A DNA stretch of 64,000 nt, from NCBI GenBank assembly GCA_977017575.1, contig CDRNVI010000170.1:152120-216119 (forward strand). The letters are read 5' to 3'. How positions within the stretch are numbered: position 1 is the first letter of the stretch; each line of letters opens with the position of its first letter. The stretch is from Paramoeba atlantica (lineage: Eukaryota > Protista > Discosea). The notes under the pieces were generated by a model. That model saw only the letters and a list, made by a program, of their open reading frames with translations. It searched no databases and had not been told where the DNA came from. This document shows positions 1 to 64,000 of this stretch, in pieces. Position numbers and translations under genes: made by a program.

Positions 1-1064
1 GAAGGAAGGACAAAAAAAGAACAACCAAAAAAAAATCGGTTGCCACAAACACCCTCCCTCCTCTTTTAAATAACAAGAGGGCGAGGGTGTCACTCTTCTT
101 ATCTTCCTGAGGTTGTGAGAGGTGGTTCCACACATACAAATCAAAACAAAACTGGGAAATCGCCGAACAGAACCAGGGAGATGCCATTGTCATGTCGAAA
201 CCCCCAACAACAACAACAAAAAAGCAAACACAATATAAAGGAAAAAAGATCAAACAAAAAAACAAAAAACAAAAAAACAAAAAACAAAAATGAGAAAGAG
301 AAACAAAAAAGGTACAAAACAAAAATCCTTTTTAAAGGTCTCCCTTTTCCAACCATTTTCACACCTCTCTCTCCTAAAAACAGAGAGCCATTGTGTTTTG
401 CCAAGAGTTATACACTCTTTCTTTAGAGATCAAACAAAGGAAACAAAGGAAACAAAGGAAACAAAGGAAACAAAGGAAGAGAATAACAAGAAAAAGATAA
501 CAATAACAAGAAAAAAGAAAAACAGAATGGGTGAGGAATCAAAAAAAGAATGACACACAAAGAATAAAACACTGAGGCAACAAAAAAAGAGAAAAAAAAA
601 ACCTTCAACAAAACTGTTCTCATCTCAAGGATGGGGGGGGGGTTCCCTCCCATGTACTCTCTCCCTCCCTCATATCACACTCTTTTGTATCATCATCATC
701 GTCATCCATCCGCCACACCAGCCCTTCGGTCCAGAAGCTGGATATTCTTTCGTTTTTTTCTCGGTCAAACAAACACCAATGAACGAACACCTTCCCTTCC
801 CCTCTTTCTTTCTTTTCCCCCCTCCTCTCTCTCTCGCTCCTTCCTTCTCACAAAAAAACACAAAAAAGAGGGAGCGGCTTTTGGAGATCTAAATAAAAAA
901 GAGGGAGCGCTATTTTTTAAATTGGGTTCAAACACCCAACATTTTTCTTTTTGACTTCCCAAAAAAATTCAGAGTTCGTTTTTTCTTTTTTTTTTTTGCG
1001 TTTTGCTCTTTCCATTTTCTCCCTTCTCTCTCTTCTCTATCAGTGTCCCCTTCTTTTTCTTTTT

Positions 1065-1095
<31 letters not shown>

Positions 1096-1900
1096 CAAGA
1101 AATTTTTGATGATGTTGAAGGAAAAGTTGTTGTTCTCTTTTTACTTCCGCCCAGCCCTGTTTTCTTTTTCTTTTCTTTGACTTCTTTTTTCTTTCTTTTT
1201 TCTTTTTCTTTTTTTCTTTTACCATCAAAAAATCGAGAAGTTTGTGGCTAAATTCTGTTTGTTTGTTTGTTTTCTCTTCTCTTTTTCTCTCTTTTTCTCT
1301 CTTTTTTCTCTTTTTTCTCTTTCTTCTCCTCTCTTTTTTCTTCTTTCTTTTCTTCTTTTCTCTTTAAATTCTGTTTATTTTGTTCTCTTTCTCTTTCTCT
1401 TTCTTTTTTCTCTCTTTTTTCTCTCTTTTCTCTCTTTTTTCTCTTTTTTCTCTCTCCCTTCTCTTTTTTTCTCTCTTTTGAAAGGAATTTTGATGATTCT
1501 TCCTTCTCTTCTTTGTCTGCCTTTGATCTTTTTATCATTCTTTTTAAACTTTTCTTTGTCAGAGTTACTCTTTTCTTCTTTTCTTGTTTTTTGATTTAAA
1601 AAAAGAATCAAGGGGGGGGAGCACAGGAAAACAAACAAGAAAATTGGTTGAGAACTCCTTTATTACTTGAGTGATGGGTGATTTTATTGTGTGTGTGTAT
1701 TCATACTCTCTGGGTTCTTTGAATTCTCAAATTAGAACCCAGAAAGAATGGAGAGTCTAAAACAACAAAAACACCATAATCCCTCCCCCCCCTTGCTCCT
1801 GGGAAGAATCACTCAAAAAACAAGGGAGTTAGACCAGTTTTTGAAAAAAAAAAAAGATGATTTTTTTTTGAAAAAGAAGAATTATAAAAGAAGATTAAAA
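1..1900. repeat. Paralog of distal rDNA intergenic spacer block (copy of ~52015-53760)
   Basis: Colinear shared anchors, e.g. aaatcggttgccacaaacaccctccctcctcttttaaataacaagagg, catctcaaggatgggggg, gggagcggcttttggagatctaaataaaaaagag, gggagttagaccagttttt. Identity judged by eye. Confidence 0.9.
1700..1752. repeat. ~50-bp hairpin element, copy 1 of 5 (others 3613-3662, 53622-53674, 54046-54094, 56881-56930)
   Basis: Pattern ttcatactctctgg...aattYtcaaattag...ccagagagtatgaa. The 56881 copy has perfect 14-bp inverted arms. Confidence 0.8.
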
Positions 1901-2315
1901 AGGATCGAGTATGAAGGGATACTCTCGAGCTGGGTTTTCTCTCAATTTTTGTGTTTTCTTTCATTTCCTTGTTTTGAAGGATTTACAATTTTCTCGTTGA
2001 CTTTTCTTTTAAATTTTGAAACCTTTTTTGTGCTGAGCAATTTGTTCTTCTCTTGGGTATCCAACTCTCCCTCTTCTACATCCCCCTTGGCCCCCTTTTG
2101 TGTCTTTTCTTGATTTCTTTGAGACTTTTTGTCTCCTTCAGAGTAGGAGTGTATGTCAAAGACAGAAAAAAGATTGTCACGGATCCATGGGAAACCAGAC
2201 AAAAGGGAAAAAAACGAAAAAAGAAAGTTGCCAACTTTCTTGGCGAAAACACTGGGAAACCCTTTGTTTCTGAGTTTCTGAGTTCCTGAGTTCCTGAGGT
2301 TCTGGAAAGAACTTC

Positions 2316-2395
2316 ATTTTTTTATGACCTGGTCATAAAAATGACCCTGTCATGGAAAATGACCAGATCATAAAAATGATCAGGTTATGAAAAAA
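2316..2395. repeat. Array of four short palindromes ATGACCNGGTCAT at 17-18 bp spacing
   Basis: atgacctggtcat 2324, atgaccctgtcat 2341, atgaccagatcat 2359, atgatcaggttat 2376. Confidence 0.8.
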
Positions 2396-2459
2396 TTTAG
2401 ATAACTCGTCAAACGTCCATTTCCCAATTTCCCAAAAAACAAAACCAAAAGGAAAAAAA

Positions 2460-3050
2460 ATGACTGACAAAATCCCAAATGTTCAAGTTCTTTCTCTTCT
2501 CGATGATGAAGCCCCTCCCATGTTGAAGGAAAGTCATTCATCTCAAATTAAAGGTCCATTTTCACTCATTTCCCTCAACCAATGCAATTTCCATCTCACC
2601 CCACAACAACAGGTACAGACTATACCTTGACCATACTCCTCATTGGAAAGGAGGTCAGCTTTGAACTCAAGAACACATGACTCATTATTTGGAGTTAAAG
2701 TGCCCTCTGATGCTTTCGGAAAGCTTCCCACCCCACATGATGTTTGGAGAACCTGCCTCGTTCTGGACAATGAGAAGATGTTTAAAATATTCAAAACCCG
2801 TGAATTTACTCTTGAGAAGAAATCTGCTGTCAAGAAGGATGAAAATTCTAAAGACAACAACACCAATGAAATAGCTCTTCTTAAGACTTTGATTCCAATT
2901 GTAGAAGACGTCTGTGGGGAATTCCGAATTATCTTGAACCAGTTACCCAAGGAGAAACCGGACAAAACCCAAAAAATGTTGGAACAACAAATGGTGATGC
3001 ACCATTATCTCATGAAAATCTTGGAACGCACCACTGCCTCGCACCCCTAG
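2460..3050 (+). pseudogene. Unknown ~196-codon ORF interrupted by one in-frame TGA (2628-2630)
   Basis: ATG at 2460 (MTDKIPNVQV...) is in frame with track ORF 2643-3050. Composition is protein-like, not low-complexity. No family recognised. Confidence 0.5.
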
Positions 3051-3324
3051 TGGTTGTGTTGTTGAGTTGTTGGTTTTGATTTTAATTCTCATAATAAACC
3101 TGATTTTAATTCTTCGAATAAACCTGATTTTATTCTTTTTTTGTTCTGTTGAGCTCTTTGACTCTTGTTTTTGCGAAAAGATGTGTGAAGAGTTTTTTTT
3201 CATCATTGTTTTTGAATTCCTTCTCTGAAATCAATCAAAAACGAGGAAGGAGGTTGAAATCAATTTTCGAAAAAAAAAAAAAAAAAAAAGGATTATAAAA
3301 AGGAGAAAAAAAAGAAGAGAAAGT

Positions 3325-3443
3325 GTCTTCGGTCATACCCAGTTGAAAGCACCCGATCCCATCAGAACTCGGAAGTTAAGCAGCTGTGGGCTCGGTTAGT
3401 AGAATGGTGGGTGACCACATTCGAATCCCGAGTGCTGAAGACC
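3325..3443 (+). rRNA. 5S rRNA
   Basis: GTCTTCGGTCATACC...GATCCCATCAGAACTCGGAAGTTAAGC...GAAGACC, 119 nt, terminal helix GTCTTC/GAAGAC, followed by a T-rich tract. Confidence 0.95.
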
Positions 3444-5519
3444 TTCTTTTTTTTTCTTTTCTTTTCTTTTTTCTTTTTTTCTTTTCTCAATTTTCTTCCT
3501 CACCAACCTTCTTTTTCTCTGTCTTGATGGTATCTTGAATCTTTTTTTTCTTTTCTTTTTTTTTCTTTTTACCCCCCACACAAATTAAAAACTCTTTTTT
3601 TGAGATCATATATTCATTCTCTCTGGATCCGAATTTTCAAATTAGCATCCAGAGAGTATGAAAAGTCAAAAAACAAAACAAAAACAACAACAATATGTGA
3701 TCAACATTGAAACACCTTCACAGTCCCACCACCATCTTTTTTTCTTCTTCTCCCTTTTCCTTTTCCTTTTCCTTTCCTTTCCAGAAGAATGAATTGTCTA
3801 GATGACCGAAATGGATTGAAACCTTTCTTTCGAAGTTTTCCTCATTCTATTGGCTTGTTGTCTCCTTGCAATGATGTACGAACTGCTTGCCACTTTGCCT
3901 TGCGACAAGATGCGACATTACGATAACATGGCGATAACCTGTTTATTCTCTTATCAATAAATCAGTCTGTAAATTCCCTGTACCGAATTGTGTTTGTGTG
4001 GCTGTGTTGTTCACGGATTCGTTTGCTTTCCTTTCTTTTTTCACTTCCTTTCTTTTTTCAATTCTCCTCCATTTTCTTTCTAATTTTTGTTTTGAAAAAA
4101 AAACTAAAAAAAAGAAGAAAAAAAGTAGAAAAGGAATCAAGAGGAAAGAGAAAAAAGAGAAAAAGAAAAGAAAAAACCACTGCTGGGGCTTGGGGGGGGG
4201 GAGGCCAAAAAAGAAACAGGAAGGAAATGGGCACCCCTGCTCTCCCCTCTTCTTCTTTGAAACTCTAAATCCCCTTCTCTCTCCCCAAGAAGTTGATGTA
4301 CCTCTCCAGCACTGCTGGGGACCTACCAACCAAACGGCAAAGAAGACTTTTGGTGCTCAAAACGTCACTTGATCCTAATGGAAAAAACAAGATCCAGACA
4401 AAGAGAAAGAAAAAAGAGGAGAAAAAAGAAAAAGAAGAGAGAGAAAAAGAGACAAGAAAGAAAGAGAAAAGGAAAGAAAAAGAAAAGAAAGAAGAGAAAA
4501 AGAAGAGAGAAAAGAAAAAAAAGAAGGGAAAAAAGGGAGAAAAAAGAAAACCAAAAAGGAGGAAAAAGGAGGAGGAAAAAAGAAAAAGGAAGAAGAGACT
4601 CCTTGGAAAATAAAAGAAAAAAAAGAAAAGAAGTGAAGAAGACCTCTTCTCTCTCTTGTTTCGCTACGCTAACTCAGGGGGGTTGGACGGTCAGAAAAGA
4701 AAGAAGAAAAAGAAAGAAGGGGGTGGGGGAGGGGTAGAAAAGAAGAGAAAGGAGACATCATGATGAATGAAGTCAAGTTTTGTTGAACACAAAAAAAAAG
4801 AAAGAGAACAACAAAGCAGAGAGAGGAGAGAGGGAGAGAGAGGAAAACAAACAAAAAAAGTTGAGAGGATCTTTTTTTCCACTTTTCCACACCCCGAAAA
4901 ATTTAAGGTTCTAAATCACGAACCTCAAACTAGCTTTTTTTTTGTTTTTCGGTTTTCGTTTTGGGGCAAGAGAAGAAGAGAAAGAGAGAGGGAAAGGGAA
5001 AGAGAAAGAGAGAAAGAGAGAAAGAGAAAGTGAGAAAGAGAGAAAGAGAGAAGGAGAGAAAGAGAGAAAGGAAAAGAGGGAAGAGGAAAGAAAGAGAGAA
5101 AGAGAAAGAAGAGAGAGAGAAAGAAGAGGGAAAGAGGGAAAGAGAGAGAAAAGAGAAAGAGGGAAAGAGGGAAAGAGAAAGAGGGAAAGAGGAGAAAGAG
5201 AGAAGAGAAAGAGACTTTGTGGAACCACTTTGCGTTTTTTTGGTTGTGAGGTGTCTTTTTCTTTGGTTTTTTTACCTTTTTCTGTTCTTTTCTTTTCTTT
5301 TCTGTTCCTTTTCTTTTCTTGTTTTTTTTCTTTTCTTTCTTGTTTTTTCTTGTTTTCTTTCTTGGTGGATTCCCTTTTTGTATTTGGCATTTATATATTA
5401 TAATGTAATGGTGTATCTCCTCTCAAATCAAGAGGATATTTTTGTAAAATTTCTTTTTAGTCCAAAAAATAAAACAGACAAAAGTTTATCCTTTTTCTCG
5501 TCAGAGATTTACCCAGACG

Positions 5520-5735
5520 CTGGCAGGGAACATTGTATTGACTTGACTTGAGAGGGGGGAGGGGAGAGACTCATGAAAGGCAAGATGAAGTTGATTTTAA
5601 TAAGCATTTTTTTTTTTTCGAATTGGTCAGAAAAAATAAAATATTTTTTTTTCCTGTTATTTATGCCTCTTTTCACACCCTACTTTTTTTTTCAACAACC
5701 AATTTCATTTTGGAGGAGATCACCAAACACCCCCC
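5520..5735. repeat. Block paralogous to 10807-10929 plus 12028-12065; the empty site of the Harbinger-like insertion
   Basis: Shared cagggaacattgtattga, aaggcaagatga, ttttttcctgttattt, ttcaacaac and ttttggaggagatca anchors. Confidence 0.8.
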
Positions 5736-5772
5736 TACAGAACAGTTCTTTTTTGTCTTTTTTTTCACAAAT

Positions 5773-5844
5773 TCCCTTGTGGTGTAGTCGGTAACACGGT
5801 CGGCTTTCACCCGGCCACCCCGGGTTCGATTCCCGGCAAGGGAG
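5773..5844 (+). tRNA. tRNA-Glu(TTC)
   Basis: Cloverleaf: TCCCTTG/CAAGGGA acceptor stem, CT-TTC-AC loop, GTTCGATTC T-loop, poly-T terminator. Confidence 0.95.
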
Positions 5845-6439
5845 CTTTTTTTTTTTTACCTTCAATTTTGTGGAACCACTCCACCACACACACACCACAC
5901 CATGTGTATGGAGGTGGTGGGGCAGAAATTGGTCTTATTTTTTGAGGTCATTGTTTGTTCTTTTGTTTTCTCCATCAAAAATGGTGTATCTGTTTGTGGG
6001 TCCAGAAAACCAAGAAAAATTTGAAACTTTTTTCAAAAACAATTTTGAAAGTGTCAAATCACACTATCATCTTTTTTTGAAGGTTGATGGTGAGGGTGGT
6101 CCTCTTTCATCACCAATGTACCACCATTTTAGAAAGAATGGTATGGTTCTCAAAGATTTATTCTTTCAGTTTCTTTCATTCACATCATCACAGCCTTTTT
6201 TACCTGTTTCTTTGGACAATTTTGCAAGAGCTAAACTACAAAAAGCATTTTTCGATTGTCGCAATTTCCAACTTCAACCCCCCCCCCCCCCCCCTCATAA
6301 TTTGGTGCCTGGTTTCTCTCTCTCTTCCAGACACCCAAGCAAATGGTAGTGTTGACTTATGTTTCTGGGCAATCACACCTTCCAACAATTTAATAGAGTA
6401 AGACCTTTAACTTCTCGAACAGATCTTTCGACTGCACCC

Positions 6440-6580
6440 AAGAAGCCATCCACACTTTCTTTGGCCAAACCTTTGCAAATGCATTGACACCTTGCAGTGT
6501 TTTTGGACAAAGGGGGTCATTGAAAAGAAACAAGGAACAACCGCTGACAGATTGCATGCAGGTGGGGATGCTGAGGATTA
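6440..6580 (-). mobile_element. Internal fragment of the PAT-type element (methyltransferase-domain region)
   Basis: Nucleotide match to 26555-26650 (tgcaaatgcattgac, ggtcattga, aaggaacaaccgctgacagattgca); translates GVNAFAKVWPKKVWM. Confidence 0.8.
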
Positions 6581-8099
6581 ACAGGGCTTTTCCAAGCAGA
6601 ACATCCATCGGATGAAGTTTGTCCTTGGCTGGTTTCCTGGGTCTGTTTCTGCCCCCCTCTGGTGGACACTCCATGTTTTGTCAGTTTGAAGTGAAGCCAG
6701 GGCCAAAGTAATATAAGACTTTTATAATATATGTGCTCCCACCCTGAGCCAGTTTCCTTTTCCGGCCAAAGTGTCATTCTTTCTTTTCATCCTTTTTTCT
6801 GTTTGTCCCTCTACCACTGTCAATTTTCGGTCTTCCACAGTGAAGCCAGGGCCGAATTTTATATCAAGGGCTTATATGTGTATTGCGCTCTGCTGAGGGC
6901 ATCTGGAATTACTAGTTTGTCTTTCCTGGTTTATGGAGAACTTGTCTCTCTCACCATTTGAGAGATGTTATAATTAGCCAATTGTTTATCATGCCACTTC
7001 TTGATTTCTTCATCGAATTGCTCAAGTCCTTCAAGCTGTGGTGGTGGTCAGTGAATGCAACCACATCACATCCTTTGAATGAACTCTTTGAACTTTTCCA
7101 TCGCCCAGTGCAACCCATAACACTCTCTTTTTCTGAGTTAGTGTGTATCCAGTGTGTGAGTTGTTGGAGATCTTTTTCAACCCCAAAAAAAGAAAAAAAA
7201 AGTTCTTTTCTCTGGAAACCACAGGCCTGAAAATTTCTAGGAGAGGTTGGAAGCGCTTTAGATCCACGAGGTGGACTGAAGTTGTGGAAAACTCATCCTA
7301 AAAAGTAAGGAGGATGGAAAGAAAGAGAAAAAAAAAAGGCGGTGACTCAGATAAAAAAAATAATTTATTTTCGCAAAAAAAGTCTGTTTGTTGAGAGCTC
7401 TCTCCTCTTTCACAACAACAACTGGGGCGACTGGGAGTTTCCAGTTTTCAACCATCCCCCTTGCTGGCCTTCCATCTTGGTTTCAAAGAAAATAGCCATA
7501 AGAAATAGATAACAGTTTTTTTTCCTTGTGAAAATTTGATTTTCACAGGGCCAGTCACTGTCATGGTGGACCCATCTCGAAAAATTTTCTGAGAGGCAAT
7601 GACCCCCAACTTCTTTCGTATTTGTGAAGGGAGATCAAGTTGTCCCCAAAATTCTTTCTTCCCATTTTTCCGATTCGTTTTGGTTTTGGTAACATTATCA
7701 TCTACCAAAAAGAAAAAGAGGGCCTCAGGGGAAATGTTGAATGAAAACCCGGCGAGAGAACCAATTTTTTGGAGCTTTTCCCCTCCACTAAAAGAATTTT
7801 TGTGTGTGTGAGCGAAAAGAATCTTTTGAAAAAAAAAACTCACGAGAGTGGTTTTTACCAATTTTTCAAGGGTCTTTGGGATTCTTTGCGCCAGAACACA
7901 ATGAACCATTTGTTCATTCGTTCGTTCATCATCATCTCGTGTTCGTTTCCACCTGCTGTTTTTTTCACTCTTTTTTTTCTGTTTGAAGCGTTTTGCTCTT
8001 TCCTAATCAAACAGAGACATTCTTCGGTCTCCCAAAAACTTCGATCATTAATTTGTTTTCCATTTCAAGAAGTTGAAAAATAACACCTCCTCCTCTCCC

Positions 8100-9870
8100 A
8101 CGCCATCTTGATCCCACCCAAAAATTTTGAGTTGTCTCATATTAAATGTTCTTTGTGAGCATTTGTGTATGAATCTCTGGCACCAGCACTTACAATCCTG
8201 AGAAATGTCTGTAATTCCTTATGGTGTTGGCTGGTGTTGTGTAATTTCCAATAGCCTCCACTTTGACGTTGTTTGCTTCAATATACCTTCTTTGGATGCA
8301 GTGTATCCCAAAAGCATGAATTTCAGTTTGCACAAAATGGACTTTGGAAATATTGATTCTCAATTTGTGTTTTTCTATTCTTGTCAATATTTCTTCCAGA
8401 GTCTCGTAATGTGTTTTGAAGTCTTTCGAGAAGACAACAATCTAATGAAGAGATCTGCTATCTGAATCTTTTCTCCCATTGTGAGTCTCAGGTCATTATG
8501 AGTTTTCTGTTTATTCAGATTTAGTGAGAGGAATTTTTTCCTCCTTCTTCTTTCTTATTCTTGATACCTTTTAAGATTCCACCAATTTGTTTGATGAGCT
8601 CAGCATTTCCTGTTGCGTCTTCAGCATGGAGGTTTGCAATTACCTCTTGAAGCCCATGGAGAATCTTGTGTGGTGGTGGAGCATTTCCATCAATGTTGGA
8701 AACATCTCTCAGTCTCTTGTAAATCAGGCCTGATCGTCCACCATATCATATTTTGGGTTCTCTGACCTCGTTGAAGAACATTCTCACTGTTTCTTCCCAC
8801 GGTCGCCCATTTTCCGTTGATCTGGATTTGAGATCTTTCTTCATGATGGGTGAGGATTTCACATTCGTGGCCTCTGTGATTGGAGTTTCCACACACAAGA
8901 AGCAGAGTCGAAGGTTGGAATGGATTTTCAGTTCTCGCTTTCTCTCTTCTATATTCATCAGTATCTTTGATTCCCATCTTGGAAAGATCCATCTTAGTGA
9001 CTCCCTTTGGTGTCTCTATTTTAACAGGTGAGAGAGAGGCGTTCATGACTTCAACAAAGTCAGTCCATGTTTTTCTGCTTTTGTAAATTTGATACTGAGC
9101 CTCTGTTTGAGTGTCCACCTCGATTTTGTGCTCAATCTCTGTCTGAGATGAGTTCCCGGTCTGAGACTTGGTATTGTTTCTTTCCTCTCTTTCTTGAGTA
9201 GAGATCGACAAACTTGAGAGCTTTCTTCTTAAAGGTCAGATCCCCGTAGCTGTCATCAATCCGAAATTGATTTTACTGACTGATCGGGTTCTGTACTCTG
9301 GAATCCCCGTAAGCCTCTTGAGGTGCTACTGGCTATGCAATCCTGCACCCAGACACAAAAATTGGCTACTTTGGCCTTGGATCCAAAGTCTGTCTTTCCA
9401 ACTCTGTAGTCCGAATTTTGTGTCTATTCTCCTTCAAATCATCTTTTACTCTTCCATCCCTTGTGGGTGGTTACTGCCTGGCTGATGGGTTGATTCCCAT
9501 TCTTACTGAGGGGGGGTTCCTGATGGGCTTTGTTGAGACCACTGGGAATAGATCCTTATCTGATTAGTGATCGATGCCAAAAGCCTCCCTTCCATCTCTG
9601 AGAGCATCTCTTTGGCTTCATCCCTGGTGAAGGTGGGTTCCACTTGGGGGTACCATCCTTTCTTCCTCAGGGGGTTCTTCCTGTTCCTCAAGTTCTTCCT
9701 GGTGGAAACAGTTCTCTTTCTTGGGGGTTTTCAGGCTCTTGCCTTTCCTCGGGGCGGGCTCAACCTTCTTGATCACTGCCAGCGGAATCACTATCCCCAT
9801 CAGGGTTTTCTACCAAGTAAGTCTCCTTTAACTCATCCCAGAAAAGAGCCATCGATCTACCAGCATACCA
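8100..9870 (-). mobile_element. Degraded Ty3/gypsy relic: gag (9852-8560, stops and frameshifts) joined to an RT fragment (8440-8100)
   Basis: Gag is similar to the 60160-61200 gag (LSKMGIKDTDEY vs LAKIGVQDTAEY; CGNSNHRGHEC knuckle remnant). RT fragment reads IVVFSKDFKTHYETLEEILTRIEKHKLRINISKVHF...KVEAIGNY. Confidence 0.75.
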
Positions 9871-10029
9871 AAAGGGAAAACGACAAAAGAAAAGCACATC
9901 GCGTCGCGTCGCCTTTGTGATGTCATCAAACAGTCCCTATCAAGGGTGTTCGCTGAAGTTGGCCGAAAGTTGGGCCGAAAGTTCAAGGATTAAAAATAGC
10001 CTTTATTCACAATCAAGTTTTTTTCCCAA

Positions 10030-10806
10030 ATAAATGATTTCTGTTATATGTTGTGAGAGAGAAGCTCAACTCAAAAGTCTGGCTGAATGTGGCACCTCTT
10101 GGGAGGGATCTGGCGTTGTTTCTCAAACTGCCTAATTCAATTAGTTGGAAGATGATGAGCAAGTTCCAAGATCCTTTTGTTATTGCGCTTGAGGCTTTTT
10201 GTGGAGGATGTTTGGACAAACTGAAGAGGAGATTGACAGATTTGTTCAGGTACCAAAATTTTCGAATGCCTAATTCGAAAATGAGCGAGTTCCGGCAGTA
10301 CGCCACCCATTTTCTCGATCTGTATTTGAAGAAGAACAAAATCTCTTGAAGGAATGCGCGCAATAGAGATGAGAAGTTTGAACAAGGGTCTGTTTGTTTC
10401 TTTCACCAGTTCTCTCAGGTTCTCTCTCTTTGAGCAGCCTTACTAGATGTTCCAAAGTCTTGAGATGGAAAGGGTTGAGCTATCAACATTGAGCTGAACT
10501 GGGAGAGATTTGTCTTCTCATACCATCCAAGTCCTTGTTCATCAGCTGTCTCTCTTCTCAGAGTTGAAGAAAACTATTCTGGAGCTCTTCATAAGAGGGC
10601 GCCTCATCTTTCCCATTTCCATGGACAGGTGAAAGACCATCAAGTAGATATCGGTGAGAATCTTGGTTTTTTCAGTTTTCTGAGATGTCTGTTAGATGAA
10701 AGCGTTCGAAAGCTACAAATGGTGGGTGTCCCTTTTGCTCCAGAGGAGCCCGACAAGTGTTGGGAGAGTTTTGTTTTTGAAGCTGCAAAGGAGTTCCTTA
10801 TTTACA
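10030..10806 (-). mobile_element. Relic of the gypsy family at 58.4-61.5 kb: LTR start at 10806, 5' gag region, and inverted gag segment 10033-10392
   Basis: 10395-10660 matches 61223-61480 on the same strand; 10033-10392 matches 61200-60826 on the opposite strand; 10765-10806 matches 58791-58832. Confidence 0.8.
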
Positions 10807-10929
10807 CAGGGAACATTGTATTGAGAGGAGAGGGGGGAGACTCCTCATTCAAGGCAAGATGATTTGATTTTATATAAAAGTATTTTTTTTCCTGTTATTT
10901 TGCCTCTTTTCACATTTTTTTTCAACAAC

Positions 10930-12027
10930 GAGAGTCAAGCCCGAGTTTTTAACATAAAAATCGGTGAGTTGACCCGTTAAAAAAACCCCCATATTTTTTC
11001 AATTCAGATCAGAAAAAAAAAGAAATAAATTTTTAATAAATAATTATTCAACAATTTTCTTGTGACAAGCAAGAGCAAAGCGAAGGGTACAATCATGTTG
11101 ATTCTCATCTTCATAATACACACCTCCAAGAGATTTGAAAGTAGATTTACACCAGCCATATGGTGCCTCCACTTTCCCCCGTACAAAAGCAATTTCTTCA
11201 TTATTTCTTGTATCCTTTTGGCTCAACACACGAGGGACTTTCTTCCCATCAACAATTTTTGGCCTTCCTCCACGAGACTTGTTTGTGATCAAAAAGACCT
11301 TTTTCAAGAATTGGGTCGCTTTTCGAAAATGGTTGTCGGCAACCATTGTTCCGCCCTCAAACAACCGATCGATTGTTTTGGCAGAGTAAATTAACAGATC
11401 TCCATCATACTGCTTTGGAGAGTGAGGCCCACTCACCCACTCAGTTCCTCCTTTGGCATTACAAACTGTTACCCATCTTCTTCCTGGAGCCAGTAACTTG
11501 TGAGACCACATTTTTTTCCTCTCTTTCTTGGGACCTTGTTTTCCCTTGATTCTAAAGTCACTTGAGTCCATCCATGTTAACAAACATTTTCACAAGGAGG
11601 ACGGCGTCGAGTTTTTGCGGCCAGTCGTTCCACCCTTCTCCGTGAGCTCTGAACCAAGACTGTCTCTGCCCAGTTTCTTAAAGCACCCCTGATTCTTTGA
11701 ATGTTCTGCCGGATCGAGTTATTCGACAGTGGAAGCCATTCAGCAATTTTCTTTCGGAGATTGCCATAACCAATTGCATAGAGATCTTTGTAAATGGTTA
11801 ATAGATAATTGGCTTCTTTGAAACAGGAAGGCCTCTCAGTCCCCCAAAGAGTGAGGTCCACAGAATCCAAGTATTGAATAATTTCCTTGGTTCTTGGCAC
11901 TCCAAGTTTTTCCTCAACACCACAACGCAAATCTTTCAACTCCAAACCCGCCACCCCAGCCATACACCGAAAAAAAATAAGAGTTCAAAACGCTTTTTTA
12001 GTGGTCTAAAACAAGGGCTTGACCCTC
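10930..12027 (-). mobile_element. Compact PIF/Harbinger (IS5-like) DNA transposon, 1098 bp
   Basis: 13-bp TIRs gagagtcaagccc (10930) and gggcttgaccctc (12015-12027), 12/13 match. AAC 3-bp TSD on both sides; a single AAC at the paralogous empty site ~5697. Confidence 0.85.
11044..11963 (-). pseudogene. Harbinger/IS5-like DDE transposase, ~305 codons, frameshifted near 11580
   Basis: Motifs WMDSSDF, VSGPHSPKQYDGD, ADNHF, NEEIAFVRGKVEAPYGWCKSTFKSL resemble the DDE_Tnp_4 pattern; split into track ORFs 11577-11963 and 11044-11583. Confidence 0.8.
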
Positions 12028-12604
12028 AACCAGTTTTATTTTGGAGGAGATCATCTAACACCCCCCCCCCCCCAAATGAATTGATTTCTTGATTATTCCA
12101 AAATTAGCAGGGGGTGTGGTAGGCCAAAAGAGATGTTTGGATCTTAATTAGCAAAGATACATCACACCATCAGAGGATTTCTTCGTGATCTTTGTGAAGA
12201 AGTTTCAGTCATCAATTTGGTTCTGTTCCATGAACACAAAAACCCACCCACTCCTCATTCACATTGCAAGAGGAAAAAGGACACAAAAAGGGATTGAGGA
12301 AAATCTCCCAACAAAAGATGATGAATTTTTGTTGGCACATCCTTTGCTTCACCCACTTCTTGATGAAATAAGACATTAATTCACTCAGGTTTTCCTCTTG
12401 AATTTTTCTTGGTTGCCTTCCCCTTGAGACCTTCAGGTTTCCCTAAAGTTCTCCCTCCATTTTCCTCCAACCAATTGAGCAGTGAGGTTCAATATTTTCC
12501 TGACACTCCCTTTTTCAACATCCAAATTTCAAAAAAAAAAAAAAGAAAAAGAAAACACAGCACCTTGAAATGAAAGGCGTAAAAAAAATAAATCAAAAAA
12601 AAAA

Positions 12605-12721
12605 TGGTTGAGGTGGGATTCGAACCCACGAACCCGAAGGACCAGAAGACTAAACACTGTATTTTTACAGCCAAGATTTAACTCTTGAGTCTGGCGCGTT
12701 TGACCGCTTCGCTACCCAACC
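12605..12721 (-). tRNA. tRNA-Leu(CAA) with ~36-nt intron after position 37
   Basis: GGTTGGG/CTCAACC acceptor, CCAGA-CTCAAG-[intron]-T-TCTGG anticodon arm, long variable arm, GTTCGAATC. Confidence 0.92.
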
Positions 12722-12733
12722 AGATATACGACA

Positions 12734-13136
12734 ATTACCCTTCAAGAGCACCTTTCTAAAGAGACCACACACACACACAGAGAAGACAATAAAAGACAGG
12801 AGAAGTCCAAAGGGAATGCCACAAAATAATAGTTATGGCTGCACCATAAGACACCATCAGAAGATCCATTGCAGGCATTATGTCATTGAAAACACATCTT
12901 TTCTCCCTCAATGGTCTTGTTGCAGACCCAGAGCCGCACTGATCGCACCACCAACCCTTCCAGTTCCTTCTCATCACTTGAAGCAGAACCATTTCCATAT
13001 TGAGTGATGCATAACACATAGATTGAGCAATCACATGGATTTCATTTCTAATCGCAGCAATGGCACTCAGAGCAGCCACGCCCAAGCCATGAGGACACAT
13101 CCACACTTTCTTTGGCCAAAACCTTTGCAGCGGCAT
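12734..13136 (-). mobile_element. Internally deleted PAT-type relic: B terminal repeat, YR C-terminus and MT fragment
   Basis: 12734-12761 matches the B-repeat end at 23/28; cccagagccgcactgatcgcaccaccaacccttcc matches the YR gene at ~25555; 13090-13130 matches the MT region. Confidence 0.8.
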
Positions 13137-13167
13137 TTTGTTGTGTAAAAAAAGAAGAAAAAAAAAA

Positions 13168-13240
13168 CTCCACCTGGAGGGTTCGAACCTCCGACCTTGT
13201 GGTTAACAGCCACACGCTCTGCCAACTGAGCTAAGGAGGA
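13168..13240 (-). tRNA. tRNA-Asn(GTT)
   Basis: TCCTCCT...TAGCTCAGTTGGCAGAGC, CT-GTT-AA loop, GTTCGAACC; one T-T mismatch in the acceptor stem. Confidence 0.9.
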
Positions 13241-13469
13241 ATGTATTGAAAAGATGTCAATTTTTTAGATTCAAAACAAAGATTGATCACATTTTCTAAA
13301 GTCAATTACTGTCTCAAACATAAGCTGGAGGCAGTGTTGTACTCTTGTTGGGGGGAGGTCTTGCATTGATGAGGTTACCTTGCAAGTTTAAAGTCACATT
13401 CTACCAAGTGATCTGATCACACAATTGGGATCATTGTGACTTTGTAAGAGCGGTTTCGACTTTTTTGTG

Positions 13470-14040
13470 CTTCGACCAAGGGGAAGTATTTGTTTTTTGA
13501 ATTTCACTCAATTCAATATTTGTATCATGGGAGTCAAAGGTTGTAATCTTAAACAAAGAAGGAGAATTGATCAAATCTTTTGGATCAAAAGGTTCTGAAG
13601 ATGGTCAGGTTGATGATGAACCAGTGTGGGTGTGGATGTGGATGAAGAAGGTTGAATTATTGTTGTTTAACAATCTTTACAATGTTGGCATTGATAGGGG
13701 GATGGGAATATTGTTGTTTGTTTCTGATTTTGAGAATCATCAGATTCAAGTGATGGAATATGAAGGGAATTTTATTTGATGTTTTGGAACAGAAGGTTCA
13801 GGTGTGATTCTCAATATTCCATGGTCCAAGAGGTGTTGATGTGGATGGGGGAAGGTAGAATTGTTGTTTGTGATTCAGAAAATGGGAGAATGAGGGTGTT
13901 TTTAGAAGGAAGGAACATTTCTTTTTTTATTTGGTGATTTTCACATGAGTGAACCTCATTTATGGGGTTGTTGTTGTTGATTCATTTTGGATCAATTATT
14001 ATTTCAGATTTTAAGAAGAATTTTAAAATTGAATTGTGGA
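13470..14040 (+). pseudogene. NHL-repeat protein pseudogene
   Basis: Repeats LIKSFGSKGSEDGQ, GVDVDEEG*IIV, FVSDFENHQIQV...FI*CFGTEGSG, GVDVDG.GRIVVCDSENGR; contains stops and frameshifts. Confidence 0.8.
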
Positions 14041-14193
14041 ACTAATTTGGAAGAGAGGAAGGGATTTTTTTATTATTCTTTTTCATTTTCTCCCTTTTTA
14101 TTTTCTCTTCTTCAAGAGGGTTTTTGTTTTTTTGATTTTTTTTGATTGATTTTTTTGGTAATCCTTCTTACTTTGTTTCTCTCTTTCAACAAA

Positions 14194-14265
14194 TCCCCGA
14201 TAGTATAGTTGGCAAAATCCCCGCCTGTCACGCGGGAGTCCCGGGTTCGATTCCCGGTCGGGGAG
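14194..14265 (+). tRNA. tRNA-Asp(GTC)
   Basis: TCCCCGA/TCGGGGA acceptor, CT-GTC-AC loop, GTTCGATTC. Confidence 0.95.
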
Positions 14266-15467
14266 GATTTTTTTTTCTCTTTCTCTTTCTTTTTCTTTTT
14301 TTTGATTCAATCCAAAAATACATGAAAAAAAGAGGAATTCTTCAATTTTTGTGTCTTCAAAAGATCAAAGTGATATGGTTTTTTTCTTTTTTTCTTTTTT
14401 TTTTTCTCTCTTCTCTTTTTTCTCTTCTCTTTTTTTTCTATTTTTATTTTTTGATTCTCTCTCCTTTTTTCTGATTTCTTTTGAACTCACACTAATAATA
14501 ATAAATCACAAGATATGAAAGGGTCTCTGTTTTGCAAACTCCAATGCCTATGGTGATCTCTTCTTTCTCCTCTTTTGGGTTTCCTCTTTCTATTCTTCTT
14601 CTCTTTCTATCTTCTTTTATCCATTTTTTGTTGTTTTTCTTTTTGTTTTGATTTTAGGGTTGGTTTTTTCCATTCTTCATCCTTTTTTCCCAAAAATTTT
14701 TTTGTTGAAGAAGACTTATTTTTATAATTGAAGTCAAAAACAAGAAAATGTTGAAAAAATCAGAGGAGCAACTCACCCAAAAATGAGAAAAAGAGAGAGA
14801 AGAGGATGCAAGATCTATTTTTCAAGAATAAAAAAAGATGAATAATTCTCAAAAAAAATAAAGAACTTGAAACAAACTCAAAAACAAATAGGATTAAAAC
14901 AAAATAAAAAGAACCAAAATATATCAAACCCCAAATTATTTTTTGGAACAGTACTTTTTGTGATATCATAAAACATCAACAGCCACAAAGTTCAACTTCA
15001 ATTGGTTTCTTCTATTGCAAAGTGAACAATCACCATATATTCACCCATTGACAACAATCATTCTCTTGCTAACAAAAAATTGAAATCATCTCATGTGAAA
15101 AATTTTCGCTTCCACAGATTGTGTATGAAAATCTTTTGTTTTTTCTTATTCACCAGATCAAAAGCTGTTTGAAAACCTTCCTCTCAGTGAGTTGTTTCAA
15201 AAATTTTGGTCCATTCTCCAATTACTTTGTTGTGCAATGGAAGAGGGCCTTTCATTTTTTGGACAGAAATTTTTTTTACCCCTTTTCTGTTTCTTTCCAA
15301 GCAATTTGTTACCATCACCCCAAAAAAAGAGAAAAACAGAGAAAACCAAATTTTTCCAAAATCAATTTGAGTGTCACACAAACAAACTTCAATTGGAGCA
15401 AAAGAGGGTCAGTGGGGAAACTTTTTTTCTTTTTTTTTTTTTGAAAATTTAAAAAAAAAAAAAAAAA

Positions 15468-15540
15468 AGCCACTAAAGGGGCTCGAACCCTTGACCACTA
15501 GGTTAAAAGCCTAGCGCTCTACCGACTGAGCTATAGTGGC
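15468..15540 (-). tRNA. tRNA-Lys(TTT)
   Basis: GCCACTA/TAGTGGC acceptor, CTAGG-CTTTTAA-CCTAG arm, GTTCGAGCC. Confidence 0.93.
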
Positions 15541-15776
15541 ATTTGTTGAAAAAAGTCAAATTTTTAGTGTGATGGGGGGGGGGCTGATTTTGATGGAAAA
15601 AGGAAAAAGAAGAAAAGGACACTCAAACAGAAAAAAAAGAGGTTTTTAATTCCTTCTTGAGCAAAACAACAAAGACAAAAGAAAACCCCATTCAATTCCC
15701 AACCAACCAACAACAAGGAAAAGGAGGAAGTCAATGAGATTTATCTTTTTTTCAATTTTTTTTCAAAAAAATAAAT

Positions 15777-15849
15777 TGCTCATTACAGGGATCGAACCTG
15801 TGACCTCCGCGTTATTAGCACGGCGCTCTACCGACTAAGCTAAACGAGC
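15777..15849 (-). tRNA. tRNA-Ile(AAT)
   Basis: GCTCGTT/AATGAGC acceptor, CT-AAT-AA loop, GTTCGATCC. Confidence 0.93.
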
Positions 15850-16210
15850 ATTTCTGAAAAATGAACCAATTTTTTGGCTTTCCAGTGGGAAAAAGGTCGG
15901 GAGAAACAGAAAAACAAAGTGAAAAACAAAGAAAAGAGCAGAGAAAGGAAAAAACAAATGAAAAAAGTGATTGGAGAAAATGAAGGAAAATCACTTTTAT
16001 TGTTAATTCACAAAAAAGGAGGAAAAAAAACATCTATTATTTTTCATGATTTCCCAAAGACTATTTTTTTTTTCTTTTTCAAGGGAAGGGAAAACCTTTT
16101 CAAAATTGAATGATTTTTTTTTCATTCATTCATTCAAAAAAAGGAAAAGAAAAATGTTTTCAGTCCAAAAAAAAGGAAAAAATTCAAAAACAAAAAAAAA
16201 GAAAAAAATT

Positions 16211-16294
16211 CGTCGGAAGCAGGATTTGAACCTACGCCCCGTTTCCAGGATGTGATTTCTAGTCACACGTCTTAGACCACTCGACCATTCCGAC
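16211..16294 (-). tRNA. tRNA-Ser(AGA)
   Basis: GTCGGAA/TTCCGAC acceptor, TGTGA-CTAGAAA-TCACA arm, long variable arm CCTG-GAAA-CGGG. Confidence 0.93.
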
Positions 16295-16517
16295 ATTTAA
16301 TAAAAAATGAGTGAAAAAAAGCAGAGAATAAGGAAAAAGAGCAGGAGAGAAAGAAAAAGGGGCAAACCAAAAACAAGGGGGGAAAGTGTCTGTAAAAGTT
16401 TGAAAAAAGTTTTAAATTTCTTGAAAAGAGGAAGAACAGGAAGAAGAGACAGATGATAAAGAGAAAGATGGAGAAAAGCAGAAGGACAAAAGAAAGAAAA
16501 GACAAAAGACTCAAAAT

Positions 16518-16790
16518 TTGATGGTCGAAATTTTGATTGACTTTTTTCTTTCAATGGTCGAAATTTTTGATGTTTTTTTCGACCATTGAAGTTATTTTTT
16601 CGATGGTTGGTGTTTTTCTTGGTTTTTTTTCGATGGTCGAAAGTTTGGACAATGGAAGAAGATCAAGTTGAAGCTGTTTGTGAGCTGAGGTGGGCAATGA
16701 CATCAGCTAACTTTCAGGGTGTTGAAACCTCTCCAGTGATCCGATTCAAACCAACTGCAAGTGCAGCAGCTTGAGCCCACCCCCATGTGT
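16518..16790. repeat. TCGATGGTCGA-type palindrome array plus degraded ORF start; paralog of 34870-35205
   Basis: Shared aagtttggacaatgga...tgtttgtgagctgaggtgggcaatgacatcagctaactttcagggtgttgaaacctctcca...gactgcaagtgcagcagcttgagcccaccc. Confidence 0.88.
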
Positions 16791-16895
16791 GGAGAACTGT
16801 CACATGCAGAGAGAGAGAGAGTGAGAGTGAGATTCTCAACAAAATGAAACAACCCACCACAACACAACAGTTCTTTTTTGGTTTTTTCAACAAAT

Positions 16896-16967
16896 TCCCT
16901 TGTGGTGTAGTCGGTAACACGGTCGGCTCTCACCCGGCCACCCCGGGTTCGATTCCCGGCAAGGGAG
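16896..16967 (+). tRNA. tRNA-Glu(CTC)
   Basis: Identical to 5773-5844 except the anticodon wobble base. Confidence 0.95.
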
Positions 16968-17228
16968 CTTTTTTTTTTCAATTCCTTTTTTTTTTCTGAT
17001 GTGTTGTGTTGTTTCTTTTTCTCCAAATGTGTTCTTTGTTCCTTTTCTTTCTTTTTTTTTTTGATAATCTTTCCCAAAGAATCAAGAACAATTTTTGAAT
17101 CAAAAGAAGGTGAACCCCAAAGAGTTGATTTGAAAAAAAAAAAGATATCTTTGAGTTTGAACATCAAAAACACAAAACTGATTCAATTTCAAAAAAAAAA
17201 AAAAAAAGAAAAAAAAAAGAAAAAAAAA

Positions 17229-17253
17229 TGCCGAAAACGTGGATCGAACACGT

Positions 17254-17285
<32 letters not shown>

Positions 17286-17301
17286 GCTGAGCTATTTCGG
17301 C
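17229..17301 (-). tRNA. tRNA-Phe(GAA)
   Basis: GCCGAAA/TTTCGGC acceptor, CT-GAA-GA loop, GTTCGATCC. Confidence 0.95.
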
Positions 17302-18453
17302 TTTTCTGGAAAAAAAGACCATTTTTTGGGAACACAGGTACTTGTGAAGGGGGATTGTCTGATTGGAACATTGAAAAACATCAAAAATTCCCTTTTTTGA
17401 AACCACTTTTTGTGTTTTTGAGTGTTTTTTGGGATTAAAATATTCTCAAAATGAATTTTTGATACATGTTTAAACTGTTGTGATTTGGTGAAAGCTCTTT
17501 TTGAACACAAAGCACTAGATTTGTAGCACTAAAATCAACTTTGTTGTTTTGTGTTGGAACCACAAGGGCAGACACAGATGTAACAAGGGCAAGATCTGTA
17601 TCCTGTTTGGAAACTCTGCTCCAACAAAAATATTTCCCACTCAGAACTTGGAGCAACGCTTCAGAGAGTTCATTTAGGGTGACATTGGCCAGTGTCTCCC
17701 TGATTGCATTCAGTATCCCTTCTCTTGTTGAACTCTTTTTCTCAAAACCGATTTTTCCTTTCGTTATTTTTTTCAATCCACACAGATTTGTTCTTGATTT
17801 TCCAAATAATAATTACAGAAATACTCTTTTCGATTTTTGGACTGTTGGAGTTCTTCTGGGTTTGGAAGGATGGAGTGGGGTAATTCAGGATGAAGAGAAA
17901 GAAGACCTTGGATTCATCCCTCAGCCAACAAAAAAAAGTGTCCACAAACTTCCCAAAAAAGGAGATTGTGATATGTTCTTCATTGTTTTTCATTAAAGTC
18001 TCATAGCCAAAGGTAAGAGATCAAATTGGATTTGGAAAATGTTTTAATGAATGAAATCAAAATAAAAAGTGTTTTGTAATTCTTGGAAAATAAATTGTTT
18101 TCGCTGAATGGATCATTTTGCGCGATCAATCCAGGAATAAGAAATCGGTCGGCAGATTTCAGGAAACAAAAGATTGAAAAGGACAGTCAATTCCAGGGTG
18201 ACCTTCCCAGGTGACTTTTTGAAGCTTGAATAACTTTGGAAAAAACTTAAACATGAAGTGAATTAACAATATTTTTAAAGATTTTTGAGTTCCATTTGCT
18301 CATGGAAGAGTGCTCATTCAATACCTTAAAATTGAGCTAACATCAAAAAGACCCCTAATTTTTTTTAAAAAAAAATTCTAAAAAATCAAAAAAAAATATT
18401 GAGCCTCACGAGAATCAAGTTTAAGAAAGAAAATAACTTTTTTTTCAATCCTA

Positions 18454-18734
18454 TGAACACGTCTACTTTGGTACAGACTAAAGAAGGCGTGTCAGAAATA
18501 TGTTGAATGGACAACTGAAGAGCGGTCCTCAGAAGTCTCACGAAAAAGCGAGAAACTTCCTGATGACATCATCAATGGTGTTCTTTATTTAGATTCACAG
18601 AAGGTCGACTTGGAGGAGACCAAGGGTCGACTTGAAGGAGATTGGGAATTGACTTGGAGAAGATCAAGAGTCGGATCAAACGAATAGAGCAGAGAGCCAA
18701 GTGTCTTCAGAGTAGCGCACATTGCTCGTGTGCA
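18454..18734 (-). repeat. 3' LTR
   Basis: Direct repeat of 23787-24067. Confidence 0.95.
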
Positions 18735-19260
18735 CTCTCCCCGCCCAAGAAGTCCTTCGTTTAGGAGAAACGGAGGTGCTCAAAGAAGAGCCCGAGGAGC
18801 TTGAAGAGCTTGAGGACTTGGAAGAGGAAGAAGACTTCTTGGTCGATTTAGAGGTTGAAGATTTGGAGGTTTTCGATGATTTAGAGGAAGAGGAAGAGGA
18901 AGAAGACTTCTTGGGTGACTTGGAAGTTGATGATTTGGAGGATGATGACTTAGAGGAAGATGATTTAGAAGGAGGTGGATTCAAAGGGTGTTTCTGATGA
19001 TACCTTTCGATTTGTTCTGAAGCATCAATTTGTGAAACATGGATCCATTCAGCATCGGCCTTTCGGTAGTGTTTGAAATGCACTCGATAATAAAGTTCTC
19101 CATTCGAATACTTATGCTTAAGGATTTCCTTCACTTCAAAATCATAACCATCATCATCTTCAACAATCTCTTCGGGTGCTGGCTCTGAATTAACAATAGA
19201 TATTTCATTTGATTCAGGATGCAGAGTAATCTCGTACCGAACATGGAGTTTCTTTAAGTT
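18676..19260 (-). CDS. Chromodomain plus Ser/Lys-rich tail, in frame with pol after a single TAG
   Basis: YDFEVKEILKHKYSNGELYYRVHFKHYRKADAEWIHVSQIDASEQIERY; the frame is open from 19260 and runs into the 3' LTR. Confidence 0.85.
   Translation of the reverse strand, partial: NLKKLHVRYEITLHPESNEISIVNSEPAPEEIVEDDDGYDFEVKEILKHKYSNGELYYRVHFKHYRKADAEWIHVSQIDASEQIERYHQKHPLNPPPSKSSSSKSSSSKSSTSKSPKKSSSSSSSSKSSKTSKSSTSKSTKKSSSSSKSSSSSSSSGSSLSTSVSPKRRTSWAGRVHTSNVRYSEDTWLSALFV
18735..18746 (-). other. Polypurine tract
   Basis: GGGCGGGGAGAG immediately before the 3' LTR on the minus strand. Confidence 0.85.
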
Positions 19261-22200
19261 CTAAACGTTTTGGATTTCTGAATTCTTCTCTCGTTTGAGT
19301 TCTTGAATCCGGTAACTTCCATTCTTAAGATCCTCCACAACCACATAAATCTCTTGGTAGTAATAGGGTCTGTACTTCTTTGCAATCTCTTTTCCTTTTG
19401 ATTTGTTTCTCTTCAACACTTGATCACCAACCTTCAACACAGTGTATGTTCCTTCATTTGCTTTGTCATATCGTTGTTTTTGTTTCACAGCCACTTTCTC
19501 TCTCTCTTCTTGAACCCAATTAATTACGCCCTCCCTCTCAGTTTGTAGCTTCTTGACGTAGTCATCAATCAGTACCACTGGTTTGTTCACAGAGCCGAAG
19601 AGAGAATCGATTGGCATAATTGGATGTCTCCCAAAGTGAAGATAGAAAGGTGTGTAACCAGTCGAGGAGGAACGAGAAGTATTGAAAGCAAATTCCACAA
19701 GAGGTAAGAGAAGGTTCCAATCGTCTGCATATTTATCAACAAATGAGCGAATGATTGATTCTGTAACTTTGTGGGAACATTCAACACGGCCATTACTTTT
19801 GGAGTTGTAGGGGGCAATAAAAGTTTGTTTCATTCCGAGAAGCTGGGTCAGTTCTGCAAAAATTTGATTTGCAAATTCTGAACCATTATCTGTTACTATC
19901 CGCAAAGGCATTGAATTAACACAAACATACTGAAGTAAGGCTTCAGCAGAGGCTTCGGCAGAGGGATCTGGAATTGCATACAGACGTATATAGCCACTAA
20001 AGTTATCAAGGATAGCCAAAATAAAAGAATTCCCACGAGCAGTGACTTTTGGTCCCTTTGTACAATCCAGGTGGAGTAAAATTCCAGGATAAGAAGCCAT
20101 ATAAGGGTTTAAATCAGATGTCAATGTCTTTGTTTTCGAGTTGATCGCACAATTAAGGCAGCGGTGATAGTAACCTTTGATCGCAGCACTCATACCAGGA
20201 AAATAATAGGAGACAGCAATTGCATCATAAAGTCGCTTGAACTTGCGGTGTCCAGAGATTAGATCTGAATGATAAGCGTCAAATACTGTATTCCACAAAC
20301 TCTGGGGTAGAATTGCAGGTGGGAGACAACCGGCAGCTGTAGTTTCATCCACTTTCCTCAAGATTCCGGATTCATCAACCCAGTACTTGTGAGCAGTTCG
20401 TTGGAGTGCCCGAAGATAGCGCTTCCTCTTAGGCAAGAGGCCATTAATCAAGTAATTAATAATCATTGAGCAAAACTTATCTTTCCTTTGAGCCTGAGCA
20501 AGGTAAGGAAGTTCAACTAAAACCCAATCAATGTCATCCGTATCCACTTCAACATTCTCAGAACTTTCTTTTGCTGTGGAAAGTGGCAGAGGCAGTGATC
20601 GAATAGGAGGAATGTCACGAATTTCCGGCTCACTGATTAATTCAATTTTTTCCAAAATGTTGTTTTGTCTCGAGAGGATATGGGTTTTTCCTGAAGAAGA
20701 TTGTCCCAAATCCACCAACTCTTCAAACCAACGAGTCACATAATCCTTTGAAGTGGCCTTATCATGATATCCAACATACTGGCGGCTTAGAGCATCAGGG
20801 ATTGCCATCAACTTTCCAGGTTTGTGAATGACCTTTGGGTGATATTCTAGAATTCGAGCAACCCAATCGCGCAGCATATCATGGTTCGGTACTTTCTGTT
20901 GACCCGTTTTAAACACGGATTTGAGAGATTCGCAATCACAGAACACAATAGGATTTCGACCACGGACGTAATACTTGAAGTTGTTTAATGCCCACAGGAT
21001 TCCAAGGCCCTCCCACAGAGGATTAGTATACTTCTGCTGTGTCTCTGTGAGTGTTCGAGAAGCATACTCAATAACTCGGTGGCGGCCATCTTGATCCATC
21101 TGAGTGAGAATCGCTCCAAGACCAAGCTTGCTGGCATCAACATGGATAAAAAATTCTTTTGAGAAGTCAGGATGGGCCATACAGGTTTCGGATGTCAAGA
21201 GCTCCTTTAAGAGATGTATCTCCTTGATGGATTCTTGGGATAGCGAAAACTTCTTTGGATCCATCACTTTGGCTTTTCTCAAGTGTGTTGTTAAACTGGA
21301 TGAACGAGGGATGAACCGTTTTAACCAAGTAACCATTCCCAAAAATCTCTCAACTTCCTTTGGAGTAGTTGGAAGTGGGTAATTCTGGATTGCCTCAACT
21401 TTTTTCGGATTTGGCTTCAAACCATCCTTTGTCGCGATAAATCCAAGAATTTCAAAATTTGGCTTGCAAAATGAGCACTTTGCTGGTTGGAGCATCAAAT
21501 CATTGTCCCTCAATCTTTGGAAAATTTTCATCAGATCAGCCAGATGTTGTTCAAACGTTGAGCTGTAACAAAGGATATCATTGATGTAGGCAAAACAACA
21601 TTGCCAAACCAGACCACTCAAGACCGTTTCAATAAACCGTTGTTGTGTTGCTGGAGCGTTACATAACCCAAAAGGCATCGAGAGAAATTCCCAGAGACCA
21701 TATTTGCTGGTAAAGGCAGCCTTTTCAATGTCTCCTTCTCTGATTGGGATTGACCAGAAAGCCTCAGACAGGTCAATAGAGGAAAAATAAGAAGAACTGC
21801 CAAGTGCAGCTAAGATTTCATCCATACGGGGTAGTGGATAAGAGTCCTTCTTTGTTTTTTCATTCAGGCGACGGAAATCCACACAAAACCGAACATTTCC
21901 ATTCTTCTTGTCCGCCAAGAGAATTGGAGCAGCCCAAGGAGAGTTAGATTTTCTAATCACTTTCCTTTTCACCATCTTGTCAATATGTTTCCATATGATG
22001 CAGTCTTCGACAGGTGTGGTTCTACGGGGTTTTGCTCTCAAGGGTGGACCCTCTGCCTCGATTGGATGACTCGTTGCCGTGGTCCTAGTAATTGGACCTT
22101 CTCGCTTCTCATCATCCCACAAGTCTTGGAAAGAAACCAACATCTCCGCTAATTGTATTTTCTGCCTGTCATTCAATTCAGCATTATCCAAACCAAATTT

Positions 22201-23013
22201 CTCATATGCTTCTTTGAATTTATCAGGCAGATCTTTTTTATGTGCAGCAGACTTGTTTTGGGTGGCGATGTGAGTAAGCAATTGTATCACAGATGAGTCA
22301 CAATCGAGGTCAGGGTCGGGGTGTCTGGTGGATCGATCAGATTTGCCATTCTGATGATCGTGCAACTTCCATCTCTTCCGTTTAGGTTTTTGAAATAAAT
22401 CCTCATCCTCAATCATTTTCTCAAGCCATGGTCCAGCGAGTGCACAGAGATAATTGGCACCAGTCTTTGCATTAACTGATTTTGTGTGAGGTGGTTGTTT
22501 CTTGGGTACAGATTTTCGAAGACAGGGTTCAATCAAAGAGTGTTTCGAGAGTTGAAGAAGCTCAGTGTTTTCGACATCATGGTCATTAAGCTGATAAACC
22601 GTTCCAACTTCGAGATTTTTCTTCACTTGGACCTCAGTCTCAGAATGATTCATCACAAGAACATTCAGTGTGTTGCGTTTTTTACCTTGCTCAATTGTAA
22701 CCAAGCCAGGAAGGAATAACAAACTCTCTGATCCAATTGATGGAAAGAAGAATCCTTCAGGTGACAATGCACGGCCGTTCAGCGTTAGTGGAAGGAACAC
22801 TGATGATCTCGGAGGGATTGCCTTTGTCTCAGCCGAGAGTACTAAGGTCTTATCTCGCCTCTCTACATCGACGTAGAAATCTGGATCTGTGACCTGAGGA
22901 AGGGTGATGTTGAGCTGTGCCGAATTTGCCTGGATGCATCTCCGACCTTTCCACGTTAAATGACCATCACTGAGACCTAGGCGACATCGTTTCATGGCAC
23001 TGAAGCCAATCAA
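19261..23013 (-). CDS. Gypsy pol (RT, RNase H, integrase), probably inactive: YIND replaces YxDD
   Basis: RFCVDFRRLN, DSYPLP, MPFGLCNAPATQQ, YINDI, HVDASKLGLG, HHCC finger, TDNGSEF, NGRVE. Confidence 0.95.
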   Translation of the reverse strand: MIGFSAMKRCRLGLSDGHLTWKGRRCIQANSAQLNITLPQVTDPDFYVDVERRDKTLVLSAETKAIPPRSSVFLPLTLNGRALSPEGFFFPSIGSESLLFLPGLVTIEQGKKRNTLNVLVMNHSETEVQVKKNLEVGTVYQLNDHDVENTELLQLSKHSLIEPCLRKSVPKKQPPHTKSVNAKTGANYLCALAGPWLEKMIEDEDLFQKPKRKRWKLHDHQNGKSDRSTRHPDPDLDCDSSVIQLLTHIATQNKSAAHKKDLPDKFKEAYEKFGLDNAELNDRQKIQLAEMLVSFQDLWDDEKREGPITRTTATSHPIEAEGPPLRAKPRRTTPVEDCIIWKHIDKMVKRKVIRKSNSPWAAPILLADKKNGNVRFCVDFRRLNEKTKKDSYPLPRMDEILAALGSSSYFSSIDLSEAFWSIPIREGDIEKAAFTSKYGLWEFLSMPFGLCNAPATQQRFIETVLSGLVWQCCFAYINDILCYSSTFEQHLADLMKIFQRLRDNDLMLQPAKCSFCKPNFEILGFIATKDGLKPNPKKVEAIQNYPLPTTPKEVERFLGMVTWLKRFIPRSSSLTTHLRKAKVMDPKKFSLSQESIKEIHLLKELLTSETCMAHPDFSKEFFIHVDASKLGLGAILTQMDQDGRHRVIEYASRTLTETQQKYTNPLWEGLGILWALNNFKYYVRGRNPIVFCDCESLKSVFKTGQQKVPNHDMLRDWVARILEYHPKVIHKPGKLMAIPDALSRQYVGYHDKATSKDYVTRWFEELVDLGQSSSGKTHILSRQNNILEKIELISEPEIRDIPPIRSLPLPLSTAKESSENVEVDTDDIDWVLVELPYLAQAQRKDKFCSMIINYLINGLLPKRKRYLRALQRTAHKYWVDESGILRKVDETTAAGCLPPAILPQSLWNTVFDAYHSDLISGHRKFKRLYDAIAVSYYFPGMSAAIKGYYHRCLNCAINSKTKTLTSDLNPYMASYPGILLHLDCTKGPKVTARGNSFILAILDNFSGYIRLYAIPDPSAEASAEALLQYVCVNSMPLRIVTDNGSEFANQIFAELTQLLGMKQTFIAPYNSKSNGRVECSHKVTESIIRSFVDKYADDWNLLLPLVEFAFNTSRSSSTGYTPFYLHFGRHPIMPIDSLFGSVNKPVVLIDDYVKKLQTEREGVINWVQEEREKVAVKQKQRYDKANEGTYTVLKVGDQVLKRNKSKGKEIAKKYRPYYYQEIYVVVEDLKNGSYRIQELKREKNSEIQNV

Positions 23014-23534
23014 TGTTTGAACAGGAAGGTCATCAATAATGAAGAACCAGAGTCCTTGGGAAAACCTCTTTCCGACTTGACCACGGTGTGAATCTCTTCA
23101 TTAATCGCAACTTCGGTTGAGTTTCCCACTTTGACTTGAAGCTCGTCAGCTTGCCATCAGTTCAGGATCTCAAATCCAGGACACGAAAGTTGCTGACGAC
23201 TGATCGCATTGATACCAGATCCCGTGTCTATACAAGTAGTAGTTGCTAATCCACCCGCCTGAGACACAACTTCAAATGCACAACCAATATCCCGGCTTTC
23301 CGCATTGATTACTAAATTCGGAAGAACATTGATCACATGATCTGAAGGAAGGTTGGTATGGGATGATGGATCAGCCCGAACGTGAACATCAGAGTGTTTC
23401 AGAGGTTCTTGAACGTGAGTGTTGGACTGACTCAGAGGTTCTTTGAATTCAGTTGAGCAACTAGATGAAATCGAAGAATACAATACAATGGGCTCAGAGC
23501 AGTAGAAAAACCCAATGGGAAAACTGGTGCTCAA
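23014..23534 (-). pseudogene. Retropepsin protease region with in-frame TGA (23157-23159) and a frameshift near 23080
   Basis: CIDTGSGINAIS motif, then ...ILN*WQADELQVKVGNS, then a frame change into GLWFFIIDDLPVQTLIG. Confidence 0.75.
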
Positions 23535-23773
23535 AGTTAAAAAGAAAAGAAAAGTCGCTTGCTCAAAAAACCAATTGGTGGAAAAATAGCCGACTCAAAA
23601 AGAAGATAAACGATCGAAAGTAGAAGATCGGTTGTTGTGAGGAAACCTGGCCTCCAGGAAAAAACCTCACCAGAATGTTTGTTCGCAAAAACAAGGCACT
23701 GTTGTTGTTTCAATTCAAAGAACAAATGTTCAATCTCGGTATCGAAAGTGAGCGTGAGTTCCGAAAATCAAAA

Positions 23774-23785
23774 CCGGCGTCGCCA
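23774..23785 (-). other. Putative primer-binding site TGGCGACGCCGG
   Basis: Starts with TGG (complement of tRNA CCA) 1 bp inside the 5' LTR end; the primer tRNA is not among those in this window. Confidence 0.7.
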
Positions 23786-23786
23786 A

Positions 23787-24067
23787 TGAACACGTCTACT
23801 TTGGTACAGACTAAAGAAGGCGTGTCAGAAATATGTTGAATGGACAACTGAAGAGTGGTCCTCAGAAGTCTCACGAAAAAGCGAGAAACTTCCTGATGAC
23901 ATCATCAATGGTGTTCTTTATTTAGATTCACAGAAGGTCAACTTGGAGGAGACCAAGGGTCAACTTGAAGGAGATTGGGAATTGACTTGGAGAAGATCAA
24001 GAGTCGGATCAAACGAATAGAGCAGAGAGCCAAGTGTCTTCAGAGTAGCGCACATTGCTCGTGTGCA
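23787..24067 (-). repeat. 5' LTR
   Basis: Direct repeat of 18454-18734. Confidence 0.95.
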
Positions 24068-24594
24068 CCTACCAAAAAAAAATAAAAAAAAATTAATTTT
24101 GAAGTTCATAAACATCAAAAAACAATTTTTTATGAGCCATCAAAAGTGCACAACACATCACATCATAAAAAAAATTCCGGATTTTTTTTTTTTTGGATAT
24201 TGGCAAAATTGGGTGGGAATTTTGTTGTTTGAGAGTGTGTCAAGGGCTTTGTAGGAGAGAACAATTTTTTTTCAATTTTTTTTTCTTTTCTTATTGGAAT
24301 AAGGTTCTTATAACCCCCTTCTTGTGAGTTTAGTTTTCTCTTCTGTGACTCTGAGAATTTTTTTTTTGGAAGGTCATACCCAAGGTAGTACCAAAAAATC
24401 AATTTTTCTCTTTTGGATTGAGACATTTCACAGATGTTTGGGGGGGGGAAAATTGAGAAAAATATTGTGGTTGATGTGATAAAAAAAGATTTTTAACTTT
24501 CAGTAATCCTCCCTTGAAATCAATGATTCAAAAAGTCACCCGGGAAGGTCACCTCAACGGCAGCAAAAAGTGGATAAAAAAGAAGAAAAAAAAA

Positions 24595-24667
24595 TGGAGA
24601 TGCCGGGTTTCGATCCCGGTACCTTCCGCATGCTAAGCGGACGCGATACCAACTTCGCCACACCCCC
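24595..24667 (-). tRNA. tRNA-Ala(AGC)
   Basis: GGGGGTG/CATCTCC acceptor with G-T at pair 3, TT-AGC-AT loop, ATCGAAA T-loop typical of eukaryotic Ala tRNAs. Confidence 0.95.
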
Positions 24668-25415
24668 TTTTCTTGATAACCCTCCGAGAGTTCCTTTCTA
24701 AAGGAACAAGACTCATGGAGAAGACAAAAGGAGACAGAAACAAGAAAAAAGGAGAGAAAGACAGAAGGAAAAATCCAAAGAGGACTGCACATTTATTCCA
24801 TCCCGACCCACCCTACATGAGCCAAGTGCATTGACATAACAGACAAGCCAAAAGGGCTTGGAAGTGAAATGATCACCAGATCCAAGAAGAATCTGGAAAC
24901 TGAAAGGTTGAATGGTTCTACCCGAGACATGTATCCACACATCTGATGCTCATCGACGAATCCGTACTCCAAAGTGGAGAGTCCAAACGCATAGTCCAAT
25001 GCCAAAGTCCAAGGTGCAAGACCAAGGAGCAAAAGGAAAGAACAAAGGAGAGCAAGCAGCAAGGGTGGGGTGGACGGGATGAACACAAGAAAACAATGTT
25101 CACGAGAACGAAGGAACAAAAAGAAAAGTGAAAAAGAAAGAAGAAAGAAGCGAGAGCGGTGACACTGGTCGAGATTCCAATCTCAGAGACCAACAGGGTC
25201 TGACGTCAGCCACCTTACCAGAAAAAAGGAGACCCCAGGTGAGGGAAAAGTCACCCTCTACAGGTTACCCCGCTTTCCTAATTGGAAAGCGGCCATAACC
25301 CTCCGAGAGTTCCTTTCTAAAGGAACAAGACTCATGGAGAAGACAAAAGGAGACAGAAACAAGAAAAAAGGAGAGAAAGACAGAAGGAAAAATCCAAAGA
25401 GGACTGCACAAATAG

Positions 25416-28247
25416 TTATGGTTGGGTCATGGTCCCTGGTGAGACCATCAAGGAGAAAAGTTCTGTTTTCGACGCCATAATGCCAGCAATGTATCTCCTG
25501 ATAGTGTCCGAGCGCCAGTCTCCACACGTACGGATGACCAATTCAGGGGCTCCGCCCAGAGCTGCACTGATTGCACCGCCAACCCTTCCACTTTTTCCCG
25601 TGAATCTGGAGCCCATGGAAGGATCCACCGCTGCTGCAATGAAGTTGAAAATGGTGCCCATTATGCCAGGGGGAAGAGGAAGCTCTTTCGCATCTGCAAA
25701 CAGTGGGCTTGCATCTGTACCATTTTCGTATCGAGCAATACACAGTAAGTACACAGCGCATGGAAGGCAAAAGGTTCTAATGGAATCCGAAGAGCAAGAC
25801 AAAAGATGCCATGGATTCTGCTTTAAGATCTTATCAGACTTCCTTGCTCTGAGACGTACCCAAACACCACTCTGAGCGAGGTGAACGTCCGAGAGGAGGA
25901 TCTTACCAATTTCACCAGGGCGCAACATTAGACGACAAGCCAACGCAGCGATGACCGCATAGAACTTGGTCGAAGAGGAACCGGTTTCCCATGCAAGGAT
26001 TGCCAAAGACATGGGAAATGGCTGAACATCAGGGAGTTTTCTTGGCACCTTCCTGGCTGCAATGACGACTGACTGATCCACAACTGGTGGGGTAAGGCCG
26101 AGATCTTTGTGAATTCTTCTTACCGCAGAAATGACACTGAGAGCTGCTGCCCCCAGACCATGAGCTAGTTTGGACCGAACATATTCTGACAACACTGCAT
26201 TTGTCGCAGGGAAAGCGCAATAGTCTCTTTCACATGCCCAGGAGTTGAAGGCCGCACATATCGTGAGGTAGCTGGCTCTGGTGGAGGGCTCAAGCGGGTC
26301 ACAAAGAGGTTCGGGCAAAACCAAACTGCTATCCATTTTGTCAATGAAATCTGTGACAGTTCTGTTGAACAACCGACCGGTTGATGCATTGTTCCTGACG
26401 TCCAATCCAAAGTGAGCAGCCAAGCGCTTCCACGTAACAGGGGTTGTAACCACGGACATTTCCACAACGGCACAACGACCAGGGCATGTGTTTGAGATTC
26501 GAAGAGAGTTGCTAATGCTGGTGCAATTATACTCAGAGGGGGACACATCCACGCTTTCTGTGGCCAAGTTTTTGCAAATGCATTGACGCCTGCACTGTTT
26601 GGACAAAGGGTCATTGAGAAGAAGCAAGGAACAACCGCTGACAGATTGCAGGCGAACAGATCCATGTCTAGGGGGGGAACAATGCTCAGCAGAAGTGACC
26701 AAACCCAAGGTAACGTCATCCAAGATCCCCGATCATTGAGACAAGAAGGAGCGTCGGCTGGATTTATTGCTGACGGGATGTAACAAGGATTCCACAAATG
26801 CAGATCGTTCCGTAGGAGAAGAAGAACGGCCTTTCTTGCTATTGAGTCCAGAAAATCGTTCCTGCTTCCCCCCTTCTTTAGAGCATAAAGAGCCACCACA
26901 TTGTCTATGAGAGGTTGGATTGTGTTGCCCCTCCGAATCACCTTCAGGTTGAGGGAAGTCTGTATTGCCTCCATGAAAGCCAAGAGTTCCAGTGCTGCAA
27001 TGGAGAACATTGCTGTCTCGTCGCTGAACCGGCTTGCCACTGAGATTGTACCTTCCTCTGCATCTATCACAAATCCCCATCCCGTCCAACATTCTGACTT
27101 GGAAGCATCTGAGACAACGATCTTGGTTTGTAGAGGGCGGGAGAATGGCCTCCCATTGTTCTCGTAAATCTGAGTCCAGAGAAAGGTCAGGATTGCGATT
27201 GTCATTGGTGGAACCACCACGTAAGAATCCCACATCCATGTAGGTCTCAGAATCCTCAAGGGTTTTCGTGCTGGGCTGGCAATCTTGACAATGTCCAACA
27301 CTGGTGCCAGAGAAGTTAGCGTCCCCATCACTTTGGCAAGTTGCCAGGCTGTGACATTCCCTAAGAGCAAGAGAGCAATTGTGTTTTCGATGACTGCGAG
27401 TGCCTTTGCCTTTCTTGCTTCTGTTATGAACAGCATGGAGATCGTCGAGTCTATTCTGAGGCCCATGTACACCAGATTCTGAGTTGGAGTCAATTTGCAC
27501 TTGTGAAAGGCAATCTTGAAACCCAGATTCTCGAAGAAGGGGAGAATGAAACCGCGAACCATATGGTCCAGAAAGAGAGGAGAAGAAGCTGTCATTAGAA
27601 AGTCGTCGACCCACACCAGAATGGACACTCCTGGGCACAGGACTCGAAGGATCTTTGCAAGTTCCAGAGAGGTTTTGGCTGCAACAAAAGCTGAGATCTT
27701 GAATCTGAACATTGTGGCTAGGAACAGGAAGAATTTCTCGTTCAGCTGAAAGCCCATCCACTGTTGGCTGTCTTGGTGGAGCATGAAGTGGAGATAAAAA
27801 TCGCTCAGATCGATGGTCACCATGTAAGCATCCTTGGGAATCACCATGGAGAAGAATGGGATCACTTTGAGCCTCAACTTCTGATACAGGGAATAAAGTT
27901 TGTCCACTCGTGTACCCACAACAACCAGTCTCAGAGTCTTGCACGGGCACGAACCACTCTTGGGTGCAGTCTTGAGAGCGTTTACAGCGAAGGGGGGAGA
28001 GCTGACCTCCTTCACCACAGAAAGACGACGAAGTCTCTGAATTTTGTTTGTGACAAAAGCAGTGTGTTCCACCGGAAACTTGTTCTGAGCATGAAAAGGC
28101 TGAGCACTGGCATTTATCGGGATGCGTACCCCTGTGTTGACCCACTCCAGGACATCTGAAGGTAGAGGTAACGTGTTCCAAACACTTCGACGACTGTGCA
28201 ATCGTGCTGGAAGGTTGGTTCGGCTTGGGAGGGGATGAAGCGAGCAA
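25416..28247 (-). CDS. Tyrosine recombinase frame overlapping RT; one in-frame TGA at 26733-26735
   Basis: LMLRPGEI, GKSGRVGGA, GDWRSDTIRRY; track ORFs 26733-28247 and 25416-26723 share one frame. Confidence 0.9.
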
Positions 28248-28288
28248 AAGGGGGCTCTTGGCAGCGTCATAACCCTCAACCAGGCCAA
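26165..28288 (-). CDS. DIRS RT-RNase H-methyltransferase ORF
   Basis: TIDLSDFY, WVDDFLM, VSDASKS, DNVVALYAL, NPADAPS, DLFA...NAFAKTW...WMCPP. Confidence 0.93.
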   Translation of the reverse strand: MAWLRVMTLPRAPFCSLHPLPSRTNLPARLHSRRSVWNTLPLPSDVLEWVNTGVRIPINASAQPFHAQNKFPVEHTAFVTNKIQRLRRLSVVKEVSSPPFAVNALKTAPKSGSCPCKTLRLVVVGTRVDKLYSLYQKLRLKVIPFFSMVIPKDAYMVTIDLSDFYLHFMLHQDSQQWMGFQLNEKFFLFLATMFRFKISAFVAAKTSLELAKILRVLCPGVSILVWVDDFLMTASSPLFLDHMVRGFILPFFENLGFKIAFHKCKLTPTQNLVYMGLRIDSTISMLFITEARKAKALAVIENTIALLLLGNVTAWQLAKVMGTLTSLAPVLDIVKIASPARKPLRILRPTWMWDSYVVVPPMTIAILTFLWTQIYENNGRPFSRPLQTKIVVSDASKSECWTGWGFVIDAEEGTISVASRFSDETAMFSIAALELLAFMEAIQTSLNLKVIRRGNTIQPLIDNVVALYALKKGGSRNDFLDSIARKAVLLLLRNDLHLWNPCYIPSAINPADAPSCLNDRGSWMTLPWVWSLLLSIVPPLDMDLFACNLSAVVPCFFSMTLCPNSAGVNAFAKTWPQKAWMCPPLSIIAPALATLFESQTHALVVVPLWKCPWLQPLLRGSAWLLTLDWTSGTMHQPVGCSTELSQISLTKWIAVWFCPNLFVTRLSPPPEPATSRYVRPSTPGHVKETIALSLRQMQCCQNMFGPN

Positions 28289-28389
28289 AGGGTCAGGAAT
28301 GATCCTCAGAAGAGGAAGAACTAGAGGAGGAAGCCCTGTTGCGTGACTTCCTGCGCTTCCTACGACTCTTCTTTTTCACCACAGTTGTA

Positions 28390-29400
28390 TCAGATGACCG
28401 GGGGGGGAGTCGGCACAGGCGACGCCACGACTGGAGGCATTTGATACGGACCAGGGAACTGAGGGGGGAAAGGTGGCCAGAAACCCATGGGGAAAGAAGG
28501 AACTGCTGGACCAGGAACTTGGTTCAAAGAACCATTGATCTGGTTCAAAGCTTGCTCAGCCGACTTTGGGACAACCAGAGCAGGCGCCGCCGCAGCCTTG
28601 GCCTTATTAGGGCAACTTCTAGAAGAGTGACCACTTTCGCCGCAGGAGAAACAACCTTTTTTGTTTGGTCTGGCAGTAGTGATACCGCGCGCAGGAAGGG
28701 CAAGGTCCCACCCTCTCAAATCAGCGTCACAAAGTAAGTCCGCACAAACCCGAATAAACTGGCTCAGGAACTTAGCATAGTGACCAGGATTTCCACCTGA
28801 CGCGGCTTCCTCGAGGACCTTCTCCACGAGAGCATCACAAGTACGGAGGACAGACAATTCATTGACATTTCTTGCTGCCTTCTTCGATGTGGCCCACGTC
28901 TCCCAACGATTGAGAGGCTCAAACTGAGGCCAGGTGAAAGGGTTGTCCAAAATATACGACCGCGCGGGGTCATGTTTAAGTGTAGAACGACCACAAGTCG
29001 GTTTGATGAAACCAGGAGGAGGAATTTGCAAGGACAAGCCAGGAATTTCGTTCGACCCAGCTGGCGTACACAACTGTGGCGAAGGGGAGGGGGAAGGAGC
29101 GGGAGCACTCAATGTATTCTGACCAAAGTTGGGAGAAGACGAGGGAGGGTCCAGAGGAGACCACGTCGAGCATGTAGAAGATGAGGAGGAGGAGATACCA
29201 GAACCTGGAGACAGGTTGCTTGAGGGTGGGGTTGACAACAAAGACAAGTTGAGACCGCTTGGATCCCTGTCCACAACAGTTTGGAGCAAACTAGTGAGAG
29301 CATCAAACCGCTTTTCCAAGGAAGCAAGACGATCAGCGGGTTGTGTGGCATCGCCCATCGCGACCTCGTATTCGGTATCAGAATCGTGAGTGTCTGACAT
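28390..29400 (-). CDS. DIRS gag with CCHC zinc knuckle
   Basis: CFSCGESGHSSRSC; likely ATG start at 29400 (MSDTHDSD). Confidence 0.88.
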   Translation of the reverse strand: MSDTHDSDTEYEVAMGDATQPADRLASLEKRFDALTSLLQTVVDRDPSGLNLSLLSTPPSSNLSPGSGISSSSSSTCSTWSPLDPPSSSPNFGQNTLSAPAPSPSPSPQLCTPAGSNEIPGLSLQIPPPGFIKPTCGRSTLKHDPARSYILDNPFTWPQFEPLNRWETWATSKKAARNVNELSVLRTCDALVEKVLEEAASGGNPGHYAKFLSQFIRVCADLLCDADLRGWDLALPARGITTARPNKKGCFSCGESGHSSRSCPNKAKAAAAPALVVPKSAEQALNQINGSLNQVPGPAVPSFPMGFWPPFPPQFPGPYQMPPVVASPVPTPPPVI

Positions 29401-30158
29401 CGTAGTACACAATACGGCCAAACAGAAAAACAAAGGGTAAAAAAGGCACTAGGCAACAAAAAACCCAATAAACAGAACACAAAAAACCAATAGCATCAGG
29501 CTCACGAACGGAACACAAGAAAACAACGTTCACGAGAACGAAGGAACAAAAAGAAAAGTGAAAAAGAAAGAAGAAAGAAGTGAGAGCGGTGACACTGGTC
29601 GAGATTCCAATCTCAGAGACCAACAGGGTCTGACGTCAGCCACCTTACCAGAAAAAAGGAGACCCCGGGTGAGGGAAAAGTCACCCTCTACAGGTTACCC
29701 CGCTTTCCTAATTGGAAAGCGGCCAAAAGTTGAAGCAAAGATTGAATGTCTTTCATTTTCAGATCCCCTTGACCAGAAAAGAGGTTTTCCATTTTGAGGC
29801 TGTGAAGAGAGCCTCCAGCAAGAAATGAGAAGAATGTCCATCAAGAAGAAGGATGACTGGTTTATCTTTTTGTCTGGCAATTTTGTTTTTCCAAGCAATG
29901 AAGAGGAGCATATTAATCTTCCCAACTTTCTAGCAGTTCAGCCATGTTAACACGGAGGTCATGAACAATGACCAAAGTGTCAAAGCATGGATAAGTCATA
30001 AAGGTGTTTTTATTGGTTGTTTCACCAAAAGAGTTTGTTTGCCGAAGTCGGCTTGATGAAAAGTTGCTAGAATTATCAACCAATAAAAACATGTCACATC
30101 AACCAAATCACTTTCATCCAACAATTTGCCATCGATAGGGAGAGGTGGGAGGGTCACA

Positions 30159-30236
30159 AACTTATCCATGCTTTGACACTTCGGTCATTGTTCATGACCT
30201 CTGTGTTAACAAAGCATGGTAAGTCATAAAGGTGTT
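30159..30236. repeat. Internal complementary region (ICR)
   Basis: 30159-30209 is the reverse complement of 29946-29996; 30211-30236 is the reverse complement of 34843-34868. Confidence 0.9.
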
Positions 30237-30342
30237 CAATTCATAAAATTCGGACCCACTCCAAAATCAGAAAAAGCAAAACCATAGATCTCCCTCGATT
30301 GGATCCCATACAAGGAACTCAAGGTTCAATTCAAGTCGCAGA

Positions 30343-32268
30343 TCACTCATCCTCATGGTCATACAGAAAGTCCTCTTCATCAAGATCTTGATCATCATCC
30401 TCAGGGATCGCATTGGCAAAAATTTGAACCATCAGGTCTGGACCAAAATCAGTGCGATTATAAAATTTCTCCACTAAATTCCTCAATTTGTGTCCAGTTC
30501 TTTCCATAACAACAGCCATGGGAATGCCAATCATTCTCCAGTAAGTAATAGTTGCATGTCTGATGGTTGCAGGCCCAAACTTGGAGTCAATCCCAGCATT
30601 CTTCATCAGTTTCTAGGTGTCTCCAGCCAACATGGTCGGCTTTATCGTCCGGTTGCCTCGATGATGCAGCCACAGGGTCTCACAATCCAAAAGGTTATAA
30701 GCAGCCATATTGAGGTTCACATAAGCCTTCAGGGCAGAAAATGCACAGATAGGACGATCTTTTTCAAGGGGTAATTTCTCAATCACATAATATTTGGAAA
30801 AACATCTCCTTTCTGTGTGCTGTGTCTTCCAGTGGAAAAACCGGAACCTCACTGTAGTCTCTGTCCATACCATGGACAGCCTGTGAATGTGTGCAACATC
30901 ACTCGTACGTCCAGCAATAGAAGTTCTTACCAAAGTAACCGCTCTTGCACGATGACTAATAAAATGTCCTTCTTCTGGAAGGTGTTTCCTCAAGTAATCA
31001 AACAGGATTTCCAAATTCCACATCTCTGAATATTTAGGCTCAATTGGACATTCTCTCCTAATGGCTTGGGAGAGGCGCTTCATCAAAGGGAATTCAACAA
31101 TGTCAATACCAGCATTCAGACGGAGGCGTGAGGCAATTGCAGTTTGATGGTTCACAAAGGACGACTGGTTTTGAGCCAAAAACTCCACAATATGGATGAT
31201 GCTAAATCTCCACAACTCCTTGGAACTCAGCCACCTCCGAAAAGCTTCAATATTGGTGTCTCTGCGGGAAGAGGTGTCTTCTCCCACAGCTTTTCTGAGT
31301 AATGTAGTGGTGCCCACAGTCATTCCCCAATGCTGCTGCTTCACAGCTGGATCAATGAGATCATCCAACGAAAAGATTGGTCTGAGGTCTCTTGGGGGAA
31401 TTGAATGGCCTTCTGATGAATAGAGAGGGAAGTAACTTTGATCTTGTTGATTCTGTGGAACCAAGTTGCTGAAGGGACGTATGAGTGGACCAGGAGGAGT
31501 GTCACATTCTCTGCTTTGGCCTTGGAGAGAGTTTGATGAATGAGATGAGATGGGGGAAAAGTGTAAATTGTCTCATTGGACCATGGGATTGAGAAGGCAT
31601 CTGTTGCTACTGCTAATGGATCGGTCCTCCGAGAACAAAATCTCTCCATTTTCGTTGAAAAACGTGTTGCAAAAGTGTCCAGGGTTGGGAATGTCTGAAG
31701 ATTGAAGCATAGGTTCTCGAACGATTCTTGCAGAAGAAAATAATCCTCTTTGTCCGACAGCCAAGAGAGATGATCTGAGGACTTGATCTCCTCCTGAGAC
31801 AACAGGATGGGAAGTTGTAGAATGTTGTGTTTCTCCATAAATTTCCATGTTGCTGCTGCCATCCTCGAAAGAGTTGGTTCCTTGCCATAAATTTTGGAAA
31901 TGTAAGCTTTCACTGTTGAAGAGTCTGTTCCATAAATCGAAACTTCGTCCATGAGGTCCTCGGAGTAATCCAAGACTTGTCGTCTCCATGTTTCCAGCTC
32001 CCTCCAATTGGTGCTCTTCAGCTGTTCTTGGGGAGTCCACAGACCAGCCTGGTCTCCGAATCCCTGGAAGCCATAACCCATTGAGCCTGCATCTCCCATT
32101 GTCTGAATCATGTGGTGCAGCTCCGTTCTGAGAGGCATAGACAGAAGAAAGGAACAGGATCTCCAGTGTCTGATCTCCACTCTCGCTTCTTCTGGCACTG
32201 GGGCTCGACAAATCCAGCCTCCCTTCTTGATGAGATTGTTCTTGTGAATCTCCAGCTCCATGATCCAA
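30343..32268 (-). pseudogene. Tyrosine recombinase frame with in-frame TGA (31573) and TAG (30613)
   Basis: SIAGRTSDV, GPATIRHATITYW, MERTGHK...EKFY; three track ORFs in one frame. Confidence 0.88.
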
Positions 32269-47904: not shown

Positions 47905-50900
47905 ACTATTTTTTTTTCCAAAAAAAAAAGACTATTTTTTTCTTCTCCCCCCCAATTGGGAAAAAAGAAAAAAACATCTTCGAAAAGAATTCAAAGTATT
48001 TCATCAATTTTTTGTTATCAAAAAATAAGTTTTTTGTTTTTCGTTAGAATTCAATTTTCCAACAAAGAAATCCTCTTTGCAATTTCTCATTGAACCTCTT
48101 CATGAAATAGTTTGAAAACAAATGTATTCTGTTTCCAAGTTTTCAAAAGAGAGAGAAATAAACTGAAAGAAAAAGATAATTCTTTTTCTTTTTTTTTATT
48201 TCCAGGAAAGGAGAAGAAAAAAAAGAAAAGAAGAAAAATAATTTTCTTATCCAGAAATTGAAGTTGGTTGTTTTTTCTGTCTTTTTAATCAACAAAAAAA
48301 TCACCTTCCACAAATTCGATTTTGTTTTGTTTCAAAATTTGAAACAAACAAAAGAAAAAATAACTCCCACATTTTTTTTTGAATTTTATTGTCTGAAGTT
48401 ACAAACAACTTCAAGCAAAAAATGTCACAAAAATGTCCGAGATATTTTTCAATGAAAAGAGATCCAAACAGAACTGAGATTGAGTTTTTAAACTCGATTC
48501 AAATCTGTTTTTACTCGTTTCCTTATTTAGACTATTACATAAAGTCACGATTGAATAGGACTATGTTTTTTTTCCCCCTCTGGTAGGAGAGAGCATCTAT
48601 GAGGTATGTAACCCCTCTGAGAAGAAAGAGCAGCTTTTTTGACCCAGAAAAGCTAATTTTGGAGTTCCAAAAAAGTGGACCAATCAAATAATGCCACGTC
48701 ATTTCTTTACTTCCCCATTTTTTCCCCCAAAAAGTCTTATTTTATTCTTCTTTGTTCTTTCTTTTGAACAACCCTTTTTTTGTTCTTTCACCTCTCAACT
48801 CATGAGTTTGTTTTTCTCTTTTCCTTTCTCTTTGTATCAAAAAAGAATTTCCACAAAAAGTTCAAAGGAAATCACAAACCCCCACACCACACCACACTCC
48901 ACACACCACACACACACTATGAAAAACAAAAAAAAATTGAGAATGAAATCAAAAATTTAATTTGAAAAAGAGAACAAAACACTTTTTTATTTATTCAACA
49001 TAACAAGTGAGCTTTGTGAAATTTGTTTTTGTGTGGTGTGGTGTGGCCAAGAGGGGGGGGGGGGTAGTAGAGAAACACTCTTTTATCCACACTCAAACCC
49101 ACAACAACATTCAAATTGAGGGTGGGTCCATCATTTTAAGAAAAAGAAAGGAAGAAAAAAGAAGGAAGAAAAAAGATGAAAGAAAGAAAAAGGAAAAAAA
49201 AAAGAAGAGGAAAAAAAAAAAAGTTTCATCTGGCAGCAACACAAAAGAGAACAAAGCAGGCTGTGTGTATTGTGTGTTATATATGTAATCCATATATTTC
49301 CACATAACTCATCCTCACTCCTTTGAAAAATGTTCCAAAGAGGCTGCAACATTTGTTTCTGTGAACAAATATGAAAGCCTTTTTAGTTTTTTTTTACAAT
49401 ATATCCATTGCAAATTTACCACCCCCCCCCCACCCAAAACCAAAATACACCTTGACCCTCTCCTATTTTATTCCATCCCTAAAACCTTGTCAACACAACC
49501 CCACCCCCTCCAATATTTAACCACCCCCACAATTATCCATATTATCCAACAGGGTTGACCCATCCAAAGAAAAATAGAAGAAAAATAGAAGAAAAATAAA
49601 AGAAAAATAAAAGAAAAAAAGAAGAAAAAAAGAAGAAAAAGAAAAAAAAAATGAATAAATAAAAAATCACCAACCCAAACCAGTGTGTGGGGTTACCATC
49701 AAAAAACAGCAAACACAACACACACACACAAACACAACAATATTAACAACCAATTTACAAGAACAAATAAAAATATCCACAACTAAAAATCAAAACAACA
49801 ACAACAACAACAACAACAACCCAAGGATAAGAAGAATATAACAAAAACAACAAAAAATACCAACACATTAAGATCCCTCAATCATTTTAAGAAAAAGAAA
49901 GGAAAAAAAAGAAAAAGAAAAAAAGAAAAAAGATGAAAGAAAGAAAGAAGAAAAAAAAAAAGAAAAGAAAGAGAAAGATCAAAAGAAAGAAAAATTGGGT
50001 TCTATTTTCTCTCTTTGGTGTTCCAATCCCAAAAAAAGATTTCATCTGGCAACACAAGAACTCCCCAATAGAAATCATTGCTTGCCACCACCATACACTG
50101 CAAAAGCAGCTGTGTGTTGTGTGTTATTTATATAATCCATATATATTTCCACATAACTAACTCATCACTACTTTGAAAAATGTTCCAAAGAGGCTGCAAC
50201 ATTTGTTTATGTGAACAAATATTAAAGCCTTTTTAGTTTTTTTCAATATATCCATTGCAAGATTACCACCCCAACCCCCCCAAACCAAAATAGACCTTGC
50301 CCCTCTCCTTTTTTATTCCATTCCTATACAACCTTGTCAACACAATCCCACTCCCTCCAATATTTAACCACCCCCACAATTATCCATATTATCCAACAGG
50401 GGTGACCCATTCAAAGAAAAAAGAAGAAAAAAGAAGAAAAAAGAAGAAAAAAAGAAGAAAAAGAAAGAAAAATAAATCAATAAATAAAAAATCACCAACC
50501 CAAACAGGTGGGAGGGGAACCATCAAAAAACAACAAACACAACATGCAAACACAACAATCTAACAACCAATTTACAAGAACAAATAAAAATATCTCCACC
50601 ACCAAAAATCAAACAACACAAACAACAACCCAAACATAAGAAGAAGAATATAACAAAAACAACAAGAAATACCAACACATTAATACAACCAACCAACCAA
50701 CCCACAATTAAAACCAAAAAAATAACCTGATAATAATACCACAAATAAAAATACAAAACACCACCATCCAACAAAATAAACAACAAATACAACAACCAAC
50801 AAAACTTAAAAGAAGGAAAATAGAAAACTCAAATGGTGATGATTTTCATTCATCACACAAACAATTAAACAAACAAATCAAACAAAGGACCGCTCTCTTT

Positions 50901-53760
50901 CTTTACAATCAACTCAACAACAACAAAACAACAATTAATAACAAAAAAAACCACAATTAATAACAAAAAAAATAACAAGCAAAACAACAACAGCAACAAA
51001 ACTGGAATAGAACAAATAAAATAAAATAACAGCACCTCCAACAATAACTGAACAAACACTGAACCACCCAAACAACCAGGTGTTCAAACCAACAAAGCAA
51101 TTCACAAAACAAAATAAACAAAACAATAAACAAATTAAACAAAAAAGAAAAGAGAAAAACAGAACCTGATGGCTTTTATGGTGTGTGGGTGCAGTAACAA
51201 AGGTGGTTACCATCAAAAAACAACCAAACAACAAACAAAAACAACCAAACAAAAAACAACCAAACAACCAAACAACAAAATACCAATTACAAATCACACA
51301 ATAACACAAAAAACAACAAATAAAAAACAACCAAACAAACAACAATCAGAAGAACTTAAACAGTAACAGAATGACAATAACAACCAACAACCAATAAGAT
51401 ATCAATAACAGCCAACAACCAACAACCAACAACCAACAACCAACAACCAACAACCAACAACCAACAACCAACAACCAACAACCAACAACCAATAATAATA
51501 AATAATAATTTAAACAGTAACATAAAAATAAAAACAAGCAATGATGCAAAACAAATAAATAACAACACAACAATATTAACCCCAACCAAATAAACATCAA
51601 TAACCAAAATCAACAAATCAACAAAATAAAAAAAAAAAAAAAAACAAGAAAAGAGAAAAATGAAACCTGATGTTTCGATGGTGTGGGTGCGAAAGTAAAC
51701 GAGTGTTTTATTCTTTGCTGATAACACACAGAGCATTCTCCTTCTGTAACAAAGGTGGTTACCAACAAATACTAATTGCAAATAATAATACAATAACACA
51801 ACAACAACAAACATGCAAACAAACAACAACACAAACAGCAATAATCAGAAAAAAACTTAAACAGTAATGGGATGACAATAACAACAACCATCAAGAAAAT
51901 AACAACAACAACCAAACAATAACAACAGCAACCAATCAACCAATCAACCACAAAACAAATATCAACAACCAAAAACAAAAAAGGGAGAAAAGGGTGTGCC
52001 CAAAAAGAGGAGGAAGAAGGAAGGGCAAAAAAGAACAACAAAAAAAAAATCGGTTGCCACAAACACCCTCCCTCCTCTTTTAAATAACAAGAGGGGAGTG
52101 TTACTTTTCTTATCTTCCTGAGGTTGTGGAGAGGTGGTTCCACACAAACAAATCAAAACAAAAATGGGAAATTACCAAACAGACCCAGGGAGATGCCACC
52201 ATTGTCATGTCGAAACCCCCAACAACAACAAAAAAGAAAACACAATAAGGAAAAAAGATCAAACAAACAAACAAACAAACAAAAGCAAAAAAAAAAAGAA
52301 AGAGAAACAAAAAAGGATATATGGATATTTTCACACCTTTCTCTCCTCAAAAAACAGAGATCCATTGTCTTTTGAATAAAAGACATCCCCTCCCCCAAGA
52401 GTTATACACTCTTTTTTTAGAGATCAAACAAAGGAAACAAAGGAAACAACGGAAACAAAGGAAGAATAACAAGAAAAAAGGGAAAAAGAAGAAAAAAGAA
52501 AAACCAAAGAATATAAAACACAAGGCGACAAAAAAAAAGTGAAAAAATAAACATAAAAAAAAACCTTCAACAAAACTGTTCTCATCTCAAGGATGGGGGG
52601 GGTCCCTCCCATGTACTCTCTCCCTCCCTCAGATCACTCTTTTGCAACATCATCATCATCCATTGTCATCCATCCATCACCACGCCAGTCCTTCAGTCCC
52701 CAACCCACCCTGACAAGATACTTCCAGGTGGGCTGACCATCAAAAAAAAAAACAAAAATCTTCTCTTTTTTTTCTCTGTCAACAACGAACGAACAGAACA
52801 CCTTCCTTCCCCTCTTTCTTTCTTTTCCCTCTCCTCTCTCTCTCTTCCTCTCCTCACAAAAAAACACAAAAAAGAGGGAGCGGCTTTTGGAGATCTAAAT
52901 AAAAAAGAGGAAGCGCTATTTTTTAAATTGGGTTCAAAACACCCAACATTTTTCTTTTTGACTTCCCAAAAAATTAAGAGTTCGTGGCTAAAAAAATTTC
53001 TTTTTTTTTTGCGTTTTGCTCTTTCCTCTCTTCTCTTCTCTCTTCTCTTTCTCTCTCTTCTCGTCTTCTCTTTCTCTCTCTCTCTTCTCTATCAGTGTCC
53101 CTTTCTTTTTTCTTTCTTTTTTTCTTTTTTTTCTTTCTTTCTTTCTTTCTTTTCTCTTCAAGAAAATTTTTGATGATGATGCTGAGAATGGAGAGTTGGT
53201 TGTTCTCTTCGAACCCTCTTTTACTTCCGCCCAGCCCCCCCCTGTTTTCTTTTTCTTTTCTTTACTTCTTTTTTTCTTTCTTTTTTCTTTCTTCTTCTTT
53301 TTTGTTTTTACCATCAAAAAATCGAGAAGTTTGTGGCTAAATTTTGTTTGGTTTGTTTGTTTTGTGTTCTCTTTCTCTTTCTTTTTTCTCCCTTTTCTCT
53401 CTCTTTTCTCTCCTTTTCTCTCTCTTTTTGATTTTCTTTTTCTTTTTTTCTTTCTTTTTTTTTCTCTCTTCTTGAAAGGAATTTTGGTGGTGTCCTTCTC
53501 TTCCTTTCTCTTTTCATTCTTTGTCAGAGTTACTCTTTTCTTCTTTTCTTAAAAAGTAACACTCAGTGGGAGCGCAGGGGGGGGGAAACAAACAAAACTC
53601 CTTATTACTTGAGTGATTTGATTCATACTCTCTGGGTTCTTTGAATTCTCAAATTAGAACCCAGAAAGAATGGAGTCTCAAAAACACAAACACCCACGAG
53701 GGGAGTTAGACCAGTTTTTTCAAAAAAAAAAAGAAGAATTATAAAAGAAGATTAAAAAGA
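47905..53760. repeat. 5' ETS and intergenic spacer with tandem subrepeats (~49130-49870/49880-50680; ~51145-51400/51645-51900) and a (CCAACAA)n tract at ~51412-51492
   Basis: Duplicated anchors such as atccatatatttccacataact and tgttccaaagaggctgcaacatttgttt recur ~0.85 kb apart. Confidence 0.8.
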
Positions 53761-54139
53761 TTGCTGGTTGATTTGGGTTTTTTACCTTGCCTTTTTGTGC
53801 AGTCTTTTTTTTCTTTCTTGTCTTTTGTTTAGTGTGTGTGCAAACTTGCTGAGGGATACACTAAGAGGGTGTGGATCTTGCCTTCCTTGTGTGTGTGGGA
53901 TTGCTGCCACAAAGACTGCAACCAAGAAGGGTTGTTTTTCTTTGTGTGTTATTGCTGTTGGGGGTCTTCCATTGCTGTCAGTTTCCAACACTGAATCCTT
54001 CTCTGAATCCTTCTCCAAAGCTGTTTTATATTGGGTATCAAATATCCATCCTCTCTGGGTTCCAAATTTTCAAATTAGCATCCAGAGAGTATGAAAAACC
54101 CCAAAACAAAAACAAGGCCCTCTGATTGATAGGGAACAG

Positions 54140-54181
54140 TGCATTAGCCTTCTGAGCTGATAGTTCTTCACCCCCAGGTGC
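54140..54181 (+). pseudogene. Truncated relic of the tRNA-Arg at 57106
   Basis: gcattagccttctgagctgatagtt...cccccaggtgctttt vs gcatcggccttctgagctggtggtt...cctcctggtgctttt; also preceded by the hairpin element. Confidence 0.65.
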
Positions 54182-55368
54182 TTTTTTTTCTCTCTCTGTT
54201 TCTCTGCTTTTTTTTGTTTTGAAAAAAGAAAAGGAAGAAAAAAGGAAGAAAAAAGGAAGGAAAAAGGGAAAGGAAAAAAAGGGAAAAAAGGAAGAAAAGG
54301 AAAGAAAAGGAAAGAAAAAAAAAACAATAATAAAAAAAAAGAAAAGAAAAAAAAACAAGACAAACAAAAACAAGACAAACAAAAACAAAAAAAAAGAGAG
54401 AGACACAAGAAAAGAGAAAAAAAAGAGAAAAAAAGGAGAAAAAAAGAGTCAGGAAAAAATACCTCACCACACACACTACACAAGCATCCCTCAAGATGAA
54501 GAAGACAACAAACACAAAAAAAAAGTGAAAAAAATAAAAACCTTCAACAAAAACACAAAACACCCCCCCCCCCCCCCAAAAAAAAAAACACCCACCTCTC
54601 TGCTCTCCCTCCACTCTTGTCCTCCTCCCTCTCTTCTGTGGATCTGGTTTCATCATCCACTCCACTCGATGCCAATCACGATGTCATGTGGTTGAGTTGA
54701 TGCCCAAAAATACACACACAAAACGTCTCATCTCGTGGGTGCTTCTGGGTGACTTGTCAAAAAAAATAGTTTTTCTTTCTCTTTTTTTTTTTGTCAACAA
54801 ACATCAACAAACTTCTCTTTCCTCTTTTTCAATCTTTTTCTCTTTCTCTCTTCTCTCTTGTCCTCGTTTCTCTTTTTTTTTTTCAAAGGAATTTTGGTGA
54901 TGGTGAAAAGATAAAAAAAAAAAGAAATTAACCACCCCCTCAAAGCCAAAAGAAAAACAAAAAACAAAACAAAAAGATAAAATAATAAAAAAAAGGAAAC
55001 AAAAAACAAAAAAGGAACAAAAAAGGAACAAAAAACAAAAAAGAAGAAAAAAGAAACAAAAGAAAAACCTTCTTTTTTTGAAGAAAAAGGTTCAAAAATG
55101 GAAAACACAGATGCACGTGAATCCTCATTGGGAGATAAGACACCAAAAAGAATGTTTTTCTCTTTCTTCTCCTTCTCGCTTCTCCTCTTTTGTGTGTTGT
55201 TTTTGTTCACTCTTCTCCTCTTTCTCTCTCTCTCTCTCTTTTTCTTCCACACTTCACAAAAAAAAAAACCAACAAAAAAAAGGATGTGTTTTGGAACGCT
55301 AAAAAAATAAAGCTTATTTTTTTTTCTTTATATTTTTGGTCCATTTCCTATTTTCTTAATTTGGATAA

Positions 55369-56169
<801 letters not shown>

Positions 56170-56270
56170 AAGAAATAAAAGATATCTATTTATTTAACGA
56201 CTTATTTATTGGAAAAAATGAATCAGTTTTTTTTTGAGAATTGCTGAGAGAGAAAGAGAGGAGAAAGGAC

Positions 56271-56351
56271 AGGGAGAACAGGGAGAACAGGGAGAACAGG
56301 GAGAACAGGGAGAACAGGGAGAACAGGGAGAACAGGGAGAACAGGGAGAAC
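56271..56351. repeat. (AGGGAGAAC)n 9-bp tandem repeat, about 9 copies
   Basis: Directly visible. Confidence 0.9.
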
Positions 56352-56455
56352 AGAGAGGGAGAGGGAGGTGAGGAGGTTATCTTCTTTTCCAGAAAAAAAG
56401 GGGATGATTCAAAATTTATCATTTTGTTAAAAGAAGAAAAAAAAGAAGAGAAAGT

Positions 56456-56574
56456 GTCTTCGGTCATACCCAGTTGAAAGCACCCGATCCCATCAGAACT
56501 CGGAAGTTAAGCAGCTGTGGGCTCGGTTAGTAGAATGGTGGGTGACCACATTCGAATCCCGAGTGCTGAAGACC
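56456..56574 (+). rRNA. 5S rRNA (identical to 3325-3443)
   Basis: Base-by-base comparison shows no difference. Confidence 0.95.
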
Positions 56575-57105
56575 TTCTCCTTTTTTTCTTTCTTTTTTTC
56601 TTTTCTTTTTTCTTTTTTTCTTTTCTCAATTTTCTTCCCCACCAACCTTCTTTTTCTCTGTCTTGATGGTTCCTGGATCTTTTTTTTTTCTTTTTTCTTC
56701 TTTTTTTCTTTCCTTTTTTTTTTTTCATTTTCTTGCTCCTCCATAATTAAAGCTCTATTTTTTCCCCCCCCCTTCCTCCCTCATTCTCCTTTTCTCAAAA
56801 ATTTGTTTTTTTTCCTTCCCCACAGGGTTCATTTTGTTTTTCATCCCTTTTGTGATTGGGTATATTTTTGTGATCATATATTCATACTCTCTGGGTCCGA
56901 ATTTTCAAATTAGCATCCAGAGAGTATGAAACAAATCCAAAAGAAAAAACAAAAAAAAAACCATTATCTCTCTTTTTTCCAGATGAAATCTTCCCAATCC
57001 CCATTGGAACAAAAGAATCACAACCAACAAACCTCCCTCCTCTTGAGACTCCGAGAGAAGAGAGAGAGAAGGACACAAAAAAAATGGAAAATATTTTTCA
57101 GAAAT

Positions 57106-57178
57106 GCACTAGTGGCGCAATTGGTAGCGCATCGGCCTTCTGAGCTGGTGGTTGTGGGTTCGAGTCCCTCCTGGTGCT
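57106..57178 (+). tRNA. tRNA-Arg(TCT), atypical (G37, T-stem mismatch)
   Basis: GCACTAG/CTGGTGC acceptor, CT-TCT-GA loop, GTTCGAGTC, poly-T terminator. Confidence 0.75.
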
Positions 57179-58399
57179 TTTTTTTTTCTTTCTCCTCTCA
57201 CCCTTTCTCTTTTTTCTTTTTCTCACCTTTTTCTCTTTTTTTTCTTCACTTTTCTCTTTTTCTTTCTCTACTCTCTTTTTTTTCTTTCTTTCACTCTTTC
57301 TCTCTTTTTTTCTCTCCCTCTCTCTTTTTTTATCTTCTTCTTCTTTTCCTTCCAAATTCCCTTTTCTTTTCTCTCTCTTTTGTTTTTCAAAGAGAAAAAG
57401 GAAAAAAAAGGAAAAAGGAAAAAGGAAAAAAAAAAGAAAAAAAAGAAGGAAAAAAAAAAGAAAAAAAGGGAAAAAATAAGAAAAAAAAGGAAAGAAGGAA
57501 AAAATGAAAAAAATGAAAAAAATAAAAAAAAATGAAAAAAAAAAGACCTCTTGGTTTGAGCTGGCGCAGATCACCACAACCCCAAGATCACACAACACAC
57601 CCACCGAGACGGATCCCCTGAAAAGAAAGGTGCCACAACCTGAGACAGGGAACAACAGCATGAATTGTTTTGGAAAAAGGAGAATGAGAGAAAAAAAAGG
57701 AGGGGACAACTTGAGAAGAGAAAAGAGTGGGGAAAGGGGGAAAAAAAGGGAGAAACAAGAAAGAGAGAGAAACGAAAAAAAAAAAAACCAAAAAGCAGTT
57801 TATTGAGTTTACAAAAAGCATCTTCCACGGTTTTCGATGTCCTGAAAAATTAAGGGATCTAAATCAGCGGTTCAACCGCTTTTTTTGTTTCTTTTTTTTG
57901 GTGAGCAGCACAGGTGACAGAAGAGAGAGAAGAGAGAAAGAAGAAAGAGAAGAAAGAGAGAGAGAGAGAGGAAAGGGAGGGAAGAGAAGAAAGAGAAGAA
58001 AGAGAAGAAAGAGAGGAAGAGAGGAAAGAGAAGAGAAAGAGAGGAAACTTTCTTGGAGAAAGGAACTTTGTGTTTGAATCTCTTTTTCCTTTGGTTTCTT
58101 TTTTTTTTACCCTTTTTCCTTCTTTTTTTTTCTTTTTTTCCCCCTGTTTTCCTTTTTTTTCTTTTCTTGTTTCTCTCCTTTTTTTTCTTTTCTGCTCTTT
58201 GATTTCTTTTTATTGCTGTTTTCGCCAAAAGTTGAATTTAGTTGGTAAACAACAATAAATTTCTTTTTAAAAGAAATTTTCTGTTTCTTAATCCTTTGTG
58301 CGGCGAGTGATGGGTTGAGAAAAAAATGTGAACAAGGCTGATGATTTTAGACAGCAGTGAGATTGAATAATACACAATGTGTGATGTGGATCTACCAAG

Positions 58400-61300
58400 A
58401 TTACTTTCTTGACTCAAAGTTTAGTGGAAAAAGGAGGTTGGTTGAGTTGAAGTTGTGGCAGTGGCTGCTCAACATAGAAGTCTTCCTCATCATTGGTTCA
58501 CTGGCAACAGGATAACTGGGATGAGGCAGGCAATACTGCTTTGGGGGGGGGGGGTTCTTGGAAGAAGGTCTTCATACAATTACTGGGTGGTCCAGATACA
58601 ACTGGGTAGTTGAGATAAAGAAGATCCTGAATATATGCTTAAGGAAATGATTCTCTTGGAGGTTTTTGTTCAATTTTTGGGTCTGAATGAAGAGACAAAT
58701 GCCCAACAACAATATCTTATTAGGATATTTTGTGTTCGTTTCCGTTCGGTTCCTTGTTTGCACGTTTCTGGTTTGACCAAGAGAATCGAAAGAGTTTTGT
58801 TTTCGAAGCTGCAAAGGATTTCCGTATTTACACCTCTCCCCCCTTTTTGAAAAATCAAGTGTCCTCACTTGGCAAACTCTTCTTGAATTGTTTGTTCGAG
58901 TCTGACTGTCAAGGATAGCAAAATAGCAAAATAGCAAAGATAGCAAGGGAAAAACCACACGAGTGGAAAGCCCTTGGTTCGAGGGAAAACCAGGACAAAC
59001 ACGGCGCAAAAAACCCTCAGGCGTGAAAGTAGAAAAAAAAATTCGATCTCCTTTCGCAGTTCCGGAAGATTAGTCTCTTTATCCCTTCATTTCGAGGTAA
59101 TTTTCTAATTCATTCCCATGTGAATCTTTCACATCTTCTTCGTACATCCAACGTTTTTGAATTCTTCCTCTGCCAGTAGGGCCAACAACAAGATATTGAT
59201 TATATCCATTGTATATTCTTTCTTGGATAATTTGGGTGTCAAATCCCTTATTTTCTTGTCCAAGGTTTGAATTTGTGGATTGTGTTAATTTTCGTCTTTT
59301 TCTGAATTCTCTCAGGAGAATGGGTCTCGCGGAGGATTTTATGAATTTCTCTCCTTGCATTCTCTTTTTCTAAGAGGTAATCTTTCAGAAGTTCAGAGTC
59401 TTTTAATTGTTCATGTAAAAACCATTCATATCTTATTTTTCCTGCTGCAGTGGTGATCTGAACACGATATTTTTTCGGTTCTCCAGAATCATTCTCACTC
59501 AGGATTTTGTATTGAAGACTTCAGACGTCCTTTCCCAGGTTCCAACTGGAGGGTCTCTTCTGATTGTTCCATGGGCTCTAAAGTTATCCATTCAACTGTT
59601 TTCAATTCACCAATTTCCCCACAGGTTCTGGAAGAACCGCGGAAATTTGAGAATTGTCTTTATTTTTCTGCAAAAAGGGAAAGTCAATGTTTGCCCATGC
59701 AACAATTTTCGGAATTCGATTTTTCCTTTGTCAAAGTCAAGGACAGCTCCAATCTTTGAAAGAAATGGAGTTCCAAAAATAATGCTGGAAGAGAGCTCAT
59801 TTAAGACTGTGAACCCAGTGTCTCCTCCTTTCCCCAGCAGCAATGTTGATTTCAAGGAGAACTTCCTCCCTTGCCATAGTGACCTTGCCGCCTTGATATG
59901 GTCTTCTCATTCTTGGTACAATGTTTTTAATGGGCTTTTCAGACACCACATCAATTCCAGCACCAGAATCATGTATGCATTTTTGATCAACAGTAAAAGG
60001 GGTGTATGGTTAACAAATTGTTATTTATTTGACTCAGTTTCGGAAATACTTCTCTCGTCAAGATCTTCTTGTCAAATATAACAAATTCTTTGTCAGTCAG
60101 ATTAACCAAAGTGTGATTTGTATCCTGTTTCCAAGATCTCTTAGTATTTTTCAGATTTGTCAAATTGTAAAGAAGTCAAACCTTGCCAGTATTTTTGTGC
60201 CCTCTTCAGGTGTTAGTGTTCCACCTTCCATTGCATCAAAAAGTTCGGAAGCTCTTTCAATTAGTTTCCAGAACTTCTTTTGAGGTTCTTTCCGTCTTTG
60301 GGAGTCAGTTTTCATGGGGGTTCTGGTCTCCCCGTGTAGCCATTTTTGATAATCCATTGTCTCAGGGTACTCCTTTTGGATTGCTTTGGAATATTGTTCC
60401 ATTGCTCTCCTCCAGGGGGTCCTTACCGAAAATGGCATTTGACAATTGCGAACCCTTATGAATTTCGCAGTGTTCAACCAGAAACACTGGCGACTTCCAT
60501 GGTCTGTAAAGCCGCAAAGTGGACATCTCATCTTCCCTTGAGTCCTGAAAGAAGCTGCGGATTCAGACCGCAATCCCTCCATCAAGCGACAAAGTCGGAG
60601 AAGATGAGCTCCACCACAAATGAAACAAAAAGGTTCTTCCCTCTTTCTCTTTCGATCAGTTTGGTCTGCAATCTTTTGATACTCTGCCGTATCCTGAACT
60701 CCAATCTTTGCTAATCGAGGTTCTGGCGTCGAGCACTCCAGAGTGAACTTCAGATCGACAAGAAATCTCTTCACTGTATCCTCCCAATTAAGTTTTCTTC
60801 CCAAATCCTTAAACTTCGCCTTGAATACAGACCCTTGTTCAAATTTCTCAGCAAATTCGTCAATAATATCTCTATCACGCGCATCCCTTCGAGAAATTTT
60901 GTTCTTCTTCAAATTTTGATCGAGAAAATGGGTCGCGTACTGCTGGAACTTGCTCATTTTCGAATTAGGCATTCGAAAATTTTGGTACCTGGACGAGTCT
61001 GTCATCTCCTCTTCAGTTTGTCCAAACATTTTCCGCAAAGCCTCAAGCAAAACAAGTGGATCTTGGGACTCGCTCACCATCTTCCAACTAATTGAGTTAG
61101 GCAGTTTGATAAATAACTTCAGATCCCTCCCAAGAGGTGCCACATTTGGCGAGACTTTTGAGTTCAGCTTTTCTCTCGCCACATAACAAAAATCGTTCAC
61201 TTCAGTGGGGTCCGAAAAATTCGTTTCTTTTACCAGTTCTCTCAGATTATCTCTTTGAGCCTTTGTATACGTTCCAGAGTCTTGAGATGGGTAAGGGTCG

Positions 61301-61480
61301 ATCCATCAACATCGAGCTGAGTTGAGAGATTTGTCTTCTCATGCCACTCAAGTCCTTGTTCATCAGCTGTCTCTCTTCTCAGAGTTGAAGAAAACTGTTC
61401 TGGAGGTCTTCATAAGAGGGCGCCTCGTCTTTCCCATTTCCACGAACAGGTGAAAGGCCATCAAGTAGATATCGGTGAGA
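58400..61480 (-). mobile_element. 5'-truncated gypsy derivative: gag, protease, two chromodomain-like segments, PPT, LTR start at 58832; no RT/RH/IN; left boundary uncertain
   Basis: gag with two knuckles; CIHDSGAGIDVVS and IIFGTPFLSKIGAVLDFDKG protease halves; KKYRVQ...YEWFLHEQL and NQYLVV...RWMYEEDV; AAAAAGGGGGGAGAGG before TGTAAAT. Confidence 0.75.
60160..61200 (-). CDS. Retrotransposon gag with two zinc knuckles (open part of a longer disrupted frame)
   Basis: CFICGGAHLLRLC and CPLCGFTDHGSRQC. Confidence 0.8.
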   Translation of the reverse strand: MNDFCYVAREKLNSKVSPNVAPLGRDLKLFIKLPNSISWKMVSESQDPLVLLEALRKMFGQTEEEMTDSSRYQNFRMPNSKMSKFQQYATHFLDQNLKKNKISRRDARDRDIIDEFAEKFEQGSVFKAKFKDLGRKLNWEDTVKRFLVDLKFTLECSTPEPRLAKIGVQDTAEYQKIADQTDRKRKREEPFCFICGGAHLLRLCRLMEGLRSESAASFRTQGKMRCPLCGFTDHGSRQCFWLNTAKFIRVRNCQMPFSVRTPWRRAMEQYSKAIQKEYPETMDYQKWLHGETRTPMKTDSQRRKEPQKKFWKLIERASELFDAMEGGTLTPEEGTKILARFDFFTI

Positions 61481-61633
61481 TTCATCTCTCATCACAAACC
61501 GAGATGAAGTTGAAGAACCTGAAGAACTTGAAAAGGAGTTGAAAAACTTGAAGGAGTTGAAGAACTGGAAAGGAGCTGAGGAACTTGAGAGAATTGAAGA
61601 ACTTGAAGGAGTTGAAGAACTCGCAGGAGTCAA

Positions 61634-62019
61634 TTGTCTCAAGCTGATATTGATTGAATGGTGAAGGATGCTGAACAGTTTAAGGATGAAGATGAGGAAG
61701 CTCGTAAGAAGGTTGAAGCGAAGAATGGACTTGAGAACTATGCTTACTCTTTGTTGCTGAGTTTGAACACAGGAGGAAGGAATTGGAAGAGAAGGTGATG
61801 CCAATCTTCTCCAAGATCTACCAAGGAGCTGGTGGTGAGGGTGGTGTGCCTGGTGGTATGCCCAGTGGTATGCCAGGAGGAGGTATGCCTGGTGGATTCC
61901 CTGGTGGAGCTGGTGGATTCCCTGGTGGTGATTCTGGTTCTGGAGGTTTCTCTGGTTCTGGTGGAAATGCAGGAGGATCTGGTTCTTCTGCTGAACCCAA
62001 GATCGAGGAAGTTGATTAA
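61634..62019 (+). pseudogene. HSP70: Cytosolic Hsp70 C-terminal fragment with a stop and an internal deletion
   Basis: [39 protein letters not shown], deletion, then [27 protein letters not shown] repeats, PKIEEVD*. Confidence 0.92.
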
Positions 62020-62569
62020 AATTTTGTTGAATACTTTCTCTTTCCTTTTGTATAAAATAAATAAATTATTGGTTGAAAAATATTTATTATTATTATTAAA
62101 ATAATTTTTTTTTTCTCTCTCTTTTGGAACTCTTTTGGAACTCTCACAACAATCTCAACAAAAGGAGAGGAGATCTCTCACACACACAAACAATCCAATC
62201 CCTTTGCCCCTGTCAAGTTAGCAAAAGAACATCACACAGTTTCATTAACCCACCAGACAGAATCCCCACCTCGACTACCATTTTTTTCTCTTGTCAACTT
62301 CATCCTCTCTTTTCTCTTTGCTTTTTGTTGTTTTTTCTCTCCTCTGGGACCATCTCCTGAAAAATAATGAAATCAGATCAATCTGGTGATCTCTTTTTGT
62401 TAAAAACGCCTCCTCTTTTTGAATTTCCCCCCACCACACTCTCGCTGCTGCATACATGCTTGAAAATCCCCAAAGAGGCTGCAATATTTGTTTTGTACAC
62501 AAATATTGTAGTCTTTTTGGCTTCAATAAAAAGATTAAAGGTACATGTTACACACACACTACTCCTCAG

Positions 62570-62869
62570 GAAGAGGGGGGAAAAAGTAAGAGAGAAGGAA
62601 AAAAAAGAAAAAAGAAAAAACAAATAAAAAAATAAACAAATAAAAAAGAAAAACAAGAAAAAATAAATAAAAACAAAACAAAAAAACAAAAGGAAAAATA
62701 AAAAAAAAAAAAAGAAAAAGAAGAAAAAAGGAAAAGGAAAAACAAAATAAAGGGGAAAAGGAGAGGGAAAGAGAAAAGAAAGAGTCAAAAGAAAAAAAAA
62801 GAAAGAAAAGGGAAAGGAAAGGGAAAAGGAAAAAAAAAAGAAAAAGAAAACAAAAAAACAAAAACAAAG

Positions 62870-62901
<32 letters not shown>

Positions 62902-64000
62902 AAAAAAAAGAAAAAAAAGAAAAAAAAAAGAAAAAAAAAGGAAAAAAAAGGAAAAAAAAAGAAAAAAAAAGAAAAAAAAAGAAAAAAAAAGAAAAAAAAA
63001 AGAAAAAAAAGAAAAAGAAAAGAAAAAGAAAAGAAAAAAAGAAACAAGAAAGAAAAAAGAAAAAAAAAAGAGAAAAAAAGAGAAGAAAAAAAGAAAAGAT
63101 AAAAGAAACAAAGAGAAGAAAAAAGAAAAAAAGAAAGAAAAAAGAAAAAGAAAAAAGGAAAGGAAAAAAAAGGAAAGGGGGAAGGAAGAGGGAAAAGAGA
63201 AAAAGAAAAAAGAGAGAACCAACAATTTTCTTTTTATTTTCGCTTTGATCAAGAAAAGAAAGGAGAAAGAGGAGGAAAAGGGAAAAAAACAAAAAAAAAC
63301 AAAAAAAAACAAAAAAAAAGAAAAGAAAACAAAGGAAAAAAATAAAATAAAAAAACAAAAAAAACAAAAAAAAAGAAAAGAAAAGAAGAGAACAATAAAC
63401 AAAACAAAACAAAACAAAACAAACAAAACAAACAAAAAGAAAAAAAAAGAAAAAAAAAAGAAAAAAGAAAAAAAAGAAAAAAGAAAAAAAAAAAAAAGAA
63501 AAAAAAAAGAAAAAAAAAAGAAAAAAAAAAGAAAAGAAAAAACTGTGAAGAAAAAGGATCTCTTTTGATACGTGATTTCACTCTTTTCTATTTCAACGAC
63601 TTCACTGTCTTAAAAGGAAAGAAAGAGAAGGAAAGAAAAGAAAAGAGAAAGAGAAAGAGGGGAAAGAAGAGAAAAGAGAAGGGGGAGAAGATTAAAAAGA
63701 GGAAAGAGAAAAGATAAAAAAGACAAAAACAAAAGATGAAAGAAAAGAAAAAAAAAAGGAAAAACACAAAACAAAAGAAAAAAAGAAAAAAGAAAAAACA
63801 AAAGAAAAAAAACAAAGAAAAAAAAGAAAAAAAACAAAAGAAAAAAAGAAAAAAATCAATGAAGAAAAAAGGAACATTTTTTTAATACGTGAATTACACT
63901 CTCTTCAATTAAACAACTTTCCTGTGTTAAGGAGAAAAGAAAGAGAAAGAAAGAAAGAGAGAAAAAGAGAAGAGAGGGGAAAAGATTAAAAAGAGGAAAG
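62570..64000. repeat. Long A/purine-rich low-complexity tract with a ~316-bp tandem duplication at the window end
   Basis: atacgtgatttcactct (~63569) recurs as atacgtgaattacactct (~63885). Confidence 0.75.

Follow-up and report, generated by a model that had tools for sequence, protein, structure and literature searches.

A tyrosine-recombinase retrotransposon of the DIRS order located at the 5′ boundary of tRNA genes in Paramoeba atlantica

Known integration systems at tRNA genes

Transfer RNA genes are safe landing sites for mobile elements, and targeting to them has evolved repeatedly by means of DDE integrases (Ty1, Ty3 and DGLT-A), target-primed reverse transcription (TRE) and DDE transposases (Dada). 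The tyrosine integrases of bacterial phages and ICEs recombine within sequence that is identical to a specific tRNA gene, in its 3′ part. Among the closest described systems is Ty3 (Metaviridae) of Saccharomyces cerevisiae, which integrates a few nucleotides from the Pol III start of tRNA genes of any identity (PMC5911963). Among amoebozoans, targeting of tRNA genes arose independently in the Dictyostelium elements DGLT-A and TRE5-A/TRE3-A, whose host genomes are compact (PMC5006619), and in eukaryotes more widely the Dada DNA transposons are specialised on tRNA and snRNA genes (PMC8869645). Within the DIRS order, DIRS-1 is described in a survey as targeting its own copies at centromeres and not tRNA genes (PMC5006619).

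Here we describe a retrotransposon from the window, a 64,000-nt stretch of the P. atlantica genome, which lies immediately upstream of a tRNA-Ala gene. Like Ty3, it shows position-specific insertion near the presumed Pol III start of tRNA genes regardless of their identity. However, the integrase of Ty3 is a retroviral DDE enzyme that is tethered to TFIIIB and generates a 5-bp target duplication, whereas the Paramoeba element encodes a predicted Cre-like tyrosine recombinase (YR), leaves no duplication and has a strictly fixed orientation. The Dictyostelium elements differ in being Ty3/gypsy or non-LTR retrotransposons with insertion sites tens of nucleotides to either side, and Dada differs in its DDE transposase, its sequence-specific insertion inside the RNA gene and its lack of reverse transcription. 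With the phage and ICE integrases it has in common that a tyrosine recombinase would insert a circular element at a tRNA gene without duplication; in contrast, its site is the 5′ boundary of many unrelated tRNA species, with at most 1–3 nt of shared sequence, and the criterion for a prokaryote-type tRNA attB site is therefore not met. In gene content (gag, RT/RNase H, a possible methyltransferase-like region and YR), in the B1/A2 junction inside its split direct repeats and in the absence of a target duplication, it resembles PAT of Panagrellus and DIRS-1. No tRNA or Pol III preference of PAT or DIRS-1 was reported in the literature that we searched. The original prediction for this locus had stated that no DIRS-order precedent was known, and we likewise found no earlier report of Pol III targeting by this order in full-text searches and dedicated reviews, although the coverage was incomplete and Repbase was excluded.

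Anatomy and coding capacity of the element

The element (Table 1) is organised as A1-gag-RT/RNH/MT-like-YR-B1A2-X-B2, and thus has the split direct repeats (A1 ... B1A2 ... B2) of PAT-like elements. A1 and A2 are 98% identical over a 218-nt repeat, and B1 and B2 are 100% identical over a 116-nt repeat, as determined by repeat search; the repeat boundaries in Table 1 were reset from the sequence and the other copies. An AATAAA motif at 24792–24797, at the end of X just before B2, is likely to be a poly(A) signal, a role that is inferred. The B1/A2 junction reads GGGTTA-T-GGCCGC and forms an internal image of the circle junction; the single T common to both ends of the element recurs here, as had been claimed. 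In the window copy alone, this T (24676 or 29725) can be assigned to either end. Because the empty and filled tRNA-Asp sites fix its position, we treat the T at the 5′ end as element sequence. At the junction, a perfect 9-bp palindrome is predicted to form the centre of a hairpin in which the last bases of B pair with part of A, and a hairpin of the same design with a different sequence (z = −4.2) is likewise predicted in L011, the nearest sequenced relative (47–49% identity) after L012. An Rfam search of positions 24500–29900 at E ≤ 1 matched only tRNA, with no ribozyme or other structured RNA.

Table 1. Features of the element, its target and related loci in the window
Feature	Position	Strand	Basis
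Complete element, 5049 nt, TGGCCGC...GGGTTA, without target-site duplication	24677..29725	−	Sequence, repeats, BLAST, empty sites
A1, 5′ terminal repeat	29511..29725	−	Repeat search; BLAST
ORF1, gag-like, CCHC zinc knuckle	28390..29400	−	Pfam zf-CCHC 24.8 bits (cut-off 20.8)
ORF2, reverse transcriptase/RNase H and C-terminal methyltransferase-like part	26165..28288	−	Pfam, frame conservation
ORF3 C-terminal part, predicted tyrosine recombinase	25416..26723	−	Cre alignment, catalytic residues, AlphaFold
B1, internal copy of 3′ terminal repeat	25296..25410	−	Repeat search
Predicted hairpin/cruciform across B/A junction	25262..25301	−	Folding: z = −5.1, 0/200 shuffles
A2, internal copy of 5′ terminal repeat	25081..25295	−	Repeat search, sequence
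X, unique spacer between A2 and B2	24792..25080	−	Sequence, BLAST
B2, 3′ terminal repeat	24677..24791	−	Repeat search
9-nt tRNA leader between GGGTTA end and tRNA +1; first T (24676) may belong to the element	24668..24676	−	Sequence; empty paralogues
tRNA-Ala(AGC), target gene	24595..24667	−	ARAGORN; Rfam tRNA 56.7 bits
Remnant of diverged subfamily, YR C-terminal fragments and B-like end GGGTAATTG	12732..13029	−	tblastn, sequence
Intron-bearing tRNA-Leu(CAA), co-oriented, 10–13 nt downstream of remnant	12605..12721	−	Rfam tRNA 49 bits; ARAGORN
Unoccupied tRNA-Asn, paralogue of occupied site in L006/L008	13167..13241	−	
Unoccupied tRNA-Asp, paralogue of occupied site in L002	14194..14265	+	
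Unoccupied tRNA-Glu(TTC), paralogue of occupied site in L003	5773..5845	+	
Unoccupied tRNA-Ile, paralogue of occupied site in L004	15776..15850	−	

The RT assignment of ORF2 rests on a match to Pfam RVT_1 (E = 1.1e-6) that scores 28.9 bits, slightly below the cut-off of 29.6, together with a frame that is kept in the relatives L018, L019, L020 and L011 at 28–42% identity over about 690 aa; PF00078 has been precomputed for two relatives sharing this frame. On this basis, the reverse transcriptase criterion of the DIRS order is met. The C-terminal part carries methyltransferase-like motifs (DLFA..PP..VPLW), and its nearest Atlas cluster is eukaryotic and contains PF05869 (Dam), with a score of 0.93 and 200/256 features in common, which we treat only as a lead. 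Neither this region nor the recombinase matched Pfam even at E ≤ 10, and no Pfam match to rve or a protease was found in the ORFs scanned. A methyltransferase-like domain between RNase H and YR is a PAT-like trait that is not known from Ngaro and VIPER. The PAT-type label originally given to the element is thus supported by its structure and by the methyltransferase-like lead, but it is not based on phylogeny.

The frame of ORF3 is open up to 28247 save for one stop codon (26733–26735) in the window copy; the recombinase core begins near a Met at 26342, and the ORF overlaps the end of ORF2 in a different frame, as the YR frame of DIRS-1 overlaps its RT frame. In an alignment with Cre (E = 3.8e-4), the residues R, (K)xxR, W and Y were aligned, and the catalytic signature R..K..(K/H)xxR..W..Y was invariant among the 12 relatives compared. 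Most tyrosine recombinases have HxxR, whereas this recombinase has KxxR at that position, a feature of its clade that distinguishes it from PAT and DIRS-1. The AlphaFold model (pLDDT 82.9) matched Cre with a TM score of 0.71, and its top 33 PDB matches (TM up to 0.73) were all chains of Cre or of recombinases derived from it; word-indexed protein searches returned 2 and 3 homologues, none with a family label. Judged from sequence and model, ORF3 encodes a tyrosine recombinase and not a DDE integrase, with an intact catalytic signature. The repeats, the Cre alignment and the Cre-like model together bear out the proposed combination of split direct repeats with a tyrosine recombinase.

Insertion sites across the genome

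How precisely is the element placed? In the window, 9 nt separate it from the co-oriented tRNA-Ala(AGC) downstream; the original prediction gave 8 bp. When the flanks are rejoined, they give TCAACTTTTCAAGAAAA followed by the tRNA, and this joined sequence is found exactly at five unoccupied paralogous tRNA-Ala loci in the same genome (L013–L017). Therefore, no target site was duplicated and no target bases were lost, and the sequence upstream of the tRNA is rebuilt as had been proposed. The empty paralogues for Asp, Glu, Ile, Asn and Thr rejoin at the same length, which again indicates neither duplication nor deletion; for the His insertion, no empty paralogue was found in the P. atlantica genome searched. 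The DIRS-order criterion of no target-site duplication is thus met at Ala, Asp, Glu, Ile, Asn and Thr. We also considered insertion polymorphism at the window site, where the 24675|29725 joint is present in contigs of four public sequencing runs. This candidate was rejected: all four runs hold the empty-site joint, but the five identical paralogous empty sites explain it, and recent mobility is therefore not demonstrated. In run X4, the B end was joined to unknown DNA that matched nowhere in the genome, even when 2 mismatches were allowed.

A peak of element termini near tRNA 5′ ends had been proposed as supporting evidence. The census covered the A and B termini in the whole 45.7-Mb genome, and all 11 B matches and 13 A matches were scored. 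Every copy whose 3′ end was intact, or broken only inside its tRNA gene, was co-oriented with the tRNA and fell within the interval from −10 to +3 relative to the tRNA 5′ end. The outcome that would have refuted the claim, namely that most copies with intact termini lie away from tRNA genes or share only an AT-rich target motif, did not occur. Insertions were found at −9 for Ala (the window copy), Glu (L003) and Asn (L006/L008), at −8 for Ile (L004), at −7 for Asp (L002), at −1/+1 for His, between nucleotides 2 and 3 for Thr and, in a diverged subfamily, at about −10 for Leu. Seven tRNA species in the main family and an eighth in the diverged subfamily thus represent 7–8 independent events, and the criterion for targeting of Pol III genes, that copies stand at a fixed distance from tRNAs of different identity, is met. 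The number of events is small and all of them lie within tRNA-rich arrays, but the chance of seven such events is 4e-21 even at tRNA-array density.

The Leu case modifies the earlier claim of a second copy. A co-oriented tRNA-Leu is indeed present (missed by ARAGORN by default and found in intron mode), but the copy is only a decayed remnant of about 300 nt from the diverged subfamily; its B-like end recurs at a B/A junction in L010.

The tRNA arrays are gene-poor, highly duplicated and host many other elements, and two alternative explanations draw on these properties. First, segmental duplication of the arrays might have multiplied one or two ancestral insertions. Indeed, L006, L007, L008 and L009 share flanks or junctions and derive from a single tRNA-Asn insertion, for which reason they were collapsed in our count; nevertheless, seven tRNA species with unrelated flanks remain, with an empty paralogue for all except His, and we find this explanation scarcely credible. 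Second, insertion might be untargeted or only weakly targeted, with selection keeping the harmless copies near tRNAs in gene-poor DNA that tolerates other elements. However, selection cannot account for a slot of only 13 nt, for one fixed orientation and for exact junctions at 7–8 different tRNA genes, and other array DNA would be equally harmless but is unused. Moreover, the Thr insertion destroys the acceptor stem of its tRNA; once its flanks are rejoined, the acceptor reads GGCTCCA, as it does in the intact Thr gene of L005. We therefore regard this second possibility as very improbable. The data support precise, duplication-free insertion in one orientation, confined to 13 nt around the 5′ boundary of tRNA genes and irrespective of the isoacceptor.

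Among the relatives, L012 (in another assembly, 53–57% identity) precedes a tRNA-His in the same orientation at a distance of about 12 nt, and an empty paralogue is present close by. L011 was counted as non-tRNA; a tRNA-like stretch downstream of it was rejected, as it was recognised as a tRNA neither by ARAGORN nor by Rfam at E ≤ 10. Both copies (2/2) of a second PAT-like family in the same genome are not at tRNAs, and no tRNA lies close to any of 39 distant relatives. The contigs of the closer relatives P0004, P0005 and P0007 are too short or end at the element, and are thus uninformative on targets.

Choice of the target site

Between about −12 and −7, most of the tRNA genes sampled carry a T-run and then CA(A), in agreement with the conserved upstream motif that had been predicted. 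Tyrosine recombinases are classically sequence-specific, so this leader might itself serve as an att-like site, without any involvement of Pol III and with the link to tRNAs as a by-product. Five of the seven insertions do lie at the 3′ edge of a T-run (TTT^(T)CA or TTC^TTCG), and a T occupies −3 in all seven targets. Because these five share the T-run/CA(A) context, a DNA motif does contribute to targeting, and its contribution could exceed what we have allowed for. On the other hand, only 3 of the 88 TTTTCAA instances and 4 of the 163 TTTCAA instances in the window are upstream of a tRNA, yet none of the element copies occupies an instance away from tRNAs. The motif is missing from the Thr (TGG^CTCC) and His (TAT^GCTG) targets, which are still at the tRNA 5′ end, and the bases past the motif, which are the 5′ ends of the tRNAs, vary among targets. 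The motif alone is therefore insufficient, and we consider targeting purely by DNA sequence to be unlikely.

Taken as a whole, the locus is in our judgement most probably occupied by a PAT-like element of the DIRS order that YR inserts precisely into a slot at tRNA 5′ ends. We observe directly its anatomy, the signature of the recombinase, the exact junctions against empty paralogues and the fixed position and orientation at 7–8 tRNA genes, whereas target choice by Pol III is inferred. The element would be reverse-transcribed and its ends rebuilt from the internal B1/A2 junction, after which the B|A junction GGGTTA|TGGCCGC, within its hairpin-forming palindrome, would recombine with the target DNA. 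The Cre-like recombinase would insert it at about −10 to +3, which is the expected zone of Pol III initiation if the start sites, for which there are no RNA data, are as assumed. The target may be picked mainly through the Pol III initiation complex, or through melted or bent DNA, and not by sequence alone, and T-rich microhomology (usually TTT^T/C) may then set the exact crossover. Whether recognition depends on the Pol III machinery, through TFIIIB or TFIIIC, or on a DNA motif is a matter of inference, without experiment or RNA data. Solo A-X-B and A-internal-B derivatives may be later products of recombination, either between the two copies of A or of B or across the internal junction.

A more radical version, which we hold to be rather doubtful, is that the recombinase reads no DNA sequence at all and that the folded B/A hairpin of single-stranded cDNA recombines with the melted Pol III open complex. 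This would amount to recombination in the style of integron attC sites or the CTX phage, used by a eukaryotic retrotransposon for finding tRNA genes. If true, the narrow 13-nt slot and the strict orientation would both be accounted for.

Should a protein complex or a DNA structure, and not a long recognition sequence, prove to guide a Cre-like enzyme, this would be of interest to recombinase engineers. To our knowledge, the integration step of the DIRS order has never been reconstituted, and a known junction (GGGTTA|TGGCCGC) together with a known target would allow this step to be studied. With a tyrosine-recombinase retrotransposon at tRNA genes, the integration machineries that converge on these genes would number four, the new one being chemically unrelated to the others, and the poorly understood DIRS order would gain a first defined target in the genome other than its own copies.

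Structure of the element and of its integration site

The element has the layout A1...B1A2...B2 and thus carries split direct repeats; in the repeat search, the A repeats span 218 nt (98% identity) and the B repeats 116 nt (100% identity). The ORF2 frame is conserved across relatives at 28-42% identity. The nearest language-model-feature neighbour of its C-terminal 208 aa is a eukaryotic cluster containing the Dam methyltransferase family, and we treat a methyltransferase-like identity as a lead only. The recombinase frame is open for about 940 codons across the reverse transcriptase (RT) frame, with one stop in the window copy and none over 958 codons in the L001 copy, similar to the overlapping ORF2/ORF3 described for DIRS-1 (PMC5006619). 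Three diverged families have a frame of about 940-990 codons that ends in the recombinase and is open right across the RT frame; the N-terminal 500 aa of this frame show weak conservation and are S/R/G-rich (translation not shown).

Features of the element, its insertions and its surroundings. L001-L010, family loci elsewhere in the same 45.7-Mb genome; L018, a relative with a conserved ORF2 frame; L060, a locus of a second PAT-like family; G000:C, contig coordinates in the same genome. Insertion points are relative to tRNA +1 unless stated otherwise.
Feature	Locus	Coordinates	Strand	Evidence or detail
tRNA-Ala(AGC), target gene	window	24595-24667	-	tRNA search
Whole retrotransposon, 5049 nt, directly upstream of tRNA-Ala(AGC), co-oriented	window	24677-29725	-	boundaries set by us
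A1 repeat	window	29725-29511	-	repeat search
gag-like ORF with CCHC zinc knuckle	window		-	Pfam 24.8 bits
ORF2, 707 aa	window		-	RT match E = 1.1e-6, slightly under Pfam cut-off
435-aa ORF terminating the overlapping frame (recombinase)	window	26723-25416	-	ORF listing
B1 repeat, abutting A2	window	25410-25296	-	repeat search
A2 repeat	window	25295-25081	-	repeat search
X, 289 nt, unique	window	between A2 and B2	-	
B2 repeat	window	24791-24677	-	repeat search
Long recombinase-ending frame	window	28247-25416	-	also in L001 and L018
Long recombinase-ending frame	L060	2916-5891		
Ala insertion, full copy	window			-9
Thr insertion, full copy	L001			between nt 2 and 3 of tRNA
Asp insertion, solo A-X-B	L002			-7
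Glu insertion, solo A-X-B	L003			-9
Ile insertion, A-internal-B	L004			-8
His insertion, solo A-X-B	L005			-1/+1
Asn insertion, A-internal-B	L008			-9
Second PAT-like family, full copy, intact-looking	L060	1484-6483 (G000:C164:157983-162982)		
Second PAT-like family, solo copy		G000:C150:70063-70522		
rDNA/5S array features	window	41083-47904 (-), 3325-3443 (+), 56456-56574 (+)		

The product of the last ORF had no Pfam match, even at E<=10, and a PDB sequence search returned Cre and Xer recombinases only (best E = 3.8e-4). In the alignment to Cre, LRPGE falls on R173, GKSGRVGG on H289/R292, W on W315 and RRY on Y324. R141, K168, R253, W276 and Y284 do not vary when the protein is aligned with 11 relatives; the HxxR histidine is K in the clade of the element and H in more distant members. 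The AlphaFold model has a pLDDT of 82.9 and is matched along its full length by Cre (TM 0.71, E 7e-11), followed by XerA, lambda Int, XerH, IntI and the Tn1549 integrase. On this alignment, these residues and this model, the protein is a genuine tyrosine recombinase (YR).

At the insertion borders, the left flank ends in ...CAACTTT and is followed by TGGCCGC of the element, and the right end GGGTTA is followed by TCAAGAAAA and then the tRNA. Five other tRNA-Ala loci of the same genome (L013-L017) carry an uninterrupted CAACTTTTCAAGAAAA and then the tRNA, the flank of one being 100% identical over 262 nt, and the joint recurs, apart from one ambiguous letter, in contigs of four public sequencing runs. 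The filled and empty Asp pair shows that the ambiguous T is element sequence. Because the empty site is uninterrupted both at the paralogues and in the run contigs, the insertion, as read from sequence, is precise, with neither duplication nor loss; we do not claim polymorphism, since the paralogues account for the joints in the runs. The predicted co-oriented position just upstream of tRNA-Ala is confirmed, and five empty paralogues match the rejoined flanks. The window also contains unoccupied paralogues of the Asp, Glu, Ile and Asn sites, and L005 one of the Thr site; for each of these five, filled and empty sequences are equal in length, which, with the uninterrupted Ala paralogues, bears out the expected absence of a target site duplication. 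In public run X4, a loose end at window position 25298 links the B end to some 30 nt without a match in the reference genome, even with 2 mismatches allowed, and may mark an insertion site private to that sample.

The element is embedded, at the end of a contig, in an array where rDNA, 5S and tRNA genes are mixed; one entire rDNA unit (LSU, 5.8S and an SSU of 2.1 kb), 12 tRNA genes and two 5S genes of identical sequence lie in the window. At 29945-30211, just upstream of the element, two inverted repeats of 52 nt (96% complementarity) are separated by 163 nt; they look like a small MITE-like element because the arm recurs in the genome in both orientations. A distant reverse-transcriptase-like stretch at 32433-33224 (-), 21% identical to ORF2 over 274 aa, is presumably another retroelement.

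Copies of the family at seven tRNA species

We used A and B as queries against the 45.7-Mb genome, retrieved all hit loci, mapped their repeats and tRNAs, and counted independent insertions after merging duplicates. All hits (13 with A, 11 with B) were scored; the only unscorable copies were L009, which is 3'-truncated, and L010, which is diverged, rearranged and 3'-truncated. This census of termini against tRNA 5' ends, which the original prediction had proposed as its check, placed the insertions at seven tRNA species, every copy running in the same direction as its tRNA. At the window's tRNA density (12 per 64 kb), a single insertion has a chance of 1.2e-3 of landing in a co-oriented 13-nt slot, which becomes 4e-21 for the seven events. 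The targeting interpretation is therefore supported.

Rejoining the Thr flanks restores the GGCTCCA acceptor found in the intact Thr gene of L005. At L008 (2303-2936; G000:C170, about 56.8-57.4 kb), a further insertion of about 630 nt interrupts the D arm of the tRNA-Asn downstream of the element; L006 and L007 derive from the Asn insertion by deletion, with B position 85 joined directly to the same D-arm point, and L009, a 5' fragment, shares the flank. This fragment breaks off after about 500 nt, at about 6470 (G000:C144, about 52.47 kb), and the DNA beyond starts with two and a half TTTAGGG repeats, with a matching loose end in public run X1. In L010 (6616-7054; G000:C143), a diverged copy (88%), the order is YR fragment, B, A, gag, with the B/A junction followed by internal sequence in place of X-B2, which suggests either that units are arranged head to tail or that the same tRNA-Leu-type site received a second insertion. 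A second copy had also been predicted near tRNA-Leu. Its location in the window upstream of the intron-bearing tRNA-Leu(CAA) holds, but it is only a remnant of about 300 nt from a diverged subfamily, 10-13 nt away.

Solo A-X-B forms occur at three loci and A-internal-B forms at L004, L008 and probably L012, a relative from another assembly. Exchange between the two A repeats (A1, A2) or the two B repeats (B1, B2) should yield these forms; action of the recombinase on the internal junction together with one element end should yield them equally well, and the data do not discriminate.

Recognition of the target

How might tRNA genes be recognised? The tRNA leaders of this genome share a run of T residues and, after it, CA(A), located around -12 to -7; five insertions lie at the 3' edge of this T-run, and T is found at -3 in 7/7 targets. 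We favour, as an inference without experiments, recognition of the tRNA gene via the Pol III initiation complex or DNA distorted by it, for three reasons. First, the motif is abundant, with 88 instances of TTTTCAA in the window, 3 of them upstream of tRNAs. Second, no element copy lies at a non-tRNA instance. Third, the T-run/CA(A) motif is missing from the Thr and His sites, although both insertions lie at the 5' end of the tRNA. The complex or the distorted DNA would guide the element to the gene, and T-rich microhomology would set the exact crossover.

The B/A junction lies within a strong hairpin-forming palindrome (z = -5.1, 0/200 shuffles), a design repeated in unrelated sequence in the relative L011 (z = -4.2). 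Because this design is conserved and DIRS-1 intermediates are reported to be mostly single-stranded cDNA (PMC7192593), a more speculative model is allowed, in which the cDNA B/A hairpin recombines with melted DNA of the Pol III open complex at the tRNA start site.

AATAAA directly precedes B2, which suggests that transcripts may end inside B2. Such an end would fit the standard DIRS idea that the element ends are rebuilt from B1A2. The same signal argues against formation of the transcript 3' end by RNase P cleavage of the downstream tRNA.

Range and precedent of tRNA targeting

The genome also contains another PAT-like family (YR identity 28%; A repeats of 232 nt, 100% identical, B repeats of 51 nt), with one full copy (C164) and one solo copy (C150), neither adjoined by a tRNA or other Rfam RNA. 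No tRNA was found near distant relatives (0/39; 23-43% identity, metagenome contigs), and the site of L011 (47-49% identity) has no recognisable tRNA. L012 (53-57% identity), the closest foreign relative with usable flanks, lies about 12 nt upstream of a co-oriented tRNA-His, and a second tRNA-His on its contig is empty.

A survey of tRNA targeting in amoebae reports DIRS-1 only as self-targeting (PMC5006619), and in a 2018 review of Pol III targeting DIRS appears solely as a class name (PMC5911963). As the original prediction had supposed, our full-text literature searches revealed no preference for tRNA genes or Pol III in any tyrosine-recombinase retrotransposon; because Repbase and the key subscription-journal reviews on DIRS lay outside their scope, precedence for a DIRS-order element is probable, not certain. 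Considering the relatives that do and do not lie at tRNA genes, tRNA targeting characterises this family, perhaps together with a small clade, and it adds a new target specificity to an order of elements that is already known.
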